Source of the DNA: Paramoeba atlantica
Taxonomy: Eukaryota; Protista; Discosea
Length of the DNA: 64,000 nt
Assembly: GCA_977017575.1 (NCBI GenBank)
Contig: CDRNVI010000063.1
Location: forward strand, 1-64,000
Direction: 5' to 3'
In this document: in pieces, positions 1 through 64,000 of the stretch
How the letters are laid out: every line of letters begins with the position of its first letter
Position numbering within the stretch: position 1 is the first letter of the stretch
Program-made: the position numbers and the translations under genes
The notes under the pieces: generated by a model
Told to the model about the DNA's origin: nothing
Seen by the model: the letters and a program-made list of their open reading frames with translations, nothing else
Databases searched by the model: none

Positions 1-305
1 CTAGAAAGAGAAAACAATAATATACACCTGGTGAGCTTGAAGCCCCAGTTTCAAGTACCCGTAATGAGGAAACACCTGTCACTGAATTATCACGACTGTC
101 GACTCGGAAGGACCGACGTGATGCAGACAGTAGACTCGAAGAAGTTTTAGCAGCGTCGCCGACTCCAGCAGCTGCTCATGCAGCAACAGAGCTTCTGAGA
201 AGTCGAAGTAGACCCAAAGAAGGTCCAAAACAGCGAATTCGTCGAGGCCACTCTCTCCTGACCAGCCCAACGGTCCTTGCCAACTCGCAAGACGAACTAT
301 GCTCC

Positions 306-1238
306 ATGAAAAATGCCGAGTGCATGGCAAAAAAACACGATCATAGTGATGTTTCAATGCGAGACCAAATGCAGCAGCACGTGCACTTGAAGTGCAAGAA
401 ATGTGGACACACTTCTCACACATCAACGCAATCTGCGCTGACAACCCACACAAAAGTATGTAGTGCTCTGGACGCTCGTGTGCCGTCAGAAACGCCCGAT
501 GTAGGTACCGAAATTACGGCCTCCCAGTTTGCGCATACGATTTTCCCCCAATTAATTTCTACAACTCCTATCCCTCTCTCTGTCTGTATTCGTTAATTCC
601 GCAAGTACGAGGAGGCGCGTCCCGAGGTTTCAAAGGCAAAAATGATAAATGTTTTCCCCAAGGACGTGCGCACTATTCAACATGACGTGAGAATTCTTGC
701 ACATTGTGTGTGGGTAAACATTCGCGAGACCATAGACGATCACGAGATATTTGGGCTTGCGATTGATGCTGGAATCGACTCCGTGCTGCACGAACATGTC
801 TTGGTTGCTGTTATTTATGTGGGGTCGCACCGGTGGCTGACTCCACCAATGTATCATCCAAAGTTTGGCTCCTTTAATGGGAAAGACACGGCAGAGATAC
901 TTGTTTCAGAGCTTCAGCGATGTCTTCAAAGGACTAGAATAGCGAAGCTTGCGTACCTGGTTGCTGATGGATGCGCCGTTAATCACATAGCTAGAAAAGA
1001 AGCACATGACGCATTGAGACAGGCGTTTGAAAGCATTACCCCGCTGGGCGATTCTGACTGGAACGCCTTTTATGCCAGCTTTATAATGACGCAGCCTCAG
1101 ATTGTGCTCCTTCCTTGTGTAGGTCACTTACTCAACAATATTGCCAAGGATAAGTTGCGAGTCACAATATGTGGTAATATTGCGGTAATATTCGTACGTC
1201 CAGAGCTCCGATTTATGGTATTTCTTCTCCGTATCTGA
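306..1238 (+). pseudogene. hAT-superfamily transposase remnant (N-terminal Zn finger plus N-terminal part of the DDE core), in-frame TAA at 594-596, 3' truncated
   Basis: ORFs 306-596 and 642-1238 are in the same frame. CKKC...H...C finger, LAIDAG (first Asp), YLVADGCAVN (second Asp) and the hAT-typical CVGHLLNNIAKD (CxxH) motif are present. Confidence 0.75.
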
Positions 1239-1648
1239 GATATTTTTCTCTGGTTTTTTCTCAGCATTCAACAAGTGAAATACTTTTTTCGTCCACAGCA
1301 ACGGTTTATTGTACTATTATGCACTATGTATTGACGTCGGAACTGGGTTCTGTGGTTTAAACCAGTGTCGTGTAAGTCCTTGAAGTTGTCCTCCAAGTAT
1401 CTCTGTCAATTCAGAATAATGATGAAAATAGCCACGTTTAGTATTTTTTTTGTTACACTACAGTCTATTAGATTTTATTCGTATATTCGTGTTTCTTTTC
1501 TTACATCATAAACCAATGAAAAATATGTGAGGAAGCATTTATGCGCGGAATGCGAGATCTCGACTCCTTCCACTCCTCAACTCACTTTTTCGCCCCCTCG
1601 ACTCAAATTTCGCTCAGGATAAGCATCCTTTCACCTCTACTAATTAAA

Positions 1649-1812
1649 CTATGCATGTTATTCTCAACTCCTGATGCGAGTCCTGTATGCATGCGGTACG
1701 CGAGTCCTGTATGCATGTTATTCTCAGCTCCTGATGCGAGTCATAATATTCTTTTATGGCATGTGCGCATGTTATTCTCGGCTCCTGATGCGAGTCATAA
1801 TATTGTTTTATG
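1649..1812. repeat. Imperfect tandem repeat, core TATGCATGTTATTCTCRRCTCCTGATGCGAGTC (3 full copies plus 1 partial)
   Basis: Direct repeats read in the sequence. Confidence 0.85.
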
Positions 1813-1966
1813 GTATACCTTCCAACGTAGCTATTCAAATCATGTAATATTGTTATTATCATACATCGTTTGGCGGCGAACCAACATGGTTTACCGCTCA
1901 GTGAAATGGTTTATTTGGTGGTTTATTGGTTAGTTTACCACATGTTAAGAAGGTGCAAAAGAAAAG

Positions 1967-2398
1967 ATGTCTATGATATTCGACTACGGAAAGTTCGGCG
2001 AGCTCACTCTTCCTCCGACGAACGTAACGGTTCATTGCCTAGAGAAGTTACCTTTCGACTCCTATTCAAGTGCTATGGAGCGGGTGGAAGGTAGGGAGAA
2101 GGGAACATTCGAGCCCCTAGAGCTGAGAACAAACGGTATTTTTATCAAGGGCCCGGTGGGCGCGCGGGATCGTAGTTTCCTAGAATTTGACGCTCATCTT
2201 TGCCGCTGCTTTGGGGTAGGGGCGTCCGAGAGGAATGCCCCCCGGTACCATCAAGACGAACACAGGAAGAACGATCTGCTGTTAGCATTTCTGGATTGGA
2301 TTCGGAACTCCATGAAAATGGGTGTCCTGTGGAAATCCGAAGGAAATTTGGCAGTCGGCGACAACATCCCTGCGGCATTAGTGGCATACACCCCTTAA
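1967..2398 (+). CDS. Hypothetical 143-aa ORF, no recognised domain, antisense to the gene cluster
   Basis: Open frame with protein-like composition only. Confidence 0.3.
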   Translation: MSMIFDYGKFGELTLPPTNVTVHCLEKLPFDSYSSAMERVEGREKGTFEPLELRTNGIFIKGPVGARDRSFLEFDAHLCRCFGVGASERNAPRYHQDEHRKNDLLLAFLDWIRNSMKMGVLWKSEGNLAVGDNIPAALVAYTP

Positions 2399-3183
2399 AG
2401 GATAACACTCCCCCCCCCCCCCCCCTTCGTTTTTGCGTCGTGCAAGCTTTTAACCTAATTCCTTCGGCATTCGATAGATCTCGAAATTTGTCGTATGTTT
2501 GCCGAAGGAATCAGCGTGAAAAAACTCAAGAGAAAGAAAAGAGATTAAAAATACTGGTCGAAAATCGCCATTTTGACGAAGCACCATACTATTTCCTAAA
2601 AAAATAAGTTTATGCCCGATATTCATCCTTTTAACCAATGACAAAACATTTCTCTCGGCCTCGGAACCTTCACTATGGACCTATTACTTATGATATGCGT
2701 GTAAAAATTGTTATGGAGTGCAATAAGTTACTGTTCATCAGCAAAGTGGCAAAAATACTAAAAAATGACAAAAAAACTGTGTGAAAATAAGTGAAAAATT
2801 ACGGAAATATAGATTCTGTAGAAAACGTGTGTAAGATAGTGTAAGGATCACACAGGTTACTAAATTGACGGTTTCGATGCACTTTAGAGTTTCTTTCATG
2901 AAAAAATTGTCAATTTTTGGAGAAAAAATTGTCAAAAATCCATGTAATATTTTTTTTTGACCCCAACCCGGCGTTTGGTTTTATGCGAACTAAACTGAGC
3001 TAAAAATAGTGGGAAACGCTCTATTTTTTTATTCTGCACATTCTTAAAAAAAGATGAGCTCTCAACTCCACCTGTACGAAAATTAAGGGGGGGACTGCTA
3101 TCCTTTGAGGGGTGTATACGATTCGATATCAACATGGGGACTGCCGCGTATTTGCACAAGCGCTTGAGGAAATTCGGAAGAAA

Positions 3184-3255
3184 GTCTAAAATTCGTAAAA
3201 GTTGTCCAATTTTGGAAAATAATAGCGCATTGGATAGCTCTCACAGAGTTATATG
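3184..3255 (+). repeat. 72-bp repeat; inverted copy at 5031-5102 (1 mismatch)
   Basis: GTCTAAAATTCGTAAAAGTTGTCC...CACAGAGTTATATG matches the reverse complement of 5031-5102. Confidence 0.9.
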
Positions 3256-3376
3256 CTTTAGGATAGGTAGCTCCCGGGGTTTGGGGGGTACCCCCCTTTC
3301 ATGTAAGGGTCAAAAACACATATTGCAATACTTTAGTGGTGTCAATAATTTCTTTAATTTGCATTGCAAAAGACAA

Positions 3377-3580
3377 TTAGTAACCACAGTGCCCCCCGTT
3401 CCGACTAATAACAATTTCACAACGCTTCCTGAAACTCTTCAACGTTTTCTGAACCGTTGCAGAGTGGGTCTGTTTCAATTTAAGGAAAGACCCCTCAATA
3501 GCGGCTTCCAGTTGCTGTCGATTTCGGGGTCGAAGAAGATTTTTGTCTGTGTCCATCACAGACCAGAAGATCGCTCCAGC
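3377..3580 (-). mobile_element. Tc1/mariner transposase C-terminal fragment (family 2)
   Basis: FWSVMD...RPRNRQQLEAAI...SFRKRCEIVISRNGGHCGY*; homologous to the fragments at ~14780-14900 and 59981-60275. Confidence 0.7.
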
Positions 3581-3698
3581 TATCTACGCCGTAAACAAGG
3601 TCATACCCCTCGTCGATAAGCTTAAGAGCCACATCCAGGAACGCAGGGGTAACCACCGTCGAAACACGCTCTCGGGATGCCGTTAACATGTCACGGCA

Positions 3699-4035
3699 CC
3701 CGCACCCTTATCTGTCATAGAAACTCGCACCCTTATCTGTCATAAATGCACCCTTATCTGTCATACTGCACCCTTATCTGTCATACTGCACCCTTATCTG
3801 TCATACTGCACCCTTATCTGTCATACTGCACCCCTATCTGTCATACTGCACCCTTATCTGTCATATAAGCCGCACCCTTATCTGTCACACTAAGGTGCAC
3901 CCTTATCTGTCATAATGCACCCCTATCTGTCATAATGCACCCTTATCTGTCATAATGCACCCTTATCTGTCATATGCACCCTTATCTGTCATAATGCACC
4001 CTTATCTGTCATACTGCACCCTTATCTGCCATAAT
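3699..4035 (+). repeat. Minisatellite, ~16 copies of the 20-bp unit TGCACCCTTATCTGTCATAM
   Basis: Counted directly; 4 inverted copies lie at 4634-4721. Confidence 0.95.
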
Positions 4036-4354
4036 ACATTTTTTGTTAATTTTCTGTGAATGACGGTGGAAGGTAGAGTCAGCACACGCATCGATTCAAC
4101 TCATCGGTCGCATATCGCATTGTTATATCTCTTTCATTCTTTTTCGCGTCCACAGCTCCGGTTTTTTCTCTCTTTATGATATCTAGACCTTGTCGTATCT
4201 GGGATTTCTGTGGTTTGTCTCGGTGTCGTCCAATACAACTGATCATCACCTAGGGCTTCGCAAATTGCTTCCCACGAACTCAGCGTCACACTTTGACGTG
4301 ACTCATTGGCCCGGCCGACCCCTCCGTGCGTTCAGCCTCTCATATTCCCCAAAA

Positions 4355-4430
4355 CAACTACCACCTTCCCCCCATTTATCAGGGGTCGCTCGCGCGACAC
4401 CCGCTAAATAGGGGGGGAAGGTGGTAGTTG
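4355..4430. repeat. Short inverted repeat / micro-MITE (CAACTACCACCTTCCCC ... GGGGAAGGTGGTAGTTG)
   Basis: Perfect 17-bp arms; contains the CTAAATAGGGGGGG motif also seen in MITEs at 60406 and 63695. Confidence 0.7.
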
Positions 4431-4633
4431 TGGGATATGGAGGCCTCTCGCAACTCCGGGGCCTCACCGGAACCACAATTGAGGTTACCTATTTTTTACG
4501 TTAACTGTGTAGCAAAATTGTAAATTTTTGGAAGGGGTTGAAATTTTTTTTTAGGGGTCGATTTTTTTTTAGGGGTTGAAATCTTTTTTAGGCCTTGAAA
4601 TATTTTTTAAGGGGTCGACTTTTTTTAATCGGT

Positions 4634-4721
4634 TTATGACAGATAAGGGTGCGGCTTATATGACAGATAAGGGTGCATTATGACAGATAAGGGTGCCGCG
4701 TTTATGACAGATAAGGGTGCG
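4634..4721 (-). repeat. Four inverted copies of the 20-bp minisatellite unit
   Basis: ATGACAGATAAGGGTGC x4. Confidence 0.9.
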
Positions 4722-5649
4722 AGTGGGTACCCGTAAGGGTAAAACGTTCAACCCAACGTTTTACAGTGTACTCATGAACACCAAAGTGCTGTGCCGTAGC
4801 GGAGTATGATCCTGTGCGCTCGTATTCCGCCACCAAGAATGCGGTGGCTCTCTTTGACGGGGGCGGGGGAAGAATACGATCTATCGCTCAGTACTCCACG
4901 GGAAGTCCTCGAGCAAGCGCGCTTTTGGGGCATTTTCTAGTAAAAAATGTAATTTCTGCAAGGGAAAAAAGCGAAATATGGTATTAAAAAATATGTGCGT
5001 TAAAATTGCAGGATTTTAATGCGCCTAAAACATACAACTCTGTGAGAGCTATCCAATGCGCTATTATTTTCCAAAATTGGACAACTTTTACGAATTTTAG
5101 ACCCCCCCCACCTTTAGACCCGCACCCCTGTAGAGGATCTTTAAATTGAATGAAGGGAATGATGAAGGGGATGGTCGAGGGGATAACGAGCTCCGACTCT
5201 TATTTTCCAATTTTGACCGTAGAACTCCACGCAAAACCATTAGCCTAAAAGCAGAACAGAAAAACAATTGAAGTTTCGCTTTTAATTTAATAAATGTTTC
5301 ATTTTGTTTAGAAAGGCGACAGATAACTAGGGGGGGGGTGGTCGACGAAAAAAAATATTCGAAGTGCCGAAAAGCGACAGATAACTAGGGGGTACAGTAT
5401 TACATTTTGTTTACTTTTTTAACATTTTAAAATGAGTTGGAAATAGCGGGAACGTGCAGATCCCGAAATTCTGAACGACAAAGTGGTGCATAAACCCCCA
5501 TAGGCCCTCACGTGTAAAACAAAATGGGGGATGACTGATTCGTTGGGCGGAGTTTATTGTTGAATGTAATGCAAACAGATAGTGGCAGACGGTGGCAGAT
5601 AAAACCATGCACTTCTGCAGTACATCCATTGGAAGTAACACAGGGATCA

Positions 5650-6250
5650 TCAACTTTCATGTCGAAAAAACTCAAAAGTTTCTTTCGAAACGAATTTCTC
5701 TTTAATCCCTGTATCTGTGATGTGAACTGACAATTTGGAATGCTTCCGACCCAATATACTGTGATCCAACTCCCCAAAGAGATTCTCATTGTCTCGCAAG
5801 CCTAACTCTCAAAGGTTTGCGGGGAGAGCCTCAAAGTGTACCTCTCCGCTAAATTGATTGTAATCGAGCCACAGCGCCTGTAGCTCACAAAGCAGAAAAC
5901 GGAGCTCTACGGGACCGCTAAGCGAGTTGTGATGAGCACGGAACCATATGCATTTATAGGGTAAATTTTCCAGCGGAAGGCGTCCGGGTAGCCTATTGTC
6001 TGGGACGTAAATACCATTCACGGGGAGCGTAGCCAGATGTTCCCAACACAAAGAACCGCGCAAATCAAGGTATCCCCAGTTTATATCAAACGATTCTTCT
6101 TTTCTCTCAAAGGATATACCTTTCCACTCAGCAGCGGGCGTGTGCGTATTCCACGAAATATCTGGGGTTTTGATATTTTTTTATGAATTTTTCGAGATCG
6201 TATTCCATCGGAACAGAATTGCCTCGTACCTTTTTCGGGCGCGTTTCCTC
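5650..6250 (-). pseudogene. LRR-family pseudogene (frameshifts in the 5' part, in-frame TGA at 5809-5811)
   Basis: Reconstructs RARKVRGNSVPMEYDL...SWN..P..EWKGI...WGYLDLRGSLCWEHL, then LRRs, LPANL*ELGLRDNENLFG...TDTGIK. Confidence 0.85.
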
Positions 6251-6400
6251 CATCAGTTTGAGAGTCACAGGCCTTGATTAAGCCCAGAGGGTATTGACGC
6301 GAGGGAATCCATTCAATAAGATGGGTTCATCGATTCGAGACTGTAAACCAACCTGACTTATTGAAGGAGATAAAAACCTTCATAAAACTCAAAGTATAAA

Positions 6401-6591
6401 CCATGCTAAAGTGGACGAGAGAGACACTAAAGGCACCTTTGGAAAACCACCACAAAACTGGAAAGGTATTTACCGTTAAAGATCCTTTTGTCACATCAGA
6501 ATACCGTACTACAAACCGGGAGATACCGTTCCAGTTTTGTGGTGGTTTTCCAAAGGTGCCTTTAGTGTCTCTCTCGTCCACTTTAGCATGG
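6401..6591. repeat. Near-perfect palindrome: 69-bp arms (1 mismatch), 53-bp spacer; foldback MITE-like
   Basis: 6401-6469 is the reverse complement of 6523-6591. Confidence 0.9.
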
Positions 6592-7436
6592 GTTACTCCT
6601 CCTCTCATTGATTTTTATAAATATAAATTATAACAAAAAAGAAAATTTATATTTATAATTATAATTATAAAAATCAATGAGAATGATTTCCAAAGATACC
6701 GGAGACCCGCCAGTAAGAGACCCCCGGTAAGAGGGATTGGCTCGGGAGGCTGGCTGGTTAGTGGAGCTGAGCGGGCGGGGGTTGTTGGACGGGTAAGGGT
6801 GGGTGAGCGGGGTGAGGGTGATTGGGAGGGTTGTGATGGCTGTGATACGAAGTTGTCTGGACAGAAAATCAATGCACGCATGAGTAAAAGAGGTCTTCAA
6901 CAGAGCGGGAAACCGAGTTAAACTCGCTTTCGAAGACGTGTGTGCGATAAATGTGACATAACGGCTACTTGTAGAAGGGGGAGGAGCATTTAAACAAAAC
7001 AACCCAGGCTAAAGTGGAAGACGGAGATACTCGTCCTTGCGCCTCCTCCTTCCTCTAAGGTCTTGAGCGTCACGAGGATGTATGGGATGTATAGGATCGG
7101 GGTCACGAGGATGTATGGGATGTAGTCACGAGAAAATACTGGTGACATACATAGGTACGCGACTTGACAATAATTGCAGGGACTTTGGTTTCTGAAATCC
7201 CTTATCGCTCTGTCTTAGTCGGAATGTGGAGTGCTGGGCCCAGGTGCCACCTGGTCTTACCTCCGAACCAACCCCAAACGTTCGTGCTACATGACCCTCG
7301 ATCAGTCAACAAACCTCTGTTGAACGGCCGAGCCGTCAAACGCCGATATGAAGCTCTATAGACAAAAAAACATTTATTTTTGAGGCAATAAAAGGAATAC
7401 TTTATTACACAGAAGAAAATATTTAAAATGTATTTC

Positions 7437-7521
7437 AAAACTCACCTGACACGAAATCAGGCCACAAATCGGGCACGACGAATTAACCTACGGTACTGAG
7501 GGAGTAGTATCTCCATCAATA
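7437..7521 (+). repeat. Dispersed repeat family B ending in a stem-loop (GAGGGAG-TAGTAT-CTCCMTC-AATA); second copy at 8375-8471
   Basis: Near-identical sequence at 7437-7521 and 8375-8471. Confidence 0.85.
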
Positions 7522-7928
7522 TTTTTAAGTATGTCCTAAAAGCTTTATGAGAACAAAATTGGATTTATAAATTTCACAATTTTTATAATTTTTTTTCGAA
7601 AATTCTGTCTTGCCATTTATAAAAATCAATGAGAGACAGAGTATATAGCCATCGAAACATGCTCCCTATGACCCCTTACAGCTTCCCACGCGAGGAAGTC
7701 GTCGTCGCCGCGGCAAAAAGACAAGGATCCGCCTTCTGCCTTTTTGCCATGCGCCTCCTCCTTCCTCTAAGGCCTTGCGTGTCACACACTTCCAGGTAAA
7801 GTTTGGCCTTTGTAGGTGTATTACCGGAACAGGGTGGAGAAATATCGAATGAAACCAAAGCGTATACACTTATATCAGGCTCCAAACTCTAAAAAATCGG
7901 TCTAGGAGCTGATTTGGGAAAAATGCAA

Positions 7929-8102
7929 CTGTCCCCCCCGTTTAAGCGCACCTCGTTTTCCGTCAAAAGTGCGCTTAAACGGGGGGTCTGAATCAGCATA
8001 TAAAAAAAAATTGGCACCGCTTCGCGGCGCCGCGATCTCCTCCTCAACTCTATGTGCGCTTAAACGGGGGGCGTCTGACCGGGTGCGCTTAAGGGGGGAC
8101 AG
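7929..8102. mobile_element. MITE with CTGTCCCCCC(C)..TTAAGCGCACC terminal inverted repeats; Tc1/mariner-type ends
   Basis: TIRs read directly; right flank TA, left flank AA; internal subterminal repeats GTGCGCTTAAACGGGGG and a GCCGCTTCGCGGCGC-type hairpin. Confidence 0.8.
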
Positions 8103-8192
8103 TATTTTTTCACTTTCACCCATAAATTTTCAGGTTTTGTTTTTCGAAATTTCAACAATTGTTATGATCGTATTCATTTATCCCAACGAACC

Positions 8193-8250
8193 CTAGCCCC
8201 TAACTCCGCGGCGGTACCAGTCTTGTACCGCGGCGGTACCAATCTTGTAT
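8193..8250 (-). mobile_element. Tiny 3' fragment of a CRE-like retroelement
   Basis: Translates AVQDWYRRGVRG*, versus AVQEWYRRGVR* at the end of ORF 23289-23612. Confidence 0.6.
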
Positions 8251-8374
8251 TTCAAAAATTGCTATGATCACCCTGGTGGGGAGGGGGGGGCAGGGGGTAC
8301 CCATCGGAATTGTTGAAAAACTAGTGATCTTGTCACTCAATTCGATTCATACGTCTTTGTAAACATTTTTTTCG

Positions 8375-8471
8375 AAAACTCACCTGAAACGATATCGGGC
8401 CACAAATCGGGCATGAAATCGGGCACGACGAATTAACCTACGGTAGCGAGGGAGTAGTATCTCCCTCAATA
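8375..8471 (+). repeat. Dispersed repeat family B, second copy
   Basis: Matches 7437-7521 and has a perfect terminal hairpin GAGGGAG/CTCCCTC. Confidence 0.85.
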
Positions 8472-8539
8472 ACTTATTTACTTATAGTAGCGGTTCTTGA
8501 GATGCCCCTTTCTAAGAGTTGACTGTATTTAATAGCATG

Positions 8540-9427
8540 TTAAACTGCCTCAGGTTCAATTACGCGAATATCTGTTCCTGCTCGTTCGAAGTACACACCG
8601 GGAAGGAATGTCTTATCGAATTCTCCACGCAGATACGAGTTGTGAGAGACATCGATCCAAGTCAAGCCGACTGGGAGAGATTTAAAATATAAACAACCCT
8701 TAAAATTATTGTTGTCTAAAAATAAACTCTCCAAGGATGAAGGTAGATGACGAAAATCAGGCGTCCCACTAAATTCGTTCTCCCCTAAGCTTAGATTCGT
8801 CAACGTAGACGGCAAAAGGCTGAGATCCACCTCCCCCAAAAGATTATTACCCCGCAGTATTAGACGTTCCAATTCTCCGGGAAGAGCCGTGAGATCAACC
8901 GTGTTCTCGAAGTTATTCTTTTCCAAATAGATTCGCTTGAGATGAGAAGGTAAGTGACAAAGGTCGAGACTACCTGTAAAACGGTTGTGTGAGAGGTCAA
9001 GTAAGAGAAGGGTTTCGGGCAACGTGTCTAATTGTATGGAAGACGTCAAATTATTGTAAGCCACATCAAACGTGTGTACGGTTTCGGGAAGATACTTGAG
9101 CTGCAATGAGCCCTGTAATGACCCCCCAAGGTGAGCCCTCCAATTTATCTTTATCACATTTTGCTCCTTGTCATCACAGGATACACCCTGCCAGTTGCGT
9201 GCAGCTACCGATGTGGTCCATGTGACATGGGGATTGGTGATATTACGAATGAGACGCGCAAGATTGTACACTTGTGGCAACTGTGTCGACCGTATTTTAC
9301 TTGAGCGAGTACCCTCAACACTTTCCTTTTCGAGAAAAGAGCCATCGCCTTGCTTTAGACGTTTAGTGGGAGGCTCTTGAACGTCAGACAGGTAAATTTT
9401 CATATTAGCACAACTGAAAGCTAACAA
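8540..9427 (-). CDS. Leucine-rich repeat protein (23-aa LPxxLxxLxLxxNxFxG units with LRRNT-like cap)
   Basis: RSSKIRS..LPQ..L...NPH.TW...WQGVSC cap followed by about 7 LRRs. Confidence 0.9.
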   Translation of the reverse strand: MLAFSCANMKIYLSDVQEPPTKRLKQGDGSFLEKESVEGTRSSKIRSTQLPQVYNLARLIRNITNPHVTWTTSVAARNWQGVSCDDKEQNVIKINWRAHLGGSLQGSLQLKYLPETVHTFDVAYNNLTSSIQLDTLPETLLLLDLSHNRFTGSLDLCHLPSHLKRIYLEKNNFENTVDLTALPGELERLILRGNNLLGEVDLSLLPSTLTNLSLGENEFSGTPDFRHLPSSLESLFLDNNNFKGCLYFKSLPVGLTWIDVSHNSYLRGEFDKTFLPGVYFERAGTDIRVIEPEAV

Positions 9428-9600
9428 CGTTTAAAATGACAGAATTTATTTATTTTACTTCTTTCCGACAAAGTTTACCTAATTCGCGCGAAAAAATATT
9501 CACATTCTTAAACTTGCAATTCCGTTCAGCTAGACTTTATTTTTCTAAATTGATTCAAATCAGACAAATAAACTACCCTATTCAATTCTGATTTACTACG

Positions 9601-10257
9601 CTATGTAATTTTGATTCCAGTATTGGTTATAGGACGATAGGAAAGCTTTTTGGGAAGTTCATCCAAGACCATTTCACCAAAAAGACCCGAATTGTCACGT
9701 AGAGCTAAAGTTATAAGATTAGGCGGGAGATGAGAAAAATTAACAAACCCACTGAGCAAGTTTTCCGAAAACAGCAGCTCGTGCATATTTTCCGGCAAAT
9801 GGCACAAGTCAATTTCACCTTCGAATTTGTTGTATGATCCGTTTAATATATTCAAATCAAGCGGTAAATTCGAAAGATAAAGTGTTCCCTCCAGTTCATT
9901 CTTAAATACACTAAAAAACGTGAGAGTGTTCGGAAGTTCTTCCCATCGTACTTCACCCTTCAACCTCTTTTCCTGACAATCAAATCTTGTAATAGCCTCC
10001 CCAGAACAATGTACACATTCCCAAGAACAAGCGGGTTTGCTCTCGCTCCAGGAACGAAGGGGATTTTTAACGTTTTGAAGCATGCGAGAAAGTCGATATT
10101 CCTCTGGTAAAGACGCGCCACGTACCTTTGCTGCTCGCCTCGGTGCATCGTCTTTAGATTCTACGCTCCATGCGACACAAAAAGCAAAGAAGTAAAATTC
10201 TGCCCCAACATTCATCTCTGTAGTAACTGGTTCGATAGGATTGAAGGCAAATTTCAA
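9601..10257 (-). CDS. Leucine-rich repeat protein
   Basis: RAAKVRGASLPEEYRL...SW...PACSWECVHC cap, about 4 LRRs, C-terminal TGIK motif. Confidence 0.9.
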   Translation of the reverse strand: MKFAFNPIEPVTTEMNVGAEFYFFAFCVAWSVESKDDAPRRAAKVRGASLPEEYRLSRMLQNVKNPLRSWSESKPACSWECVHCSGEAITRFDCQEKRLKGEVRWEELPNTLTFFSVFKNELEGTLYLSNLPLDLNILNGSYNKFEGEIDLCHLPENMHELLFSENLLSGFVNFSHLPPNLITLALRDNSGLFGEMVLDELPKKLSYRPITNTGIKIT

Positions 10258-10467
10258 TGAGGCTAGGAAAAAGTGGTATTGTAGAGAAGTTAAAAAAATG
10301 AACGTTAGAACGCATTCTTCCTATCACGTTTGGTAATCGAACGTTTACAGGTAATATGATCAAATTCAGTGATTGTGATCTGATGTTCTAAGCCGTGTTA
10401 GAGGGAAGAGATCGTTTTTATGTACGAACTGTGTGTTGAAAGTGTAATTCGCAAAAAAAAGATGTAA

Positions 10468-11421
10468 CTATTTTGAAGCATCGTCCACGGTAATTTTTGT
10501 TCCAGAAGTAGTAATCTTGTAAAGCTTAAGCGTATCTGGCAACTTCGATTTAATTATCACTCCACGAAGGTTTGCATTTCCGGACAATCTAAGATCTTCC
10601 AAGCCGTAGGAAATTTGTCCCAAGTCAAGAGTACCACGAAATTCATTGTCATTCAGGTAGAGCGCGTTGAGTGACTTAGGTAATCCACTCAAACACAATT
10701 CTCCAGAGAACTCATTGTTTCGAAGAGCGAGAAACCGAAGCATTCCCGGGAGCTGATCCAAACACACGCTCCCAAAAAACGCATTGTAGCCCAGGTTCAG
10801 GCAACTAAGCTGCGCAGGAAGCGAAGTTAAATCCGGCATGCCTGTGAGACAATTCGACTGTAAGGCGAAAAGTTCCAATAATTTCGGAAGACTTGTCAAG
10901 CAGACCTCCCCGGTAAACTTATTGTTAAGAAGATACAAGAATTTCATACTTTCCGGCAGACGCGTGAGATCGAGATTTCCACTAAACGAGTTGTGGCTAA
11001 GACTGAGTGTCTCCAACGGACGTGGTAAGTCCGTCAGACTTGCCGAACCACGCAGACCGTTCCCCTGTATTGTGCATTCCACAAGGGTACGTGGTAGGTA
11101 AGACATACGTAGCCTCCCACGTAAATATTGCCCCACCCAGGAGATTTTTTCAACTCTGCCACTCTCGTTGCACTCGGCACCAAACCACTCACACGCCGGG
11201 GTGTCTCGAGTCCATCCCGCGTGGGGGTATGTGATGTCTCGGACAAACTCGGCGAGCTCAAATTCTTGAGGTAAATTGGTGACTTTTGAGGCCCGATATC
11301 GGCCCCGAGACGCGACCTGCGACGACAGGTGATTCTGATGCTCTTTGGTTGAACCTTCCAGAGACTCGACGGCATCTTTGAAAAAGGCAACGTACGCCAT
11401 TTTGATAGCCAAAACCATCAT
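10468..11421 (-). CDS. Leucine-rich repeat protein
   Basis: RASKV..LPQEFEL...PACEWFGAEC cap and about 8 LRRs. Confidence 0.9.
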   Translation of the reverse strand: MMVLAIKMAYVAFFKDAVESLEGSTKEHQNHLSSQVASRGRYRASKVTNLPQEFELAEFVRDITYPHAGWTRDTPACEWFGAECNESGRVEKISWVGQYLRGRLRMSYLPRTLVECTIQGNGLRGSASLTDLPRPLETLSLSHNSFSGNLDLTRLPESMKFLYLLNNKFTGEVCLTSLPKLLELFALQSNCLTGMPDLTSLPAQLSCLNLGYNAFFGSVCLDQLPGMLRFLALRNNEFSGELCLSGLPKSLNALYLNDNEFRGTLDLGQISYGLEDLRLSGNANLRGVIIKSKLPDTLKLYKITTSGTKITVDDASK

Positions 11422-11729
11422 TTTGCTATCAAGCGAATGATAAAAAGGAATTGATTGTTTTTCGTTTTTAAGAATTGAAAAAGGTGTGGTATATTTCGTG
11501 GTTGTAACACCTTAACATAGCCCATAGATTGAGTCATATCAATTTGGTTTTATTCAGCTGAGCTGTGTTTTCAGGTAAACTAATTTCAAGTTTTGTTTTC
11601 TAAATTCCGAGCGCTCAGCTCCTTACTCGAATAAAAAGTCCTTAGTATCGGTTACTTGTATCCTTAGTATGTGTATTACTTGCCAAACAATAGCTGTCTT
11701 GCAAAGTAGCAGCTTTTAAGCTTTACAAA

Positions 11730-12641
11730 TTATAGCTTAATCCAAGCGGGAAGCGTAGTGGGTGTAATCTTTGTAAAGTTGTTCGAAAATAACTTTAAAC
11801 GTCCCAACTTTACAGGCAAGGTATCCAGCTGAATATGACCTGTAAAGCTATTATCCGACAGATCTAAAGAATATAGTTGCTTGGGAAGTCTTAAAAGATT
11901 AATTTCGCCACTAAATTTATTACCATTGAGCCACAAATATTTTATTTTTGGTGGGAGCTGCGTCAAATTTACATGACCTTCAAGCATATTTTGAGAAAGA
12001 TAGAGCCCTTCCATAGGAAGGGAAAGATGTGCTAGATCTATATCTCCCGATAGCTTGTTTCTCGAAAGTGCCAGACTTTGTAAAGCGCAAGGAAGCATCG
12101 TTAAGTCAATCGTACCAAAAAAGTTATTCGACGAGGCATAAAGGGATTTTGTAATGGAAGGCAATGAGGCGGTAGCAAACTCACCTTCAAACGAGTTGTC
12201 TTGAATCACAGCTTCTCCAAGCCCTGGAGGAAGAAGAGCGGTAGGGAAAGCACCAGAGAAATAATTTTCTGCTGCGTCTAAGTAGGTAGCCGTTGACGGA
12301 CAGTGTTCCCATACTAAAGTTCCTTTAAGTCCTTTATCGCGAAACCAGATATCAGTGATTTCCCCCTTTTCATTGCAGGTCACACAATTCCACGTGCATA
12401 CAGGAGTTCCTTCTTTCCAATCTTCAGGCAGCTCGACTAATTTTGAAACAAAAAGGAGAAATTGCATCTCTGGGGAGAGAATTGCCCCACGTACTTTACT
12501 AGCAGCGTTATATCGAGCTTGTAAAGGATCTACCGCGTCTGTAATCCGTGTTAATTTCAAAATCATGGGGAAATAAAATTGTATCGCTGAAATACTTTTG
12601 CGGTAGTCACGTTGTTTAAAGGTCTTTACTTTTTTGTGCAA
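11730..12641 (-). CDS. Leucine-rich repeat protein (true start may be an internal Met)
   Basis: AASKVRGA...PVCTWNCVTC cap and about 8 LRRs. Confidence 0.9.
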   Translation of the reverse strand: MHKKVKTFKQRDYRKSISAIQFYFPMILKLTRITDAVDPLQARYNAASKVRGAILSPEMQFLLFVSKLVELPEDWKEGTPVCTWNCVTCNEKGEITDIWFRDKGLKGTLVWEHCPSTATYLDAAENYFSGAFPTALLPPGLGEAVIQDNSFEGEFATASLPSITKSLYASSNNFFGTIDLTMLPCALQSLALSRNKLSGDIDLAHLSLPMEGLYLSQNMLEGHVNLTQLPPKIKYLWLNGNKFSGEINLLRLPKQLYSLDLSDNSFTGHIQLDTLPVKLGRLKLFSNNFTKITPTTLPAWIKL

Positions 12642-13515
12642 TATAGAATCACTCCTGCTGCGAAAGCAAAAGTGTACAGATATGCATCGTTACTTTTTCT
12701 GACTATGAAATCACTGATTATGATTCGCTAAACGAACCAAAAACGAATTTCGCTCTTTGTATCTCCATTTTTTCATTGTCTTGACCAATACATACACCAC
12801 GAACACAAAAACAACGTGTTTCCATGATTGGTGAATCACAAATAGATTTTCGTAATGATGAGTTTCCTATGGCTTGTGGTACGTCGAAAACGGTCTTCGC
12901 CACGAAGCAAAGCACCTTCTTATGAAGCGGAAGTTTTAAATAAGCATGCTTTTTTTTCGATCTGCTTATCAGAACAATGCAAACACGATCAACACAAAAA
13001 ACGAAACGTTATCTATTGCGAATTTCCTCTACTGCGGATTACGGGCCGATGAAAAAGTTACTTTCTGAACAAGTTGCTTTCTGAAGAAAGTCACAAGACA
13101 AAAATGAGCTTGCCCAAGACATGATCCACTCCGTTCTTGTTACCGAGAAAGCTGTATTCCAGGTGAAACTGAACCAATGTTCGCACTTTTTTCAATGTGG
13201 TAAAATTTTTACCTGAACGTTTTATCGCTCCTTTCTTTTAGAGGGGTGGACCGCCAAAATCACGATTCCTTGGCGCACCCGGCCGCACCCGCTAAAGCTA
13301 AGCTATTTCAATGGGCGAAAATACTTGGCAAATTTTTCGACACCTGAGCGTCCGTTTTGAGTCCGTATGGTCTGAACTTCTTTTGTGTTTTTGACATGTT
13401 GCTTTCCTTTTGTCACGAGGTCACAAGCCGAGGGGGAAGCAAACTTACCCCAGGAGAGTGAGCCTGTGAGGGATGAAGGGGTAAAGTATCGACAACAGGA
13501 AAAGTCCAGAAAATT

Positions 13516-13610
13516 CGCCCCAATCTAGACACGTATGTAGACGATATTAACTTGGCCTCCGAAAACCCGAATTCCATTGTGAAGGCCTTCGAGAGGCTAC
13601 ACACGCTGGT
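13516..13610 (+). mobile_element. Non-LTR reverse transcriptase fragment (YVDD motif), probably CRE-like
   Basis: RPNLDTYVDDINLASENPNSIVKAFERLHTL. Confidence 0.55.
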
Positions 13611-14014
13611 CACTTGGCTGCTCGCTGCTCAACTTGTCTACACACGCTGCTCACTCTTGAACAAGCCTTAGTGTATGCCACTGACCATGAGCATTAGTAC
13701 CATCTAACCGAGAAGCTACGAAGCGAGCTCGAGCCTATTATTCAATATGAAAAATGTGGCTCTGTTAAATGGAAAACTGCCCTGGCAAGGGCGAAAAAGC
13801 ATAAAAGTTTTTCCGAGTTGTAATTCGTAGAGGAGTCAAACGTTCCTTTTCCAGCATATGAACCCCTCCGCACCAATAAGGCACCCACCCTTAACTTTTC
13901 AGCCAAATGTCCGTTTGGGCTGATTTTTGTTGCATTTTGCAGATCTCAACATAAAGACTTTGCGCGTGAAGAAATGAGACAAAAAGAAACGAATATGTAT
14001 ATTTTAGAGAGAGA

Positions 14015-14497
14015 TTACCATTTTGTCACCTTTTCTCCGTTACTCGCCACACAAGCTTTGAGGCGAGCATCGAAGCTCAAAACCGAATCATAAATATAAC
14101 CTTGAGACAATTTACGCCAAGCTTTACGTACGCTTTTTATGAGATCTTCTTTATTTGTCGGATTGTATTCATCTACAAGACTTTGTACCATGCTCCACAC
14201 GTTTTCTATTGGTGAGAGATCGGGGGAGTTAGGCGGCCAATTTTTCAATAATTTCATTTTGTTGTCGTCAAGGTACGCTTCTGTTTCCTTCGCAGTGTGA
14301 GGTGTTGCCCCATTTTGCTGAAAAATACAGTTTGGGGTGAATGATACTTTTTTTAATGTTTTAATGTACGAAACACATGTAAAAAACGCATGTATGTGTG
14401 CACACGTCGGGCACAGCCGGTGGGAGGGGGAGGGTGGTTCGAACTCCGAGCCACAGTATGCACAGAACAATAGACCCTTGAGGGGGAGTTCTGCCAT
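14015..14497 (-). mobile_element. Chimeric ORF: CxxC...CxxC Zn-ribbon N-terminus fused to the Tc1/mariner DDE C-terminal half (family 1)
   Basis: MAELPLKGLLFCAYCGSEF...LCPTC joined to FQQNGATPH...WPPNSPDLSPIENVWS...; homologous to 32430-32879. Confidence 0.8.
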
Positions 14498-14534
14498 GGG
14501 GGGAGAGATTAAAGAAGGAAAGGACAAAATAAGT

Positions 14535-14568
14535 CAACAAGGTACAGAAACCATATCTTTATCGTTAA
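14535..14568 (-). other. Genomic spliced-leader-derived sequence fused to a 5' UTR (retroposed SL)
   Basis: Minus strand TTAACGATAAAGATATGGTTTCTGTACCTTGTTG followed by ACTTATT (no GT); 27/29 identical to 38870-38898. Confidence 0.8.
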
Positions 14569-14614
14569 AGAATTATTCAGTTTTTAGCTGTTTTTCAGTC
14601 AATATTAGCACTAT

Positions 14615-14905
14615 ATGCCCCAGCAACGGATTCGTTCCCGAACCTCACGTGGTGTACTCAGCGGCCGGTCCTATTCCTCGCCCGCACGGGTGATACCAAG
14701 TCACCGTATGCTTCTTGTCTCAGATTATCTTGAGACAGGGTCGTATTCTCGGACAGCCCAAAAACTCGTATTCTCGGACAGCCCAAGAATCGGGCTGAAT
14801 TAGTATCGGCCATTGAGATAGAGTTCGAAAGATTACAATCCGAACGCAAGCAAGAGTGTATTAACACAATGAGCAGTTTCCGCAGGCGTTGCCGCATTCC
14901 GCAGG
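14615..14905 (+). mobile_element. Internally deleted Tc1/mariner remnant (family 2)
   Basis: HTH-like DYLETGSYSRTAQKL, then PKNRAELVSAIEIEFERLQ...MSSFRRRC, matching the 3377 fragment. Confidence 0.55.
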
Positions 14906-15916
14906 GCTAGTTACCTTATCGCAACCACTTGGCCAAGCCTCATGCGCCATAACGGTTTTCCACTTTCTGTAAGACCACCCCTGGGGAGTCGATACGTATT
15001 TCTTAGCATGAAAAGCGAATTTGTTTTAAAAATACATTCAACTTATATATATTTTTCGAAATGACCTAAAGACATACATCTCCGCAGTACGGTACTTCGT
15101 ACTAAACGTAGTACGGACCCCGTATTTCGTACTAGTACGTACTAAGTACCGTACTGCTGCGAAGGAGTGCTCATGAGAGCATGCATGCTGGGTACTATTC
15201 GTGTGGCGTAAAGTTCGGCTTCCCTTCACACGACATAGCCATTTGAACAGCGTCAAGTTTCTCCTTATCAATTCGAAGATCGCAGTGCTTACGATGTTGA
15301 TAATGATTACGAGTTATAGTTTTTTTTATGAGTCTTGCAATGAGATTCAAAATGGCAGCCAGGGGCCATGCATTTGTAATGACATTCATGCCCCATACCG
15401 CCAACGGGCATTGCATCATGGTCGTGATGACAATTTGCCGAGCAACGTACGACAGCAAAAAGGGGAACCGCCCCCTCTCGCATTAGAACGCTAAGCGGCG
15501 TTGCGTGATGAGTGCGAGAGACAGTTCTTTCGGGAGTTACCTCGCTTCCATCCTGTTCACCTCGGCCTGATTTCCTAGACATGGTGCTGGAGAAAAGTGA
15601 ATGAAAATTCAAAAGAAAATGCTATAAGTAACGGAAGAATAAATTATTTTAAGTAATGCGATCCCAACATTGTTTTCCAGTGAAAAAGATGAGCTTTTCT
15701 TTAATTGAAATTCGTAGTCAAGGTCCCACTTTGGCATAAAATATTTTTCAAAATGTATGAAGTACGTACTATCCGTACTAAGGAGATGTATGTAAAGACA
15801 ACGGGAACGTACAGATCTCAAAATTTTGCACGATAAAGTGGTGCGATAACCCCCCTAGCCCCCCTCGTGCGAAAAATAAGGGTGGGTGCCTTTTTGATGC
15901 GGGGGGGTTTAAAACC

Positions 15917-16800
15917 ATGCAAATTTATACAGATGGTTCTGTATTGCCGATGGAGGGCACGAATGAAATTCGAAGTGGTATCGGAGTTGTGGTGTTAAAG
16001 CCCAGGCTTAAACCTGTACGAATATCTGTACCTCTAGACTCTGAGACAATTGAGCGAGTCGAAATAATAGTCTTTCAGCAGGCCTTATTTTGTTTGACCT
16101 CCACGTCTCCCACCCTCGTACAGCAATCAAACGTATTTAATACTGTTAACGGGGTGGGAGCGGAGGTGCTGGACAATACGGGCCTGGGTGCGTGCGGATT
16201 GGTGAGTGGGGTAGGGAGTGAAGGAAGGGAAGCATGAGAGGGTTAAGGAGATTACTACCCCAGCCGAGACACTCCGAAGTACACCCATGACAAATGACGA
16301 AGTTCAAGCGAAGATACTCGAAATATCACCAGCGTTGGAAACGAATGAACACAAGATACAGTAAGGGTGGACTGGTATGCAGAGACAGTAGGACCAACAC
16401 AGCAAGTTTCAGTTCCCCGCCGCCGCGCACGCCGAGCCCCCCTATCACGCAACAATCCCACCCTCCTTCGCCTCTGCCGCCACCTCTGCCGTTGCCTATA
16501 CCACCACATGCTCTCGACACTCCCGAACTATGCCGGCAAGAAGGCAAGGGGTCAAGGAACACTGCTTTTGGCAGTGTCGGGGCGTGGCGAACCCAACCCT
16601 CCTAGCTAATACAGCTTCCCGCAGCGGACTTTAAGTCTGCGCGTTAGCTGGATTAAGAGACCTTTCATCGGCTCTGCGCTGCAATCCTTTTTAGGTCTGC
16701 GCGCGAGCCGTATAGGTTGGAGCTACCTCGGCTCTCTCCGAGGAGGATACACCCCGTTTGTGGGGTCTTTACCTATGACAGCATCATCATCGTCAAAAAA
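15917..16800 (+). mobile_element. Degenerate RNase H-bearing retroelement 3' remnant ending in GCATCATCATCGTCAAAAAA
   Basis: IYTDGS...SGIGVV...E...AL RNase H motifs; decayed downstream frames; simple-repeat/A tail. Confidence 0.55.
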
Positions 16801-16997
16801 GAATTATAAATTCAAAAAACTTATAATTTATACATATAATTCCTTATGGAGGGGAGAGTATTCTCATCTATTATTCGTAAAAGTATTGTACGTTCTTCGT
16901 TCAATCCCATCATAAAATTGCTCAACTCCTGAGGTACTGAATATCTAGGGGTGATAGTTTTCGGGGCACTGTATTCTACTTTGGTTTCAATTGAATT

Positions 16998-17326
16998 CCC
17001 CCCCCCCCCCCCCCGCGGAATTTTGAGTTTTTTGTCAGCTTTTTCTCATTTTTACAAACGAGAGATCTCGTTCCCCTAGTGAAGCGCTTTGGCACCTTTT
17101 TTTCATAGGGACCCCATAGTGCTCATATGGTGACCCGAAAAACAGCCAAAACAAGATTTTTGATAAATACGAACCTTGGAAGGAAGCCCAAAACCATGTG
17201 TTTTGGACCCAGGGGGCCCCTACAAAAAAAGGGCAGCAAAGCGCTTCACCAGAGAAACGAGATCTATCCAGTGCTGCGAAAATGAGCAAAAACAGATAAA
17301 AAAACTCAAAATTCCGCGGGGGGGGG
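16998..17326. mobile_element. MITE-like element with ~28-bp inverted ends (CCCCCCCCGCGGAATTTTGAGTTTTTT)
   Basis: Inverted repeats read directly; no clear TSD. Confidence 0.65.
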
Positions 17327-17502
17327 AGATACCTTGAAACCACTGTACTTTGTGCCGCACCCTACCGCACCCGGACGCACCCGCTCGCACCGAGCCCAGA
17401 CCACCCCTCTTATTATGAATCATGGTTCTGCACATTAATTTTATATAAGCATTGTATTTTTTAAATTCATTAGTACTTGTTTATTGCTCTTTTCACCTTT
17501 TA

Positions 17503-18416
17503 ATGACGTGCACTGGGTGCGGTGGGTTCTCGTGCCGTTCGAAACTTACGATCAGAAGAATTTCTTCCTGGAGTGAGAATCAATGTCTGGACTGGATGAA
17601 AAACCACTCTAGTGGCGCAGAAAGTTATTTGGTACAAAAAAAATCACCGAGCTCCGCACACCATGGCATTAGTGGGGAATAAATGGGTCTGCACCAAGCA
17701 ATGTAAAGGGAGGTACGGACCTATGGGGCCGCTGTTGCCCAGCAAGAGCCAGCGAAGCGCTGAACAGACTCTCCTGTACATCGTTTTGTACTCTAGGGGT
17801 GGGCGCCATGCATCTTCAGTGGCGGAAACGGAGTTAAGCGAAAAAACGGTGATCAAATTGCGTCAATGGCTGGATTCCCTCATGGCCACAGCGCATGTAC
17901 GCCGACGAGTTCGACTGCGATCCAAGGTGACCACAATGCAATACGATGAAACTTTTTTTTTCTGTCCGAAAGAGGGGCGGCTGCCATCGAGCAAAACGTG
18001 TTCACCAAGATGATAATCAAATTGCTCAGACGATAGCGGTCACGACGAGGGACAACACATTATCTGAAATTCTCATGGAATCTGTTCCAAATCGAGCATC
18101 TCAGAGTCTTCTTCCGAACATCCAGACTCTAGCTTCGGGGAATCGTACAAAAATTTGGACCGATGTTGCCCGCCATAATTTGTCTCTCCGCGGCAAATAT
18201 AAGTGGGAAAGTGTAAACCACAAGAGACAGTGGGTTACGAATGATGGTGTGCACACTAATACTGTGGAGTGCGCTAACTCCATGGTTAAGAAGCGACTAA
18301 AGCGGGACGGCAATGTTCTAGGCCGGAAGTTGGAAAAGAGGGGGGATCGAATACAAGCATACGCAGAGGTATGCACCGGAAGTTTGAAGGAGCACTGCGT
18401 ATGCCTCCATTTGTAA
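17503..18416 (+). mobile_element. Merlin / IS1595 (ISXO2-like) transposase, frameshifted at least twice (~17610-17645 and poly-T 17952-17961)
   Basis: MQYDETF, VPNR..SLLPNI, KIWTD, VNHK..WV...GVHTNTVECANSMVKK motifs. Confidence 0.85.
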
Positions 18417-18733
18417 GAAGTAATCAAGTTTAAGTGGAGAAAAGTTTAAAGTGTAAGCAAAAAGGGACGTAAAATTTTGAAAATTCATAAATTTGCGAAT
18501 ATTGGTTCAGTTTAACCGTATTCCAGAAAGAAAAGTAGCTCGCAACCTTTACAACTCAAAGTGAACGGTTTCACTACTTTAGTTGCAATAGTTTCGTGTT
18601 AACAATAGTTTCTTAACGACGGTTAACAATAGTTCTTCCCATTTTCAACCAGCTTACATCGTATGGAAGACCGAACTGCACTACGCCGTATCTTCTGTAC
18701 CCTTGGACACGACCTCCTGCCCTTGATTGCTCT

Positions 18734-20197
18734 TTATAAACAGATCCAATCCTCCTGGGGCAGCGCTCTCCGCTGTTCACGGTAATCGACATCCGTGTCC
18801 TCCAGCTCCCGATCGTACTGCCCCTGAAACTGTTGAAACTCCGGTGCGAAGATCCGACCCCCGATCATCTCGTGGATTTGATCCAACGAGGTCTTATCAA
18901 GATATCGTGGGGGGAGGAACAACACACGAAGGTGGACATTCTCCGGGGAACACCCCATGAGATGAGACACTCGCCGCGCAATCCCCTCCCGCTCTCGGAG
19001 CTGGGGAATTTGCACTTGGCGCTCATAGGGGTTCGGGGAAGCGATAAGAACCAGTGTGGCAAGAAACTGAAGATCTCGAGAGGCTTCGGGAAGATATTTT
19101 GGAGGTGGAGGTAATGGTGAAGTGGAAGAGACGGAGAAATCAGGGCTACCGTTTGGTAAAGAAGCGCTCCCAGCTTCTGTATCTTTTTGTACAATGTGGA
19201 GAAAACGTGTAAGGGAGGGACTGTAACGCGTCGAGGGGCTGGGAGTTGCATACAACACTTCACGCGCGTTTTGGAACAATATCCCGTCCGTTGGGGAATC
19301 GATGTCCACCGAGAAAAGCGTGAAAGGCCGACTTTCCGAGGTATTAGTAACTTCTGAACCATTTCCACTCTCATTTCCTGCCCCATCCGCCACTCCTTTC
19401 CTCAGCGTGGTGTTATATTTCGACCGGAGGTTCAACCGGAGATACCGAGCCAGAGCTCGGGCATATCCCCCGCCAGTTTCCCCCGACTTAGGTTCATACC
19501 CCAGAAAAGCATAATAAATATCCATTTCCGGAAGATTCGTCAACAAAAACTCTGCGGCTGACCGAAATGGATTACTTCGGTCCCATATCACCTCTCCACT
19601 CGACTCCTCACGGCGAATCACATTCCGGAACGCCTCATTAAACGAATTCATGCGAATCAAACCATACAAACAACACAGTCGGTCAAGTAAAAACGCATCA
19701 TCTGCTCCGGATGCTTCTAAACGGGTCCATGCTGCTTTAACTTGTCTTGCCATATCCACCTCCCCATTCCACCGCAGTTCTGTGAGTTTTTCCTGAATTT
19801 CTTCTCTCCCCATTTGTGAAAATTCTTCTCGACCTTTTGCCGGGAATAATCCTAAGCTCTGATTCAGCAGCTTCACATCATCCAATGATCTCTCTCTGCG
19901 AGCGGTGTGCGCGGCCCACGACTCACGTAGCATGTCCAGCTGCTCTAGCCACGGTTCCCTCTCCTCCTGCTCGCTCATCAGGCTAGGGGAGAGTCGAAAC
20001 ATCCAGCGGGATTGGCGCCAACGCCCGAGGTGGTCCTCGAGGTGTTCTAATAATGGTACAATGGCCTCCGTGAAGGCACGGAAATTCGAACAGTGGGCTT
20101 TTGGGGTTTGGTAGCGTTGAACCGCCTCGGTATGGGTGAGGGGGAGAACAGCAAAGGATGCAAAGAGACGACGTGGGGTAAGGAAGAGAGATTTCAT
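18734..20197 (-). CDS. Hypothetical protein (487 aa), possibly mitochondrion-targeted
   Basis: Long ORF on the cluster strand; Arg/Leu/Ser-rich N-terminus without acidic residues resembles a presequence. Confidence 0.75.
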   Translation of the reverse strand: MKSLFLTPRRLFASFAVLPLTHTEAVQRYQTPKAHCSNFRAFTEAIVPLLEHLEDHLGRWRQSRWMFRLSPSLMSEQEEREPWLEQLDMLRESWAAHTARRERSLDDVKLLNQSLGLFPAKGREEFSQMGREEIQEKLTELRWNGEVDMARQVKAAWTRLEASGADDAFLLDRLCCLYGLIRMNSFNEAFRNVIRREESSGEVIWDRSNPFRSAAEFLLTNLPEMDIYYAFLGYEPKSGETGGGYARALARYLRLNLRSKYNTTLRKGVADGAGNESGNGSEVTNTSESRPFTLFSVDIDSPTDGILFQNAREVLYATPSPSTRYSPSLTRFLHIVQKDTEAGSASLPNGSPDFSVSSTSPLPPPPKYLPEASRDLQFLATLVLIASPNPYERQVQIPQLREREGIARRVSHLMGCSPENVHLRVLFLPPRYLDKTSLDQIHEMIGGRIFAPEFQQFQGQYDRELEDTDVDYREQRRALPQEDWICL

Positions 20198-20281
20198 GTA
20201 AAGGAGACGAAAAAATTCAGAGTTTACGGAAAGTTTAAAACTTTCAAAAAAGTAGTTAAAAGTATTTTATTAACCTATTTA

Positions 20282-20376
20282 GGCTCTTCGTTAAACGCGG
20301 TGGTTGTTTTCAACTTAGAAGTCACTCATGCTGCGAGCTTCGCGTTGAAAACTACCACCGCGTTTAACGAAGAGCC
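20282..20376. mobile_element. 95-bp hairpin MITE (GGCTCTTCGTTAAACGCGGTG TIRs, TA flanks); inverted second copy at 23086-23180 with shared flank (20377-20423 / 23039-23085)
   Basis: Two near-identical copies and long self-complementary arms. Confidence 0.85.
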
Positions 20377-20825
20377 TAAAAAAGAAATTCGGCCTGGAAA
20401 GCTAAAGAAAACACAAAGATTACAGCCAAAATTAGCCGATTTTCGGGCAAAAATGGGGTGATTTTTGCGTATTTTTGCTCTCAGAGGGCTAAATCCGACA
20501 TTTGCGTGCGGGAAAGCACTCGTAGGCGTGAACGAAAGCCTACTGAACGTATTGGGTAGAGAATGCGACTCCAACCATACCATTCTTTCGACATAAAAAG
20601 ATCCCTTTGGGTCCGAAAATTACTTTTTCGCACTTTTTTGGTCAAAAATGGGCCATTTTGGGATGCGTGCCACGGCTAGAAGAAGGGGTATCTGCCGAAA
20701 ACGACGGTGTAGAAGGCTAGTATAGGTCCCAAACTCTCAAAATACAATAGGGGAAACGATTTTGGAAAAATATTTTTTTTACCATTTTTTTCGCCAAGTT
20801 GAATTTTTTTTCAATTTTTTTTTCC

Positions 20826-21146
20826 GAAAAAATCCGAACTTGGCGGACCCGTCCTGCGGATACGCGGGGGGGGGGGTCACCCCCGGGTAGGGGGGTGGAA
20901 AATGCGCGCCAAGACTCCGGCTACCCATTCTGCGGTTTTTTTTCGAAAAATAATTTTTTCGAAAAAAATTGCTCGACCATGACCCCCCCCCCTGGACCCC
21001 CCATTTTTTTCAATTTTGGACCACCGAGCCCCCTTTTATATTTTTTTCCTATATTATATTACTGTTTTCCTCTTTATATTTTCACTGTTTTTGTTCACTT
21101 TTTTTTCAATAATCGAGAGTAGAGCGGTAGTTATACAACCACCGCA
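20826..21146 (+). repeat. Dispersed repeat family A (~320 bp, G-run rich) ending in the hairpin module ATCGAGRGTAGAGCGGTAGTTATACAACCACCGCA; second copy at 62842-63161
   Basis: Alignable by eye along its length with 62842-63161. Confidence 0.9.
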
Positions 21147-21490
21147 ATTTTTAATATACATACCTTTTGCGGGTCCATGGGTCCCGCATCCAAAATTCAG
21201 GATGAACTTAGTGGAGTGACTGCTTCAGATTTTGATGCAAAACATCGGATTTTTTCCAAATGGGGACCTTAGCTTTTGAACGCAATGGAAATCGCTCGAT
21301 CAAAGCGTGGCATAATAACTCCTAAGGTGGTGTTACTCGTTGGTGTTCAGGCAAGCTCGGCAATATGGAGTTTCTTTTCGAGAATATAAAAACAGTAGAG
21401 GCCTTCGTAGAGGACGAGTGCAAGAAAGGGCCCCGAGCTTCGAAAGCGAAGCGGCCCTGTTTTTCAGTTTTTCATTTTCTAGTGTAATAC

Positions 21491-22443
21491 AGTATAAACC
21501 ACATACCCATTTAACATACCCCCCGGTATGTTATCAAGGTATAGGTATGTTAAACATACAGTTTCTGTACCTTGTTGGTACTTAACCTTAGTTCATCCTT
21601 TCTTTCCCCCGCAATGGGCATACTCTTGCTGTATTTTCATGCCCGTTGCCGGTCGGCGCTAAGGCTGGAACTGTCCCCCTTTATCGCTGAAGAAGGGGAC
21701 GCGCCTTCATCCCTTCGCCCCTCCCCGACTCACTCCCCTGGAGTGAATTCTTCTCCCTCTCGGATTCTTTCCTCCCGACCCGTACCTCTCCGAGAGGGCT
21801 AGGCGTCACGGTGGCCTCACTTGAGGACCACTAGACGCGTCCCTCGCTGCCCGCGTTTACGGCTCTCCGCACGTGACGGTCGCCCAGCTCTCCGCACCTC
21901 GGCTCTGTCGCAGCTCTCTGCACCCGGATTGCCCCCGAAACTGTAATATGGGGATTACGCATCCGGCTCTCTGCACCTGCACATGACAACCGAGCTCTCT
22001 GCACCTGGGACGTCAGCTCTCTGCACCCATTCTCCTCCAGCGAGGGCAAATCCTCACGTGATCCACCCGTCGTATGCGGGTAAGGACAATGTGAGACAAA
22101 TCTCTGCAATCTAAGTGCTTGAATAAACAAATATAGGTATGTTAAGTAGACTGGTAATGAAATAGGAAAGAGAAGAAAATCACTTTCACTGTTAGAACCT
22201 GTATCTAAAGATATACCGCGCGTAGTACTAAATGCTAAGATGTTATCAAAATACGTTTAAAAACGCATACAGGAAACATCTTGTTAAAAACGTAAGTGAT
22301 ATTACGGTTGGATTTTGGTACAGTTGCACAATAAAAGCCGTGGGACGAGGGGGGGGGGTATGTTAAGTGTCGTGGGCCAGAATAACATACCCACCGGTAT
22401 GTTATCCAAGGTATAGGTATGTTAAACGGGTATGTGGTTTACT
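21491..22443. mobile_element. Inverted-repeat element (AAACCACATACCCRTTTAACATACC ends) interrupted by an SL-headed insertion
   Basis: 21495-21520 is the inverse of 22416-22441 (1 mismatch); 44/45-bp direct duplication at 21512-21555 and 22383-22427. Confidence 0.7.
21556..22131 (+). ncRNA. SL-headed non-coding structured insertion (SL RNA-derived or SINE-like retroposon)
   Basis: ATACAGTTTCTGTACCTTGTTG followed by GTAC; several stem-loops; GCTCTCYGCACC repeats; A-rich end GAATAAACAAA. Confidence 0.5.
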
Positions 22444-23085
22444 AAAGAAAAAAATATAAAGGGGGGATCCGGTGGTTTACTATAGAAGTACTGTCACCCC
22501 CCCCCCCCCCTTTATACTTCCGCCGGTTTCGGTACTTTTGGAAGTATAAAGGGAGGAACCTGACTTTCGGAAGTATAAAGGGGGGGCTGATTTTTTGACA
22601 AATCCGCGAAACAATTGTTTTTAAAAAAGGAAAAAGAAAAGAAATGCACCACTTCACGGCGCTGGTTTTCTATTATTCTAGCTAAAAATCAATCATCTAA
22701 TCTCCAAACATGCAGGGCACAATGTTTGCTTCCGTGTTCTTCTTGCACATAGTCAACATACGCTGTATGCTACGCTGTAGTGAATACGTGTCGGGACGAT
22801 CTACCATTAGAAGCTTTATGGGAAAGTTTTTGAAACGATGTATATTCGCTTTTGCTGCAGCAGGCGCATGTCCACGCTGGCTTTCATCCCGCCCAGTTCG
22901 CCAAGGAGGAGTTCGTTAATTTTTCTTGCATCTCGACATGTTTGTCCTTGTGCAAACCCCATCGCGCTTGCGACCACGATAGATTTCCTTTTTTCTGGAA
23001 AAATCCGACACCATTTTTCCGGGTGGAGCGCATGGTTCGTAATCTTTGTGTTTTCTTTAGCTTTCCAGGCCGAATTTCTTTTTTA

Positions 23086-23180
23086 GGCTCTTCGTTAAAC
23101 GCGGTGTTAGTTTTCAACGCGAAGCGCGCAGCATGAGTGACTTCTAAGTTGAAAACAACCACCGCGTTTAACGAAGAGCC
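23086..23180. mobile_element. Hairpin MITE, second copy (inverted relative to 20282-20376)
   Basis: Sequence identity with the first copy apart from 2 substitutions. Confidence 0.85.
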
Positions 23181-23193
23181 TAAAAAAGAAAAG

Positions 23194-23612
23194 TGCGGTG
23201 GTTGTATAACTACCGCTCTACCCTCGATATATCCCCCCCCCAACTAAGGGCGTTGGGGGGGAGCTTATATCCCCCCCCCAACGCCCAACTAACGTACCCC
23301 GCGGCGGTACCATTCCTGTACCGCCGCCTGAACGATCTGGGAGTTGCCCTTCTGAATGGCCACCCCAGTAGCCATCAGAAGGTGCGACAGACATCCGTTT
23401 CTGTCGGACGCGTAGGCCCTGGCCACCTTGTTAAGAAAGCTCAAGGTGTCTGGGACAGGTACCCCGTAGGCGGTGAAGGCCAGGGGGTAAAAGTCCATCT
23501 CCCCGACGGCCGCCATCTCTTCATGAGAGCGCCGTTTATGGGCCTCCGCCACCCTTAGCGTGTGGGATGGCGCCGCTGCCTCTTTCCGGCTATACGAGAT
23601 GATCTCGTTCAT
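23194..23612 (-). mobile_element. 3' fragment of a CRE/SLACS-clade non-LTR retrotransposon (REL endonuclease C-terminus, 3' UTR hairpins)
   Basis: AEAHKRRSHE...DFYPLAFTAYG...LSFLNKVA...GVAIQKGNSQIV is the CRE-type REL tail; a GGGCGTTGGGGGGG/CCCCCCCAACGCCC hairpin and the family A tail follow the stop. Confidence 0.75.
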
Positions 23613-23699
23613 ACATGTATGTCAAGGTCGGCACGAGTAATACTCACTAAATGAGGAGACTCTTTGATTGGGCGGGGCCCGCGTGTGCCACGTACTCGA

Positions 23700-23900
23700 C
23701 CGGATAGTTCCGCATCGACACACACTGTTCACTGACGCAACCTCAAAAGGATTGGGGGGCGTGTTGTACATTGATTATGGTAGAATAGCAATTGCTGGAG
23801 ATACATGGGACGAAGAATTTGCGTATGGGGTGAATCAAGCCGAGACCAGAGCGGTTAGACTCGCATTCGAGCACTTTGAAAGGAATTTTAATCCGGATAC
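23700..23900 (+). mobile_element. DIRS-type (VIPER/TATE-like) RNase H fragment
   Basis: TLFTDATSKGLGGVL...GDTW...VNQAETRAVRLAF matches the YR-retroelement RNase H pattern LFTDAS.xGWG...W...IN.xE.xAV.xAL. Confidence 0.65.
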
Positions 23901-24053
23901 ATGTGAGGGGCTGCGGGTGAGGACCAAGACGAGATCACGGGAGATCACATGAGAACACGTGAGATCATGCGAGATCATACCCACAGTCCCTCATGTGTAA
24001 CTCTATTTGTTGACAACATATCCAGATGGGTACATAGTGAAAATAAAGTTCAA

Positions 24054-24299
24054 TCATTTCTCTTTCGGAATTATTTTCGTACCATCTACGCTAAGGGCTT
24101 GCAGTTTATCAGGTAAAGTGAAATCGTTGACATTACCGTAAAGCTCCGAGTTATTGTCAAGGCAAAACCATGACAATCGTGGTGGAAGGTTATCAAATCG
24201 CACCAATCCGGAAAACTGATTATTAGAACAGTCGAGAGCATCAAGTTCGAAAGGTAAGTGTTGTAAATTAAGTGGTCCTGTAAACTTGTTGTATGATAG
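24054..24299 (-). pseudogene. 3' half of an LRR gene split by retrotransposon 24300-26138 (not in the ORF track)
   Basis: Hand translation: LSYNKFTGPLNLQHLPFELDALDCSNNQFSG...DNNSELYG...DGTKIIPKEK*; joins in frame to ...LPRSMINID at 26139. Confidence 0.9.
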
Positions 24300-26138
24300 T
24301 TTAATTTATCATACCTTTATAAGGCAGAGAATATGCGGATAGGCCTGGGGGGCGCATATGACGCTGCCCAGACCTATCTTTTACAGACGTTATACCCGTC
24401 CTTCTGTCCAAACGGCAGACTCGCGGTTCTGCCAGATAATGAAACTGCCTCGAAGGGCGGTCTGCATTAGACTTTCTCGACATTTTTCCGCAAGCTTTGT
24501 GTCCTCGTCAAAGAGGAGATTGAGGTTTCGACAAGATGTGAGTAACGAGCCGCGGGCTCCCACTTCGAATACAACAAGGGTCGTCCTAGGGTGATTAATG
24601 CGTCGTTCATGGAAGAGAGCATTATATTTACGGGATTTGCCCTCGTGCGCCTGAGACTGGTTCTCTTCCCAGGGCACAGTGAGCTCAATGATGAACTCAC
24701 TTCCATCCTTAAGTGTAATCAAACCGTCGGGGCGAAGAAGGTCCTCACGGGTGCCGAGCCATGCCGGGGCATTCCTAAATCCGGGGATATCTAGGTGTAC
24801 GCTCTTGGTATACGGCGAACGCAGCAAGTGTTTTCCGAGCTCTTCAAGTAACATGTCATGACGGAGGGTATATCTCCCTTGCTGAAGGGACTCTTTGCAC
24901 CCCGAGAGCACGTGCCTTGTTGTTTGAGGTTCGAGTTTACATATGGGACATGTTACACTCGCACGCCGGAGACCCCAAAGCCGAAGATTGGTTCTGGATG
25001 GTAGGGGTGAAAGCGTTAGTACTGAAGCTGCGAAGCGAGAAAGTTTTTCACTGTTGAGGTTGTTCAGGGCCGCTGAGAACTCTTTCGCGAGATCAGCCTC
25101 GGAGGGGAGGCTCCACTATTTTGCTGCTGTCGGTGCCCGTCTCTGAAGCTGATTTATGACGTAAGATTCATGGTGATCACGGGCTATCTGTTGCGCCTTC
25201 CGCGCGTCATGAAGGTGTTGAATGGCGTCAGCGCTTGGACGAATATAACCAGAGGATCGTTTTTCTTCTTCTTGCTTGATTCGGGCTCGTAGTGCCGCCT
25301 GTATCGATGGGTCCCGCCACTTGTGCATCTGTGTTAAGGCTAGGATAGAGCATTCGGACCACAGCTTGGATAAACTTTTAAGGTTCCACCCTCGTTCAGT
25401 ATAAAGAATTTCGGTGCAAGTCGTGGATGCTGCATTGATCCATTTCTTAAGGTGACGTGTAATTCTTTTCTGCAATCGCAATACAAAGTTGAAAGTGACA
25501 CACGGGTGAACGGTGAGGGCGTAGCGCAGACGGGATACGATCGCTCTGTTGTAGATCCAAAGTTTTTCGGGGAGACTGTGTGCACTCTCGTCGACATTCC
25601 GAAGCCATGTTCTTAGTCTGACATCCAGCTTTTTGAAAAGTTCTTTCGCTTGCTGTGCTCCTGGTGCTATGGTCATTCCAAGAAAAGTGCTTCCACGGTC
25701 AAATATATGTGGTATCGCTTTGCCTTCGATACTGAGTCTCGGCTTCCTGGTCATGTACCCCGGGTGCTCACTGCCTTCACGCATGGACATGCACTGTGTA
25801 CGGCTCTTGTCTACGTTGATTGAGAGTCCTATTCGTCTCAGTGCAGTTTCGAGTGTGTTGGTCGCGTGCTGCATGTCGGTATCGCTGCTAGTCAGTATCG
25901 TCAGGTCGTCAACGTAGGCTTTCAGGAAATGCCTTGGAGTATCTGGGTAGTCAAGGCCATACCGGGGGCACGATTGCTTGAGGTATCGTAGTACAGTTTC
26001 CATCACTAAGTTGAAAATTATGGGCGACAGGGTATCACCTTGTAGTACGCCTCTGTGTATCGGTATAGCACGTGACAAACCTTCGACACACTTAATACGC
26101 ATTTCCGCATGTGAATACATGCTTCTATGTATGTTCTC
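24300..26138 (-). mobile_element. 5'-truncated HERO-like (R2-group) RT-REL retrotransposon, one nonsense codon (TAG at 25116-25118 where the homologue has Trp)
   Basis: QGDTLSP, AYVDD, CPIC..H....C knuckle, GRYTLRHD, RPD..IELTVPWEEN; ORFs 25116-26537 and 24390-24911 are in the same frame; short AAA tail. Confidence 0.92.
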
Positions 26139-26737
26139 ATCTATGTTAATCATAGATCGCGGTAGACTGGTGAGGTCGATTTCACCGGATAAATTGGTGT
26201 CCGACATTAATAAGAGGAAAATATGATTCCCCAGGCAGGTTAAATCTATATTCCCCTGAAAAAAGTTGTTACACAGGATAAGTTCCTCCATGTTTTGTGG
26301 TAAATGGTGGAATTCCAAAGAGCCTGAAAATTGGTTACAGTTTATGGCAAACTCATCAAGTTCAGCCGGCAACATATCGAACAGTACTTTTCCCGTAAGA
26401 TCGTTGCAAGATGCTTTAAATTTGTGTAACGTGCGTAATGTGTAACGCCATTGCAGTGATCCTTTCAGTCGATTACTCCCAAATATGCCGAATGTTTCCC
26501 AAATAATGTTCGTTACTTGTTGTCCATCACAATCCACACCTTTCCACTCACATGCTGGCGTTGATGTATTCCACGATGGGTCTGGGTTCTCAATATCAGC
26601 GGCAAATCGTGCGAGCTCATATTCTTGTGGTTATTCGTTCCTCGCACCCTACTGGGAAGTCTACGTGTTGCATCGACATTTGACACATCAGCTGTGCAAC
26701 ACAGATAATACACTAAGGATATCATATTCGTACTCAT
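26139..26737 (-). pseudogene. 5' half of the split LRR gene (1-nt frameshift at ~26631)
   Basis: SRVRGTN-/-PQEYELARFAADIENPDPSW...PACEWKGVDC cap, then LRRs ending LTSLPRSMINID. Confidence 0.9.
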
Positions 26738-26914
26738 CGGTGTTACTGAGAACCGTTTACACAGAAAGTAAAAAAAATGTGCAACAATTCAATTTGGTAA
26801 AACATGGTAAAACCACGTCGAAAAATTGACCAAAACAATTTCCCCAAAAAGAAGAGGTCCGACGCCTACGAAGAGTTTCTGTGTACACGTTTTAGCCCCT
26901 TCTACAACCCGATT

Positions 26915-29734
26915 TCATTCCTTACCCCCTCCCCCCCTTTCCCCTCCCCTCTCCTCCCCCTCCCTCCCCCCCACCATCTCCCACACCACCAGCACCGCCA
27001 ACGCGATCCCCGGCCCGACCACCACCCCTTTCAACCCAAACGTCGTCACCCCTAGTACCATCGCGAGACCCACCAACGGGGAGGACAACCCTGGCACCCG
27101 CAACAGGGTGTCCTCCCCCCCCCGCGCCCCCACCCCCACCACCCACACCAGCGCGACCATCCCGGCCACGCTCACGGGGGTAGTACCACTACTACCCCTA
27201 CGACTACCACTACTACTGTTGTAGTCGTAGGGGTAGGGGTAGTGGTAGTAGTGGTAGTAGGCCCGGAGCGCTGCGGGGAGCACCGCGACGGAGTACTTGG
27301 GGATGTAGGGGAAGAGCCCTGTGGCGGCTCCGAGGGTTGCGGCGAGGGCGGGGTAGGGGAAGGCGAGGAGGGCGAGGGTGAGGTAGGTGACGGCGCCGTG
27401 GAAGAGGGTGAGGTGGAGGAGGGAGAGGGTGAGGGACTGGAGGCGGGAGGTGAGGGCGGCGTCGAAGGTGGTGGCGAAGGTGGTGGAGGGGGAGGGAGGG
27501 GGGTGGGGACGGGGACGGGGGGGTGGGGGGGGTTTGTTGTTGGGGCTGGGGGTTGGATGGGTAGTCGGGTTGGGGGTTGGATGGGTATTCGGGTTGTTAC
27601 TTGGATGGGTATTCGGGTTGTTGTTTAGGTTGTTATTGGTGTTGTGATTGGAGCTGTTCTTGAGGGTGGATGGGGAGGAGAAACTGGATTGTGGGTTTTG
27701 GGGGGTCGTACGGTTTTTGGGGGGAGGGAGGGTTGGAGCTGGAGGAGGTCGTAGTAGGCTTTGGGTTTTGGGGGGAGTGGTTTTGGAGGGTAGTGGAGTG
27801 GGGGGTTGTGGATGGAGGGGAATACTGGAGGCTCGGATTCCGTGCCGTGGGAGGTATCCGGGGGCGGTGCCACCTCGGCCCAGTGAAATGGGGACGGTGT
27901 GTTTCGTTTTTGCGCCCGCGGGTTTCTTGGTATGCTCCGTTGAAAAACTCGGGCGACGTGGTGAGGGGGAGCGTGAGATAGCGATGTCGGGGTGTGCCTC
28001 CGTTTGTTCTTTACACGGATAGCTCTCCGGAACCACCCCACCCCGTCGGTACCCCTCACCCGATGCAGCCACCGACCGACTGCCTCCTCCTCCCCCCTGT
28101 AGCATACGATGTCCCTTTAGTACGAGGTAGTACACTAGAGTGTGGGGCTGACGGTGTAAAAAAGTCCATAGCAAAAAGAACAACACCACCTCGTAGGCCA
28201 TCGAGAATGATCCGAGGATCAGACCCGCACACAGTGCCGCACTGGAGGCCAGCCCCGTAAAAAGAGAAGCCCCCCCGGACTGGGCCACACTCAGCATGGA
28301 GTCCACCGGGAGGCGCGCCGGTAGGGCATGTGTGAGGTTGTGGTAGAGTTGGGAGAGCGCCGCGAGACGCTCCTGGCTGATCCACGACCCCGAAGAAGAG
28401 AATTGTGGGGATGAAAAGCCGAAGTTCCCGTCCCAGTAGGGCGCCAGGTGCGACACAAGGGTGTGGTACACTGTCGTGAGGTAGGAGTGGGTCGCTGTGG
28501 TGTTGTACGCGGATGCAACTGGGAGCACAGCAGTTTCGTTTCCTTGCTGCAGCAGAGACGGAAGGGCTGAGAGTGTAGCACTCAGGTTGCTGTGAGACGA
28601 AGCCGGCTGGGTGCCATTGTGCCAAAACGTTTGAAGCGCCTCCTCCAATTGACGTGCGTGGCGTACCAGGTCGTATTGCTGAATCCACTTCTCGAGCTGG
28701 TCCTTGGCGTGTGGAAGGAGTGCAGAGCCGTAAAAGCTGACGTGGGGTTCGACCAATTGGTTCAGCGTGGAGGCATGGGCACGAAAGCTCTCAAGCAGAC
28801 TTAAAATTTCGCGCGTCGCACCGTCGAGAACGCACACGCAAGTCGCGCCCAGCAGAATGATACAAAGCAACGCTCGTAGACGCCGCGCAAGAGACGACAG
28901 CGTCAATGCAAAGTCGCGATATTGCTCCGGACTTGCGGTGAGAACAGTAGGTCCGAACGTTTTCTTGCGTTGAACGTAGAAGAGAAATTGCGGCAGAAAG
29001 GATCTCAGGCGCACCAAAGGGGAACGATGTGAAGAAGGGATGTAGCACCAAATCCACAATGGGCCCGACAATGACAAAAGAAAGAGTAAAGCCAAAAAAG
29101 AACGACCGAAAATGGAGCCTAGGACAACGCAGTATGAGAGTACCCCGAGAGTATCCAGCGTGTGCCGACCAATCAGGTGTTCCAGTGCTCCAGTAATTGT
29201 GGAACCCAGAAAAGCATGAAGCAAAGCACGGATTCCAAGCACCTTTGCACTTCCAGACAGCACTAATTCTAACGTTATCCTCCAGCTCCGTATAACTGTG
29301 GTGAAGGGAAAGACAGAGGAGTTGTCCAGAACACGCCGTGCTTGAAGTTGCGAATGTAGACTGCGCACTTCCCCTTGCTTGTGGGAGGGGTGAAAAACGA
29401 CGCTTAAGGCGACGGCCCACAAGATAGTGTCCCAATAGGGACCCAACAAGGTCCAGAGAAAAACCAAGGCGAGAAGAATAGTAGAGGTGAGAAGAAGGGC
29501 CAAAACTACAGTCCACAAGAGTGTGGTGGGATTCAGTGCATGAGAAGTCGGACGAGAACCGTTTGTTTGAAATGAAGAAGGTATAGCGTAGGTCAAAGGA
29601 GAGGACCAATCGGGAGGAGGAAAAGGTGCTGACAGAATGGATGGGGTGGCGCTGGTACGATAATGGGGAGAATGTGTGCGTGAGGGCCTTAAAGGCGGAT
29701 CGAAATCATAGAGAGAATCAGAAGGATCTTCCAT
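26915..29734 (-). CDS. TMEM245-like / AI-2E (PerM) family multi-pass membrane protein with a long Pro/Asn/Thr low-complexity insert
   Basis: YWDTILWAVALSVVFHP near the N-terminus, C-terminal GVTTFGLKGVVVGP, and multiple hydrophobic segments. Confidence 0.7.
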   Translation of the reverse strand: MEDPSDSLYDFDPPLRPSRTHSPHYRTSATPSILSAPFPPPDWSSPLTYAIPSSFQTNGSRPTSHALNPTTLLWTVVLALLLTSTILLALVFLWTLLGPYWDTILWAVALSVVFHPSHKQGEVRSLHSQLQARRVLDNSSVFPFTTVIRSWRITLELVLSGSAKVLGIRALLHAFLGSTITGALEHLIGRHTLDTLGVLSYCVVLGSIFGRSFLALLFLLSLSGPLWIWCYIPSSHRSPLVRLRSFLPQFLFYVQRKKTFGPTVLTASPEQYRDFALTLSSLARRLRALLCIILLGATCVCVLDGATREILSLLESFRAHASTLNQLVEPHVSFYGSALLPHAKDQLEKWIQQYDLVRHARQLEEALQTFWHNGTQPASSHSNLSATLSALPSLLQQGNETAVLPVASAYNTTATHSYLTTVYHTLVSHLAPYWDGNFGFSSPQFSSSGSWISQERLAALSQLYHNLTHALPARLPVDSMLSVAQSGGASLFTGLASSAALCAGLILGSFSMAYEVVLFFLLWTFLHRQPHTLVYYLVLKGHRMLQGGGGGSRSVAASGEGYRRGGVVPESYPCKEQTEAHPDIAISRSPSPRRPSFSTEHTKKPAGAKTKHTVPISLGRGGTAPGYLPRHGIRASSIPLHPQPPTPLPSKTTPPKTQSLLRPPPAPTLPPPKNRTTPQNPQSSFSSPSTLKNSSNHNTNNNLNNNPNTHPSNNPNTHPTPNPTTHPTPSPNNKPPPPPRPRPHPPPSPSTTFATTFDAALTSRLQSLTLSLLHLTLFHGAVTYLTLALLAFPYPALAATLGAATGLFPYIPKYSVAVLPAALRAYYHYYHYPYPYDYNSSSGSRRGSSGTTPVSVAGMVALVWVVGVGARGGEDTLLRVPGLSSPLVGLAMVLGVTTFGLKGVVVGPGIALAVLVVWEMVGGREGEERGGERGGGGKE

Positions 29735-30432
29735 GCCAGATTTTAAAGTAGAAGTACAGAAAAGAAATAAAAAAAGTACACTTTTGTAGATAATGCGGAA
29801 ATAGAGACTTTCTAATTATCAGCCCTACAAGCCCCCGAAGCATCGTGCCCCCTGTACTACTCTCCTTTTCATAAGGAACCCTTAAAGAACCGTCGACACA
29901 TTAATTCAGGGGAAAAACATCAGGGGTGAGGTTGGGGTCTGCCGGAGTACGCTTAAAAGGAGGGGGTGCGGTACTGTCCCCGCAAACACACGTATCGCGG
30001 GAAAGATAAAATAAGGGAAGGTAAACTAAGGGAAAAATCGTAGTTGATCGTTTATTTCAGTAATCGAGGGTAGAGCGGCAGTTGTGCGACCATCGAAACA
30101 AATCACTGAACTCCATCTTTAAAAAACGATACACTTTCATCAAAACAGTACAAACCCTCATCAAAATGTTGCAAGCTAAAGTACGCATAAAATTTTAGCA
30201 CAGTCCACGTTTTCCAATTTTTTCTAATTTGCTTCAAAAAGAAATATCGGAAAAAATCTTTACATTTCTGTTACAGAAAACATTGATACATGTACAGAAT
30301 TTCTGTACATGAAGCCGAAAGTTACATTGAAAACATTCTTTAAACATTTTAACGATAGTTAAAAGATTGTTAAAATCGTAAGGGAAATAAAACTTTGTAC
30401 ATCTAGATTGTCTTTTATTTCTCTTCTGACAA

Positions 30433-31017
30433 TTACTTCACTACTATTTTTGTGTCAAACCAGTCTCGAAGACGTAAAGTATTAGGCAATTTTTGCATAT
30501 CGATGACGCCACCCAAATCCCTGTTTCTCGATAAAAACATGCTCCGCAGATTGTCGGGAATATAATCGAAGCACAGGTCTCCTGAAAAATTGTTGTCTGG
30601 AACCCAAAATTCGCGCAGTGTATGCGGAAGACTTCGAAGTTCAATAGAGCCTTCAAAAGCATTGTTTGTCAAACGAAGGACTTCTAATTGGGGAGGAATA
30701 TAGCTCCAATTTACGCTACCCGACAACATGTTTCGGCAAAGCGAAAGATAAGTCAGGGTTTGGGGGATGTATTCCCATTGAAGAGTACCCGAAAGATGCA
30801 TATTTTCCCATGAAATACCGCGAATCGTGCCTTGCGCATCGCATTCCACACCTACCCACATATTAGCCGAGTTTTCTGCTTTCCAGGAGCTGTGATGATA
30901 TTTTACGCAAGCGATAAATCGAATAAGTTCATATTCTTGTGGCATTGAAGTACCTCTAACTTTTTTTGCTTGGGAGGCCTTCATCGCGTCGCGGTACTGT
31001 AAAGGTATGAGAAACAT
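30433..31017 (-). CDS. Leucine-rich repeat protein
   Basis: KKVRGTSMPQEYEL...WVGVEC cap and about 4 LRRs. Confidence 0.9.
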   Translation of the reverse strand: MFLIPLQYRDAMKASQAKKVRGTSMPQEYELIRFIACVKYHHSSWKAENSANMWVGVECDAQGTIRGISWENMHLSGTLQWEYIPQTLTYLSLCRNMLSGSVNWSYIPPQLEVLRLTNNAFEGSIELRSLPHTLREFWVPDNNFSGDLCFDYIPDNLRSMFLSRNRDLGGVIDMQKLPNTLRLRDWFDTKIVVK

Positions 31018-31276
31018 GATCGAGATTAAATAAGAAAACTGTGAACTCCGATGTGTAATTTAAATATTAGAGTTCAAATACTTCGTTTACCCCTTTAATC
31101 CCCCCCTTTTCGTAACCTCTCATACGCCAGCTTGTTTGTTTCTTAAAAAGTCCTGAATGATATACTACGACCCTTTGTTGATAAGATGTTGCTAAAAGTG
31201 TAACCTAGGACGCTTGTCCGAAGTCAAGACCAAAAGTTTCGCACGTATTCTGGAAAAACGAAAATTGCGAAAATAA

Positions 31277-31951
31277 TTATTGAAAAAGAAATGAAAGAGT
31301 GAGTAGTCCAATTATCGTAGCGAATCCAAGATAATGTCGCGGTTCACTAGCTTCTTCCATATGATCATGCACGACAGAAGGCCAAGCAGACTCCGACGCA
31401 TCTTCAGGAAATATGAAAACTTTATTTCCTCGCAAATCAACCCGGATAAAGGAGGAAAGAAAAGAAACATCAACAACACCAACGAAATAGTTCTGGTTTA
31501 GGAGAAGTCTCGACAAATTTACTGGCAAGGTAGTCAGATCAAGTGTTCCTTTAAGAAAATTGTCCGAGACCGAAAGGTAGTTGAGGTTGGAGGGTAGCGA
31601 AGTAAGATCAAGTTCGGATGTAAACTCATTGTGTCGAAGTTCTATTTCCAGGATTTGGTTCCCCACCTCTATTAAAGACACCTCTCCTTGAAGCTTGTTG
31701 TTAGAAACATCTATGCGGTACACCTCAACAGGGAGAAAACGCCACGTGAGATTACCTCTCAAGTGCATCATCCCCCAGTCGAGTCGAACGAGCGGTACAT
31801 CCCAAGGTGCAGGCCGCACTTTATCCCACTTTGACAATGGAGTCAATGCATTCCAGGATTGTTCGGTGTGGTGTACATTTTGCAAGAAGGAAACCAAACG
31901 AACTTCTGGAGGATGAAAACAGGATCGCGCCTTAGCAAGTCGAGACATCAA
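31277..31951 (-). CDS. Leucine-rich repeat protein with a hydrophobic C-terminal tail (possible anchor)
   Basis: Cap variant, about 4 LRRs, ends YLGFATIIGLLTLSFLFQ. Confidence 0.85.
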   Translation of the reverse strand: MMSRLAKARSCFHPPEVRLVSFLQNVHHTEQSWNALTPLSKWDKVRPAPWDVPLVRLDWGMMHLRGNLTWRFLPVEVYRIDVSNNKLQGEVSLIEVGNQILEIELRHNEFTSELDLTSLPSNLNYLSVSDNFLKGTLDLTTLPVNLSRLLLNQNYFVGVVDVSFLSSFIRVDLRGNKVFIFPEDASESAWPSVVHDHMEEASEPRHYLGFATIIGLLTLSFLFQ

Positions 31952-32429
31952 AAATGAGATAAAATCAAATAATAAAAACTCCTGACTCGGAAATAATCAT
32001 AATGAAATACTGTACCCCCCTGATCACCTGTCACTACGTGAGGGGTGGAAAATTCAAATGGCCTTATTCGCCAATATCACAAGACGAGTGAGTCGTTTGA
32101 GATGCTGAGCCTCAAAGAGGTGAACAAGACATCCAGGAAGTTGAGCAAACGTCCTAGAAAGGTTTTGCGGTGCGAATATCCTAAGAATTTTGATAGCCTA
32201 CTCACCAAGGCTTGACGTCTGAAGTTTTGTATTGCAAAAAGGGGAGTTGTTGTAAGTAAGAGGGGTGACTCCGGGTGGATGTACCTAGGATATCTTTCGT
32301 CAAAATTTTCCTCCTTAGTTCCTTAATATTTTTTGCTTCAATGGGAAGATACAGAAATCATGTTACTGGAATTCTTATTCTGCTGGACTTAAACGAGGGT
32401 TTCGGCATGTAATACAAGTTAATAATACA

Positions 32430-32879
32430 TTGTGCTGCCCCAAATGTCAAGTTTGGGGGGCTATAGGTGTAGGTTGGAGACACCTAGTTGTTCTCGATAA
32501 GGACTCGTCCATCACGAGCATATCTTATGTAAAGACGTTGAAGAAAGCACAATTTCCACAGAATTGTATCTTTCAACAAGATGGGGCTACAGCACACACT
32601 GCCCGTGCCTCTATGGAGTACATTACGGATGGAATGAACGATGTACTTAAAAATTGCCCCCCCAATTCGCCTGACCTTTCCCCCATAGAAAACGTTTGGT
32701 CGATGGTCCAGGATGCGGTGGACGAAAAGACTCCATCGGATAAACTTTCACTTATCCGATGTATACGCAAAGCGTGGTCTCGTTTGCCACAAAAGGTGAT
32801 CGATAAAACTGTTTTGAGTTTTGATGCTCGCCTTAAGAAGTGTATAGAACTCAAAGGCGAAAAAGTGACAAAATGGTAA
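32430..32879 (+). mobile_element. Tc1/mariner transposase C-terminal part (family 1, DD34E-like)
   Basis: VWGAIG, FQQDGATAH, PPNSPDLSPIENVWS; a possible 14-bp inverted pair AGAGGGGTGACTCC flanks it at ~32259 and ~33570. Confidence 0.85.
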
Positions 32880-34010
32880 TTGTAATCTAGAAACGCTAGT
32901 TGCTCTTTGTTTCAGCCCACTCTTAGGTGCGCAAAGTTCCTATGGTGAGATCTGCAAAACGCAACAAAAATGAGCTCAAACGGCCACCTGGTCGAGAAAA
33001 AAGGGGGGGGGGGGTGACTTTTCGTTGGGAGGGGTTTAGAAGCGTTAGTCCTGATTGCGAAGAACCGTGAAAAAGGGCTTTTTCAATGTTTCGAATCGTG
33101 CAGAGCTTCAAGGTGTGAAGGAAAGTGAATTCCCAGAATATTGGCGATGCACCCAACGAAGGATGGACAAGAATCGGAAACTGTTCTAGAAAGAGGAAAA
33201 AAGGTGCGGAAACTTATGAAAAAATGACCAGGAGTGAAATGAAATCCAAAATGAAGCAACAGAGTGAGTCACATAGACAAAAAAACGTACGAAAAAACTA
33301 GTACGAAAAAACGTACTAGTTTACTGCGTACCAGTTTAATCGCCGTAAGGCACGTACATTCAAGGAAAACAAATAGACACAATTAGCTACTCATTATGCA
33401 CCATACAATGTTTATTTTTACACCTAACTTGTTAGTAGTACTCCACTTGTTCGTTACATTTCATTGATGTATGCGTGACGTACATATTCATAGATCGATT
33501 ATGCGTTTTTTCACCAAGTCGGAGCTCCGTAGAAGTTTACTGGGAGCGCCTGGGCAGGAGTCACCCCTCTAAGTAGAGGGGTGTATTTCAGGTAGACCTA
33601 AATAAGCAATACTGTTGTACTCCTCACCAACACTGATTACACTGGGATTTCTTTTTCGAACTTTTTCGATAAAACATGTAGAACTATTTTTTTTTGGGGG
33701 AAACATTGAAAAGTATACCAATCATTTTGTCATCTACTAGGTTTCCTTTGATAAATATTTTTGGTGCACTGGACATGAGAAAATGTTTGACACCGGGAAC
33801 GGGATATAATTTTCGCGTTTTTGGTGCACTGAATAATCCAGGGATCTATTCCACTCAGTTAGAATAGAAGATGGCGGTACCACTGTTTGTTGCGGACTAT
33901 TCCTCTAGTTCACATTCTGATGTTTCTGTGGATAAGCGCGAACATTTCCTGGTACGGGATGCGGTAGAATATCAGAAAAATAATTCTGAGTTAAATCAAG
34001 ACGGTGCTTA

Positions 34011-34274
34011 CTATACTTCGGGTAAAATAGTAACATCGGCCACTCCCGTCAATTCGTTATCGGAGATGTTAAGACTGATTAAAGAGCGGGGAAGACTTTG
34101 TAGTCCCACAGAACCTGAAAAGCAGTTCTCACTTAACATACAGTGCTCCAGCTGCAAAGGAAGCTTGGAAAAGTTCAACTCCCCCGAGAAACGATTCCTC
34201 TGCAGATAGAGGTGGACCAAACCCTGCGGCAGAGAATCCAACGTGATCGTCCCAAAGAAACGGTTCTCGGACAA
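34011..34274 (-). pseudogene. 3' half of an LRR gene split by retrotransposon 34275-38894
   Basis: LSENRFFGTITLDSLPQGL... joins in frame to ...LSPTLSMLI at 38895; a further LRR-like tail continues in a shifted frame below 34011. Confidence 0.9.
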
Positions 34275-34359
34275 TGATGATGATGATATCATATCTTTTA
34301 AGATAGAGTATTTTGAGGATGTAACTAACTTGCGCATATGACGCTGTTAGGTGCATCCC

Positions 34360-36981
34360 TTATGCGGACAGTGTCTCTGCATCGCTCCATTGCGGGGAAT
34401 CACGCTTATGCCATAATAAGAAGCTGGAACGGATAGCAGCTCGGGAGAGTGACGCCCGACATTTAGCCCCCAAATCTTCGTCCCCTCCAAACAACCGATT
34501 AATATCCGCTGAGGAGGCTACCAGACCACCTCGTGCTCCAATTTCGAATACGAGGAGGTACGTGTTCGGGTGCACTGTTCGTCGTTCGTGTAATAGGGCG
34601 TTGTACTTGAGGCGTTTATATTCATTTGCCTGCATACAGTTTTCTTCCCAGGGGACAGTGAGCTCAACGATGAATTCTGTACCGTCAGTCAGTGCAACGA
34701 ATCCGTCTGGGCGTTGATGATTTGTATTGTTGTGCAGCCAGTGTGGTGGATTTCGGTGACCTAGTAGGTCAAAATGCTGGTATTTTGTATGCGGGGATTC
34801 TTGGATGCGTTTGGCCAGTTCAGCTAGCACTGTGTCGTGTCTGAGGGTATAACGCCCCTGATCAAGAGATGTTTTGCAACCTGAAATAACGTGTCGTACC
34901 GTCTGTGCTTCTTTTCCGCATACCACACATGTCGCATTTGAGAAGTGAAGGCCACATGTCCGAAGGTTTGACTTTGAGGGTAAAGGAGTGGTAAGTAGAA
35001 CCGAGGTCGCAAAACGTGTTAGCTTCGTGCTGTTCAGATTGTTCAGTACGGCGGAAAACTCCTTCGCAAGTTCAGTTTCGGAAGGTGTTGTCCACCATTG
35101 GGCTGCGACCGGTGCTCGTTTCTGAAGGTCTTGTACAATTTTCGCTTCGTAATATTCCCCCATGATTTGTTTGGCGCGTTTTGCGTCGTTTAGATGTTGG
35201 AGGATTTCGCATGCTGGTCGTAGTTGCCCTCTAGCTCGCCTGTTTTGCTCCTCTTCAATGCGGGAACGTAGCGCTGCTTGGACATTGATGTCTCTGGATT
35301 TATTCATTTGAGTCATCGCGGTGGCAGTGCATTCGAACCAAAGCTTAGAGAGTGCTGTTAGGCCCCAACCGCGATCTGAGTACAGGACTTCTGTGCTACC
35401 TTTAGAGGCCATGTTGATCCATTTCCTAATGTAGGAGGTTGCCGTCTTCTGGAGTCGAAGTATAAAGTTGAACGTTATGCATGGATGGACCGTGAAAGCA
35501 TATCGTAGGCGAGCGAGCATGACATTTTGATAGATCCATAGTTTTTCAGGTAGCGTATGTGCGCTTCGGTGCACATTTTGTAACCAAGTCTTAAGTTTCG
35601 CGTTCAACTTTTTATATAGCTCTCTGGCTTGTTGTGCTCCAGGGGCCAGTGTCATTCCCAGGAAGGCACTACCTCTGTCGCAAATGTGGGGAATCGGATC
35701 TCCGTCACATTCAATCTTTGGCCGCCTCGTCATATATCCTGGATGTTCCGTTCCCGCTCGAATGGCCATACATTGTACCCTACTTTTTTCGACGTTGATA
35801 GACAATCCAATGCGTCTAAGGACGATAGAGAGTGATTGTATTGCATTGTTCATGTCGAAATCACTTGACGTAATTATCGTAAGGTCATCAACATAAGCCT
35901 TTAGGAAGTGCTTTGGTGTATCGGGGTAGGATATGCCATAGTACGGGCATGTGCGACGCATGTAGCGGAGGACGATCTCCATCGCAATATTGAAGAGCAC
36001 TGGGGATAGAGTATCACCTTGTAGTACGCCACGTTGCACTGCGATTTCCTTGGTTAGTCCTTGGTCGCATTTGAATCTCGTAGTGGCTGAGAGATACATG
36101 CCTTTGATGTATTCAATGATTTCGGGTGACACGCGCGCCCAGGTGAGAGCTTCGAATATGCTGTCGTGGGAAAGCGAACCGAATGCGTTTCTGAGGTCGA
36201 TCTGGGCCAGACAGTACTGATTCTTCTTGCGCTGATGATGTTGCAGCAGGTTACACAGTGTTTGGGTGTGTTCCAGAGTTCCATTCATCCGTGGTAGAAA
36301 CCCCTTTTGGATAGTCGTCTCAATGACTCCTGAGCTTACAGCATGGTCCAGGAGTTGGTGTCCTATGATGCTGTGAAGAAGTTTTCCCAGACAGCTTGTG
36401 AGTGCTATGGGCCGCCAGTTCCTAGGTATTTTAGGGTCTCCACCTTTGTGGATAAGACGCGTGATCGCTAGAGACCACGACGTGGGGCATGTCCCGAATT
36501 TTATTAAGTCATTAAACATTTTGGCCAGGGAGCTGTATAGTGCTGGGCATCGTTTTAGCGCTGCGTTTGTGATTGTATCTTGCCCTGGTGAGCTAGAGCC
36601 CCGTTTGCTTGAGATGGCATTGACGATTGTTTCGGCTGTTACTGGTATCCACGTCATTTCGTTGGTGGCTCTAGGGCCTAGTATATCGAAGTTAGGGAGC
36701 CGGAGAGTGTCGCGCTCTTTCGTTAGGGTTTGACTGAAATGTTCCTCTATTTCGAGCATTGTACAGCTTGGGTATTGCGTGTTTGTGACTTCATCCTCAC
36801 TGGGTCTGTCCATGGCTTCAGCAGCCGCAGTCCATGGGTTTCTTGAGAAACGTTCATGCGCCCATCTACCTTCTAACGCTCGGCGTTGCACGTCGGCCTC
36901 GTCTGCGTAGATTCTTTCTAGCTTCTTGTTTTCTTTGATTTGGCGGGGTAAGGTACAGTGTATTTCGGGCTTCCGTGCCAT
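34360..36981 (-). CDS. Retrotransposon ORF2: reverse transcriptase, CCHC knuckle, restriction-like endonuclease
   Basis: SSPGQDTI, NWRPIAL, QKGF, IDLRNAFGS, QGDTLSP, YVDD, CVVC..RHVISGC, RPD..VELTVPWEEN. Confidence 0.95.
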   Translation of the reverse strand: MARKPEIHCTLPRQIKENKKLERIYADEADVQRRALEGRWAHERFSRNPWTAAAEAMDRPSEDEVTNTQYPSCTMLEIEEHFSQTLTKERDTLRLPNFDILGPRATNEMTWIPVTAETIVNAISSKRGSSSPGQDTITNAALKRCPALYSSLAKMFNDLIKFGTCPTSWSLAITRLIHKGGDPKIPRNWRPIALTSCLGKLLHSIIGHQLLDHAVSSGVIETTIQKGFLPRMNGTLEHTQTLCNLLQHHQRKKNQYCLAQIDLRNAFGSLSHDSIFEALTWARVSPEIIEYIKGMYLSATTRFKCDQGLTKEIAVQRGVLQGDTLSPVLFNIAMEIVLRYMRRTCPYYGISYPDTPKHFLKAYVDDLTIITSSDFDMNNAIQSLSIVLRRIGLSINVEKSRVQCMAIRAGTEHPGYMTRRPKIECDGDPIPHICDRGSAFLGMTLAPGAQQARELYKKLNAKLKTWLQNVHRSAHTLPEKLWIYQNVMLARLRYAFTVHPCITFNFILRLQKTATSYIRKWINMASKGSTEVLYSDRGWGLTALSKLWFECTATAMTQMNKSRDINVQAALRSRIEEEQNRRARGQLRPACEILQHLNDAKRAKQIMGEYYEAKIVQDLQKRAPVAAQWWTTPSETELAKEFSAVLNNLNSTKLTRFATSVLLTTPLPSKSNLRTCGLHFSNATCVVCGKEAQTVRHVISGCKTSLDQGRYTLRHDTVLAELAKRIQESPHTKYQHFDLLGHRNPPHWLHNNTNHQRPDGFVALTDGTEFIVELTVPWEENCMQANEYKRLKYNALLHERRTVHPNTYLLVFEIGARGGLVASSADINRLFGGDEDLGAKCRASLSRAAIRSSFLLWHKRDSPQWSDAETLSA

Positions 36982-38824
36982 GGGTGAATCTAAGGGATCG
37001 TTTCAGTCGTTGTATATGCTTGGATAGTTCTTGGTTCACTTTTTCTATGGCTAAAGGTCTGTATTTAAATTTGGAATGTCCTTGTTTTGTGCGAAGAACG
37101 AACCCTTTGGTGGGATTCACCTCTTGACTCACCTCAAAGGTTGATACAGCGATAGACGCGGCGAGTATAGCACCGTTCTCCTTTGCTAGGAACGCGTTTG
37201 CGGTGTCTTTGTGTAGGAGCTCCTTGCATCTCCCTAGGGCTCGCTTTTCTACTGAACGCCATTGATCATCGTTTAGTTTGACGCAGAGTTTCCCACCTTG
37301 AATGTCGTTGTGTTGTTGAAGTAGTTCATGCCTTTTCTTGTGTAAGGGATCGTCGTGGTTCGGTGCCGGGCAATGATTCGTTGCTTCTCCGGAGATATTC
37401 GTGGTATTTCTTGCATGCGTGGAAGATTGCAGTTGAGAGAGAGGCCCGTATATCTTGCAGCATCGGTGGGCGCATGAGAGCTTTTCTCGGCATGTGTGCT
37501 TGCAGGGTCCTTTTCCCCCCGCGCCTGGGTACCCAAATGTAACACAAGTCGTACTGGGTCGCGCTGCGTGGTTCGTGCTTTGATCTGGCTGTAAACTCGC
37601 GCTTTTGGGGGCTTCTTTGACGTCATTCTTCCTAGATATGTGCTTTGCTTCGTAGTGCTTCATAGTGCTGCGGTACTTCCAGTCACGCTCGGGGTCCTGT
37701 GTGGGGTCGTATCCTGACTGCATCGATCTCTCGCTTTTCTGTACTGCCTCGTTGACAGGGGCCCCTGCTTTTCTACCAGTTGCGAAAGCTTCACAGAGTT
37801 CAGAGACCCTACTAGTTGCCCATCCTGCCAACACTCCGACCTTTTCCAGAAAGGTTGTATCGTCATCATTCATGTCAGGCACTGGATTCGGGGTGGGCAG
37901 GTCGTTCACTGGGCCTTTGTACTGTGATGTTGCCGCTTTCTCTGCTCTTGAATGCGGGTTTCGCCGACTTCTAGTGGGCATGTCTGTGGCCTTCGGGGAG
38001 TGACCAAGTTCGCGAGTCGAGCTTCTCAAGTCCCATTTTAGCGTTCTGCCGGTGGTCGAGTTCAAATTCGTTGTGTCAAGGGTAGAGGTGCTTGCAGGTT
38101 CTTGATTGTGGGTAGGTCCAAATATTTTGCAACACTTGTGCAGGCACGTTAGCTTGCTAGAGCTTTTGTGTCTGCAGGGTCCTTTGAGAGGTTCCACGGT
38201 CTGTGGTTCGTTGGGTTTCGTAGAACGTGGCTTCGCAATTTGGAAAGGTGTGCCCTCTACTCTTTGTGCCGGTTGGTATGGTGTAATTTCGGTGTTGGAG
38301 TTTGTGTTTCGGGTAATTTTGATGGTAAACTTTTCAAGCCCCGGTACTTTAGCCCCGCTCACGGACTTCAGGACTGCTTTGCCTAGGGCGTTCGGGCTGG
38401 AGTACGAGTCGCTGATGCTAAGGTGGGGGTCATTGAATAGGGAAGTCCAGCTGGCGTGGTAGTACTTTTCCGATGGGTGCGAGTTTCTGCTAATTTCAAT
38501 GTAGTCGCAGGCATCGTGATGTATTAGTTCCTCGAGTGTAGCTGCCTCTATTATCAAATCATGTGGTGTTCCCTTGCCGTTGAGGGCCTTACTAAGTGCA
38601 GCTTCAGCACCTTGTTGTGAAGCGATGCGTTGTCTCACGAGATGACTAAGACAAGCGGACTTTATGTCGGGGTAGTAGTTCCAAAGCATACTATCCATCG
38701 TGCGTATTTTGACGGATCGTGCCCGGCTCTGGATGAAATGCAAAGACTGTTTCCGCGCAACGCCGGGTCCTTGAGGAAGGCCTGGTGTTGCATTTTCCTC
38801 CTGTGTGGCGGTTCTGGTTGTCAT
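36866..38824 (-). CDS. Retrotransposon ORF1 / N-terminal region with two C-x-H-x-C-x4-C-x-H-x-C-C type Zn fingers
   Basis: GPCRHKSSSKLTCLHKCCKIFGP and GPCKHTCREKLSCAHRCCKIYGP; overlaps ORF2 by 116 nt, with ORF2 in the +1 frame. Confidence 0.85.
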   Translation of the reverse strand: MTTRTATQEENATPGLPQGPGVARKQSLHFIQSRARSVKIRTMDSMLWNYYPDIKSACLSHLVRQRIASQQGAEAALSKALNGKGTPHDLIIEAATLEELIHHDACDYIEISRNSHPSEKYYHASWTSLFNDPHLSISDSYSSPNALGKAVLKSVSGAKVPGLEKFTIKITRNTNSNTEITPYQPAQRVEGTPFQIAKPRSTKPNEPQTVEPLKGPCRHKSSSKLTCLHKCCKIFGPTHNQEPASTSTLDTTNLNSTTGRTLKWDLRSSTRELGHSPKATDMPTRSRRNPHSRAEKAATSQYKGPVNDLPTPNPVPDMNDDDTTFLEKVGVLAGWATSRVSELCEAFATGRKAGAPVNEAVQKSERSMQSGYDPTQDPERDWKYRSTMKHYEAKHISRKNDVKEAPKSASLQPDQSTNHAARPSTTCVTFGYPGAGGKGPCKHTCREKLSCAHRCCKIYGPLSQLQSSTHARNTTNISGEATNHCPAPNHDDPLHKKRHELLQQHNDIQGGKLCVKLNDDQWRSVEKRALGRCKELLHKDTANAFLAKENGAILAASIAVSTFEVSQEVNPTKGFVLRTKQGHSKFKYRPLAIEKVNQELSKHIQRLKRSLRFTHGTEARNTLYLTPPNQRKQEARKNLRRRGRRATPSVRR

Positions 38825-38869
38825 GGAGGTTTCATACAGTTAGTACCAAGTAGAAAAATTAAAATAATT

Positions 38870-38898
38870 CAACAAGGTACAGAAACTGTATCTTTATC
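38870..38898 (-). other. Spliced-leader-derived 29-mer forming the 5' end of the retrotransposon
   Basis: GATAAAGATACAGTTTCTGTACCTTGTTG; ACAGTTTCTGTAC...TTG is the conserved 3' block of kinetoplastid SL exons (T. brucei ...AACAGTTTCTGTACTATATTG). Confidence 0.85.
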
Positions 38899-39422
38899 AA
38901 CATACTCAGTGTAGGGGAAAGTTGACTCAAGTCAACGGGACCGGTGAATTGGTTTCCCGGGATGTTAAGACGCACCAGCGCCGGGGGAAGACTCGCAAGT
39001 TTGACCTCTTCTTGAAAAAGATTATCATACAGCACCACCTCCTCCAGGGAGACGGGAAGCGTGTCCCAGGGAATGCCCCCTGTGAGAAATGTTTTTGTGA
39101 GGTAGAGCATTTGCGTGGTTGCGGGAAGCGCCCTGAACTCCAGGTATCCTCTGTAAAAGTCGCGCAGGACAACCACGCGCAGCCTTCCCTGGGGGTCACA
39201 TCGGAACCCCTCCCAGGTACACTCCGAGACGGGCTCACGCCCACACCATGTGAAACGTGAGAGCACCCAGCTCGAGTGGGGGTTCTCAACGCGATGTACG
39301 AGACGCTCCATTTGCTCGTCATGAGGAAGAAGCGCTGCAATGACCTTTCCGCGACGAACGTGGACGTCGTCCACAGTATGGAGGAGAGAGAAGGCGAGGG
39401 TAGAAAGGAGGAATAAGGGCAT
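38895..39422 (-). pseudogene. 5' half of the LRR gene split by the full-length retrotransposon
   Basis: RRGKV..LLP...NPHSSW...CTWEGFRC cap, then LRRs ending LSQLSPTLSMLI. Confidence 0.9.
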
Positions 39423-40177
39423 GTAAAATATACGGGGAATGAATTGAATAAAAGAAAAAAGAAAGAAAATAAGTAAATAATGGAGGCAGTACTTACCGAG
39501 TTTAGGGATGCACTTACCGAGTTTAGGTATCTTAGAAAGTTTGTTGTGTCAAAGAAGAGTAATAGAACCGATAAAAGAAAATGGACTAATAATTTATCAT
39601 TCGTAATCTAATGAAAGTAGCATAAAAAATCAAAGAGATAAACCACATCAGAACGAAAAATTTGAATTTCGTATGTATCCTTTAAAATATCCACTTCTAA
39701 ATGAAAGTTCATAGGGAAGCAAGAGTACAACAACAAAATCAAAGAAAATATTTTACTTTTTCCACTTTTCTTCCGCGTAGTTTCATGCTTTTCGTTGGTA
39801 TAGCGGTGCCTAATCAATATTTACTACATGATCTTCAACTCAACACTTTATAAATTATTAATAATTCAGAATACTCTTTGTAAAATTTTATGACGTCAAA
39901 GTTCCTTGCGTCAAACAGATAAATAAATAAAAATGTTTGTCACGTCACGAACATTCGTTTTCTTTAGCTCAGGTATGTGCAAGGTACGTTTTTTCAATTA
40001 CAACATCGCCAATCTTTATGCAACATATCGTTTAGCAAGACCGCTGTATAAAGAACAATGCCTATAGGTACATTCAATTCATAAACACACTTTTTTAATC
40101 ATTTTTCAGGAATTTATTTTAGCAAGGTTTCTGCCTCAAGCAGGATAGAAGAACAGTCTGCAGGCTCTGAAATAATA

Positions 40178-41239
40178 TTACTTAAATCCGTAATTCGCAA
40201 TGATGGCCTTGATTTCATGTTTCACAACCGGCTTTAGACGCCAAAGACGCTTGAAATCAGTTTCATTTGAAAATCCTGTAGCAAGTCGTAATGAATGTCC
40301 GAGGTACTGGAGAGCAACCAGCTCGTTGATGGAAAACATCGCACTAATGGGTTCCACAAGTAAGCCAATGTAAGACGAATGTGGATATGCTTCATGGAGA
40401 GACTTAACACACGCTTGAGCGGAAGAAACTTCGTTTTCCAGCGTAGGACCCAATGCAGTGACTTTGCCGTCCAAGAATGTCAGAGCCACGAAGACGTTTT
40501 GTAGTTCGCGATTTCGAGCCCAGCGAAACAGGAAGGACAGATAACCGTTCGCTCCAGTCCAAAATGGATCGGCATACGGCAAAGAACCGTATCTGACCAA
40601 TGTTGCTCCGATTTTATTATACACCACGTTCAGAAGCGGAGAAAGGGGTTGCAAGTGTAAATATTTCGGATGAGAGTCAAGACCGTATTGTTTCTTCATC
40701 AAGGATGTCACAACAATTTGTTGACGAGCGAGAAATTCATTGTCAGTTCGCATACACAGATCACTGGCAATCGTTAAAATGGAGCTCGCAACCATGTTGA
40801 TCAAGTCGCTGGAAAAAGTTAGAATCTTGCTTTTCTGTACTTTCGTAAACACCGCAGTGCAGCACATATTTTTGTGGAAAGAACACATTGCGTTCAAAGG
40901 TAACTCACCGCAAATCACGCACAGCATGTTACAAATACAGTAAGAAATATCCACTTTCTTCCCAGCGGCTACCATGAGGCGTCCAATCGACCAAATCGTT
41001 TGTTTGCCTACTGGAATGAGAAACTTCCATGGCGGTTGCTTCACACCCATTTCAGAAACAAGTTCTGATGTCGGAGGAATGACTCCAAGTGGGATTTGTT
41101 GCAAATCTTCTTGAAGATCCATTACATGGGTTTTGTTGGATAGCGCTTCCTTGTGATTGATTGCTCCAATGCCTTGTGATTGGTTGCTTTCGTGCTTCAG
41201 GGAGCACTCCTTTGAAAAGACTTCAGGGTCAAGAGCCAT
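40178..41239 (-). CDS. Hypothetical protein (probable start MALDPE at 41239) with a Cys-rich patch
   Basis: Long ORF on the cluster strand; CICNMLCVICGE...CSFHKNMCC. Confidence 0.7.
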   Translation of the reverse strand: MALDPEVFSKECSLKHESNQSQGIGAINHKEALSNKTHVMDLQEDLQQIPLGVIPPTSELVSEMGVKQPPWKFLIPVGKQTIWSIGRLMVAAGKKVDISYCICNMLCVICGELPLNAMCSFHKNMCCTAVFTKVQKSKILTFSSDLINMVASSILTIASDLCMRTDNEFLARQQIVVTSLMKKQYGLDSHPKYLHLQPLSPLLNVVYNKIGATLVRYGSLPYADPFWTGANGYLSFLFRWARNRELQNVFVALTFLDGKVTALGPTLENEVSSAQACVKSLHEAYPHSSYIGLLVEPISAMFSINELVALQYLGHSLRLATGFSNETDFKRLWRLKPVVKHEIKAIIANYGFK

Positions 41240-41456
41240 GTACCTGTGCTGTGAAAAAAAGAAATAGATCTGCAGTACAAAGATGAGTGACACAAGCAAG
41301 GACGAGGCAAGGATGAGGTAAATATGAATGATAGAATACAGCAAGGTATACAAGTTGTAGTTTTTCAACCTCTTTACCTTCAAGTTGTAGATTTTCAACC
41401 TCGCTAAAATTTAGTCAATAAGCGACAAGCAAATTACAAAACCGAGTCTTTCTGCA

Positions 41457-42188
41457 CTATACCATAACTCCTAGCCTTAAAAGCTCCTTGTACTTAGGGG
41501 AAAGGGTAAGTCGCTCGTCTCTGTACATACGAATGTCACCATTGCGCACAGTAATATTCGTTTCCTCGAAATCATGGTATCGAATGACCTTTGGAAGTTG
41601 TAAGATATCGATCTCACCACAAAGACCAGGATTATGACAAAACGTAATGGTTTCCAGAGTGCAAGGTAAATTTCCAAACGTCACCCCGCCACTGAACTTA
41701 TTGACCGCAAGATGCAACACTCGCATTTCGCAAGGTAAATTTCCAAATTGAGGTGTTCCAGAAAATCTGTTATGATTCATAACAAGGTCACGCATTGGAG
41801 GTGGTAGATTGTCGAACTCCACTTCTCCGATTAAATTATTCTGATTTAATACAAGAGAAACTACGGTACTGGGCAAGAATTCCCACCGCAAAAATCCTGA
41901 AAGACGAACAATATTTTTATAGGAGGATAAATAATCTCCGGAAAAATCAACGCGCATAATTTCGCCATGTTCATCACATGCCACGCCTTGCCATGTGCAA
42001 ACTGACACACTCTTGACACGCCCAAATATACTCTTCTTAGTTGCTCTCCACGACTTGGGCCTTTGCGTCAAATGTACCTTTGCGATAAAGCGTTCCAACA
42101 TGTCCATTTGTGGTAATAACATGGATGAAACCTTCCCACGACGAAAGTCAGAATCGACATCCGCTGTGTTCGAAACAATCATCTCCAT
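41457..42188 (-). CDS. Leucine-rich repeat protein
   Basis: RRGKVSSMLLPQ...VCTWQGVAC cap and about 4 LRRs. Confidence 0.9.
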   Translation of the reverse strand: MEMIVSNTADVDSDFRRGKVSSMLLPQMDMLERFIAKVHLTQRPKSWRATKKSIFGRVKSVSVCTWQGVACDEHGEIMRVDFSGDYLSSYKNIVRLSGFLRWEFLPSTVVSLVLNQNNLIGEVEFDNLPPPMRDLVMNHNRFSGTPQFGNLPCEMRVLHLAVNKFSGGVTFGNLPCTLETITFCHNPGLCGEIDILQLPKVIRYHDFEETNITVRNGDIRMYRDERLTLSPKYKELLRLGVMV

Positions 42189-42550
42189 CCTTCCCTAGAA
42201 AAAATCAGTGAATCTAAAGAGAAAAATAATGAGCAACACATTACTATTATACAGTAGTAGAGCGATACAGCATTATATTGCGTTTAGTACAAGAAAAACA
42301 TAAAAAGAGATATTCCAACTTACAAGAGCTTTGAAAACTTCGTGAAACCTTGCTGACTTCACCTTGGAGATTTCATTGGCCTTCAAGGTGAGAGATTTTT
42401 CCCCAATTCATATGAAGGTGCTGCTGATTCAACGATAGTGATGTCCGATTATGCCGGGTCTGTATAAAGAGATAACAGATTGTCGAAAGAAGCAGTTATA
42501 CGATATAAAGCACCACATTAACCAATTCGGCGGTCCTTGCTGTTTCAACA

Positions 42551-43549
42551 TTAATCGGAATAAAGGTATTTTATGACTGTGGCTTCGGTAGACCACAGTT
42601 CCCTCATACTTTTCCTATTCCAAATCACTATCTTTGTTCCTCCCATGTTGTACGTCGTTCGCTTTGGAATCACGCCTTCTTCCAACGTTCCCCCCAATTC
42701 GGCATTATTCTGCAGCCAAAGTATACGCAGTGAGTGAGGCATCTTACTAAAGTCCAACACCCCGTGAAACAAGTTATTCGAAAGTCCTAAGACATCCAGA
42801 TTCTGAGGAAGACTTGTTAAATCAGGGGTTCCAGTGAGCTCATTATCATTCACAAAGAGAGACTCAAGCTGGGACGGAAGGTTACCGATTTCCAATTCTC
42901 CGGTGAGTTTACTGAAAGTAACACTGAAATGCGTAAGAGACCTGGGTAAGTACTCCCAGTTAAGTGACCCACGTAACCCCAGAAACTCCCAGTGAATCGT
43001 TTCAAGCAGACCATCATCATTGCAACGCAGCCCTTTACGCTGACAAAGTGGCATAGTTGAGTCCCAGGAGTAATGCGGATTCTTCACGTTTTGAATAAGG
43101 TTTGCAAGTTCGTACTCTTGGGGAACATTACCCCGGACTTTTCCAGCCCGAGAAGCGGCACTGAAGTTGCTCGTTTCTGATGACATACAAAACTGAAGTT
43201 TAGTTGAATATGCAAGAAGACGTAAAAATAAGAAACTATACGACATTCTTTTTTCATTCAATGCAGAACAAGCAACTTCAATATTATTGCTGCCAAGTCT
43301 AAAGCACCGACTACATTTGACGAAGGCGTTAAAAAAGCCAATGAACTTTCGGTATACTCCTCCTTCCCGTAATACATGTACATGTGGTTGGCTTGACATA
43401 CCAAACTCTTGGATCATCCAGCCTCCGGAGGAATTAGCAATCCTCGGAAGAATCAGAATCCAAAAAAGAAATTGATTCACCAGCACTTGAAGTACCAGTG
43501 CTTTCGATTTCCCTTTTTTGATTGTTCCCAATTCTTCTGTTTTGGACAC
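42551..43549 (-). CDS. Leucine-rich repeat protein (real start probably at 43243 or 43186)
   Basis: RAGKVRGNVPQEYEL..NPHYSW cap and about 4 LRRs; the upstream part of the ORF overlaps the SCC2 3' end and is likely not translated. Confidence 0.85.
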   Translation of the reverse strand: MSKTEELGTIKKGKSKALVLQVLVNQFLFWILILPRIANSSGGWMIQEFGMSSQPHVHVLREGGVYRKFIGFFNAFVKCSRCFRLGSNNIEVACSALNEKRMSYSFLFLRLLAYSTKLQFCMSSETSNFSAASRAGKVRGNVPQEYELANLIQNVKNPHYSWDSTMPLCQRKGLRCNDDGLLETIHWEFLGLRGSLNWEYLPRSLTHFSVTFSKLTGELEIGNLPSQLESLFVNDNELTGTPDLTSLPQNLDVLGLSNNLFHGVLDFSKMPHSLRILWLQNNAELGGTLEEGVIPKRTTYNMGGTKIVIWNRKSMRELWSTEATVIKYLYSD

Positions 43550-46500
43550 TCCGTTTCCTGTTTGGTATACTTCTGTGATTTCGTTGATTCCTTTGCTCCG
43601 GACTCATCCCTTCATGTTCTGAATTCGCTTCGGAAGAGACGTACGATGTCGAGAAAGCGATCGTAATGTCCTTTTCTAGTGCTGATTGGAGAAGAGGAAC
43701 AAACGCCTGACGTATATCGTCCAAACAAATACTTGTTTGCTCGCGAAGCAAACCATCACTGGTCAGTCCAGATTCAATACGTTTCTCTAGCCGATTCCCC
43801 ACCTTAAAAGTGTTAGTAATAGACGTTCGAATCACTTCTTGAATGGCTTTCATTTCTTGTAAGAATACAGAAACCGGAGACCTTGGCGGAATTCCCGGAT
43901 CTCGGACACACAACGCTACTCGAGGCGTGCCTTGACCGTTGGCATACTTACTCAATTTGTGCGCCGTAAACCTGTACTCCTTACGAAGAAATCTTTTCAT
44001 GGACAACAGAAGTAATGCGGTAACGGAATGACGCACCTGTTCCATCGCAAGTTGCAACTCATCCCCGTCAGGTTCGGAATCCGAAACGCTCCCGCGAGAA
44101 CGTTTCCCTCTTAGCGCGGGTTTCCTCCATGTCTTCCTCTTCTTCGGTACCTGAAGCTGCACTTGAAGATCCTCCGGATCCAGCAGCGTAACCTCCGAGG
44201 TGCAGCACTCCAACACAAACATCACCTCCTCCTCCACGCGGTACGGAAGAAACGCAAGGGTTTGTGTCACCACACTCTGGGCGCGTGCAAATTCCAAAAC
44301 CTCTTCCATCCCCATTTCCTTCCTCTCTTTACCTGAAAACAGAACCCCGAGCATTTTTTCACCCCCAAGGCCATGAACCACTGACCGCAGAAACCCCTCC
44401 CGTCGTCTCTGTCCTTTCCGCAACGCCCCATACAGCGCCGCGTGTCGACTCCTGGGCGCCACCCTCTCCCCGCTGCTGCCCTCCTCATACATGCAATACC
44501 CCGTAACCTCTTCCCTTTCGCTGCCGTCGACCCCCCCCTGTCCCTCCTGGCTGTGCCTCCAGTACCCATATGAGGCCAGCACGACCCCCGGGGCCTGGGA
44601 GACCACACTCGCGGCATCGTTCTCCCAGAGCCCCTGCCAGGCCCTCACGGCCTCAGCGCTTTCGCTGCCGGCGAGCAGCAGTGGGGGAAGGAACCAGTGC
44701 GGGGCGACGACGGATTGGCGCAGCACGGTGAGGAGGAGACGAAGGGCTAAGGCCCGAAGAGGGGAGGGGGAGAGGGGGGAGACGCAGAGGGCCACGATCT
44801 CGGGATGGAACCGCTGGATGAGCCAGAGGGTCATGCCGCTGGAGCGGTCGGGTTGGGAGGAGCGGCGGGGGAGGGGGGATTCGGGGGGGTTGGGGCTCAG
44901 GGGGGGTAGGAAGGGGGTTGTGGCGGTTCGAGAGGTTTGGGTTTTAGGGTTGTGCGTTTCTTTTGGGGTTTGTGGGGAAGAGGGTATTTTTTGTGGGTTG
45001 TTCGTTTGGTTTATTTTTTGGTTTTGGTTTTGTTGTTGTTTTTCACGATCGCGTCGAATTTCTTGTCGTACCGCGGCTTCGATACGTTTTTCTTCCTCGG
45101 TTAAAAAGTCATGGATAAACCATAGGGCTTGACGTTGGAGTGCGGTGCGTTCCTCAGGGGAGAGGCTTTCGTGGGTGGATTCCAGCGAGAGGGATTGCCG
45201 TAAGACGGTTTCACATAAGGGGAGGTAGTCCACGGGTCGTGCAATGCACAACGACCCGAAGGCGCGTAATAACACCGGCAGGAGTTTTCCTTTAGCGTTA
45301 TTTTCGTTTGCCTCGACGTGTGACATCAGCGTACGAAACAGGGTGTAGAGATTGTGGTAAATCCCCGCTCCTCGACAAAGAGACGCGTTGTCCGAATCTC
45401 TTGAAAGGAGACTCGGCTTGAGAGAAGAAAAACAGGGAGGAAACCGGCGCAGAAATTGAGAGAGAATGAATAAAAACCGAAGGACAAACGCAACGTTGTG
45501 ATCCGTGCCATCAGGTAGAGAATTTGACCCCGTGCTTTTATGGTTTGTGCTCTGTACGCTCGCCTGTGTCCATTTTTGAGACACCGTACTTAGCCGAACG
45601 TAGTATTGATTGTATATCCCATACACCGCCTGTAGAGCAGGCAAGTACCCTTTTTCAAGCCTCTCTGCCATTGTAGAGGAATCGACCGAGGCGTAGAGCG
45701 TCTCCGAGGGCAGTAACCCACAGAGTGTGTCAATACACTGGATTAACACACGTTGGGGAAAATCACCAACGTGTCGGGAGAGTACTCGAGAGAGTGGGTT
45801 GTAGACTAGAGTAGAGAGACTCTCCCAACGGTTAAGAGAGGCGTGATTTTGCAGAGATGATTGTGTGGGGTCTAAACGACGCACTTTAAGAGAAGTAATC
45901 ACCGCTTTTACAGCCCCACAGGTGTGAATAAACACCACCACCTCGTCGGTGCTTGGACGAGAAGCTTGTGGGGAAGTTGCACTGTTTTTTTCTGTACAGG
46001 AAAGGTAGCTGCAGAGGGAGGAGAAGTGAGCAGGTTTAAGGGCGTGCGGAACCAGAGTAAGCAGGAGATGGAGAGAGGCCATGAGACTTCCTTTGGGGCA
46101 GGTGCTCGGGAGGAGGTTTGGGTGGGAAGTCATTGTAGGGGTAGGGTTGTGGAGATCGCGAAGAAGCGCTAGGAGTCGAGTCACAAGTTGCTGTACATGG
46201 TGCTCTCGAGATTGTCGGACTGTTGCACTTTTGGCTTGAGTACGTGTATTCTGTTTGTTAGTTGATGTGTCTTTGTCTTCGGAAGTGTAGTTTGAAACCA
46301 GAGAGGTCTCAGACTCCTCACCAAGAATGCATGCGAGAGCTTGAAAAAGAGAACTCGATTCGGTTGCGACCTGTTCAAAGGGAGGATCAGGCGAATCTGC
46401 ACAGACCAGGTGTATGAACAAGGACAGTGCTTGGTCCCATGTCGTCTTTAACGCTTCGTCTGCGCCGCGGGAACGGACATGTAAATGTGTTGATCTGTCC

Positions 46501-49500
46501 TCATGCTCACTACCCGATCTTTCAGACAAATCGTTGTCCTTTCCACCAAGCGCCTTAGGGTCGGTTTCGGAAAACAGAACACTCCAAATTGTCTCCGCGA
46601 CACTCCGATGTATTTTCACTTTATCGGCCTCCATCCAGGAAGTCTTTTTCAACAACTCACAGAGCACATGAAATCGAATGCGGTACATCCCTGCCACCTG
46701 CTTCCGTTTTCCCTCTTCCAATAAATTCTGAAGCACCCCGAGCGCTCGTTTCGCTACCAGCTCACTCGAGTCCCCGACGGCCTCAAGCACACTCTTCAAA
46801 AGCGAGCCATACATTTTCTCCGTGTGCTGTGCAAAAAAGCGAACACAGAGCGGAAGCAATTGAAGCACGGCTTCTCGAACAATCGCACTGTCATCCCGCA
46901 GTGCCCGGAGCAATGAAGGCCAAAGCGTACGAAACGCTGAGGAGTCAACCGTGAAATAACTTTTCAGTAACCCGACCACTTTTTTACGAAGTGAAGCCCC
47001 GCACCCGGGATGGAGAAATGCACTCAGGAGCGCATAGACCAAACGCTGAGTAAAAGAATGGGAGAAAACATTTTGCGTTTGGGCTTTAGTACTAAAAATT
47101 AAATAAAGCACCATCCCTCGTAGCGAATCGAGACGACTAGGGGGAGGTAGAAAAGACGAAGAGCCTCGAGAGAAGCTCTTTTTGACTTCGATCGAGATAT
47201 GAGGCAGACAAAGCCAGAACTCCGGAGGTAACGCTATACAGGAGGCCGATCCCCCGCGGTCGAGTGAGTTGCGGAGTTCACGATGCAATACACTGTGGTA
47301 AAACTCAGCCGCTGCGGTGTGTTGCGCAAAGTCCAATATTTCATTTTTTGTTTCGCTTTCGGAGGCGCGTTTGCGTTCGTTCGTTTCCCACTCGTGTGTG
47401 AGGGTGGAGAGAGCCGCGAGGATGGCTGTGGCATTTTCGGGATTCTCAATTAATTCGGATTGTAGAGATCGGAAGAGTAGACATCTCGCGCGATGAGTCT
47501 CTTCGGGGTAGTCCTTGGTAGAGTTTGGGTCCAGGAGAGGGGTAGTCGGGCCATTTTTCATAACTTTTCCATGTTTCTTTTTTCTTACCGATTTTGTGGA
47601 CGTTTCAACCAGCTCTAGAAGTTTAGTAGGAGTACGAAACCAGTCGTCGTAGAGCCGATCAAGAACTTGAGTTAGTGCACTGGACGTGCTTTGTGAGATT
47701 TCGATTCCATTCCCCGAGGGATCGACCGTTTTATGAATAGGAACATGAGGGGGTAGAATAGCCTTTTCTTCAAAATATTTCGAATGTATCGTTGACCAAC
47801 GCAAAATTTGCGTCAGTGTGTGAAGCCCCCAATATAAAATTTTGTCACGCTGGGCAGAAGTTAAGTTTTCGAAAGGAACAAAATTCGCTGCACGTTCTTG
47901 ATGATCCTCTTGCAAGAGTGGACGTACGCAGTGAGCCAAAATGTAATTGGTTAGATGCATGACGAAGGGAGCAGCGTGAGGATATTGGGGAAGAGTGGCA
48001 CAAAACAAGGCGTCCTCTAAAAGGTGGTCAAACCATTTTTGGAGTACTGCGGGATCTTCTTGAACAATACGCTCGGATCGAGCTGGACGTGAAGGTTTAG
48101 CCTTACGTGTTTTTCTCTCCTCAAACTCAGGATTTGCGGCATTGTCGATGGGTTTCACCGCCTCAAGTATACCAAAGGAAGAGAGAACGTGAGTACAAAG
48201 CGATTGCGATATTCTTGCCATTGTTTCGTGCAGCCCTGTGGAGTCAGAGGGCTGTGAGAGGAGAAGCAGTTGAACCAGTGAGCTAAAAATGGTAATATTT
48301 TTGCCCTCGATTGGAAGATGCAAGTAATTGTCGAGATCAACAGCACGAGTCATACTATTTAAAACCTGATAGCGAAGAAAATCGCAAAGATCAGATGTTG
48401 TGTCCTCTTGCAATCGCGCAGATACTTCACAGGCCATAGTCGTGCTATTGTAAATCATTACGCGTGGTATACATAAGCTATGTAGCAAAGCTACCGCTGG
48501 ACTCACATGCGACGTGATGCTGTTGATCGGTATACATAACGTTTGAAGGGCAAAATTAGCCAACTGCTCTCTCCTTTCAATTTCTTGGAGCAACGGACAG
48601 CGTGTCCAACGTAAGACACGAATGAAGTTACGAAAAATGGTAGAGAGGACGTCCGACAAGCAACCAAGAAAGTTTTTGAGGGAACCATCATTCTTCTCAG
48701 GAGGACAGTTCCGCTCTTTCGCCTTTCTGCGATTTGTGGTTTGAACAGGAAACACGTCGCAAGCCACTTCACGTGCAAGTTTTGTGAAGCCTCGTACAAC
48801 GCTGCTAAGAAGGTTCATCACAGAATCCAATAGCTCCAAAGACATGGACAAGGCATGAAAGTCATGGAGAGAGACATATTGGTCGCTGGCTAGCTCCTTT
48901 AAATCTTTTTGAGGGTTTTCAAAAGTAGGCGCTTTGCGATCAAACGTTTCCATGGGTACTGTCCATAGTGCACTTAGGACGCCGATACGAAAAGCATTGA
49001 GCAGATGTGCTATCCATTCTTCGAACCCATTTTTTGAGGATGAGTGTAACGTTGCTAAATTTGTGCATTGTGTGAATGCATTTATCGATTTGATGGCGTT
49101 TTTTGAGAAATTTAAGACATTGACCTGATTTTCTCTCGATGAGGGACATGCAAAGAGAGATAATACTTCATGCGATCTTTCGAAAGTGAGACCATTTACT
49201 CGATCTCTAGTTTTTTCTGAGACATAAAGGAAACACTCAAGTGTGGTGCGAAGAGGATACTTGTCCTTGTACAGGTCGGTGAAGACAGCCAGCCACGTCC
49301 TCCAAGATCCCAAGTCATTGCATAAAAAATCGACAGCAGGCACAGTCTCGCACAATTCCTTCACTGGATCAAATATTTTCTCAGGTTTCCGCGCCGGACG
49401 CTGTCTCTTCGCACTCAGTTCAGACTTTATTTTTTCCTTTGTCTTTTGCTCTCTAATTTGCAAACTCAAGTCAGACACACAAGATTCCGTAGCCGCAAGC

Positions 49501-50759
49501 ATAGTTTCCGAAACCGCGTCAGTTTTCGAAACCATGCCACGCGCGGTGTCCTCTTTCTGGGCACATTTTGCCCTCGTACGTGAACCTACTCCCTCCCCAC
49601 GTAAAACATTTTTCTGAACCAACGATACTCTAGATTCGGTCACCAGATCCAATTTTTCGTCCTTTAAAGTCAAATCACATTTTCGAATCCCCTGGGATTG
49701 TTTTTCTCTTGCTGCAGTCGAAATTGTTTGCGCAATCTCTTCCTCTTTAAACTCTGGTGGAGTTTGCGTCGCCTCCATACTTGAGTCCACTCTTCCCATA
49801 CTTAAAAACGCCCCACTTTCTTTTTTCTTCGATAGCGACACCGAAGAAGAGCTTGCAACGTCCTCGGGCAGTGACATGTCAACCTTCCCGGCCAGTACCG
49901 AAATGTTTCCTAACTGCGAGACCGTTTCTCGGCTCCTCATTTGAAGAGGAACCGGCTGGGCGGATGCCAGACGCTCACGGGTTTTCGCAGAGCCGACAAC
50001 GGACGAAGCCTTTTCCTTTTCTTTATTCTCATTTATGATTCCCGGGTTTGCGAGCTGCACGACTTGCCGGGCCATCCGACTGATCAGCGTGTCCTCATTC
50101 AGCCACGCAGCGCCTTCAGGGTTCAGTGACTCCTCTCGAAACGGGGCCTCGGAGTTCAGCTGCAGATGCGTAATACAGGACTGCTTGTAGGATTGGAGAA
50201 TACGATCCGAGAGGTCGGGCTCGGAGGGAAGCGACCCGTCACACTCTCGTGGTAGCCAGTTGGTAACTCGTGGGGTATCGGTCTCAGGAAACACATCGGG
50301 CTCTGTACTTGTATTAACATTCAAGTTTGCGTGTTTGGCGTCTGTTCCAGAGTACGGCAGATTATCTTTTGCAAAGGAAGATTCATTTTTTTCGTGTTGC
50401 AGAGATGACTCAACTTTGTCTCTTGTTGTTTCCTCGTTCTCAAATGGTTGTTCTTCCTGTAATCCAAAAAAAGTATCGTACAACCCCGGGGCGAGTATTT
50501 CACGTAAGTTTGGGGGGTGAAGGACACGGCCTTTAGTCGCCTCTGGGCTTTCACTGTCTTCGTAACTTTGTACACGTGGGGAACTCGAAAAGAGAAAACG
50601 ATCCGGAAATTCAAAGCAAGGCAGCGGGAGAGCCTCGAGTAGGGAGGGTGAGATATCAATAAGGTTGTGAAAGCAAAAAGGGGGAGGCAGCCGCAGAGAG
50701 GAGTCGGGGGTCGGGGAAGAAGATTCGACAGGGGAAGATGTAGGGTCTGGGGTTTCCAT
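43434..50759 (-). CDS. SCC2: Cohesin loader Scc2/Nipped-B (NIPBL) HEAT-repeat protein
   Basis: ASLRKKVVGLL, DDSAIVREAVLQLL, VAKRALGVL HEAT motifs and C-terminal LAFLPYRVEEEVMFV (cf. LAxFPYxxxEEPLF) in a 2441-aa ORF. Confidence 0.85.
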   Translation of the reverse strand: METPDPTSSPVESSSPTPDSSLRLPPPFCFHNLIDISPSLLEALPLPCFEFPDRFLFSSSPRVQSYEDSESPEATKGRVLHPPNLREILAPGLYDTFFGLQEEQPFENEETTRDKVESSLQHEKNESSFAKDNLPYSGTDAKHANLNVNTSTEPDVFPETDTPRVTNWLPRECDGSLPSEPDLSDRILQSYKQSCITHLQLNSEAPFREESLNPEGAAWLNEDTLISRMARQVVQLANPGIINENKEKEKASSVVGSAKTRERLASAQPVPLQMRSRETVSQLGNISVLAGKVDMSLPEDVASSSSVSLSKKKESGAFLSMGRVDSSMEATQTPPEFKEEEIAQTISTAAREKQSQGIRKCDLTLKDEKLDLVTESRVSLVQKNVLRGEGVGSRTRAKCAQKEDTARGMVSKTDAVSETMLAATESCVSDLSLQIREQKTKEKIKSELSAKRQRPARKPEKIFDPVKELCETVPAVDFLCNDLGSWRTWLAVFTDLYKDKYPLRTTLECFLYVSEKTRDRVNGLTFERSHEVLSLFACPSSRENQVNVLNFSKNAIKSINAFTQCTNLATLHSSSKNGFEEWIAHLLNAFRIGVLSALWTVPMETFDRKAPTFENPQKDLKELASDQYVSLHDFHALSMSLELLDSVMNLLSSVVRGFTKLAREVACDVFPVQTTNRRKAKERNCPPEKNDGSLKNFLGCLSDVLSTIFRNFIRVLRWTRCPLLQEIERREQLANFALQTLCIPINSITSHVSPAVALLHSLCIPRVMIYNSTTMACEVSARLQEDTTSDLCDFLRYQVLNSMTRAVDLDNYLHLPIEGKNITIFSSLVQLLLLSQPSDSTGLHETMARISQSLCTHVLSSFGILEAVKPIDNAANPEFEERKTRKAKPSRPARSERIVQEDPAVLQKWFDHLLEDALFCATLPQYPHAAPFVMHLTNYILAHCVRPLLQEDHQERAANFVPFENLTSAQRDKILYWGLHTLTQILRWSTIHSKYFEEKAILPPHVPIHKTVDPSGNGIEISQSTSSALTQVLDRLYDDWFRTPTKLLELVETSTKSVRKKKHGKVMKNGPTTPLLDPNSTKDYPEETHRARCLLFRSLQSELIENPENATAILAALSTLTHEWETNERKRASESETKNEILDFAQHTAAAEFYHSVLHRELRNSLDRGGSASCIALPPEFWLCLPHISIEVKKSFSRGSSSFLPPPSRLDSLRGMVLYLIFSTKAQTQNVFSHSFTQRLVYALLSAFLHPGCGASLRKKVVGLLKSYFTVDSSAFRTLWPSLLRALRDDSAIVREAVLQLLPLCVRFFAQHTEKMYGSLLKSVLEAVGDSSELVAKRALGVLQNLLEEGKRKQVAGMYRIRFHVLCELLKKTSWMEADKVKIHRSVAETIWSVLFSETDPKALGGKDNDLSERSGSEHEDRSTHLHVRSRGADEALKTTWDQALSLFIHLVCADSPDPPFEQVATESSSLFQALACILGEESETSLVSNYTSEDKDTSTNKQNTRTQAKSATVRQSREHHVQQLVTRLLALLRDLHNPTPTMTSHPNLLPSTCPKGSLMASLHLLLTLVPHALKPAHFSSLCSYLSCTEKNSATSPQASRPSTDEVVVFIHTCGAVKAVITSLKVRRLDPTQSSLQNHASLNRWESLSTLVYNPLSRVLSRHVGDFPQRVLIQCIDTLCGLLPSETLYASVDSSTMAERLEKGYLPALQAVYGIYNQYYVRLSTVSQKWTQASVQSTNHKSTGSNSLPDGTDHNVAFVLRFLFILSQFLRRFPPCFSSLKPSLLSRDSDNASLCRGAGIYHNLYTLFRTLMSHVEANENNAKGKLLPVLLRAFGSLCIARPVDYLPLCETVLRQSLSLESTHESLSPEERTALQRQALWFIHDFLTEEEKRIEAAVRQEIRRDREKQQQNQNQKINQTNNPQKIPSSPQTPKETHNPKTQTSRTATTPFLPPLSPNPPESPLPRRSSQPDRSSGMTLWLIQRFHPEIVALCVSPLSPSPLRALALRLLLTVLRQSVVAPHWFLPPLLLAGSESAEAVRAWQGLWENDAASVVSQAPGVVLASYGYWRHSQEGQGGVDGSEREEVTGYCMYEEGSSGERVAPRSRHAALYGALRKGQRRREGFLRSVVHGLGGEKMLGVLFSGKERKEMGMEEVLEFARAQSVVTQTLAFLPYRVEEEVMFVLECCTSEVTLLDPEDLQVQLQVPKKRKTWRKPALRGKRSRGSVSDSEPDGDELQLAMEQVRHSVTALLLLSMKRFLRKEYRFTAHKLSKYANGQGTPRVALCVRDPGIPPRSPVSVFLQEMKAIQEVIRTSITNTFKVGNRLEKRIESGLTSDGLLREQTSICLDDIRQAFVPLLQSALEKDITIAFSTSYVSSEANSEHEGMSPEQRNQRNHRSIPNRKRSVQNRRIGNNQKREIESTGTSSAGESISFLDSDSSEDC

Positions 50760-50950
50760 GGCTAGGTTGGGGGCAAAAATTGATACAATGTACTAGAGAT
50801 GATCACAAGAACAAAGTAAAATGAGGGAAAAAAGTTTTCCTGCTGCCCTGATTGTTTTCCAAGGTAAAAGATATTGTATACTGGATTTAAATCCATTTTT
50901 TGGTTTGAATGGATAATTTAATTATTCAAACTACAATTATTTTTAGGACC

Positions 50951-51706
50951 CTATTCCGCTTCGAACGCATCCATACGATATGTTGAGATGGGCAAATCCG
51001 ACGGAGAGATCGCCGTCCCGGTGCGTATCATCGCCTTCACGCGGTTAATCAACAGTCTGCGATTACTCCAGAACTGGTCCTGGGTCCGCTTGTAGTGCAC
51101 GTAACGATTCTCCGCCTCCGCATCCAGAATCTTCTTCGACATCCCCGCAAAACTTCGATGGATATTAATCCACTTCGAGCGGTGATCTCGCAACAGCTTA
51201 CTCTCCTCGTAGTCTACATAGTAGTAAGGCTCATCATAATTGGAGCGCATCCCCGAGGGGGTGCCATGTCTCCATTTCATATGGGCCAACAAACACTGGT
51301 ACCGTATGGAGTGAAGCGTCCAGTAGTTCGTCCACCACCGGTCCACAATGCCGTGGCTCTCGGCTTTAATCCGCTGCGGGGGTCGTCGAATCTCACTCAC
51401 ATGAAAATGAGCCGGGATGGTGTCCAGAATCTCCGCGAGCGCCTCGCGGCTGTAGCGCAGGTGGAGCAGCGTTCGCTTTCCTTTGGTCCAGCGGGAGAAC
51501 ACGGAGGGCCAGCAGGAGAGGAAATTGGTCTCGCGGTAGACCGGGCGGAAGGGGTTGCGTTTCCAGTCGCGTGGGTTGATCCAGTGTCGCTGGTTAAGGT
51601 TCCAGTGCCCGGGAAACATGTAGGGGATAAATTTAAGGGGGGAGGAGCGCGGGGGGTCCTGCATCCGGGGGGTGGAGGCGAGATGGAGAGGGGAGCGAAG
51701 CAGCAT
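50951..51706 (-). CDS. Basic Trp/Tyr/Arg-rich 251-aa protein, probable mitochondrial (mitoribosome-like composition)
   Basis: MLLRSPLHLAS presequence-like start; cluster strand; family not identified. Confidence 0.65.
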   Translation of the reverse strand: MLLRSPLHLASTPRMQDPPRSSPLKFIPYMFPGHWNLNQRHWINPRDWKRNPFRPVYRETNFLSCWPSVFSRWTKGKRTLLHLRYSREALAEILDTIPAHFHVSEIRRPPQRIKAESHGIVDRWWTNYWTLHSIRYQCLLAHMKWRHGTPSGMRSNYDEPYYYVDYEESKLLRDHRSKWINIHRSFAGMSKKILDAEAENRYVHYKRTQDQFWSNRRLLINRVKAMIRTGTAISPSDLPISTYRMDAFEAE

Positions 51707-52180
51707 GGGGGCGTGGGAAGAGGTGGGAGGAGAAAGGGGAGTAAAGAGAAAGAGAGTTTGGAAAATGAAGAAAAATAAAAAAATATGGGCAGTAGGCGAG
51801 GAAATAGGAGTAACACGAGAAATGCTTTAAGCAAGAAGAAATAATTTGTTTTATTTTGCGTAATCTTTTTGAAAGATAAAAAATAGAGAGATAAAAAAGG
51901 GGAATAGGGGAAGAGAAAAATTATCTCCTCCCATTTTTTTGGGGGATCTTCGGGGGTTTCACGCGTTTTAAGCAGAACTGCAGACATTGTTTCATGTCTG
52001 TAAAGAGAAAAAGATAAATAATCTTTGATGGCGTATTCGTACGAGAAACACAACAAACAATTTGGCACACAAAATTTAGAATATAGAGACTATGCACCGT
52101 TTTTCTCATCCTGGTGTACTCTGCCCGTTCGCACTCATTGTAACTTCGACAGAATAGCACTTTTTTCAAGGATTTTGACC

Positions 52181-55100
52181 TTATTCGGTAGATTCATTCT
52201 GAGCACGAGACCAATTCTCCAAAATAGACACCAATGAGGGATCAGCTGTTCTGCCTTGCTGCGAAAACGTCGGCGACCACCCACTCTCCTCTAGCTCCCC
52301 CAGGGAGAGAGAAGGCTCGAAGTGCTCAAACGCACCTGACTCCGGTTGGACCGAACCCTTTCCCAGCTCTCTTATTCCTTTCCCATTTTGGTTGTTTTGG
52401 TCTTGTTGAAGCGTTGCCATTTTAAGCGCGGAAAGCACCTTGGAGGCATCACGTGCGGCATCCACATATTCAGACGGATTCAATTCCTCCCCAGCATTTA
52501 ATGGCTCATCCTGCTCACTATTTTCTTCCGTAGGAAAGGAAATGGAAAAGGGATCTAGAGTGGTTGGAGACGCACCCGATCCCACATAAGAGCCAGGAGA
52601 AGAGGAGTATCCTAACATAAAGTTTTCCTCAAATGTATTTCCAGAGGGAGGCTGACGCTGAAAGTGCTCAAACGCCCCTGGGAGAGAACCTCCTCGTATC
52701 TGAGAGCTATCCCTTAAGGGTCTTCCCATCCCTTGGGTAAAATGAGAAGAATTCGAACCCAAGACATTTGTAGAATAGGGTACAAAATTTACCCCTTGTT
52801 CTGCTTCACCTAGTGGGTGAGAATCCCAACCTGGATGTACACTTTGTTTTTCCAAAGAAGGCATCCCTGTTCCCGTTACCTCGGGAATGAAACCCCCTTT
52901 CATTTTAGGTAACGACCCCACCCGTCCTGCACGGTTTTCTTTTTTCCCTACAGAGGAGGCAACAGGGGCATAGGACGACCCCAGGGGATTGTATACATTT
53001 CCCAACCCGACCTCAGGGGTCATGGGAAAGGACAGGAAGGTCTCTTTCGAGGGATGGACCCCCGAGAGCCTTTGTCTTATCTTATTTTTCCCCTTTGCAT
53101 GGTTCAACTGTGGTTCAGGGAGAGCCGGCCTCCCTGAAGAAGAGAACCCGCTCTCTCCCCATGCCGCGGGATAATCCTTCACTCCTTGAGGACTTGTCGG
53201 GTTCGACCCCCCCGTTGTCGAGGGGATAAAGGGGGTTTGAAGAGTTAAACCTTCATAAAAATGCGGAGAGCTTTCATGAAACATTGGAGAAGCTTCATGC
53301 ATTTCCCTCCGATGACCCAAAGGGAGGGTAGCCCCATGGGGGTGGGGGAGAGGAAAAGGAAAAGCCACTGACGACATCGTTGTCGTCGTTGCCGTTGTCG
53401 TCGTAGGGGGAGGTCCCATGGGATGGGGTAGCGCCATGGGATTCATTAGCGTTTCCCATTTTCGTTCCTTCCTTCCACTTTCCCCTTTCTCCCAACCCCC
53501 CCTCGTGGGTAGCACGTGGGTATAGGCGTTGGGTGGCACCGGGGGTGGTTGGAGAGGGGGAAGGGGTCCATGCCCTGGAGGGCCGTGAGGCCCCATGGGA
53601 CCCGGGAAGGCTGGGGTCATGGGAAAGGGGGAAGGGAGGGTACTGCTGCTACTACTCTCATGAGGAGGGTAGAGGGGGGGAGGGGGGAAGGTACCGGTTT
53701 GTGGTGGTGGTGGTGGTGGCAGTGGCAACTCCATGGGTTGCTGCTGCTGTTGTTGTTGTTGGGGTAAGGAAGGCGTTGTATTTGCATTTGGTATACGATA
53801 CATATTTGTTGTTGTTGAGGCAGGAATCCCTTGAGGATAAACCCGTTCAGAAGGAATCCCTTGAGAAGGAACCCGTTCAGAAGGAATCCCTTGAGGATAA
53901 ACCCGTTCAGAAGGAACCGCTTGAGGAGGAACCCGTTCGGAAGGAACCCCTTGAGGAGGAGCCCGTTCAGAAGGAACCCCTTGAGGAGAAACCCTTTGAG
54001 GAGAAGCTCTTTGAGAAAGAACCCCTTGAGGGGAAGGAATCTCTTGGTAAGGGAGATGGCTCCTTGCTCCATAGGGGGTAGGGGGTGGAAAGGGAAGGAA
54101 GGGTAGGGTGGAGGAGGAGGGGTGAGGTAACGAAGGATCAGGGAAGGGCAAAGCTTGGGAGGGATAGGGGAGGGAAGGGGGTAGTGGGGGTCGTTGTGGA
54201 GAGGAACGTGTGGAGGGATGAGGGGAAATGTGGGGTGGAGCGTAGGGCGGGGGTTCGTGGGTAGAAGAACAGCTGGGGAAGGGTAAACTTTGGGAAGGAT
54301 GTATTGTCAGGGGAGGAGCTACCAGAGGGAAGGGGGGAGGAAGAGCCCCGGGAGGAGTTTTGTGAAGAGCAGAAGGACTCAAGGTTGTGTGCGGAGTGAC
54401 ATGAGGAGAGTGGAATGTGGAGGTAGGGAGGACGTCTCGGAGCGGTGGGGCGTCTTTGGCAATGTTGTCAGGGAGGCCGGAACTGTGCAGTAGTGATTCT
54501 GCCTCGAGAGACAAACCGTTTTTTTCGTCACCCCCTGGAGAGGTCAAAGGCTTTTTCGACGTTTCTGAGTGACGCAATTCGCGAGTTTCCCCAGTTTTTA
54601 TCCCTCTTTTGGACTTGTTTGACGAACGAGACAACAATGGTGGGGTGGATGGGACAGGAGAGCGAGGAGATTTGGAACGACTGTAAGATAATGTAGATGA
54701 ATCATCCTGCTTTTCGATTGTTGTATCGTGTAGTGCTTTTCCGGTTGATGCGTTCAGTAGTTGGGGTTCCGCACGCTTAGATTCCTTGGTTTTCGTTTCC
54801 CCTGTAGCACTTTCTTTTTGAGCTCTCACATGTGAGATAGAATTTTCCAAGTCGCGTAATGTAACGGAATAATCATCCAAAATGGCCTGCTTACGAGCTA
54901 CTTTTGAGCGCATTAGTTTTAGCTTTTGACGGGTTTGACGCTCTTGAGAGACGATATCTGTAATTTTTCTCTCTGTGGTACTTTTCTCTGAGAGAAGTTG
55001 CGACAAGTCTTCGGTAAGCTTTGCGGTTTCAGCACGGACGGCGCTTGTAGCTTCTTGAATTTCCTTGATTTCACATGATAAAGATTTGTCCCCATAATCA

Positions 55101-58100
55101 TTAAATGACACTAAAATTTGTTTGGTCGCAGGCTCAGGACTTGATTGCTGAAAAGTGGATGCTTTGGATGCCCTCTTAGATTTCACGGTATTTTCTTTTG
55201 TAATGCCCAAAGATTTCTTCTCCGCATCATACAATTTTTGACGCGCCTCTTCCTCATCCTTCGAAAAAGATTTACGTTCCTTTTCCTGGTCTCGGTACAA
55301 TTTGCTACGCAACGCTTTAAAATGCCTTGTAGTTTTCTTTTTCCATTTTTTCTCCTTTCCTGCAAGTTCCTCTTCGACTAGCTCAAGCAAAGAGGCATTG
55401 GCCTGTGCCGTTTGGAGAAGTTCGCTTGTGGAGGACTCGTTGGTAAAAGAGGGCGTCGCTTCTCCCGTGAATCGAATGGACACCGAGTTGGACGTAAACT
55501 TCGATTTCGAAAAATCCACAGAACGCCGGGTTATATTTGTTGTTGTCTTCGTAACCAGATCATTTTCCGGACCTAATTTGGCATCTAGTGTGGGACTGCC
55601 CAAAACGGATTTTGACACAACATCCTTGATAAACACATCCTCATGACTCGTGTAGTCAAGTGCTTCTTTTGGAGCCAAAGTCGTGCGTCCCACATTAATG
55701 GCGGATTGCTGAGATGCAGTCGTTAGCTTAGGCGCGAGATCGGGATGAACCGTTGACTTTAAGGAGGGAGAAGGCACAGGGTCGTCTAAAATCATTAGAG
55801 CGATGTCCACAAGAATAGAATCCGTTTCCGAATCCCAAAAACCCCCGACAGGATCAAATAACTTTTCCAAACTCACCACATTGTTAAATCCCCAGTCATT
55901 CTCCGCGGAATTGGACTGGAACCTCTGACATCCCTCGTTGCGAATACTCTCTCCTTCATTCACGTGCAGCAACGTAAGGATAAACTTACAGTGGACGTTT
56001 CCTGTCTGACAGAGATACAGCGCGAGGTGATCCTTGTGCTGCATCGCGAGCAGGCTCCATGGGACCCCACCGTACTGAAAATCCGGGCTGTAGTGCCGGT
56101 AGGGGTTCTTCCGCAACGAGCTCACGCGGGAGAGGCGAAAGCACACTCGTCCGGTGTGAAACACACTGGCAGCGTGCTCGAGAAAAAAACCGACCCCTCG
56201 TTTTCGTCGGCGTGAGGCTAGACGCTCCTTCTTGTGCCGGACACGTTCTCCAGGGACCACAGACCACACCACAAACTCGACTTGTTTATCCACTGAGAGG
56301 TTGCTGGGGTCCTCGCCGTTCTGCGGAGCGAATGCCCTGGTCGAGCTTTGAGACGACGTGTCCGTTGTTGCGTATTTATTTTTGCAATAGGCGGCAATTT
56401 CTGTAACCACCTTTTTAAGAAGACGGGGGCGCAGGGAACCGAGACCGGCGCGGAGTCCCGAGACGACTGTACGCTCGTACAAGTCTTGTGTATTTGCGTT
56501 GGTGTGAATATCTTGAGAGAGCAGCAAGGCGAGGGCAATTCCTTTGCGAATCTCCGGATACTCCTCCATGGTGGGGATAAAATCGCTTTCGAGACGACTC
56601 GCGAGACAGGATTTCGTGCCTTTCGGTCGTAACAACGGCTCCAGCAGGCGTTGCTTCTCCATCGCATGTATTACTTTTTCGACCCCGAGGCGAAATATGA
56701 GCTGTGCGACTGTGGCACTGGGGGATTTCTTTTGTTGTTGCTGCTGTGCCTTTGTCGGGTGAGGTCGAAGTACTTCAAGCACTTTCCTCAGCGTTTCACT
56801 GGAAAGTGCTTCCATCACAGATCGCCAGTCTGGCTCAATAACGTCCGGGAGAGGTGCTGCTTTGTTCAGCTGTGCGGCAGCTTCACCTTTTGTGTCGGTT
56901 TTTTCACTGGTGCCCGTTGTTTGCGTCTCAATACTCCCACTGGAGTGTCCAGATTTATGGTCTTCCGATTGAAGTCGCTCTTCCTCCTCCGTAAGAGCGC
57001 CATTGGACCCAGTCTCTTCATCCTCCTCCGGAGTATGCTTCCCACGTAAACTGCGACGCGCACGACCCTCCGCCAAAGGGTCCTGTGTGTGGTCCGCTAA
57101 ACAAGGAGGTGGGAATGGACCCCTTGCTGCTCGCACCATTCCATGTTCGTCCCGCACTTTCTTTGTCGCAAACATGCGGTAATCTTCCTGCTTTTTACGC
57201 GCATACTCTTCGTTTGCTTTCTGCAGCGCGGCATCGGCGGAGGAAGAGGTTGGATCATTTATCTTGGTATCTTTTATCCTTGATATCTGTGCCTTTTTGT
57301 CAATAACTGAGCCCTCCTTGGCATTAGTAGAGCTCCTGTTTTCTGCGTCATCCTGGTCGTCGTCTGTATCGAGATCTCTAGCGTCGAACCGCGTTGCGGT
57401 TTTTAGAACTCGGGAAGGGGCTAGTGACAAGAAATCTTTCGGAAGCGCATCCACAAAATCCTCAAAACATGGCCGACGGAATCTTTGGGAGATTTGAGCC
57501 AGACTCTTTTCCAGTGGCGTAGGCACACATTTTGCTGTGTTGTCCCTGGTATAATCCACCCGGGAAGCACTCACGGCATGACTCCCGATGGGTAACATCT
57601 CCGATGGCAAAAAGTCCTCTGCCTTTCCCTTCGAGAGCGTTCGGAAAGGTTTTCCCACCCCTTCACCTGGATCCCCCGCTAAATGCTCCACGCCACACAC
57701 CACTCGATCCCGCGTCATCGCCTCCAGCAACTTTAACGTTTCCTCCATGTTGCCCTCTGCGAGATAATGCTGCAGTAAGTCACGTTCCGTGGGCCGCATC
57801 GCATTTAAATACCCCGCGTGTTCTTCACCATTCAACACGGCGCGACCTCCATCTTCCACTACCCCCGCCTTTATCCCCCCGTTTCCTTCCTCTTCCCCAT
57901 GCAACAAAACCGACGAAACTCCCGGACCCGAGGACACTCTCCCCCGGGCACTCTCCCACTGCACTTTCCGTTCCACTACCTTCGGGTCCCGTAACGCCGC
58001 ACGATCTGCGGAAGCCCCACGGATCGGCGTTGGTTCCTTCCTCCCCTCTTTCCTCTGCTGCCCCTCCTGCTGCACTCTCTGCTCCCTCTCCCTTGCTCCT

Positions 58101-59368
58101 GCCACCATTGCGGCTACCCCCGCTAACTCGCGGAACCTACGACCCAACAACAGCGTGTTGAGTTTGTCCCGAGCTCGTGGGGGTGGGTGACTACCACTAC
58201 GACCACTACTGCCTTTACACTGTTGTAACGCAGCCGTGAGATCCCGTCGTAGGGTATGGGAGAGGGAGAGGAGAGAGGAGGGGGAGTCAGGAGAAGAATC
58301 ATTAGGATTATGATTACTATGATTCATCATCCTCATTGAGTTGTGAGCGCTATGATGATTTATGTGATGCTCATCTTTAAGAGAGCAAGGATGGGGGGTG
58401 TCATTATGGTTGTGACGGGTGTGATGAGAATGACCCTCATCATTATTTATCATCATCCTCGGGTTGTGAGGGCTGTGATGGGGACCATCATGGTTGTGAG
58501 AGATAGGATGGGAGGAATTGTGATCATTAGGGGAGCTGTGATGAGGAGTATCCTCATCAGGAGAGCTGTGATGAGAAGGGCCCTCATTGTGAGGGTTGTG
58601 ATGAGAATGATTATCATCATCATCATGATGGTGGTGAGGGTTATGATGAAGAGGTAGGGAAGGATGAGGAAGGGGTAGGGTAGGGTCGTGTGGGGGTAGG
58701 TATGGTAGGGGATGGGAGAATGTACGAGTCGTGTCCTCTGAGGGGAGGGAAGTTTCGGGGTGTTGTTGAGGGGATGTGTCATAAGAACGAGAGAGAGGTG
58801 AAAGGAGAGGAGGAAGGCGTCGAGAGGGCCCGATTTGTGAGAGTGTTCCGTGATCCAACGCATCGAGTGCGGCGAGGAGAGCATATAAAGTGTCACAAGG
58901 GGAGGACGGGTACGGCGGGGATGGCAGTGCGGTGGGGGGTGGGGCGTTGAGGTGGGGTGTAGGGGAATCGGGCGTGAGAGGAGGTCTTGTGGCAGACGTC
59001 AGCGTGTCGGTGATCTGTGCCGCATCCTCCCATGCACGAGGCTCGGTAGGATCCTGTGCACGTCTCTTTTTCTTGGTCTCTTGTCGTGATAGAAGCGACA
59101 AGGGGATTGAAGGGATCGAATGCGCCGCGCTCTCACTAGAGATTTCCATGGGTCTGCGCACGGCCGTGGTGGTTACGCCGACTGACCCAAATGGGATGCC
59201 GCGAGATAGGGAGAGATCTTTGCCAATACCAGTTTTAATTTCGGATTGCGGGTTGATCGGAAGCGTAGGGATCTTGGGCGGAGGAGCATCAAGTTTGCAG
59301 TGAAGCGTTTCGTCGAAGGCCACATTTGCAGGAGTGGAATGATCTGGGCGAGACGCAGAAGAGCCCAT
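52181..59368 (-). CDS. Large MATH-domain and coiled-coil protein with low-complexity tracts; probable start MGSSAS at 59368
   Basis: MATH motif YSPDFQYGGVPWSLL...LALYL...CKFILTLL...DWGFNNVVSLEKLFDP..GFW....ILVDI; downstream coiled coil. Confidence 0.8.
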   Translation of the reverse strand: MGSSASRPDHSTPANVAFDETLHCKLDAPPPKIPTLPINPQSEIKTGIGKDLSLSRGIPFGSVGVTTTAVRRPMEISSESAAHSIPSIPLSLLSRQETKKKRRAQDPTEPRAWEDAAQITDTLTSATRPPLTPDSPTPHLNAPPPTALPSPPYPSSPCDTLYALLAALDALDHGTLSQIGPSRRLPPLLSPLSRSYDTSPQQHPETSLPSEDTTRTFSHPLPYLPPHDPTLPLPHPSLPLHHNPHHHHDDDDNHSHHNPHNEGPSHHSSPDEDTPHHSSPNDHNSSHPISHNHDGPHHSPHNPRMMINNDEGHSHHTRHNHNDTPHPCSLKDEHHINHHSAHNSMRMMNHSNHNPNDSSPDSPSSLLSLSHTLRRDLTAALQQCKGSSGRSGSHPPPRARDKLNTLLLGRRFRELAGVAAMVAGAREREQRVQQEGQQRKEGRKEPTPIRGASADRAALRDPKVVERKVQWESARGRVSSGPGVSSVLLHGEEEGNGGIKAGVVEDGGRAVLNGEEHAGYLNAMRPTERDLLQHYLAEGNMEETLKLLEAMTRDRVVCGVEHLAGDPGEGVGKPFRTLSKGKAEDFLPSEMLPIGSHAVSASRVDYTRDNTAKCVPTPLEKSLAQISQRFRRPCFEDFVDALPKDFLSLAPSRVLKTATRFDARDLDTDDDQDDAENRSSTNAKEGSVIDKKAQISRIKDTKINDPTSSSADAALQKANEEYARKKQEDYRMFATKKVRDEHGMVRAARGPFPPPCLADHTQDPLAEGRARRSLRGKHTPEEDEETGSNGALTEEEERLQSEDHKSGHSSGSIETQTTGTSEKTDTKGEAAAQLNKAAPLPDVIEPDWRSVMEALSSETLRKVLEVLRPHPTKAQQQQQKKSPSATVAQLIFRLGVEKVIHAMEKQRLLEPLLRPKGTKSCLASRLESDFIPTMEEYPEIRKGIALALLLSQDIHTNANTQDLYERTVVSGLRAGLGSLRPRLLKKVVTEIAAYCKNKYATTDTSSQSSTRAFAPQNGEDPSNLSVDKQVEFVVWSVVPGERVRHKKERLASRRRKRGVGFFLEHAASVFHTGRVCFRLSRVSSLRKNPYRHYSPDFQYGGVPWSLLAMQHKDHLALYLCQTGNVHCKFILTLLHVNEGESIRNEGCQRFQSNSAENDWGFNNVVSLEKLFDPVGGFWDSETDSILVDIALMILDDPVPSPSLKSTVHPDLAPKLTTASQQSAINVGRTTLAPKEALDYTSHEDVFIKDVVSKSVLGSPTLDAKLGPENDLVTKTTTNITRRSVDFSKSKFTSNSVSIRFTGEATPSFTNESSTSELLQTAQANASLLELVEEELAGKEKKWKKKTTRHFKALRSKLYRDQEKERKSFSKDEEEARQKLYDAEKKSLGITKENTVKSKRASKASTFQQSSPEPATKQILVSFNDYGDKSLSCEIKEIQEATSAVRAETAKLTEDLSQLLSEKSTTERKITDIVSQERQTRQKLKLMRSKVARKQAILDDYSVTLRDLENSISHVRAQKESATGETKTKESKRAEPQLLNASTGKALHDTTIEKQDDSSTLSYSRSKSPRSPVPSTPPLLSRSSNKSKRGIKTGETRELRHSETSKKPLTSPGGDEKNGLSLEAESLLHSSGLPDNIAKDAPPLRDVLPTSTFHSPHVTPHTTLSPSALHKTPPGALPPPFPLVAPPLTIHPSQSLPFPSCSSTHEPPPYAPPHISPHPSTRSSPQRPPLPPSLPYPSQALPFPDPSLPHPSSSTLPFLPFPPPTPYGARSHLPYQEIPSPQGVLSQRASPQRVSPQGVPSERAPPQGVPSERVPPQAVPSERVYPQGIPSERVPSQGIPSERVYPQGIPASTTTNMYRIPNANTTPSLPQQQQQQQQPMELPLPPPPPPQTGTFPPPPLYPPHESSSSSTLPSPFPMTPAFPGPMGPHGPPGHGPLPPLQPPPVPPNAYTHVLPTRGGWEKGESGRKERKWETLMNPMALPHPMGPPPTTTTATTTTMSSVAFPFPLPHPHGATLPLGHRREMHEASPMFHESSPHFYEGLTLQTPFIPSTTGGSNPTSPQGVKDYPAAWGESGFSSSGRPALPEPQLNHAKGKNKIRQRLSGVHPSKETFLSFPMTPEVGLGNVYNPLGSSYAPVASSVGKKENRAGRVGSLPKMKGGFIPEVTGTGMPSLEKQSVHPGWDSHPLGEAEQGVNFVPYSTNVLGSNSSHFTQGMGRPLRDSSQIRGGSLPGAFEHFQRQPPSGNTFEENFMLGYSSSPGSYVGSGASPTTLDPFSISFPTEENSEQDEPLNAGEELNPSEYVDAARDASKVLSALKMATLQQDQNNQNGKGIRELGKGSVQPESGAFEHFEPSLSLGELEESGWSPTFSQQGRTADPSLVSILENWSRAQNESTE
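53823..54030. repeat. Coding 30-bp tandem repeat (PQGVPSERVx, ~7 copies) within the MATH gene
   Basis: GAATCCCTTGAGGATAAACCCGTTCAGAAG variants. Confidence 0.9.
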
Positions 59369-60405
59369 AAAAGTGATGAACTTGTAGTGGTGATAAGCAA
59401 CTCTACAAGAAAGATAATTTGCACGATAGATCAGATAATATACTAAAGATACATTTTTTTTGATACTTCTTTTTGGGATGAACGACATGAAAAGCAAAAA
59501 AAACTTTTTTAGTCTTCTTGAAGAAGGATTCATACAGTTAAACTGTAGACATTAAGTCAAATAGCCTGAGATCACACAAAATACATGTATGATCCCGTAC
59601 GCGCATACGACGTGTTTGGCTATTCATGTTTACCCATCCGAAACACAATATCCATAGTGTTTCAGGTTGTGCGGTCCAGATCTTGGTATGCAGTGGGGGG
59701 TCACGAAAACGGTGCGGGGTATAAAATTTGTACCGTGCGAGCTCTTGACGTAATTCCTTTGGCATTCAAAAGATCTCGAATTTTTAAGACTACTAGCACC
59801 ATTGTTGCCCCCTCTGAAGCTGGTATGACGTCATGAGAAAAATTTACTGCAAATTTTACCCGAAAATTCTGCAAAAATCAGATTTTTATCATTTTGTATC
59901 ATTTTAGCGCATCAAACTATGAATAAAAACAAAATGGTTTCTATAACTGGTTAAAACGGAAACCAGCGGCTACAGTGATCATGGATAACGCTCAGGGCCA
60001 TAATCATGCTCGACGTATCGGAGAGATATGAGTATTAGCATTCCGGATTGGCCTGCCAAGTCGCCGGATTTAAATTTAATTCAAATTTTTGGAGCATGAT
60101 GGACCACACATAAAATTTACTCTCCGCCCCACAAACCGTAAGGAACTGCAAGCTGCAATTCCAAAAGCGCTTGATTATCTATTATCTGATATAAAAGCAT
60201 CGTATAATAATACTTTGACAAGCTTCCCGTCCCGAATCAGACTTATTTGAGAAAAATGGGGGATCAATAAATAAATAGTGAGCAAATCCAAATGTGCAAA
60301 AAAAGACCGTTTTTTACCGACTCACCATTATCACCCAACCTTATACATATATGCCTAAGTAATTATAACGCACCTAGTCTTAAAATTTCGAGATCTGTTG
60401 AATTA

Positions 60406-61692
60406 CTGTCCCCCCCTATTTAGTGTGGAGTGAAATTCGGCAAAATCCAACACTAAATAGGGGGGGGGTAAGAAGTCTCCTTCCCTCAAAAAAAAAACGC
60501 GCCGCTTCGCGCCGTATTGTTTTCAAAATCACGATTGTAAAGGAGTGCCCGGTTTACTATACCCCCCGGTATGGTACGAGATCATACATATGGTAGCAGG
60601 TCACAGGTATGGTAAGTTGTTGGGATAAATTTGTAAAAAAGTGATTACCAGCATAAGTTAGTAGTGGATGTTAATAATATCACCAACAAAAAGTCATAGA
60701 AATGAAAAAACGCGATAAATAGTACAGAAAACAGATAAATACTGCTCTGTAGGGTTATGATCTACGTGGACCACCTCGAACAAGAAGTCGATATCATATG
60801 TTGTCTGCCTGAAGAACCAGCGGAGGGTATGCTATCGGCCATGGGTCACGATACCATACCCCCCCGGTGTGGTACCAGGTCACAGGCATGCTAAATAGCA
60901 ATAGTAGATAAAATCTTCCATGCCGCAAAAAGAGGAAATCAGAATTGAAATTCGGACGGCGAAATTCGACAAGAGATTTGAGATGCACTGAAATCTCTTT
61001 TCCAGCCGCTTCAACGCGGTATTTTACAAAAGAGCGCCTGTAAATCAATCGTTCATGAGCTGATTTTAGAATATGAAGCGGGAAACACGATTCTTGCCAT
61101 CGATTTCAAGAACGCATACAACGCACCACACCGTACAGCGATCGAACAGGCCTATTTCAGTACCCTGTTTTCAAACACTTCTTGTGAATGTTCTATCTAG
61201 AATACGGTCAGCCATCAGGGCCCCTTTTCCTTGCCAATAACTGATAAACGGGACCCCCGTTTAGTATTATTTCACTGGGTTGGGGATACAGCTTTATAAA
61301 CTCTGTGGGGCATTAGTATACTAAGTATAAAGGCCTGTGGGTGGACATCTTGCAAAGGGGTATACAGCTATAAAGGCTAGGTCTGACAAGCAAAGTACAT
61401 ATAAAGGAGAACCAAACAAGCGAAAAATGAATACAACCCGCTCACCAAAAATGGGACCAACGTTTATAGAGCTACGAGTCCTGCTTTTTTGTTGATTGCA
61501 AATATCACCATGAATGATTAAAGTAAATCAGTAGAAATAGGTGAACAATCACAAATGACAAGCAAAGATAAGAAAAAAAGTGTTTGGAAAAAACGAATTA
61601 AGCGCCGCTTCGCGGCGCCTATACGCACAGAACCCAAAATTCAACACTAAATAGGGGGGGTTGAGCACTCAACAGTAAATAGGGGGGGACAG
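60406..61692. mobile_element. Nested non-autonomous element with CTGTCCCCCCCTATTTA TIRs and TA duplication
   Basis: TA at 60404-60405 and 61693-61694; removing it restores GAATTACGTCAA, the inverse of the left Tc1 TIR. Confidence 0.85.
60982..61152 (+). mobile_element. CRE-clade reverse transcriptase fragment inside the nested MITE
   Basis: Hand translation: DALKSLFQPLQRGILQKSACKSIVHEL...ILAIDFKNAYNAPHRTAIEQA. Confidence 0.7.
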
Positions 61693-62068
61693 TACGTCAA
61701 AAGCTCGCACGGCACAAATTTTATACCCCGCACCGTTTTCGTGACCCCCTCTGTATAGTAAAACTCCTCCTAAAGGCCCTCGTCACCAAGTGTTGGCGAC
61801 ACTCTTTCGCAAGCTCTGTGTCCTCGCAGAAGAGCATGTCCAATTTACTCGCCGAGTCTTGGAGACTTCCTCGTGTCCCAATATCTGGGGCAAATAGATA
61901 TGCTTCGAGATAATTATGCTTTTGCGTATGCCACAGGTGGTTGTATTTCAGTTGAGACTCCGAAAAAAGTTTGGAATTAGGATAATAAAAAAATTGGAAT
62001 TGGGATAATAAATTATACTATTTCAAAATTAATATTTGGAATAAAATACGCATGCTTTCATGCTCATA

Positions 62069-62779
62069 CTAAAAATTAGCATGATAGGGATTTACGTCGT
62101 TATAAATCTCAACGCATTTAGGCCTACTACTGTAGAATAGAGTATTTCTACTCAAGCTCAAGACACTAAGGCTCCGTGGAAGCATAGAAAAGTTGACTCT
62201 ACCAGAAAAGAAATTGTATGCTAGCCAAGCGTACTCAATATTTGGAGGAAGTTGCGTAAGATCAATGATCCCATCAAACCGATTGTGTTCTATGTTGAGA
62301 CCGTACAGTTTTGGGGGCAGCCGAGTAAAATCCAGTGCTCCAAAGAAATCCCCTCTAAGATCAGACTCAACAGAAAACTCTTTTAACTCATGCGGGAGTA
62401 CAGAAAAATCAATCATGTCCTGGAGTCGATTGTCTCGCAATTTTCCTCGACGGATACCTTTGCCAATATATAGTTTGACGGTTGAGAGCGGAAGATGGGA
62501 CCAATCAACCCGACCCCTTAGTTCGAAGCCACCCCAAAGTATTTCAAATCCTGCGTCTGTAGTCTGCACTCCGACCCATTCCTTAATAGATTTGTTTGCC
62601 TTCCACGTAGGATGAGGGTTTTGAACGAAGCGGACGAAACGTGAAAGTTCAACCTCAGGAGGAAGATATTGCCCTCGTACCTTCCCCGCTCTGGAAGTAG
62701 AAGTGTCGGCTGCACCTAACATCGTACGGAAGCCAATTATATTCGAGTCACCAGAAAAAGCCATTACGGATAACGTCAT
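62069..62779 (-). CDS. Leucine-rich repeat protein
   Basis: RAGKVRGQYLPPEVEL..FVQNPHPTW...EWVGV cap and about 4-5 LRRs. Confidence 0.9.
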   Translation of the reverse strand: MTLSVMAFSGDSNIIGFRTMLGAADTSTSRAGKVRGQYLPPEVELSRFVRFVQNPHPTWKANKSIKEWVGVQTTDAGFEILWGGFELRGRVDWSHLPLSTVKLYIGKGIRRGKLRDNRLQDMIDFSVLPHELKEFSVESDLRGDFFGALDFTRLPPKLYGLNIEHNRFDGIIDLTQLPPNIEYAWLAYNFFSGRVNFSMLPRSLSVLSLSRNTLFYSSRPKCVEIYNDVNPYHANF

Positions 62780-62841
62780 TAGGGACTGAAAAGTATAATA
62801 TAATATAAAATATAATATAATTTCTTTAATATTTTTTTTAT

Positions 62842-63161
62842 GAAAAAATCCGAACTTGGCGGACCCGTCCTGCGGATATGCGGGGGGGTCACCCCCGGGT
62901 AGGGGAGTGAAAAATGCGCGCCAAGACCCCGGCTACCGCTTCTGCGGTTTTTTTTCGAAAAATATTTTTTTCAAAAAACATTTCGTGCGGTATGCCCCCC
63001 CTTAGACCCCCCCCATGGACCCCCCATTTTTTTCAATTCTTTTTTTCAATTTTGGACCACCGGAGCCCCCTTTTATATTTTTTTCTTCTATCATATTACT
63101 GTGTTTCTCTTATTTTTTTGTCAAAAATCGAGGGTAGAGCGGTAGTTATACAACCACCGCA
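62842..63161 (+). repeat. Dispersed repeat family A, second copy
   Basis: Homologous to 20826-21146, same hairpin terminus. Confidence 0.9.
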
Positions 63162-63694
63162 ATACCATTGTTAGTAATAGGTGATTGTTAATAATAGATG
63201 AACCCCCTCTTTATGTACATGTACTTTTATATCGTTTTTTAAAAGTTATCATCAAAAGTCCCCAACATGTATCTTATTGATATAAGCCCTCTTTTGTATG
63301 TAACGCGTACATTACTATAAGCAGTCCAAACGAGATATCTCGTATGGGGCACACTTGCTCTCCCCAGGAGAGGCAAACAAATCACCTCCGCCTAGGCATC
63401 GGAGTGCGTGAACTCCGAGCGGTACTCGCTACCGGTAAACGAGCAGAGGGACTTTCCTCGGAGTGCGTGTGAAACTTAAAAATAAGCTTCAGAGACATCA
63501 ACACCTGAAGAAAGTTGTTTCGTCTCGTTGCCTCACTCCGTGCACGTACAAGATAACTTTGACGGGTAACTTTAAGTCGAGCGCACGGAAACAAATTCCG
63601 AGCTCAACTGATGTAATCATGTAGATAAGAATGTGACAAGAATATGACACACGTATTAAATAATATTTAATCACCCTCTATTTACTATTTAGTA

Positions 63695-63821
63695 CCTTGT
63701 CTCCCTATTTAGTGTTTTTTCTGCTTCGTAGACATTGACGAAACTGCGCCAATTTTTTTCCCTCCCCTACTTAGTGTTGGATTTTGCCCAATTCTACCAA
63801 ACACTAAATAGGGGGGGACGG
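63695..63821. mobile_element. Short MITE of the CCCTATTTAGTGT family
   Basis: Degenerate TIRs, TA flanks, and internal repeats shared with 60406-60470. Confidence 0.65.
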
Positions 63822-64000
63822 TATATAAAAATTTTTCTCTCGACCGAATATTGCGTTGCTGGCTAAAGCCATCTATTACGATGTAAAGAATTTAAGATAC
63901 TGGCGAGGTAGGAGAGAAATAAAGCAAGAAACTCATTGCTTTTTACCGTTAGTTTTTATCATTAGTTTTTTTAGGAATAAATTTCAGTCGTTTTTTGATT

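What the first reader, a model, noticed from the sequence alone, without database searches (positions are those of the whole stretch)
24054..39422. Retrotransposon lineage apparently targeting the LRR-coding motif of a multigene family
Seen: two RT-REL elements (24300-26138 and 34275-38894), roughly two-thirds identical in protein by eye, each split a different LRR paralogue in sense orientation with no evident TSD. Removing them restores LPRSMINID|LSYNKFTG and LSPTLSMLI|LSENRFFG. These are the same codon boundary of the 23-aa repeat; the targets read GAT|CTATCATACAACAAGTTTACAGG and ATA|TTGTCCGAGAACCGTTTCTTTGG, consensus |YTRTCMnAnAACnnnTTYnnnGG. Known: R2-group REL elements with specificity usually target rDNA, SL genes, snRNA, tRNA or microsatellites. 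Inference: this lineage uses the redundant LRR family as a safe-haven target, which I do not recall being described. The element ORFs stayed almost open despite the divergence, arguing for independent insertions rather than duplication of one old insertion. Caveat: n=2.
Basis: partly seen in the sequence, partly recalled or inferred. Interest (0 to 1): 0.92.

Follow-up and report, generated by a model that had tools for sequence, protein, structure and literature searches.

The report
Retrotransposons that home to LRR codons
A family of R2-like jumping genes in this spliced-leader protist repeatedly inserts at one exact codon boundary of leucine-rich-repeat genes, so a protein-coding repeat motif serves as its landing site instead of the usual rRNA, small-RNA or microsatellite targets.

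Summary
Both elements lie on the minus strand, in sense, inside two different LRR genes. Each sits between residue 5 and the L of LSxNxFxG in the 23-aa repeat, without a target-site duplication.

The interpretation also holds, but as a preference rather than strict specificity.
- I read 105 element 3' ends from the whole genome, giving about 74 distinct insertion sites.
- Seventeen of these abut an LRR unit in sense at that same register.
- Ten show the strict DNA motif YTN7AAYN3TTYN3GG at the junction, where about 0.13 are expected (P about 3e-16).
- Hits occur in five subfamilies (A, B, D, E, F) whose ORF2 regions are only about 50-60% identical.
- Copies within a subfamily are 98-100% identical but have unrelated flanks.
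- E1's subfamily is the most specific, with 6 of 8 young copies in LRR repeats. E2's subfamily is weaker, with 3 of 15.

A 97%-identical second haplotype or paralogue (contig C20) carries E2's site empty and the LRR frame intact. It also carries another element two repeats downstream at the same register.

The elements are RT plus CCHC plus restriction-like-endonuclease retrotransposons. They start with a truncated host spliced leader and end in a covarying 3' hairpin. A sister subfamily targets (TG)n.

This scan had already reported the same phenomenon on other pieces of this genome. I found no paper describing it. The nearest precedent is the RHS hot spot of trypanosomes.

The parts
24054..24299 (-). 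3' part of the LRR gene split by E1 (LSYNKFTG... to the TGA stop at 24056-24054)
   Evidence: reading; three more 23-aa units follow in frame
24300..26124 (-). E1: a 5'-truncated copy of subfamily B. It has a 3' UTR (24300-24389) with tail ...gataaattaaa and an ORF2 remnant (RT C-terminal part, CCHC, RLE). One in-frame TAA lies at 25118-25116.
   Evidence: The last 261 nt are 99-100% identical to 9 other genomic places. Homology to a full-length B copy starts at 26124.
26125..26138 (-). 14 nt of filler (gagaacatacatag) at E1's 5' junction. It belongs to neither the LRR frame nor subfamily B.
26139..26537 (-). 5' part of the LRR gene split by E1 (...IDLTSLPRSMINID)
34011..34274 (-). 3' part of the LRR gene split by E2 (LSENRFFG..., four units, then a stop)
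   Evidence: The same sequence is continuous with the 5' part in contig C20.
34275..34359 (-). E2 3' UTR. It has a (TCA)n-like tail (34275-34290) and a hairpin around 34325-34353 whose apical CGT-N5-GCG is conserved while its stems covary between subfamilies.
34360..36981 (-). E2 ORF2, 873 aa: RT (aa 181-404), CCHC knuckle (aa 685-702) and the restriction-like endonuclease motifs RHD, RPD and E-x-T...E
   Evidence: (R2Bm 8gh6, E 6.5e-32, alignment running through CCHC/RHN)
36866..38824 (-). E2 ORF1, 652 aa, no Pfam match. It has two CxHx(8)CxHxCC motifs (aa 217 and 441). In sister copies it is fused in frame to ORF2.
   Evidence: A 7-nt difference at 36953 is seen in other copies, and open frames reach 1489 aa.
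38870..38896 (-). Spliced-leader-derived head taaagatacagtttctgtaccttgttg, the 3' 27 nt of the host SL, joined directly to the element's 5' UTR (38825-38869)
   Evidence: The full SL ...CTTTAACGATAAAGATACAGTTTC occurs at about 650 matched places in the genome.
38897..39422 (-). 5' part of the LRR gene split by E2 (N-terminal cap plus repeats, ending ...LSQLSPTLSML)
   Evidence: 97% identical to L066:1-3226

Best explanation
E1 and E2 are independent, recent insertions of two sister subfamilies of a large family of non-LTR retrotransposons. The elements encode a reverse transcriptase, a CCHC knuckle and a restriction-like endonuclease (R2-type architecture). The host is a protist that uses a kinetoplastid-type spliced leader.

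The family inserts preferentially at one fixed position of the host's 23-aa LRR coding repeat: the boundary just before the L codon of LxxNxFxG. It inserts in the sense orientation and leaves no target-site duplication.

Proposed mechanism:
1. The element RNA gets its 5' end by SL trans-splicing. This is shown by the SL exon's 3' end abutting the 5' UTR.
2. The protein binds the covarying 3' UTR hairpin (inferred).
3. It recognises LRR DNA through the few codon-constrained bases: YT at codon 1, AAY at codon 4, TTY at codon 6, GG at codon 8, and downstream T and CTNCC positions (inferred).
4. It nicks the antisense strand at the codon boundary and primes reverse transcription from the short non-poly(A) tail (inferred by analogy with R2).
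5. The second strand is cut within about 0-2 nt. The 5' junction forms inside the SL around nt 11-14, sometimes with filler or a 1-2 nt target loss. The junction sequences are shown; the mechanism is inferred.

The variable number (1-5) of N-terminal CxHxCx5CxHxCC modules is the most likely target-reading part. This is a guess.

Specificity is a preference. It is strong in subfamily B and partial in E, F, A and D. A sister subfamily homes to (TG)n.
For: Anatomy.

Genome-wide census:
- The ORF2 search gave 1291 candidates, of which 52 were scored.
- 3' end searches were run per subfamily.
- 105 3' ends collapse to about 74 distinct flanks.
- 10 carry the strict motif at the tail end, where 0.13 are expected. 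The genome holds 5102 such sites on both strands, against 1398 for the reversed control. Poisson P is about 3e-16.
- 7 more are looser LRR units at the same register.
- All repeat-unit hits are in sense, and none is antisense or at another register.
- B-young copies: 6 of 8 in repeats, plus 1 in an LRR gene's N-terminal cap.

Independence of the insertions:
- Within-subfamily branch lengths are about 0, with unrelated flanks.
- LRR hits occur in A, B, D, E and F.

Empty site:
- L066 (C20) reads ...atgttgaat|ttgtccgag... with the ORF intact.
- The same joined form appears in contigs of runs X1 and X2, and the filled 3' junction appears in X3.
- A separate B copy sits two units downstream, at LEHC(M)|LSEN, only in C20.
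- A matched 5'/3' junction pair of another B copy restores FEDLA|LTDNRFNG.

Target switching within the family: the H copy in L111 lies between (GT)n on both sides with the same truncated SL head.

The 3' hairpin covaries between subfamilies.
Against: - Only about 23% of sampled distinct insertions are in LRR repeats. E2's own subfamily has 3 of 15, D has 1 of 12, and G and the older B-like group have 0. Three extra copies from a second assembly were 0 of 3.
- Junctions were placed by anchor plus inspection, and tails vary by a few nt.
- No biochemical evidence exists for cleavage specificity.
- Which protein part reads the DNA is unknown. There is no Pfam match for the N-terminal part.
- Targeted units show no base preference beyond the average LRR unit, so the recognition code is undefined.
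- Some long-poly(A) copies at non-LRR sites suggest a second, non-specific insertion route.
Confidence: 0.85

Rival explanations
1. One old insertion into an LRR unit was spread by duplication of LRR genes, or by ectopic gene conversion between LRR paralogues. That would explain the shared register and orientation without any endonuclease specificity.
For: LRR genes are a large clustered family: the window alone has at least 6. Many flanks occur twice in the assembly as haplotigs or segmental duplicates.
Against: - After removing duplicate flanks, copies that are 98-100% identical have flanks that differ from the first base and share only the LRR consensus.
- Five subfamilies about 50% apart each show the register.
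- 5' truncation with filler (E1), variable tails, and an empty allele for E2 are marks of separate reverse-transcription events.
Confidence: 0.03
2. Insertion is random. Copies survive preferentially in dispensable LRR genes because insertions elsewhere are removed by selection.
For: Most sampled copies (about 75%) are outside LRR repeats. LRR genes are numerous and probably individually dispensable.
Against: - Selection on gene disruption cannot fix the position within the 69-nt repeat or the strand.
- 17 of 17 repeat-unit hits are in sense and within a few nt of one codon boundary. The chance per event is about 7/138.
- The copies are very young, with near-zero branches, which leaves little time for filtering.
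Confidence: 0.04
3. The endonuclease is really spliced-leader-gene specific (CRE/SLACS-like) and hits LRR codons only because AAC-NNN-TTC-T resembles the SL core ACAGTTTCTG.
For: - Two copies (L002, L099) abut the SL exon from about nt 12-15 plus SL-intron-like sequence.
- Heads of targeted copies start at about SL nt 11-14, the classical CRE site.
- E2's target ccgtttct resembles the SL's cagtttct.
Against: - Aligning the cut sites puts the similar bases 3 nt out of register.
- At the unconstrained codons 5 and 7, targeted units show no SL-like enrichment over 89 background units.
- Far more sampled copies lie in LRR units than next to SL sequence.
- The two SL-flanked cases may be concatemers with SL-RNA-derived elements rather than true SL genes.
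Confidence: 0.06

Closest known systems
R2 and the other RLE-bearing site-specific non-LTR retrotransposons (R2, R4, NeSL/Utopia, CRE, HERO)
   Same: - RT followed by a CCHC knuckle and a PD-(D/E)xK-type endonuclease, with no APE domain.
- Best solved-structure match is R2Bm.
- One long ORF in intact copies.
- Sequence-specific insertion, 5' truncation, little or no TSD, and a structured 3' UTR.
- Subfamilies with different targets. The (TG)n-specific sister recalls the Togen families (PMC4640811).
   Different: [quoted passage not shown] Here the target is a codon boundary in a protein-coding repeat.
- Specificity is partial.
- The N-terminal part has CxHxCx5CxHxCC modules instead of the C2H2/Myb known for R2 (my own knowledge of R2).
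- The 5' end is a trans-spliced leader.
CRE clade of kinetoplastids (SLACS, CZAR, CRE1/2)
   Same: - The host uses a kinetoplastid-type SL.
- The architecture is RT plus RLE.
- CRE elements insert at one fixed position of SL RNA genes (PMC12278014).
- Here, element heads and two 3' flanks break the SL at about nt 11-15.
   Different: - Most targeted copies here are in LRR genes, not SL genes.
- Clade membership by RT phylogeny could not be tested, because no named CRE sequence was reachable with the tools.
RHS (retrotransposon hot spot) multigene family of Trypanosoma with ingi/RIME and L1Tc/NARTc
   Same: A protein-coding multigene family of a kinetoplastid carries a fixed hot spot where non-LTR retroelements insert. 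This produces many split pseudogenes (PMC7563717, citing Bringaud 2002).
   Different: - RHS has one site per gene, in the 5' coding region.
- It is used by APE-type ingi-clade elements with relative site preference (my own knowledge of the ingi clade).
- Here RLE-type elements use a motif repeated several times per gene (thousands of sites per genome), in a different gene family.

Membership tests
RLE-bearing (R2-type) non-LTR retrotransposon | Reverse transcriptase domain of the non-LTR type | tested here: met
   RVT_1 E 6e-29. R2Bm 8gh6 E 6.5e-32, ahead of LINE-1 ORF2p at about 1e-24.
RLE-bearing (R2-type) non-LTR retrotransposon | CCHC motif and restriction-like endonuclease (RHD/N ... K/RPD ... 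D/E-x-K type) C-terminal to the RT, with no APE domain | tested here: met
   CVVCGKEAQTVRHVISGC, RYTLRHD, RPDGF and IVELTVPWEE are read in ORF2. The alignment to R2Bm runs through CCHC and RHN. No Exo_endo_phos hit. Catalysis was not assayed.
RLE-bearing (R2-type) non-LTR retrotransposon | Insertion marks of target-primed reverse transcription: 5' truncation, variable 3' tail, empty versus filled sites | tested here: met
   E1 is truncated with filler. Tails vary between copies. An empty site exists.
Site-specific retrotransposon with the LRR unit as target | Independent copies at the same nucleotide position and strand of the target, far above chance | tested here: met
   17 of about 74 distinct sites; strict motif 10 observed versus 0.13 expected. 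The specificity is partial and depends on subfamily.
CRE clade (SLACS/CZAR/CRE1/2) | Insertion at a fixed position of SL RNA genes | tested here: inconclusive
   L002 and L099 abut the SL exon from about nt 12-15 plus intron-like sequence. These may be SL-RNA-derived elements rather than SL genes.
CRE clade (SLACS/CZAR/CRE1/2) | RT groups with named CRE elements in a phylogeny | not testable with these tools
   No named CRE, NeSL or R4 sequence was returned. The tree has only unnamed outgroups.
R2 clade proper | 28S rDNA target; N-terminal C2H2 zinc finger and Myb | tested here: not met
   The targets are LRR, (TG)n and other sites. There is no Pfam zinc-finger or Myb hit in the N-terminal part. 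CxHxCx5CxHxCC modules are present instead.
RHS/ingi-type hot spot | APE-type ingi-clade element inserting in an RHS gene | tested here: not met
   The element has an RLE and no APE domain. The host genes are LRR genes.
Leucine-rich repeat gene family (host target) | Tandem 23-aa units LxxLxLxxNxFxGxΦxLxxLP | tested here: met
   The periodicity was read. Pfam LRR_1 and LRR_4 scores are just under the cutoff. The genome holds 5102 strict DNA motifs against 1398 for the control.

The most novel reading that the evidence does not exclude
An ancient radiation of RLE retrotransposons has adopted the DNA that encodes a protein repeat motif (LxxNxFxG of an LRR family, thousands of sites per genome) as its homing site. 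It reads the few codon-constrained bases of that motif. Sister subfamilies use (TG)n and possibly SL sequences. This would be the first protein-coding homing target for restriction-like-endonuclease elements. It would also be a natural system in which target switching can be mapped to a variable array of CxHxCx5CxHxCC modules.
Probability: 0.7. Interest if true: 0.8.

Novelty: new variant of a known kind. Interest (0 to 1): 0.74.

Why it matters
Site-specific RLE retrotransposons are the model for target-primed reverse transcription and are being developed as gene-insertion tools. All their catalogued targets are non-coding multicopy sequences (PMC4640811).

This lineage hits a degenerate, codon-constrained motif with single-nucleotide precision. 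That raises the question of how an R2-type protein recognises a target defined by only about 10-12 scattered bases.

The genome offers a ready series for mapping the determinants:
- five subfamilies with graded LRR preference;
- a (TG)n-specific sister subfamily;
- young copies with matched empty alleles.

For the host, the elements continually break and may reshuffle a large LRR gene family. This is a second, mechanistically different example beside the RHS genes of trypanosomes.

Tried and rejected
I used the genome-wide pattern count instead.
The 35-place versions worked, but the 5' flanks (7 codons) were only read by eye. Roughly 8 of 18 truncated-head flanks look like LPxxLxxL. I do not count this as statistics.
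- Fetching the 5' ends of four full-length B copies by estimated distance hit the junction in only one (L108).
- Organism and clade naming failed. Homologue search, Atlas and cluster look-up gave no names, and a literature search for the SL string found nothing.
- Pfam on the N-terminal part gave nothing, even at E <= 5.
- Three extra copies from assembly ERZ24900291 (L112-L114) were not in LRR genes. A fourth (L111) was (TG)n-specific.
- The SL-mimic reading of the target was rejected. The duplication/conversion and retention-bias readings were also rejected (see rivals).
- I did not fold the CxHxC modules, because low-diversity input was unlikely to be informative.
Full report
**What is in the window**

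Both elements lie on the minus strand.

E2 (34275-38896) is full length. Its parts, from 5' to 3', are:
- a 27-nt head, taaagatacagtttctgtaccttgttg;
- a short 5' UTR;
- ORF1, 652 aa, with no Pfam match and two CxHx8CxHxCC motifs;
- ORF2, 873 aa, with RVT_1 at E 6e-29, a CCHC knuckle (CVVCGKEAQTVRHVISGC), and then RHD, RPD and E-x-T...E;
- an 85-nt 3' UTR ending in a (TCA)n-like tail.

The best solved relative is R2Bm (8gh6, E 6.5e-32). That alignment runs through the CCHC and RHN motifs. LINE-1 ORF2p scores lower, at about 1e-24. No APE domain is present.

E1 (24300-26124) is a 5'-truncated copy of a sister subfamily. It is 56-60% identical to E2 in ORF2. It has one in-frame TAA and 14 nt of filler at its 5' junction.

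Removing each element restores an exact 23-aa LRR unit in frame:
- E1: MINID|LSYNKFTGPLNLQHLPFE
- E2: LSMLx|LSENRFFGTITLDSLPQG

Neither element has a target-site duplication.

**Whole-genome test**

The window is contig C63 of a 45.7-Mb, 248-contig assembly. A six-frame search with ORF2 gave 1291 candidates, and 52 were scored. They fall into subfamilies 48-59% identical to E2, plus four copies at 97-99%.

I read 3' junctions from those loci and from DNA searches with each subfamily's last 260 nt. Many flanks occur twice, as haplotigs or segmental duplicates. After collapsing these, 105 ends give about 74 distinct insertion sites.

- Ten sites have the strict DNA motif YTN7AAYN3TTYN3GG (L-x-x-N-x-F-x-G) starting exactly where the element tail ends.
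- Four more fit a looser protein motif at the same spot.
- Three more are clear LRR units by inspection.
- In total, 17 sites lie in sense at one register.

Genome-wide, the strict motif occurs 5102 times on both strands, against 1398 for the reversed control. That is 5.6e-5 per oriented position. Allowing 31 offsets per junction, 0.13 hits are expected, and 10 are seen (P about 3e-16).

No insertion inside a repeat unit was antisense or at another register. One copy (L039) sits in an LRR gene's N-terminal cap, outside the repeats.

| Subfamily | Distinct sites in LRR repeats |
|---|---|
| B-young (E1's type) | 6 of 8, plus 1 in an LRR gene's N-terminal cap |
| E | 5 of 16 |
| F | 2-3 of 8 |
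| A (E2's type) | 3 of 15 |
| D | 1-3 of 12 |
| C | 0-1 of 4 |
| G | 0 |
| Older B-like group | 0 |

**Independence of the insertions**

- In an ORF2 tree, the LRR-hitting subfamilies A, B, D, E and F are separated by long branches. Copies within each subfamily have near-zero branches.
- E1's last 261 nt are 99-100% identical to nine other places whose flanks are unrelated.
- Flanks differ from the first base after the junction and share only the LRR consensus.

This excludes a single old insertion spread by gene duplication or gene conversion. It also excludes simple retention bias, which cannot fix the register and the strand.

**Empty site**

Contig C20 (L066) is 97% identical to the window from 42128 down to 38897. 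It then continues straight into E2's 3' flank...actgagaatgttgaat|ttgtccgagaaccgcctcttcggg. The LRR ORF is intact there.

Contigs of two public runs of the same organism contain this joined form, 34274 joined to 38897 with AT between. A third run contains the filled 3' junction.

E2 is therefore an insertion that one haplotype (or a very recent paralogue) lacks. Two nt of target are missing at its 5' junction.

In C20 the same gene carries a different element. A full-length B copy sits two repeat units downstream at LEHC(M)|LSENCFSG, a site that is empty in the window. Together with E1, this makes three events at one register in this neighbourhood.

A further B copy gave a matched junction pair, FEDLA|LTDNRFNG.

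**The target**

Sixteen targeted units were compared with 89 other LRR units from the sequence I held. They show no base preference beyond the family consensus: YT, AAY, TTY, GG, then T, T and CTNCC. Any unit of this LRR family appears eligible.

In particular, the unconstrained codons 5 and 7 show no enrichment for spliced-leader-like bases. The similar bases would also be 3 nt out of register. I therefore reject the idea that LRR codons are hit as an SL look-alike. An earlier follow-up in this scan reached the same conclusion.

**The 5' head and the wider family**

The head is the 3' part of the host's spliced leader. The string ...CTTTAACGATAAAGATACAGTTTC occurs at about 650 matched places (the search required a non-G first base, so the true number is somewhat higher). 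Most are heads of retrocopies, often directly after a poly(A) tail.

Copies at specific targets start within the SL at about nt 11-14, (A)TAAAGATACAG. This is the region where CRE-clade elements split SL genes (PMC12278014).

Two copies (L002, L099) abut the SL exon from that position plus intron-like sequence. These could be SL genes or SL-RNA-derived elements, and I leave this open.

A more distant subfamily, 39% identical (P0008, L111), lies between (GT)n on both sides with the same truncated head. The family therefore contains members with different targets, as in other RLE clades (PMC4640811).

Intact copies have one long ORF. E2's two-ORF layout comes from a private 7-nt difference at 36953. 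The N-terminal part carries 1-5 CxHxCx5CxHxCC modules depending on subfamily and has no Pfam match.

The 3' UTRs share a hairpin with an invariant apical CGT...GCG. Its stems differ between subfamilies but stay paired.

In subfamilies F and E, copies with long poly(A) tails are all at non-LRR sites, whereas LRR-inserted copies have short defined tails. This hints at a second, non-specific route for some copies.

**Mechanism**

Shown:
- precise, oriented, recurrent insertion at one codon boundary;
- no TSD;
- SL-derived 5' ends;
- 5' truncation and filler;
- R2-type domain set;
- young copies and empty alleles.

Inferred by analogy with R2:
- the protein binds the 3' hairpin;
- it nicks the antisense strand at the boundary and primes cDNA synthesis there;
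- the second strand is cut almost opposite.

Guessed:
- the Cys/His modules read the target;
- sense insertion into transcribed LRR genes, followed by trans-splicing, supplies the element's RNA.

**Comparison with what is known**

By architecture this is an RLE-bearing, R2-type retrotransposon. Membership of the CRE clade is plausible but could not be tested, because no named reference sequences were reachable.

[quoted passage not shown] I found no report of an LRR or other protein-coding motif as a target.

The nearest precedent for a coding multigene family used as a retroelement hot spot is the RHS family of trypanosomes, which is hit by ingi/RIME (PMC7563717). That case involves APE-type elements (my own knowledge of the ingi clade) and one site per gene.

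I rate this a new variant of a known kind.

The same phenomenon was already reported by this scan on other pieces of this genome (s1-369847, s1-377395, s1-369839, s1-377381). My census is independent of those reports and agrees with them.

**Limits**

- The sample is partial.
- Junction calls rely on anchors and inspection.
- Specificity is a preference.
- Nothing here is biochemical.

Noticed in passing
L066:3365-3420 (= C20:397365-397420): The 5' junction of the C20-only B copy is doubled. It reads cactgtat + aaagatacagtttcttt + cactgtat + aaagatacagtttctgtaccttgttg. That is an 8-nt target repeat bracketing a 17-nt SL fragment, as if an abortive event preceded the full insertion.
   Followed up: partly
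window 36953 (E2, ORF1/ORF2 overlap 36866-36981): Other copies of subfamily A lack 7 nt here (runs X1, X2, X4) and have one open frame of up to 1489 aa. E2's two-ORF layout is therefore a private frameshift, not a programmed one.
   Followed up: partly
L111:2600-3000 and 7506-7900 (ENA ERZ24900291 ctg3877l): A 1501-aa relative (39% identity, five CxHxCx5CxHxCC modules) is flanked by (GT)n on both sides and has the same truncated SL head. It is a (TG)n-specific sister subfamily. Its 3' UTR holds a 70-nt tandem duplication.
   Followed up: partly
G000:C44:23236-39606: Four subfamily F copies sit head to tail with a 5370-nt period. They are joined by about 20-nt poly(A) tracts followed by the same flank. 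This is a tandem array of a polyadenylated form, not in LRR genes.
   Followed up: no
genome-wide, e.g. G000:C1:9764-25076: About 650 matched SL copies (somewhat more in truth, because the search required a non-G first base). Many are full-length heads placed directly after A-runs, and some form arrays with about 5.09-kb spacing. The recurrent upstream string CGTACAATAAT may mark the true SL RNA genes.
   Followed up: no
L108:45-170 (= C54:575694-575820): The 5' UTR of subfamily B after the SL head (ttcatcctttctttccccggcaacgggcat...gcccgttgccggc) resembles the SL-RNA intron seen in L002, L016 and L099. The B 5' region may derive from an SL RNA gene rather than from trans-splicing alone.
   Followed up: no
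L029, L082, L018 3' flanks: Three copies of subfamilies E and D abut a shared repeat (...cctcgtgcgaaaaataagggtgggtgcc...). This may be a second recurrent landing site or another mobile element.
   Followed up: no
window 32430-32879 (+): A Tc1/mariner-type DDE_3 transposase fragment (E 8e-9) lies between LRR genes.
   Followed up: no
window 26915-29734 (-): A 939-aa open frame, GC-rich (53%), rich in Pro/Ser/Thr and with hydrophobic stretches. It has no Pfam match and lies between the two LRR genes that carry E1 and E2.
   Followed up: no
window 30433-31017, 31277-31951, 41457-42188 (-): Three further LRR genes of the same family, uninterrupted. Together with the two split genes they form a same-strand cluster.
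   Followed up: no

What the first reader, a model, noticed from the sequence alone, without database searches (positions are those of the whole stretch)
38824..38898. Full-length retrotransposon starts with the spliced leader: transposition via trans-spliced mRNA
Seen: the element's 5' junction is a 29-nt SL-like block joined directly (no GT) to a 45-nt 5' UTR and the ORF1 ATG, with GATA microhomology to the LRR target. The same SL variant (…TTTCTGTACCTTGTTG) occurs at two other unrelated loci. Known: kinetoplastid mRNAs receive the SL by trans-splicing. SLACS/CZAR/CRE sit inside SL genes, which is a different configuration. Inference: the element has no promoter or ribozyme; it is co-transcribed in the host polycistron, gains its 5' end by trans-splicing, and RT copies the SL into DNA. 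The UTR after the SL has no AG, so the next round would have to use an AG inside the integrated SL or in host sequence, predicting nested SL relics.
Basis: partly seen in the sequence, partly recalled or inferred. Interest (0 to 1): 0.85.

Follow-up and report, generated by a model that had tools for sequence, protein, structure and literature searches.

The report
Retrotransposon headed by host spliced leader
A young R2-type jumping gene in a leucine-rich-repeat gene of a kinetoplastid-like protist begins with a DNA copy of the last 27-29 bases of the cell's own spliced leader, so it was copied from leader-carrying RNA; how that leader is put on again in each round is still unsolved.

Summary
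On the minus strand, 38870-38898 equals the 3' end of the host's 38-nt spliced leader (SL). I read that SL from true SL RNA gene arrays elsewhere in the genome. It is joined exactly at the exon end to a 45-nt AG-free UTR and an ATG.

An empty allele or paralog shows that SL piece and element arrived together: 4622 nt (34275-38896) replace 2 nt, with no duplication.

The element is an R2-group LINE with one ORF, RT and a restriction-like endonuclease. The window copy's "ORF1/ORF2" split comes from a private 7-nt insertion.

Nested relics after the SL's internal AGs also exist genome-wide (14 + 2, at least 9 families).

Those relics are rare and absent from this family. No copy has an AG acceptor at the UTR start, so trans-splicing is likely but renewal is unexplained.

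Two new leads:
- One SL RNA gene is fused at its exon end to a LINE UTR.
- R2-like UTRs carry boxes complementary to the SL.

No RNA data were available. Earlier reports of this scan describe the same phenomenon on other DNA of this genome.

The parts
34275..38896 (-). Inserted retrotransposon copy, 4622 nt (SL-derived head, UTR, frameshifted ORF, 3' UTR, TCA tail)
   Evidence: DNA contigs of runs X1 and X2 join 34274 to 38897 with only AT between them. The 97%-identical locus C20 (L083) reads ATGTTGA-AT-TTGTCC. Four other copies are 97-99% identical over the same extent.
38870..38898 (-). SL-derived head: the last 27 nt of the host SL (38870-38896) plus 2 nt (GA, 38897-38898) shared with the target
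   Evidence: Identical to the 3' end of the SL exon in SL RNA gene arrays. Ends exactly at the exon/intron boundary. Absent from the empty site.
38825..38869 (-). 45-nt 5' UTR, pyrimidine-rich, without any AG
   Evidence: Its start AATTATTTT is shared with many other SL-headed families.
38834..38847 (-). Anti-SL box GGTAC-TA-ACTGTAT, complementary to SL segments ATACAGTT and GTACC
   Evidence: The predicted head-UTR hairpin has -50.8 kcal/mol for the first 197 nt, z = -2.8. SL complementarity of R2-like UTRs against other SL-headed UTRs gives Mann-Whitney p = 2e-5.
36866..38824 (-).
   Evidence: No Pfam or PDB sequence match. At least 103 related loci in the genome.
36953..36962 (-). Private 7-nt insertion (TACACTG) that shifts the frame and splits the single ORF
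   Evidence: Absent from copies C46, C23 and C14 and from the contigs of runs X1-X3 (table 4). Copy C46 has one open frame of 1484 aa.
34360..36981 (-). C-terminal part of the ORF. RT domain about 35770-36441 (YVDD at 35884-35895). CCHC at 34876-34929. RHD, RPD, E and KxxKY endonuclease motifs at 34603-34842.
   Evidence: Pfam RVT_1 E = 6e-29 and zf-RVT. Best solved relative is the R2 protein of Bombyx mori, 8gh6, E = 3.5e-28. Motifs read.
34275..34286 (-). 3' tail (TCA)4; no poly(A)
   Evidence: The five copies end in 2 to 4 TCA units.
38897..39422 (-). Upstream half of the interrupted leucine-rich-repeat gene (the target)
   Evidence: The coding repeat continues downstream of the insertion from 34274.

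Best explanation
This is a recent insertion of a low-copy R2-group non-LTR retrotransposon. It has a single ORF with Cys/His knuckles, a reverse transcriptase and a C-terminal restriction-like endonuclease, and it ends in a (TCA)n tail.

Its RNA template carried the host spliced-leader exon at its 5' end, joined to the element's UTR exactly where the SL RNA is cut in trans-splicing. Target-primed reverse transcription copied the RNA, leader included. The copy was joined to the target after losing the first 9-11 leader bases. It replaced 2 bp of an LRR gene and made no target duplication.

The leader was most likely acquired by SL trans-splicing of an element transcript made within a host polycistron.

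Shown: the leader's identity, its arrival together with the element, variable leader lengths among copies, the family type, and re-splicing of leader-headed DNA copies elsewhere in the genome.

Inferred: that trans-splicing rather than another route put the leader on this element's RNA, and where the source copy lies.
For: - Host SL defined from 34 SL RNA genes with promoter context and a GTATGAG intron; the head is identical to its 3' end and stops at the exon boundary.
- The empty site lacks both SL and element.
- Five copies, 97-99% identical, sit in unrelated flanks with SL pieces of 27-29, 28, 28, 24 and 8 nt. Their differences are mostly private, giving a star-like pattern.
- About 900 SL blocks genome-wide head many different UTRs. 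In one host gene array the SL junction coincides with a genomic AG acceptor (L001-L004).
- Relics begin exactly after the SL's internal AGs: 16 nt 14 times in at least 9 families, and 22 nt twice. One case is a related R2-like family where a fresh head, again starting at nt 11, sits on a 16-nt relic plus the same type of UTR (L075).
- All nine readable heads of related R2-like families are SL-headed.
- The element lies in sense orientation within a long run of minus-strand ORFs.
Against: - No RNA run holds the region, so no transcript or splice site was seen.
- Every copy has TTG, not AG, before the UTR. None of 33 genomic AG+AATTATTTTC sites continues as any SL-headed UTR. No source locus with a canonical acceptor was therefore found.
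- Nested relics are rare and, with one possible exception (L070, 16+16), one layer deep. Leader-headed copies seldom reproduce by re-splicing at internal AGs.
- Relics of 10, 7 and 5 nt do not follow an AG.
- R2-like heads cluster at SL nt 11, which trans-splicing alone does not explain.
Confidence: 0.58

Rival explanations
1. The RNA is born with the leader. A master copy sits in an SL RNA gene exactly at the exon end, a CRE/SLACS-like lifestyle. The SL gene promoter then transcribes leader plus element as one RNA, and no acceptor AG is needed. Copies outside SL genes are off-target daughters.
For: One SL RNA gene (C41:280831-280904) has the 15-nt promoter-proximal context and the full exon fused directly to the UTR of a LINE family with at least 14 copies. 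No AG acceptor exists at any UTR start tested. One of the five copies of this family (C23) landed inside the SL head of a SINE, near the position where CRE-clade elements cut the SL (insertion site between nt 11 and 12 from PMC5814959). SL arrays lie at contig ends and may be under-assembled.
Against: Only 1 of 34 SL genes is so occupied, by an unrelated poly(A)-type family, and none by this family, although would have found it. Related R2-like UTRs begin with runs of 9-11 T. From general knowledge of trypanosomatid SL RNA genes, such runs would be expected to terminate SL-gene transcription. The L075 stack shows a leader added at an internal AG, which is splicing and not transcription.
Confidence: 0.2
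2. The SL piece is now an inherited 5'-terminal module of R2-like elements and their SINEs, comparable to the shared Pr77 head of trypanosomatid ingi/L1Tc elements. It passes from DNA to RNA to DNA. It is kept identical to the SL by function, for example pairing with the anti-SL box, or it is refreshed when the reverse transcriptase switches template onto abundant SL-bearing RNAs.
For: Most heads of this family, of related R2-like families and of the SINE start at the same SL position, nt 11. No head of this family exceeds 29 nt. The UTRs carry conserved boxes complementary to the SL. Irregular partial SL duplications look like misaligned template switches. No AG is needed.
Against: No copy carries a parent's flank upstream of the head. 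Some heads reach nt 8-9 (L033, L077, L091). Poly(A)-type LINE families carry full-length leaders. In L075 a fresh head starting at nt 11 was added onto an older, AG-trimmed one, so the nt-11 start is made anew rather than inherited. No promoter was identified.
Confidence: 0.15
3. The junction arose at the DNA level, by insertion next to a pre-existing SL relic or by recombination with an SL gene, or the similarity is chance.
For: SL relics are common in this genome, about 900.
Against: The empty site contains no SL. The five copies share the exact SL/UTR junction in different flanks. The chance expectation for the 19-mer is 0.01 per window.
Confidence: 0.02

Closest known systems
CRE clade of the R2 group (SLACS, CZAR, CRE1/CRE2 of trypanosomatids)
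   Same: Euglenozoan host. Single ORF with zinc-knuckle-like motifs, RT and a C-terminal restriction-like endonuclease (clade description in PMC12278014). Intimate link with the spliced leader. The commonest head start (SL nt 11 of 38) corresponds, when the SLs are aligned from their 3' ends, to the CRE-clade insertion point between nt 11 and 12 of the 39-nt mini-exon (PMC5814959).
   Different: Not inserted in SL RNA genes. The SL lies at the element's own 5' end, ends at the exon boundary and lacks the intron. (TCA)n tail instead of poly(A). No target duplication in the window copy. Clade membership by RT phylogeny was not tested.
R2 elements of animals
   Same: Best solved-structure relative (8gh6, E = 3.5e-28). 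RT followed by CCHC and a PD-(D/E)XK nuclease. Tiny target deletion. No poly(A). 5' ends that carry host RNA sequence through co-transcription.
   Different: R2 gets its 5' end by self-cleavage of a 28S co-transcript with an HDV-like ribozyme. Here no ribozyme family matched and the host-derived 5' sequence is the spliced leader. Insertion sites are dispersed.
mRNA recycling in dinoflagellates (DNA-encoded SL relics on retrogenes; Slamovits and Keeling, as summarised in PMC3229502)
   Same: DNA copies of processed RNAs tagged by the SL. Relict leaders are truncated at the SL's internal AG and stacked directly behind a complete leader. Tandem arrays of SL-headed units.
   Different: Different eukaryotic supergroup and a different SL. 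Here the tagged sequences are largely autonomous LINE families and their SINEs. Stacks are rare (about 2-4% here, against 22-25% of transcripts there).
ingi/L1Tc with the Pr77 head
   Same: A shared 5'-terminal module across autonomous and non-autonomous retroposons of a kinetoplastid.
   Different: Pr77 is an internal promoter and ribozyme that gives unspliced transcripts without SL (PMC1874656, PMC5814959). Those elements have an APE endonuclease. Here the shared module is the host SL itself.

Membership tests
[quoted passage not shown] | Single ORF with RT followed by a CCHC motif and a PD-(D/E)XK restriction-like endonuclease | tested here: met
   Copy C46 has one 1484-aa ORF. RVT_1 E = 6e-29. 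CVVC..H....C, RHD, RPD, E and KRLKY motifs. R2 of Bombyx mori is the best PDB match.
[quoted passage not shown] | No apurinic/apyrimidinic-type endonuclease | tested here: met
   No PF03372 or PF14529 hit in the window ORFs, nor in three longer homologs, even at E up to 5.
[quoted passage not shown] | Small target deletion, or little or no duplication, at insertion | tested here: met
   4622 nt replace AT in the window copy. Copy C14 may have a 10-bp duplication, but it lies in a tandem-repeat target and is ambiguous.
CRE clade (SLACS/CZAR/CRE) | Insertion in SL RNA genes at one fixed position of the mini-exon | tested here: not met
   The five copies lie in an LRR gene, an AT-rich repeat, a SINE's SL head, a tandem repeat and unique DNA. 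No SL gene carries this family.
CRE clade (SLACS/CZAR/CRE) | Poly(A) tail and target-site duplications | tested here: not met
   (TCA)2-4 tail in all copies. No duplication in the window copy.
CRE clade (SLACS/CZAR/CRE) | RT groups with CRE-clade RTs in a phylogeny | not tested
SL-tagged retrocopies (mRNA recycling type) | DNA-encoded SL that ends exactly at the SL exon boundary, at the 5' end of a retrocopy | tested here: met
SL-tagged retrocopies (mRNA recycling type) | Relict leaders truncated at an internal AG, stacked behind a full leader | tested here: met
   Met genome-wide: 14 relics of 16 nt and 2 of 22 nt. None in the five copies of this family.
SL-tagged retrocopies (mRNA recycling type) | A source locus with an AG acceptor at the position of the SL junction | tested here: not met
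   None for this family, nor for families whose UTR starts AATTATTTTC. Met only for one host gene array (L001-L004).
HDV-like ribozyme 5' processing (R2, L1Tc) | Self-cleaving ribozyme at the element's 5' end | tested here: inconclusive
   No Rfam match at E up to 1 in 34000-39200. Such ribozymes are hard to find by sequence. The only predicted 5' structure is the SL-UTR hairpin.

The most novel reading that the evidence does not exclude
R2-group retrotransposons of this lineage have built the host spliced leader into their life cycle. A box in the 5' UTR that pairs with the leader lets the element recapture or keep a leader in every round without a canonical AG acceptor, a promoter or a ribozyme. 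It could do so by guiding SL addition to the old junction, or by guiding the reverse transcriptase onto SL-bearing RNA. The ancestral SL-cutting endonuclease would then set the head's start at nt 11.
Probability: 0.2. Interest if true: 0.9.

Novelty: new variant of a known kind. Interest (0 to 1): 0.72.

Why it matters
Mobile elements need a way to regain a complete 5' end in every generation. The known solutions are internal promoters, ribozymes and residence in a host RNA gene. Here whole lineages of LINEs and SINEs in a polycistronically transcribing protist instead carry the host's own spliced leader. That would be a further solution, and one tied to the defining RNA-processing step of Euglenozoa.

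It also makes about 900 DNA-encoded leaders a natural record of RNA-to-DNA flow outside dinoflagellates. I found no report of this for kinetoplastids or diplonemids in the papers I could search.

The lack of any AG acceptor, the nt-11 head start that matches the CRE-clade cutting site, and the SL-complementary UTR boxes turn 'how is the leader renewed' into a question that can be tested directly.

Tried and rejected
- **RNA evidence:** the run search found only DNA-type contig sets plus one doubtful 'RNA?' set that holds next to none of the stretch. Its two contigs merely end in the SL, as any k-mer assembly would. Nothing could be said on transcripts.
- **SL RNA gene at 21559:** rejected. It is a SINE-like family whose body happens to begin with GTAC.
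- **Ribozyme or known RNA family in the element:** no Rfam match.
- **Function of the N-terminal 650 aa:** no Pfam or PDB sequence match. No structure prediction was run.
- **Cross-species test** (do relatives in a host with another SL carry that SL?): the closest database homolog checked lies in another assembly with the same SL (same head as L023). More distant ones are 5'-truncated metagenome contigs without heads. One was not on record.
- **Master copy with an AG acceptor:** not found (the last letter of the pattern excludes a quarter of sites).
- **Reading the DNA behind the SL-gene/LINE fusion at C41:** I did not walk along it with patterns beyond two hypothesis tests.
- **Pfam RT scan** to see whether an RT follows that junction: only 150 of 1851 candidates were scored, so it is uninformative.
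- **SL sequence in the literature:** no paper holds it.
- **Organism:** not identified.
Full report
**What is in the window.**

The feature lies on the minus strand. Reading 38898 down to 38870 gives GATAAAGATACAGTTTCTGTACCTTGTTG. A 45-nt pyrimidine-rich UTR without any AG follows (38869-38825), then an ATG at 38824.

The core 19-mer has exact matches at 38870(-) and 21559(+) and a 2-mismatch match at 14535(-). Chance would give 0.01 matches.

**Is it the host's spliced leader?**

Yes. The genome (45.7 Mb, 248 contigs; the window is C63:1-64000) holds about 900 copies of the 19-mer at up to one mismatch. Of these, 171 are followed by GTA.

Among the GTA-followed sites, two kinds separate cleanly.

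- **True SL RNA genes.** They share an upstream context, carry the exon AACTTTAACGATAAAGATACAGTTTCTGTACCTTGTTG (38 nt), and have an intron starting GTATGAGAAGC, the kinetoplastid-type start. With 15 nt of upstream context I count 34 such genes, in arrays on C3, C11, C24, C74, C97 and C107.
- **A SINE-like family.** Its body merely begins with GTAC.

The window block is the exact 3' end of the exon and stops at the exon/intron boundary.

**The leader came in with the element.**

DNA contigs of two runs join 34274 to 38897 with only AT between them. The assembly holds a 97%-identical locus on C20 that reads ATGTTGA-AT-TTGTCC.

The insertion is therefore 34275-38896 (4622 nt). It replaced 2 bp of a leucine-rich-repeat codon run and made no target duplication. 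The site held no leader sequence before.

G38898 and A38897 belong to both the target and the leader. So 27 nt are certainly leader-derived and the microhomology is GA.

**What the element is.**

Four further copies exist, on C46, C23, C14 and C51, 97-99% identical over the same 4.62 kb.

Copy C46 has a single open frame of 1484 aa. The other copies are broken elsewhere (the insertion is also absent from read contigs).

The protein has these features:

- Two Cys/His knuckles in an otherwise unmatched N-terminal half.
- An RT domain (Pfam RVT_1, E = 6e-29).
- A C-terminal CCHC motif followed by RHD, RPD, E and KxxKY motifs, that is a restriction-like endonuclease.
- No AP-type endonuclease.

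The best solved relative is the R2 protein of Bombyx mori (E = 3.5e-28). The element ends in (TCA)2-4, not poly(A). This places it in the R2 group, which comprises the CRE, NeSL, R2, R4 and Hero clades (PMC3636483). I did not resolve the clade.

The genome holds at least 103 loci with a related N-terminus, many with long open frames, and 1851 RT candidates.

The five copies share the exact leader/UTR junction but lie in unrelated flanks. Their leader pieces are as follows.

| Copy | Leader piece | Note |
|---|---|---|
| Window (C63) | 27-29 nt | In an LRR gene |
| C46 | 28 nt | One substitution in the piece |
| C23 | 28 nt | Inside the SL head of a SINE |
| C14 | 24 nt | 21 extra nucleotides at the junction |
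| C51 | 8 nt | 12-nt UTR deletion |

No copy shows an upstream extension other than leader sequence. Differences among copies are mostly private, which indicates that none of the assembled copies is the source of the others.

**The wider phenomenon.**

In an unselected sample of 30 leader sites, the full leader is followed by many different UTRs and start codons. It is often preceded by the poly(A) tail of another element.

In one 5.09-kb host gene array, the leader junction coincides with a genomic AG|ACTTTTC acceptor that is present just upstream. This shows ordinary AG-dependent trans-splicing followed by reverse transcription.

All nine readable 5' ends of related R2-like families are leader-headed, starting at nt 8 to 15 and mostly at nt 11. 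Poly(A)-type LINE families carry the full leader.

The window's other two leader sites fit the same pattern:

- A 578-nt SINE-like retroposon at 21554-22131, with a 14-bp target duplication.
- A retrocopy of about 220 nt with a short A-tail at 14350-14571. It sits inside a Tc1/mariner-type transposase gene.

**The predicted nested relics exist but are a side route.**

A leader followed directly by its own last 16 nt (the part after ACAG) occurs 14 times exactly. Twelve of these were read, in at least nine different families. One is an R2-like family with the same kind of UTR as ours, in which the outer, fresh head again starts at nt 11.

The 22-nt relic, which follows AAAG, occurs twice. This is the dinoflagellate pattern described in PMC3229502. 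It shows that leader-headed DNA copies are transcribed, re-spliced at internal AGs and copied again.

Stacks of all kinds number about 35 among roughly 900 heads. Apart from one possible 16+16 case (L070) they are one layer deep. Relics of 10, 7 and 5 nt do not follow an AG. None occurs in this family.

**The unsolved step.**

Every new RNA needs the junction TTG|AATTATTTT, yet no source locus with a canonical acceptor was found.

- All five copies have TTG, not AG, before the UTR.
- 98 sites carry the leader end (CCTTGTTG) joined to AATTATTTTC, spread over roughly twelve UTR types.
- Of 33 genomic AG+AATTATTTTC sites, none continues as any of those UTRs.

A source copy with a canonical acceptor at the UTR start is therefore missing from the assembly.

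**Two further observations bear on the unsolved step.**

First, one SL RNA gene (C41:280831-280904) has its promoter-proximal context and full exon fused directly to the UTR of a poly(A)-type LINE family with at least 14 copies. From such a locus the SL promoter could make RNA that is born with the leader.

No SL gene carries our family, although would have found it. I could not read beyond that junction.

Second, the UTR holds GGTAC-TA-ACTGTAT (38834-38847), which is complementary to the leader segments ATACAGTT and GTACC. The first 197 nt fold with that head-UTR hairpin (z = -2.8).

Related R2-like families carry boxes complementary to the same or other parts of the leader, with perfect matches of up to 14 nt. 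Other leader-headed UTRs do not (Mann-Whitney p = 2e-5 on duplex z-scores; median longest match 8 against 5 nt). The R2-like families are related to one another, so these are not nine independent cases. At least three different box types exist.

**Other regularities.**

The commonest head start, nt 11 of 38, corresponds when the leaders are aligned from their 3' ends to the point where SLACS and CZAR interrupt the 39-nt mini-exon, between nt 11 and 12 (PMC5814959).

One of the five copies (C23) is inserted within the leader head of a SINE, removing about nt 7-14.

Insertions of this and related families and of the SINE recur just after the LPxxLxxL part of LRR repeats. On the C20 haplotype or paralog, a different related element sits one repeat further along at the matching motif position.

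These points suggest, but do not prove, that the endonuclease retains sequence preferences inherited from SL-targeting ancestors.

**Verdict.**

The core inference, that a leader-bearing RNA was reverse-transcribed, is strongly supported.

Acquisition by trans-splicing is the most economical reading, but it was not observed, and its acceptor is missing. The proposed route for the next round is real but minor.

I searched for a report of leader-headed retrotransposons in kinetoplastids or diplonemids and found none.

Earlier reports of this scan describe the same phenomenon elsewhere in this genome. The empty site, the family census, the test for a missing acceptor, the SL-gene fusion and the anti-SL boxes are my own checks.

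Noticed in passing
window 21554-22131 (+): A 578-nt SINE-like retroposon headed by about 22-24 nt of the SL, with a (CAA)-type tail. It is flanked by a 14-bp target duplication TATAGGTATGTTAA (21540-21553 and 22132-22145). It belongs to a family of more than 100 copies whose body starts with GTAC, which mimics the SL RNA 5' splice site.
   Followed up: partly
window 14350-14571 (-): A retrocopy of about 220 nt with a nearly full SL (2 substitutions), a UTR, a short Cys-rich ORF and a short A-tail. It is inserted in a Tc1/mariner-type (DDE_3) transposase gene.
   Followed up: partly
G000 C41:280831-280904 (+): An SL RNA gene whose promoter-proximal context and complete exon are fused directly to the UTR of a poly(A)-type LINE family (the same UTR as L017, at least 14 copies). 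It is a candidate SL-promoter-driven master copy. The downstream DNA could not be fetched.
   Followed up: partly
L083 (G000 C20:395293-398723), positions about 2060-2160: On the haplotype or paralog that lacks the window's insertion, a different R2-like element (about 47% identical N-terminus) sits one LRR repeat further along, at the matching motif position. Its 5' junction is duplicated: target 8-mer, 15 nt of SL, TT, the target 8-mer again, then SL from nt 11.
   Followed up: partly
G000 C21:255-11695 and C22:137424-155712: Tandem arrays with a period of about 2.28 kb, in which every unit starts with the SL followed by the same UTR. They resemble the SL-tagged tandem gene arrays of dinoflagellates.
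   Followed up: no
L001-L004 (G000 C1:8252-26548): A 5093-bp tandem array in which a 34-nt 5' UTR occurs twice in each unit. It appears once behind a genomic AG and once behind a DNA-encoded SL, so a cDNA-derived copy has been written back into its own gene.
   Followed up: no
L066-L069, L083-L107 (heads of R2-like families): The 5' UTRs are poor in AG downstream of a pyrimidine tract. In the window element the first AG lies 10 nt after the ATG, and in another family about 90 nt after the head. This could be avoidance of internal trans-splice acceptors.
   Followed up: no
G000 contigs C143-C174: AT-rich low-complexity matches cluster in the high-numbered contigs. These contigs may belong to another organism or compartment.
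   Followed up: no
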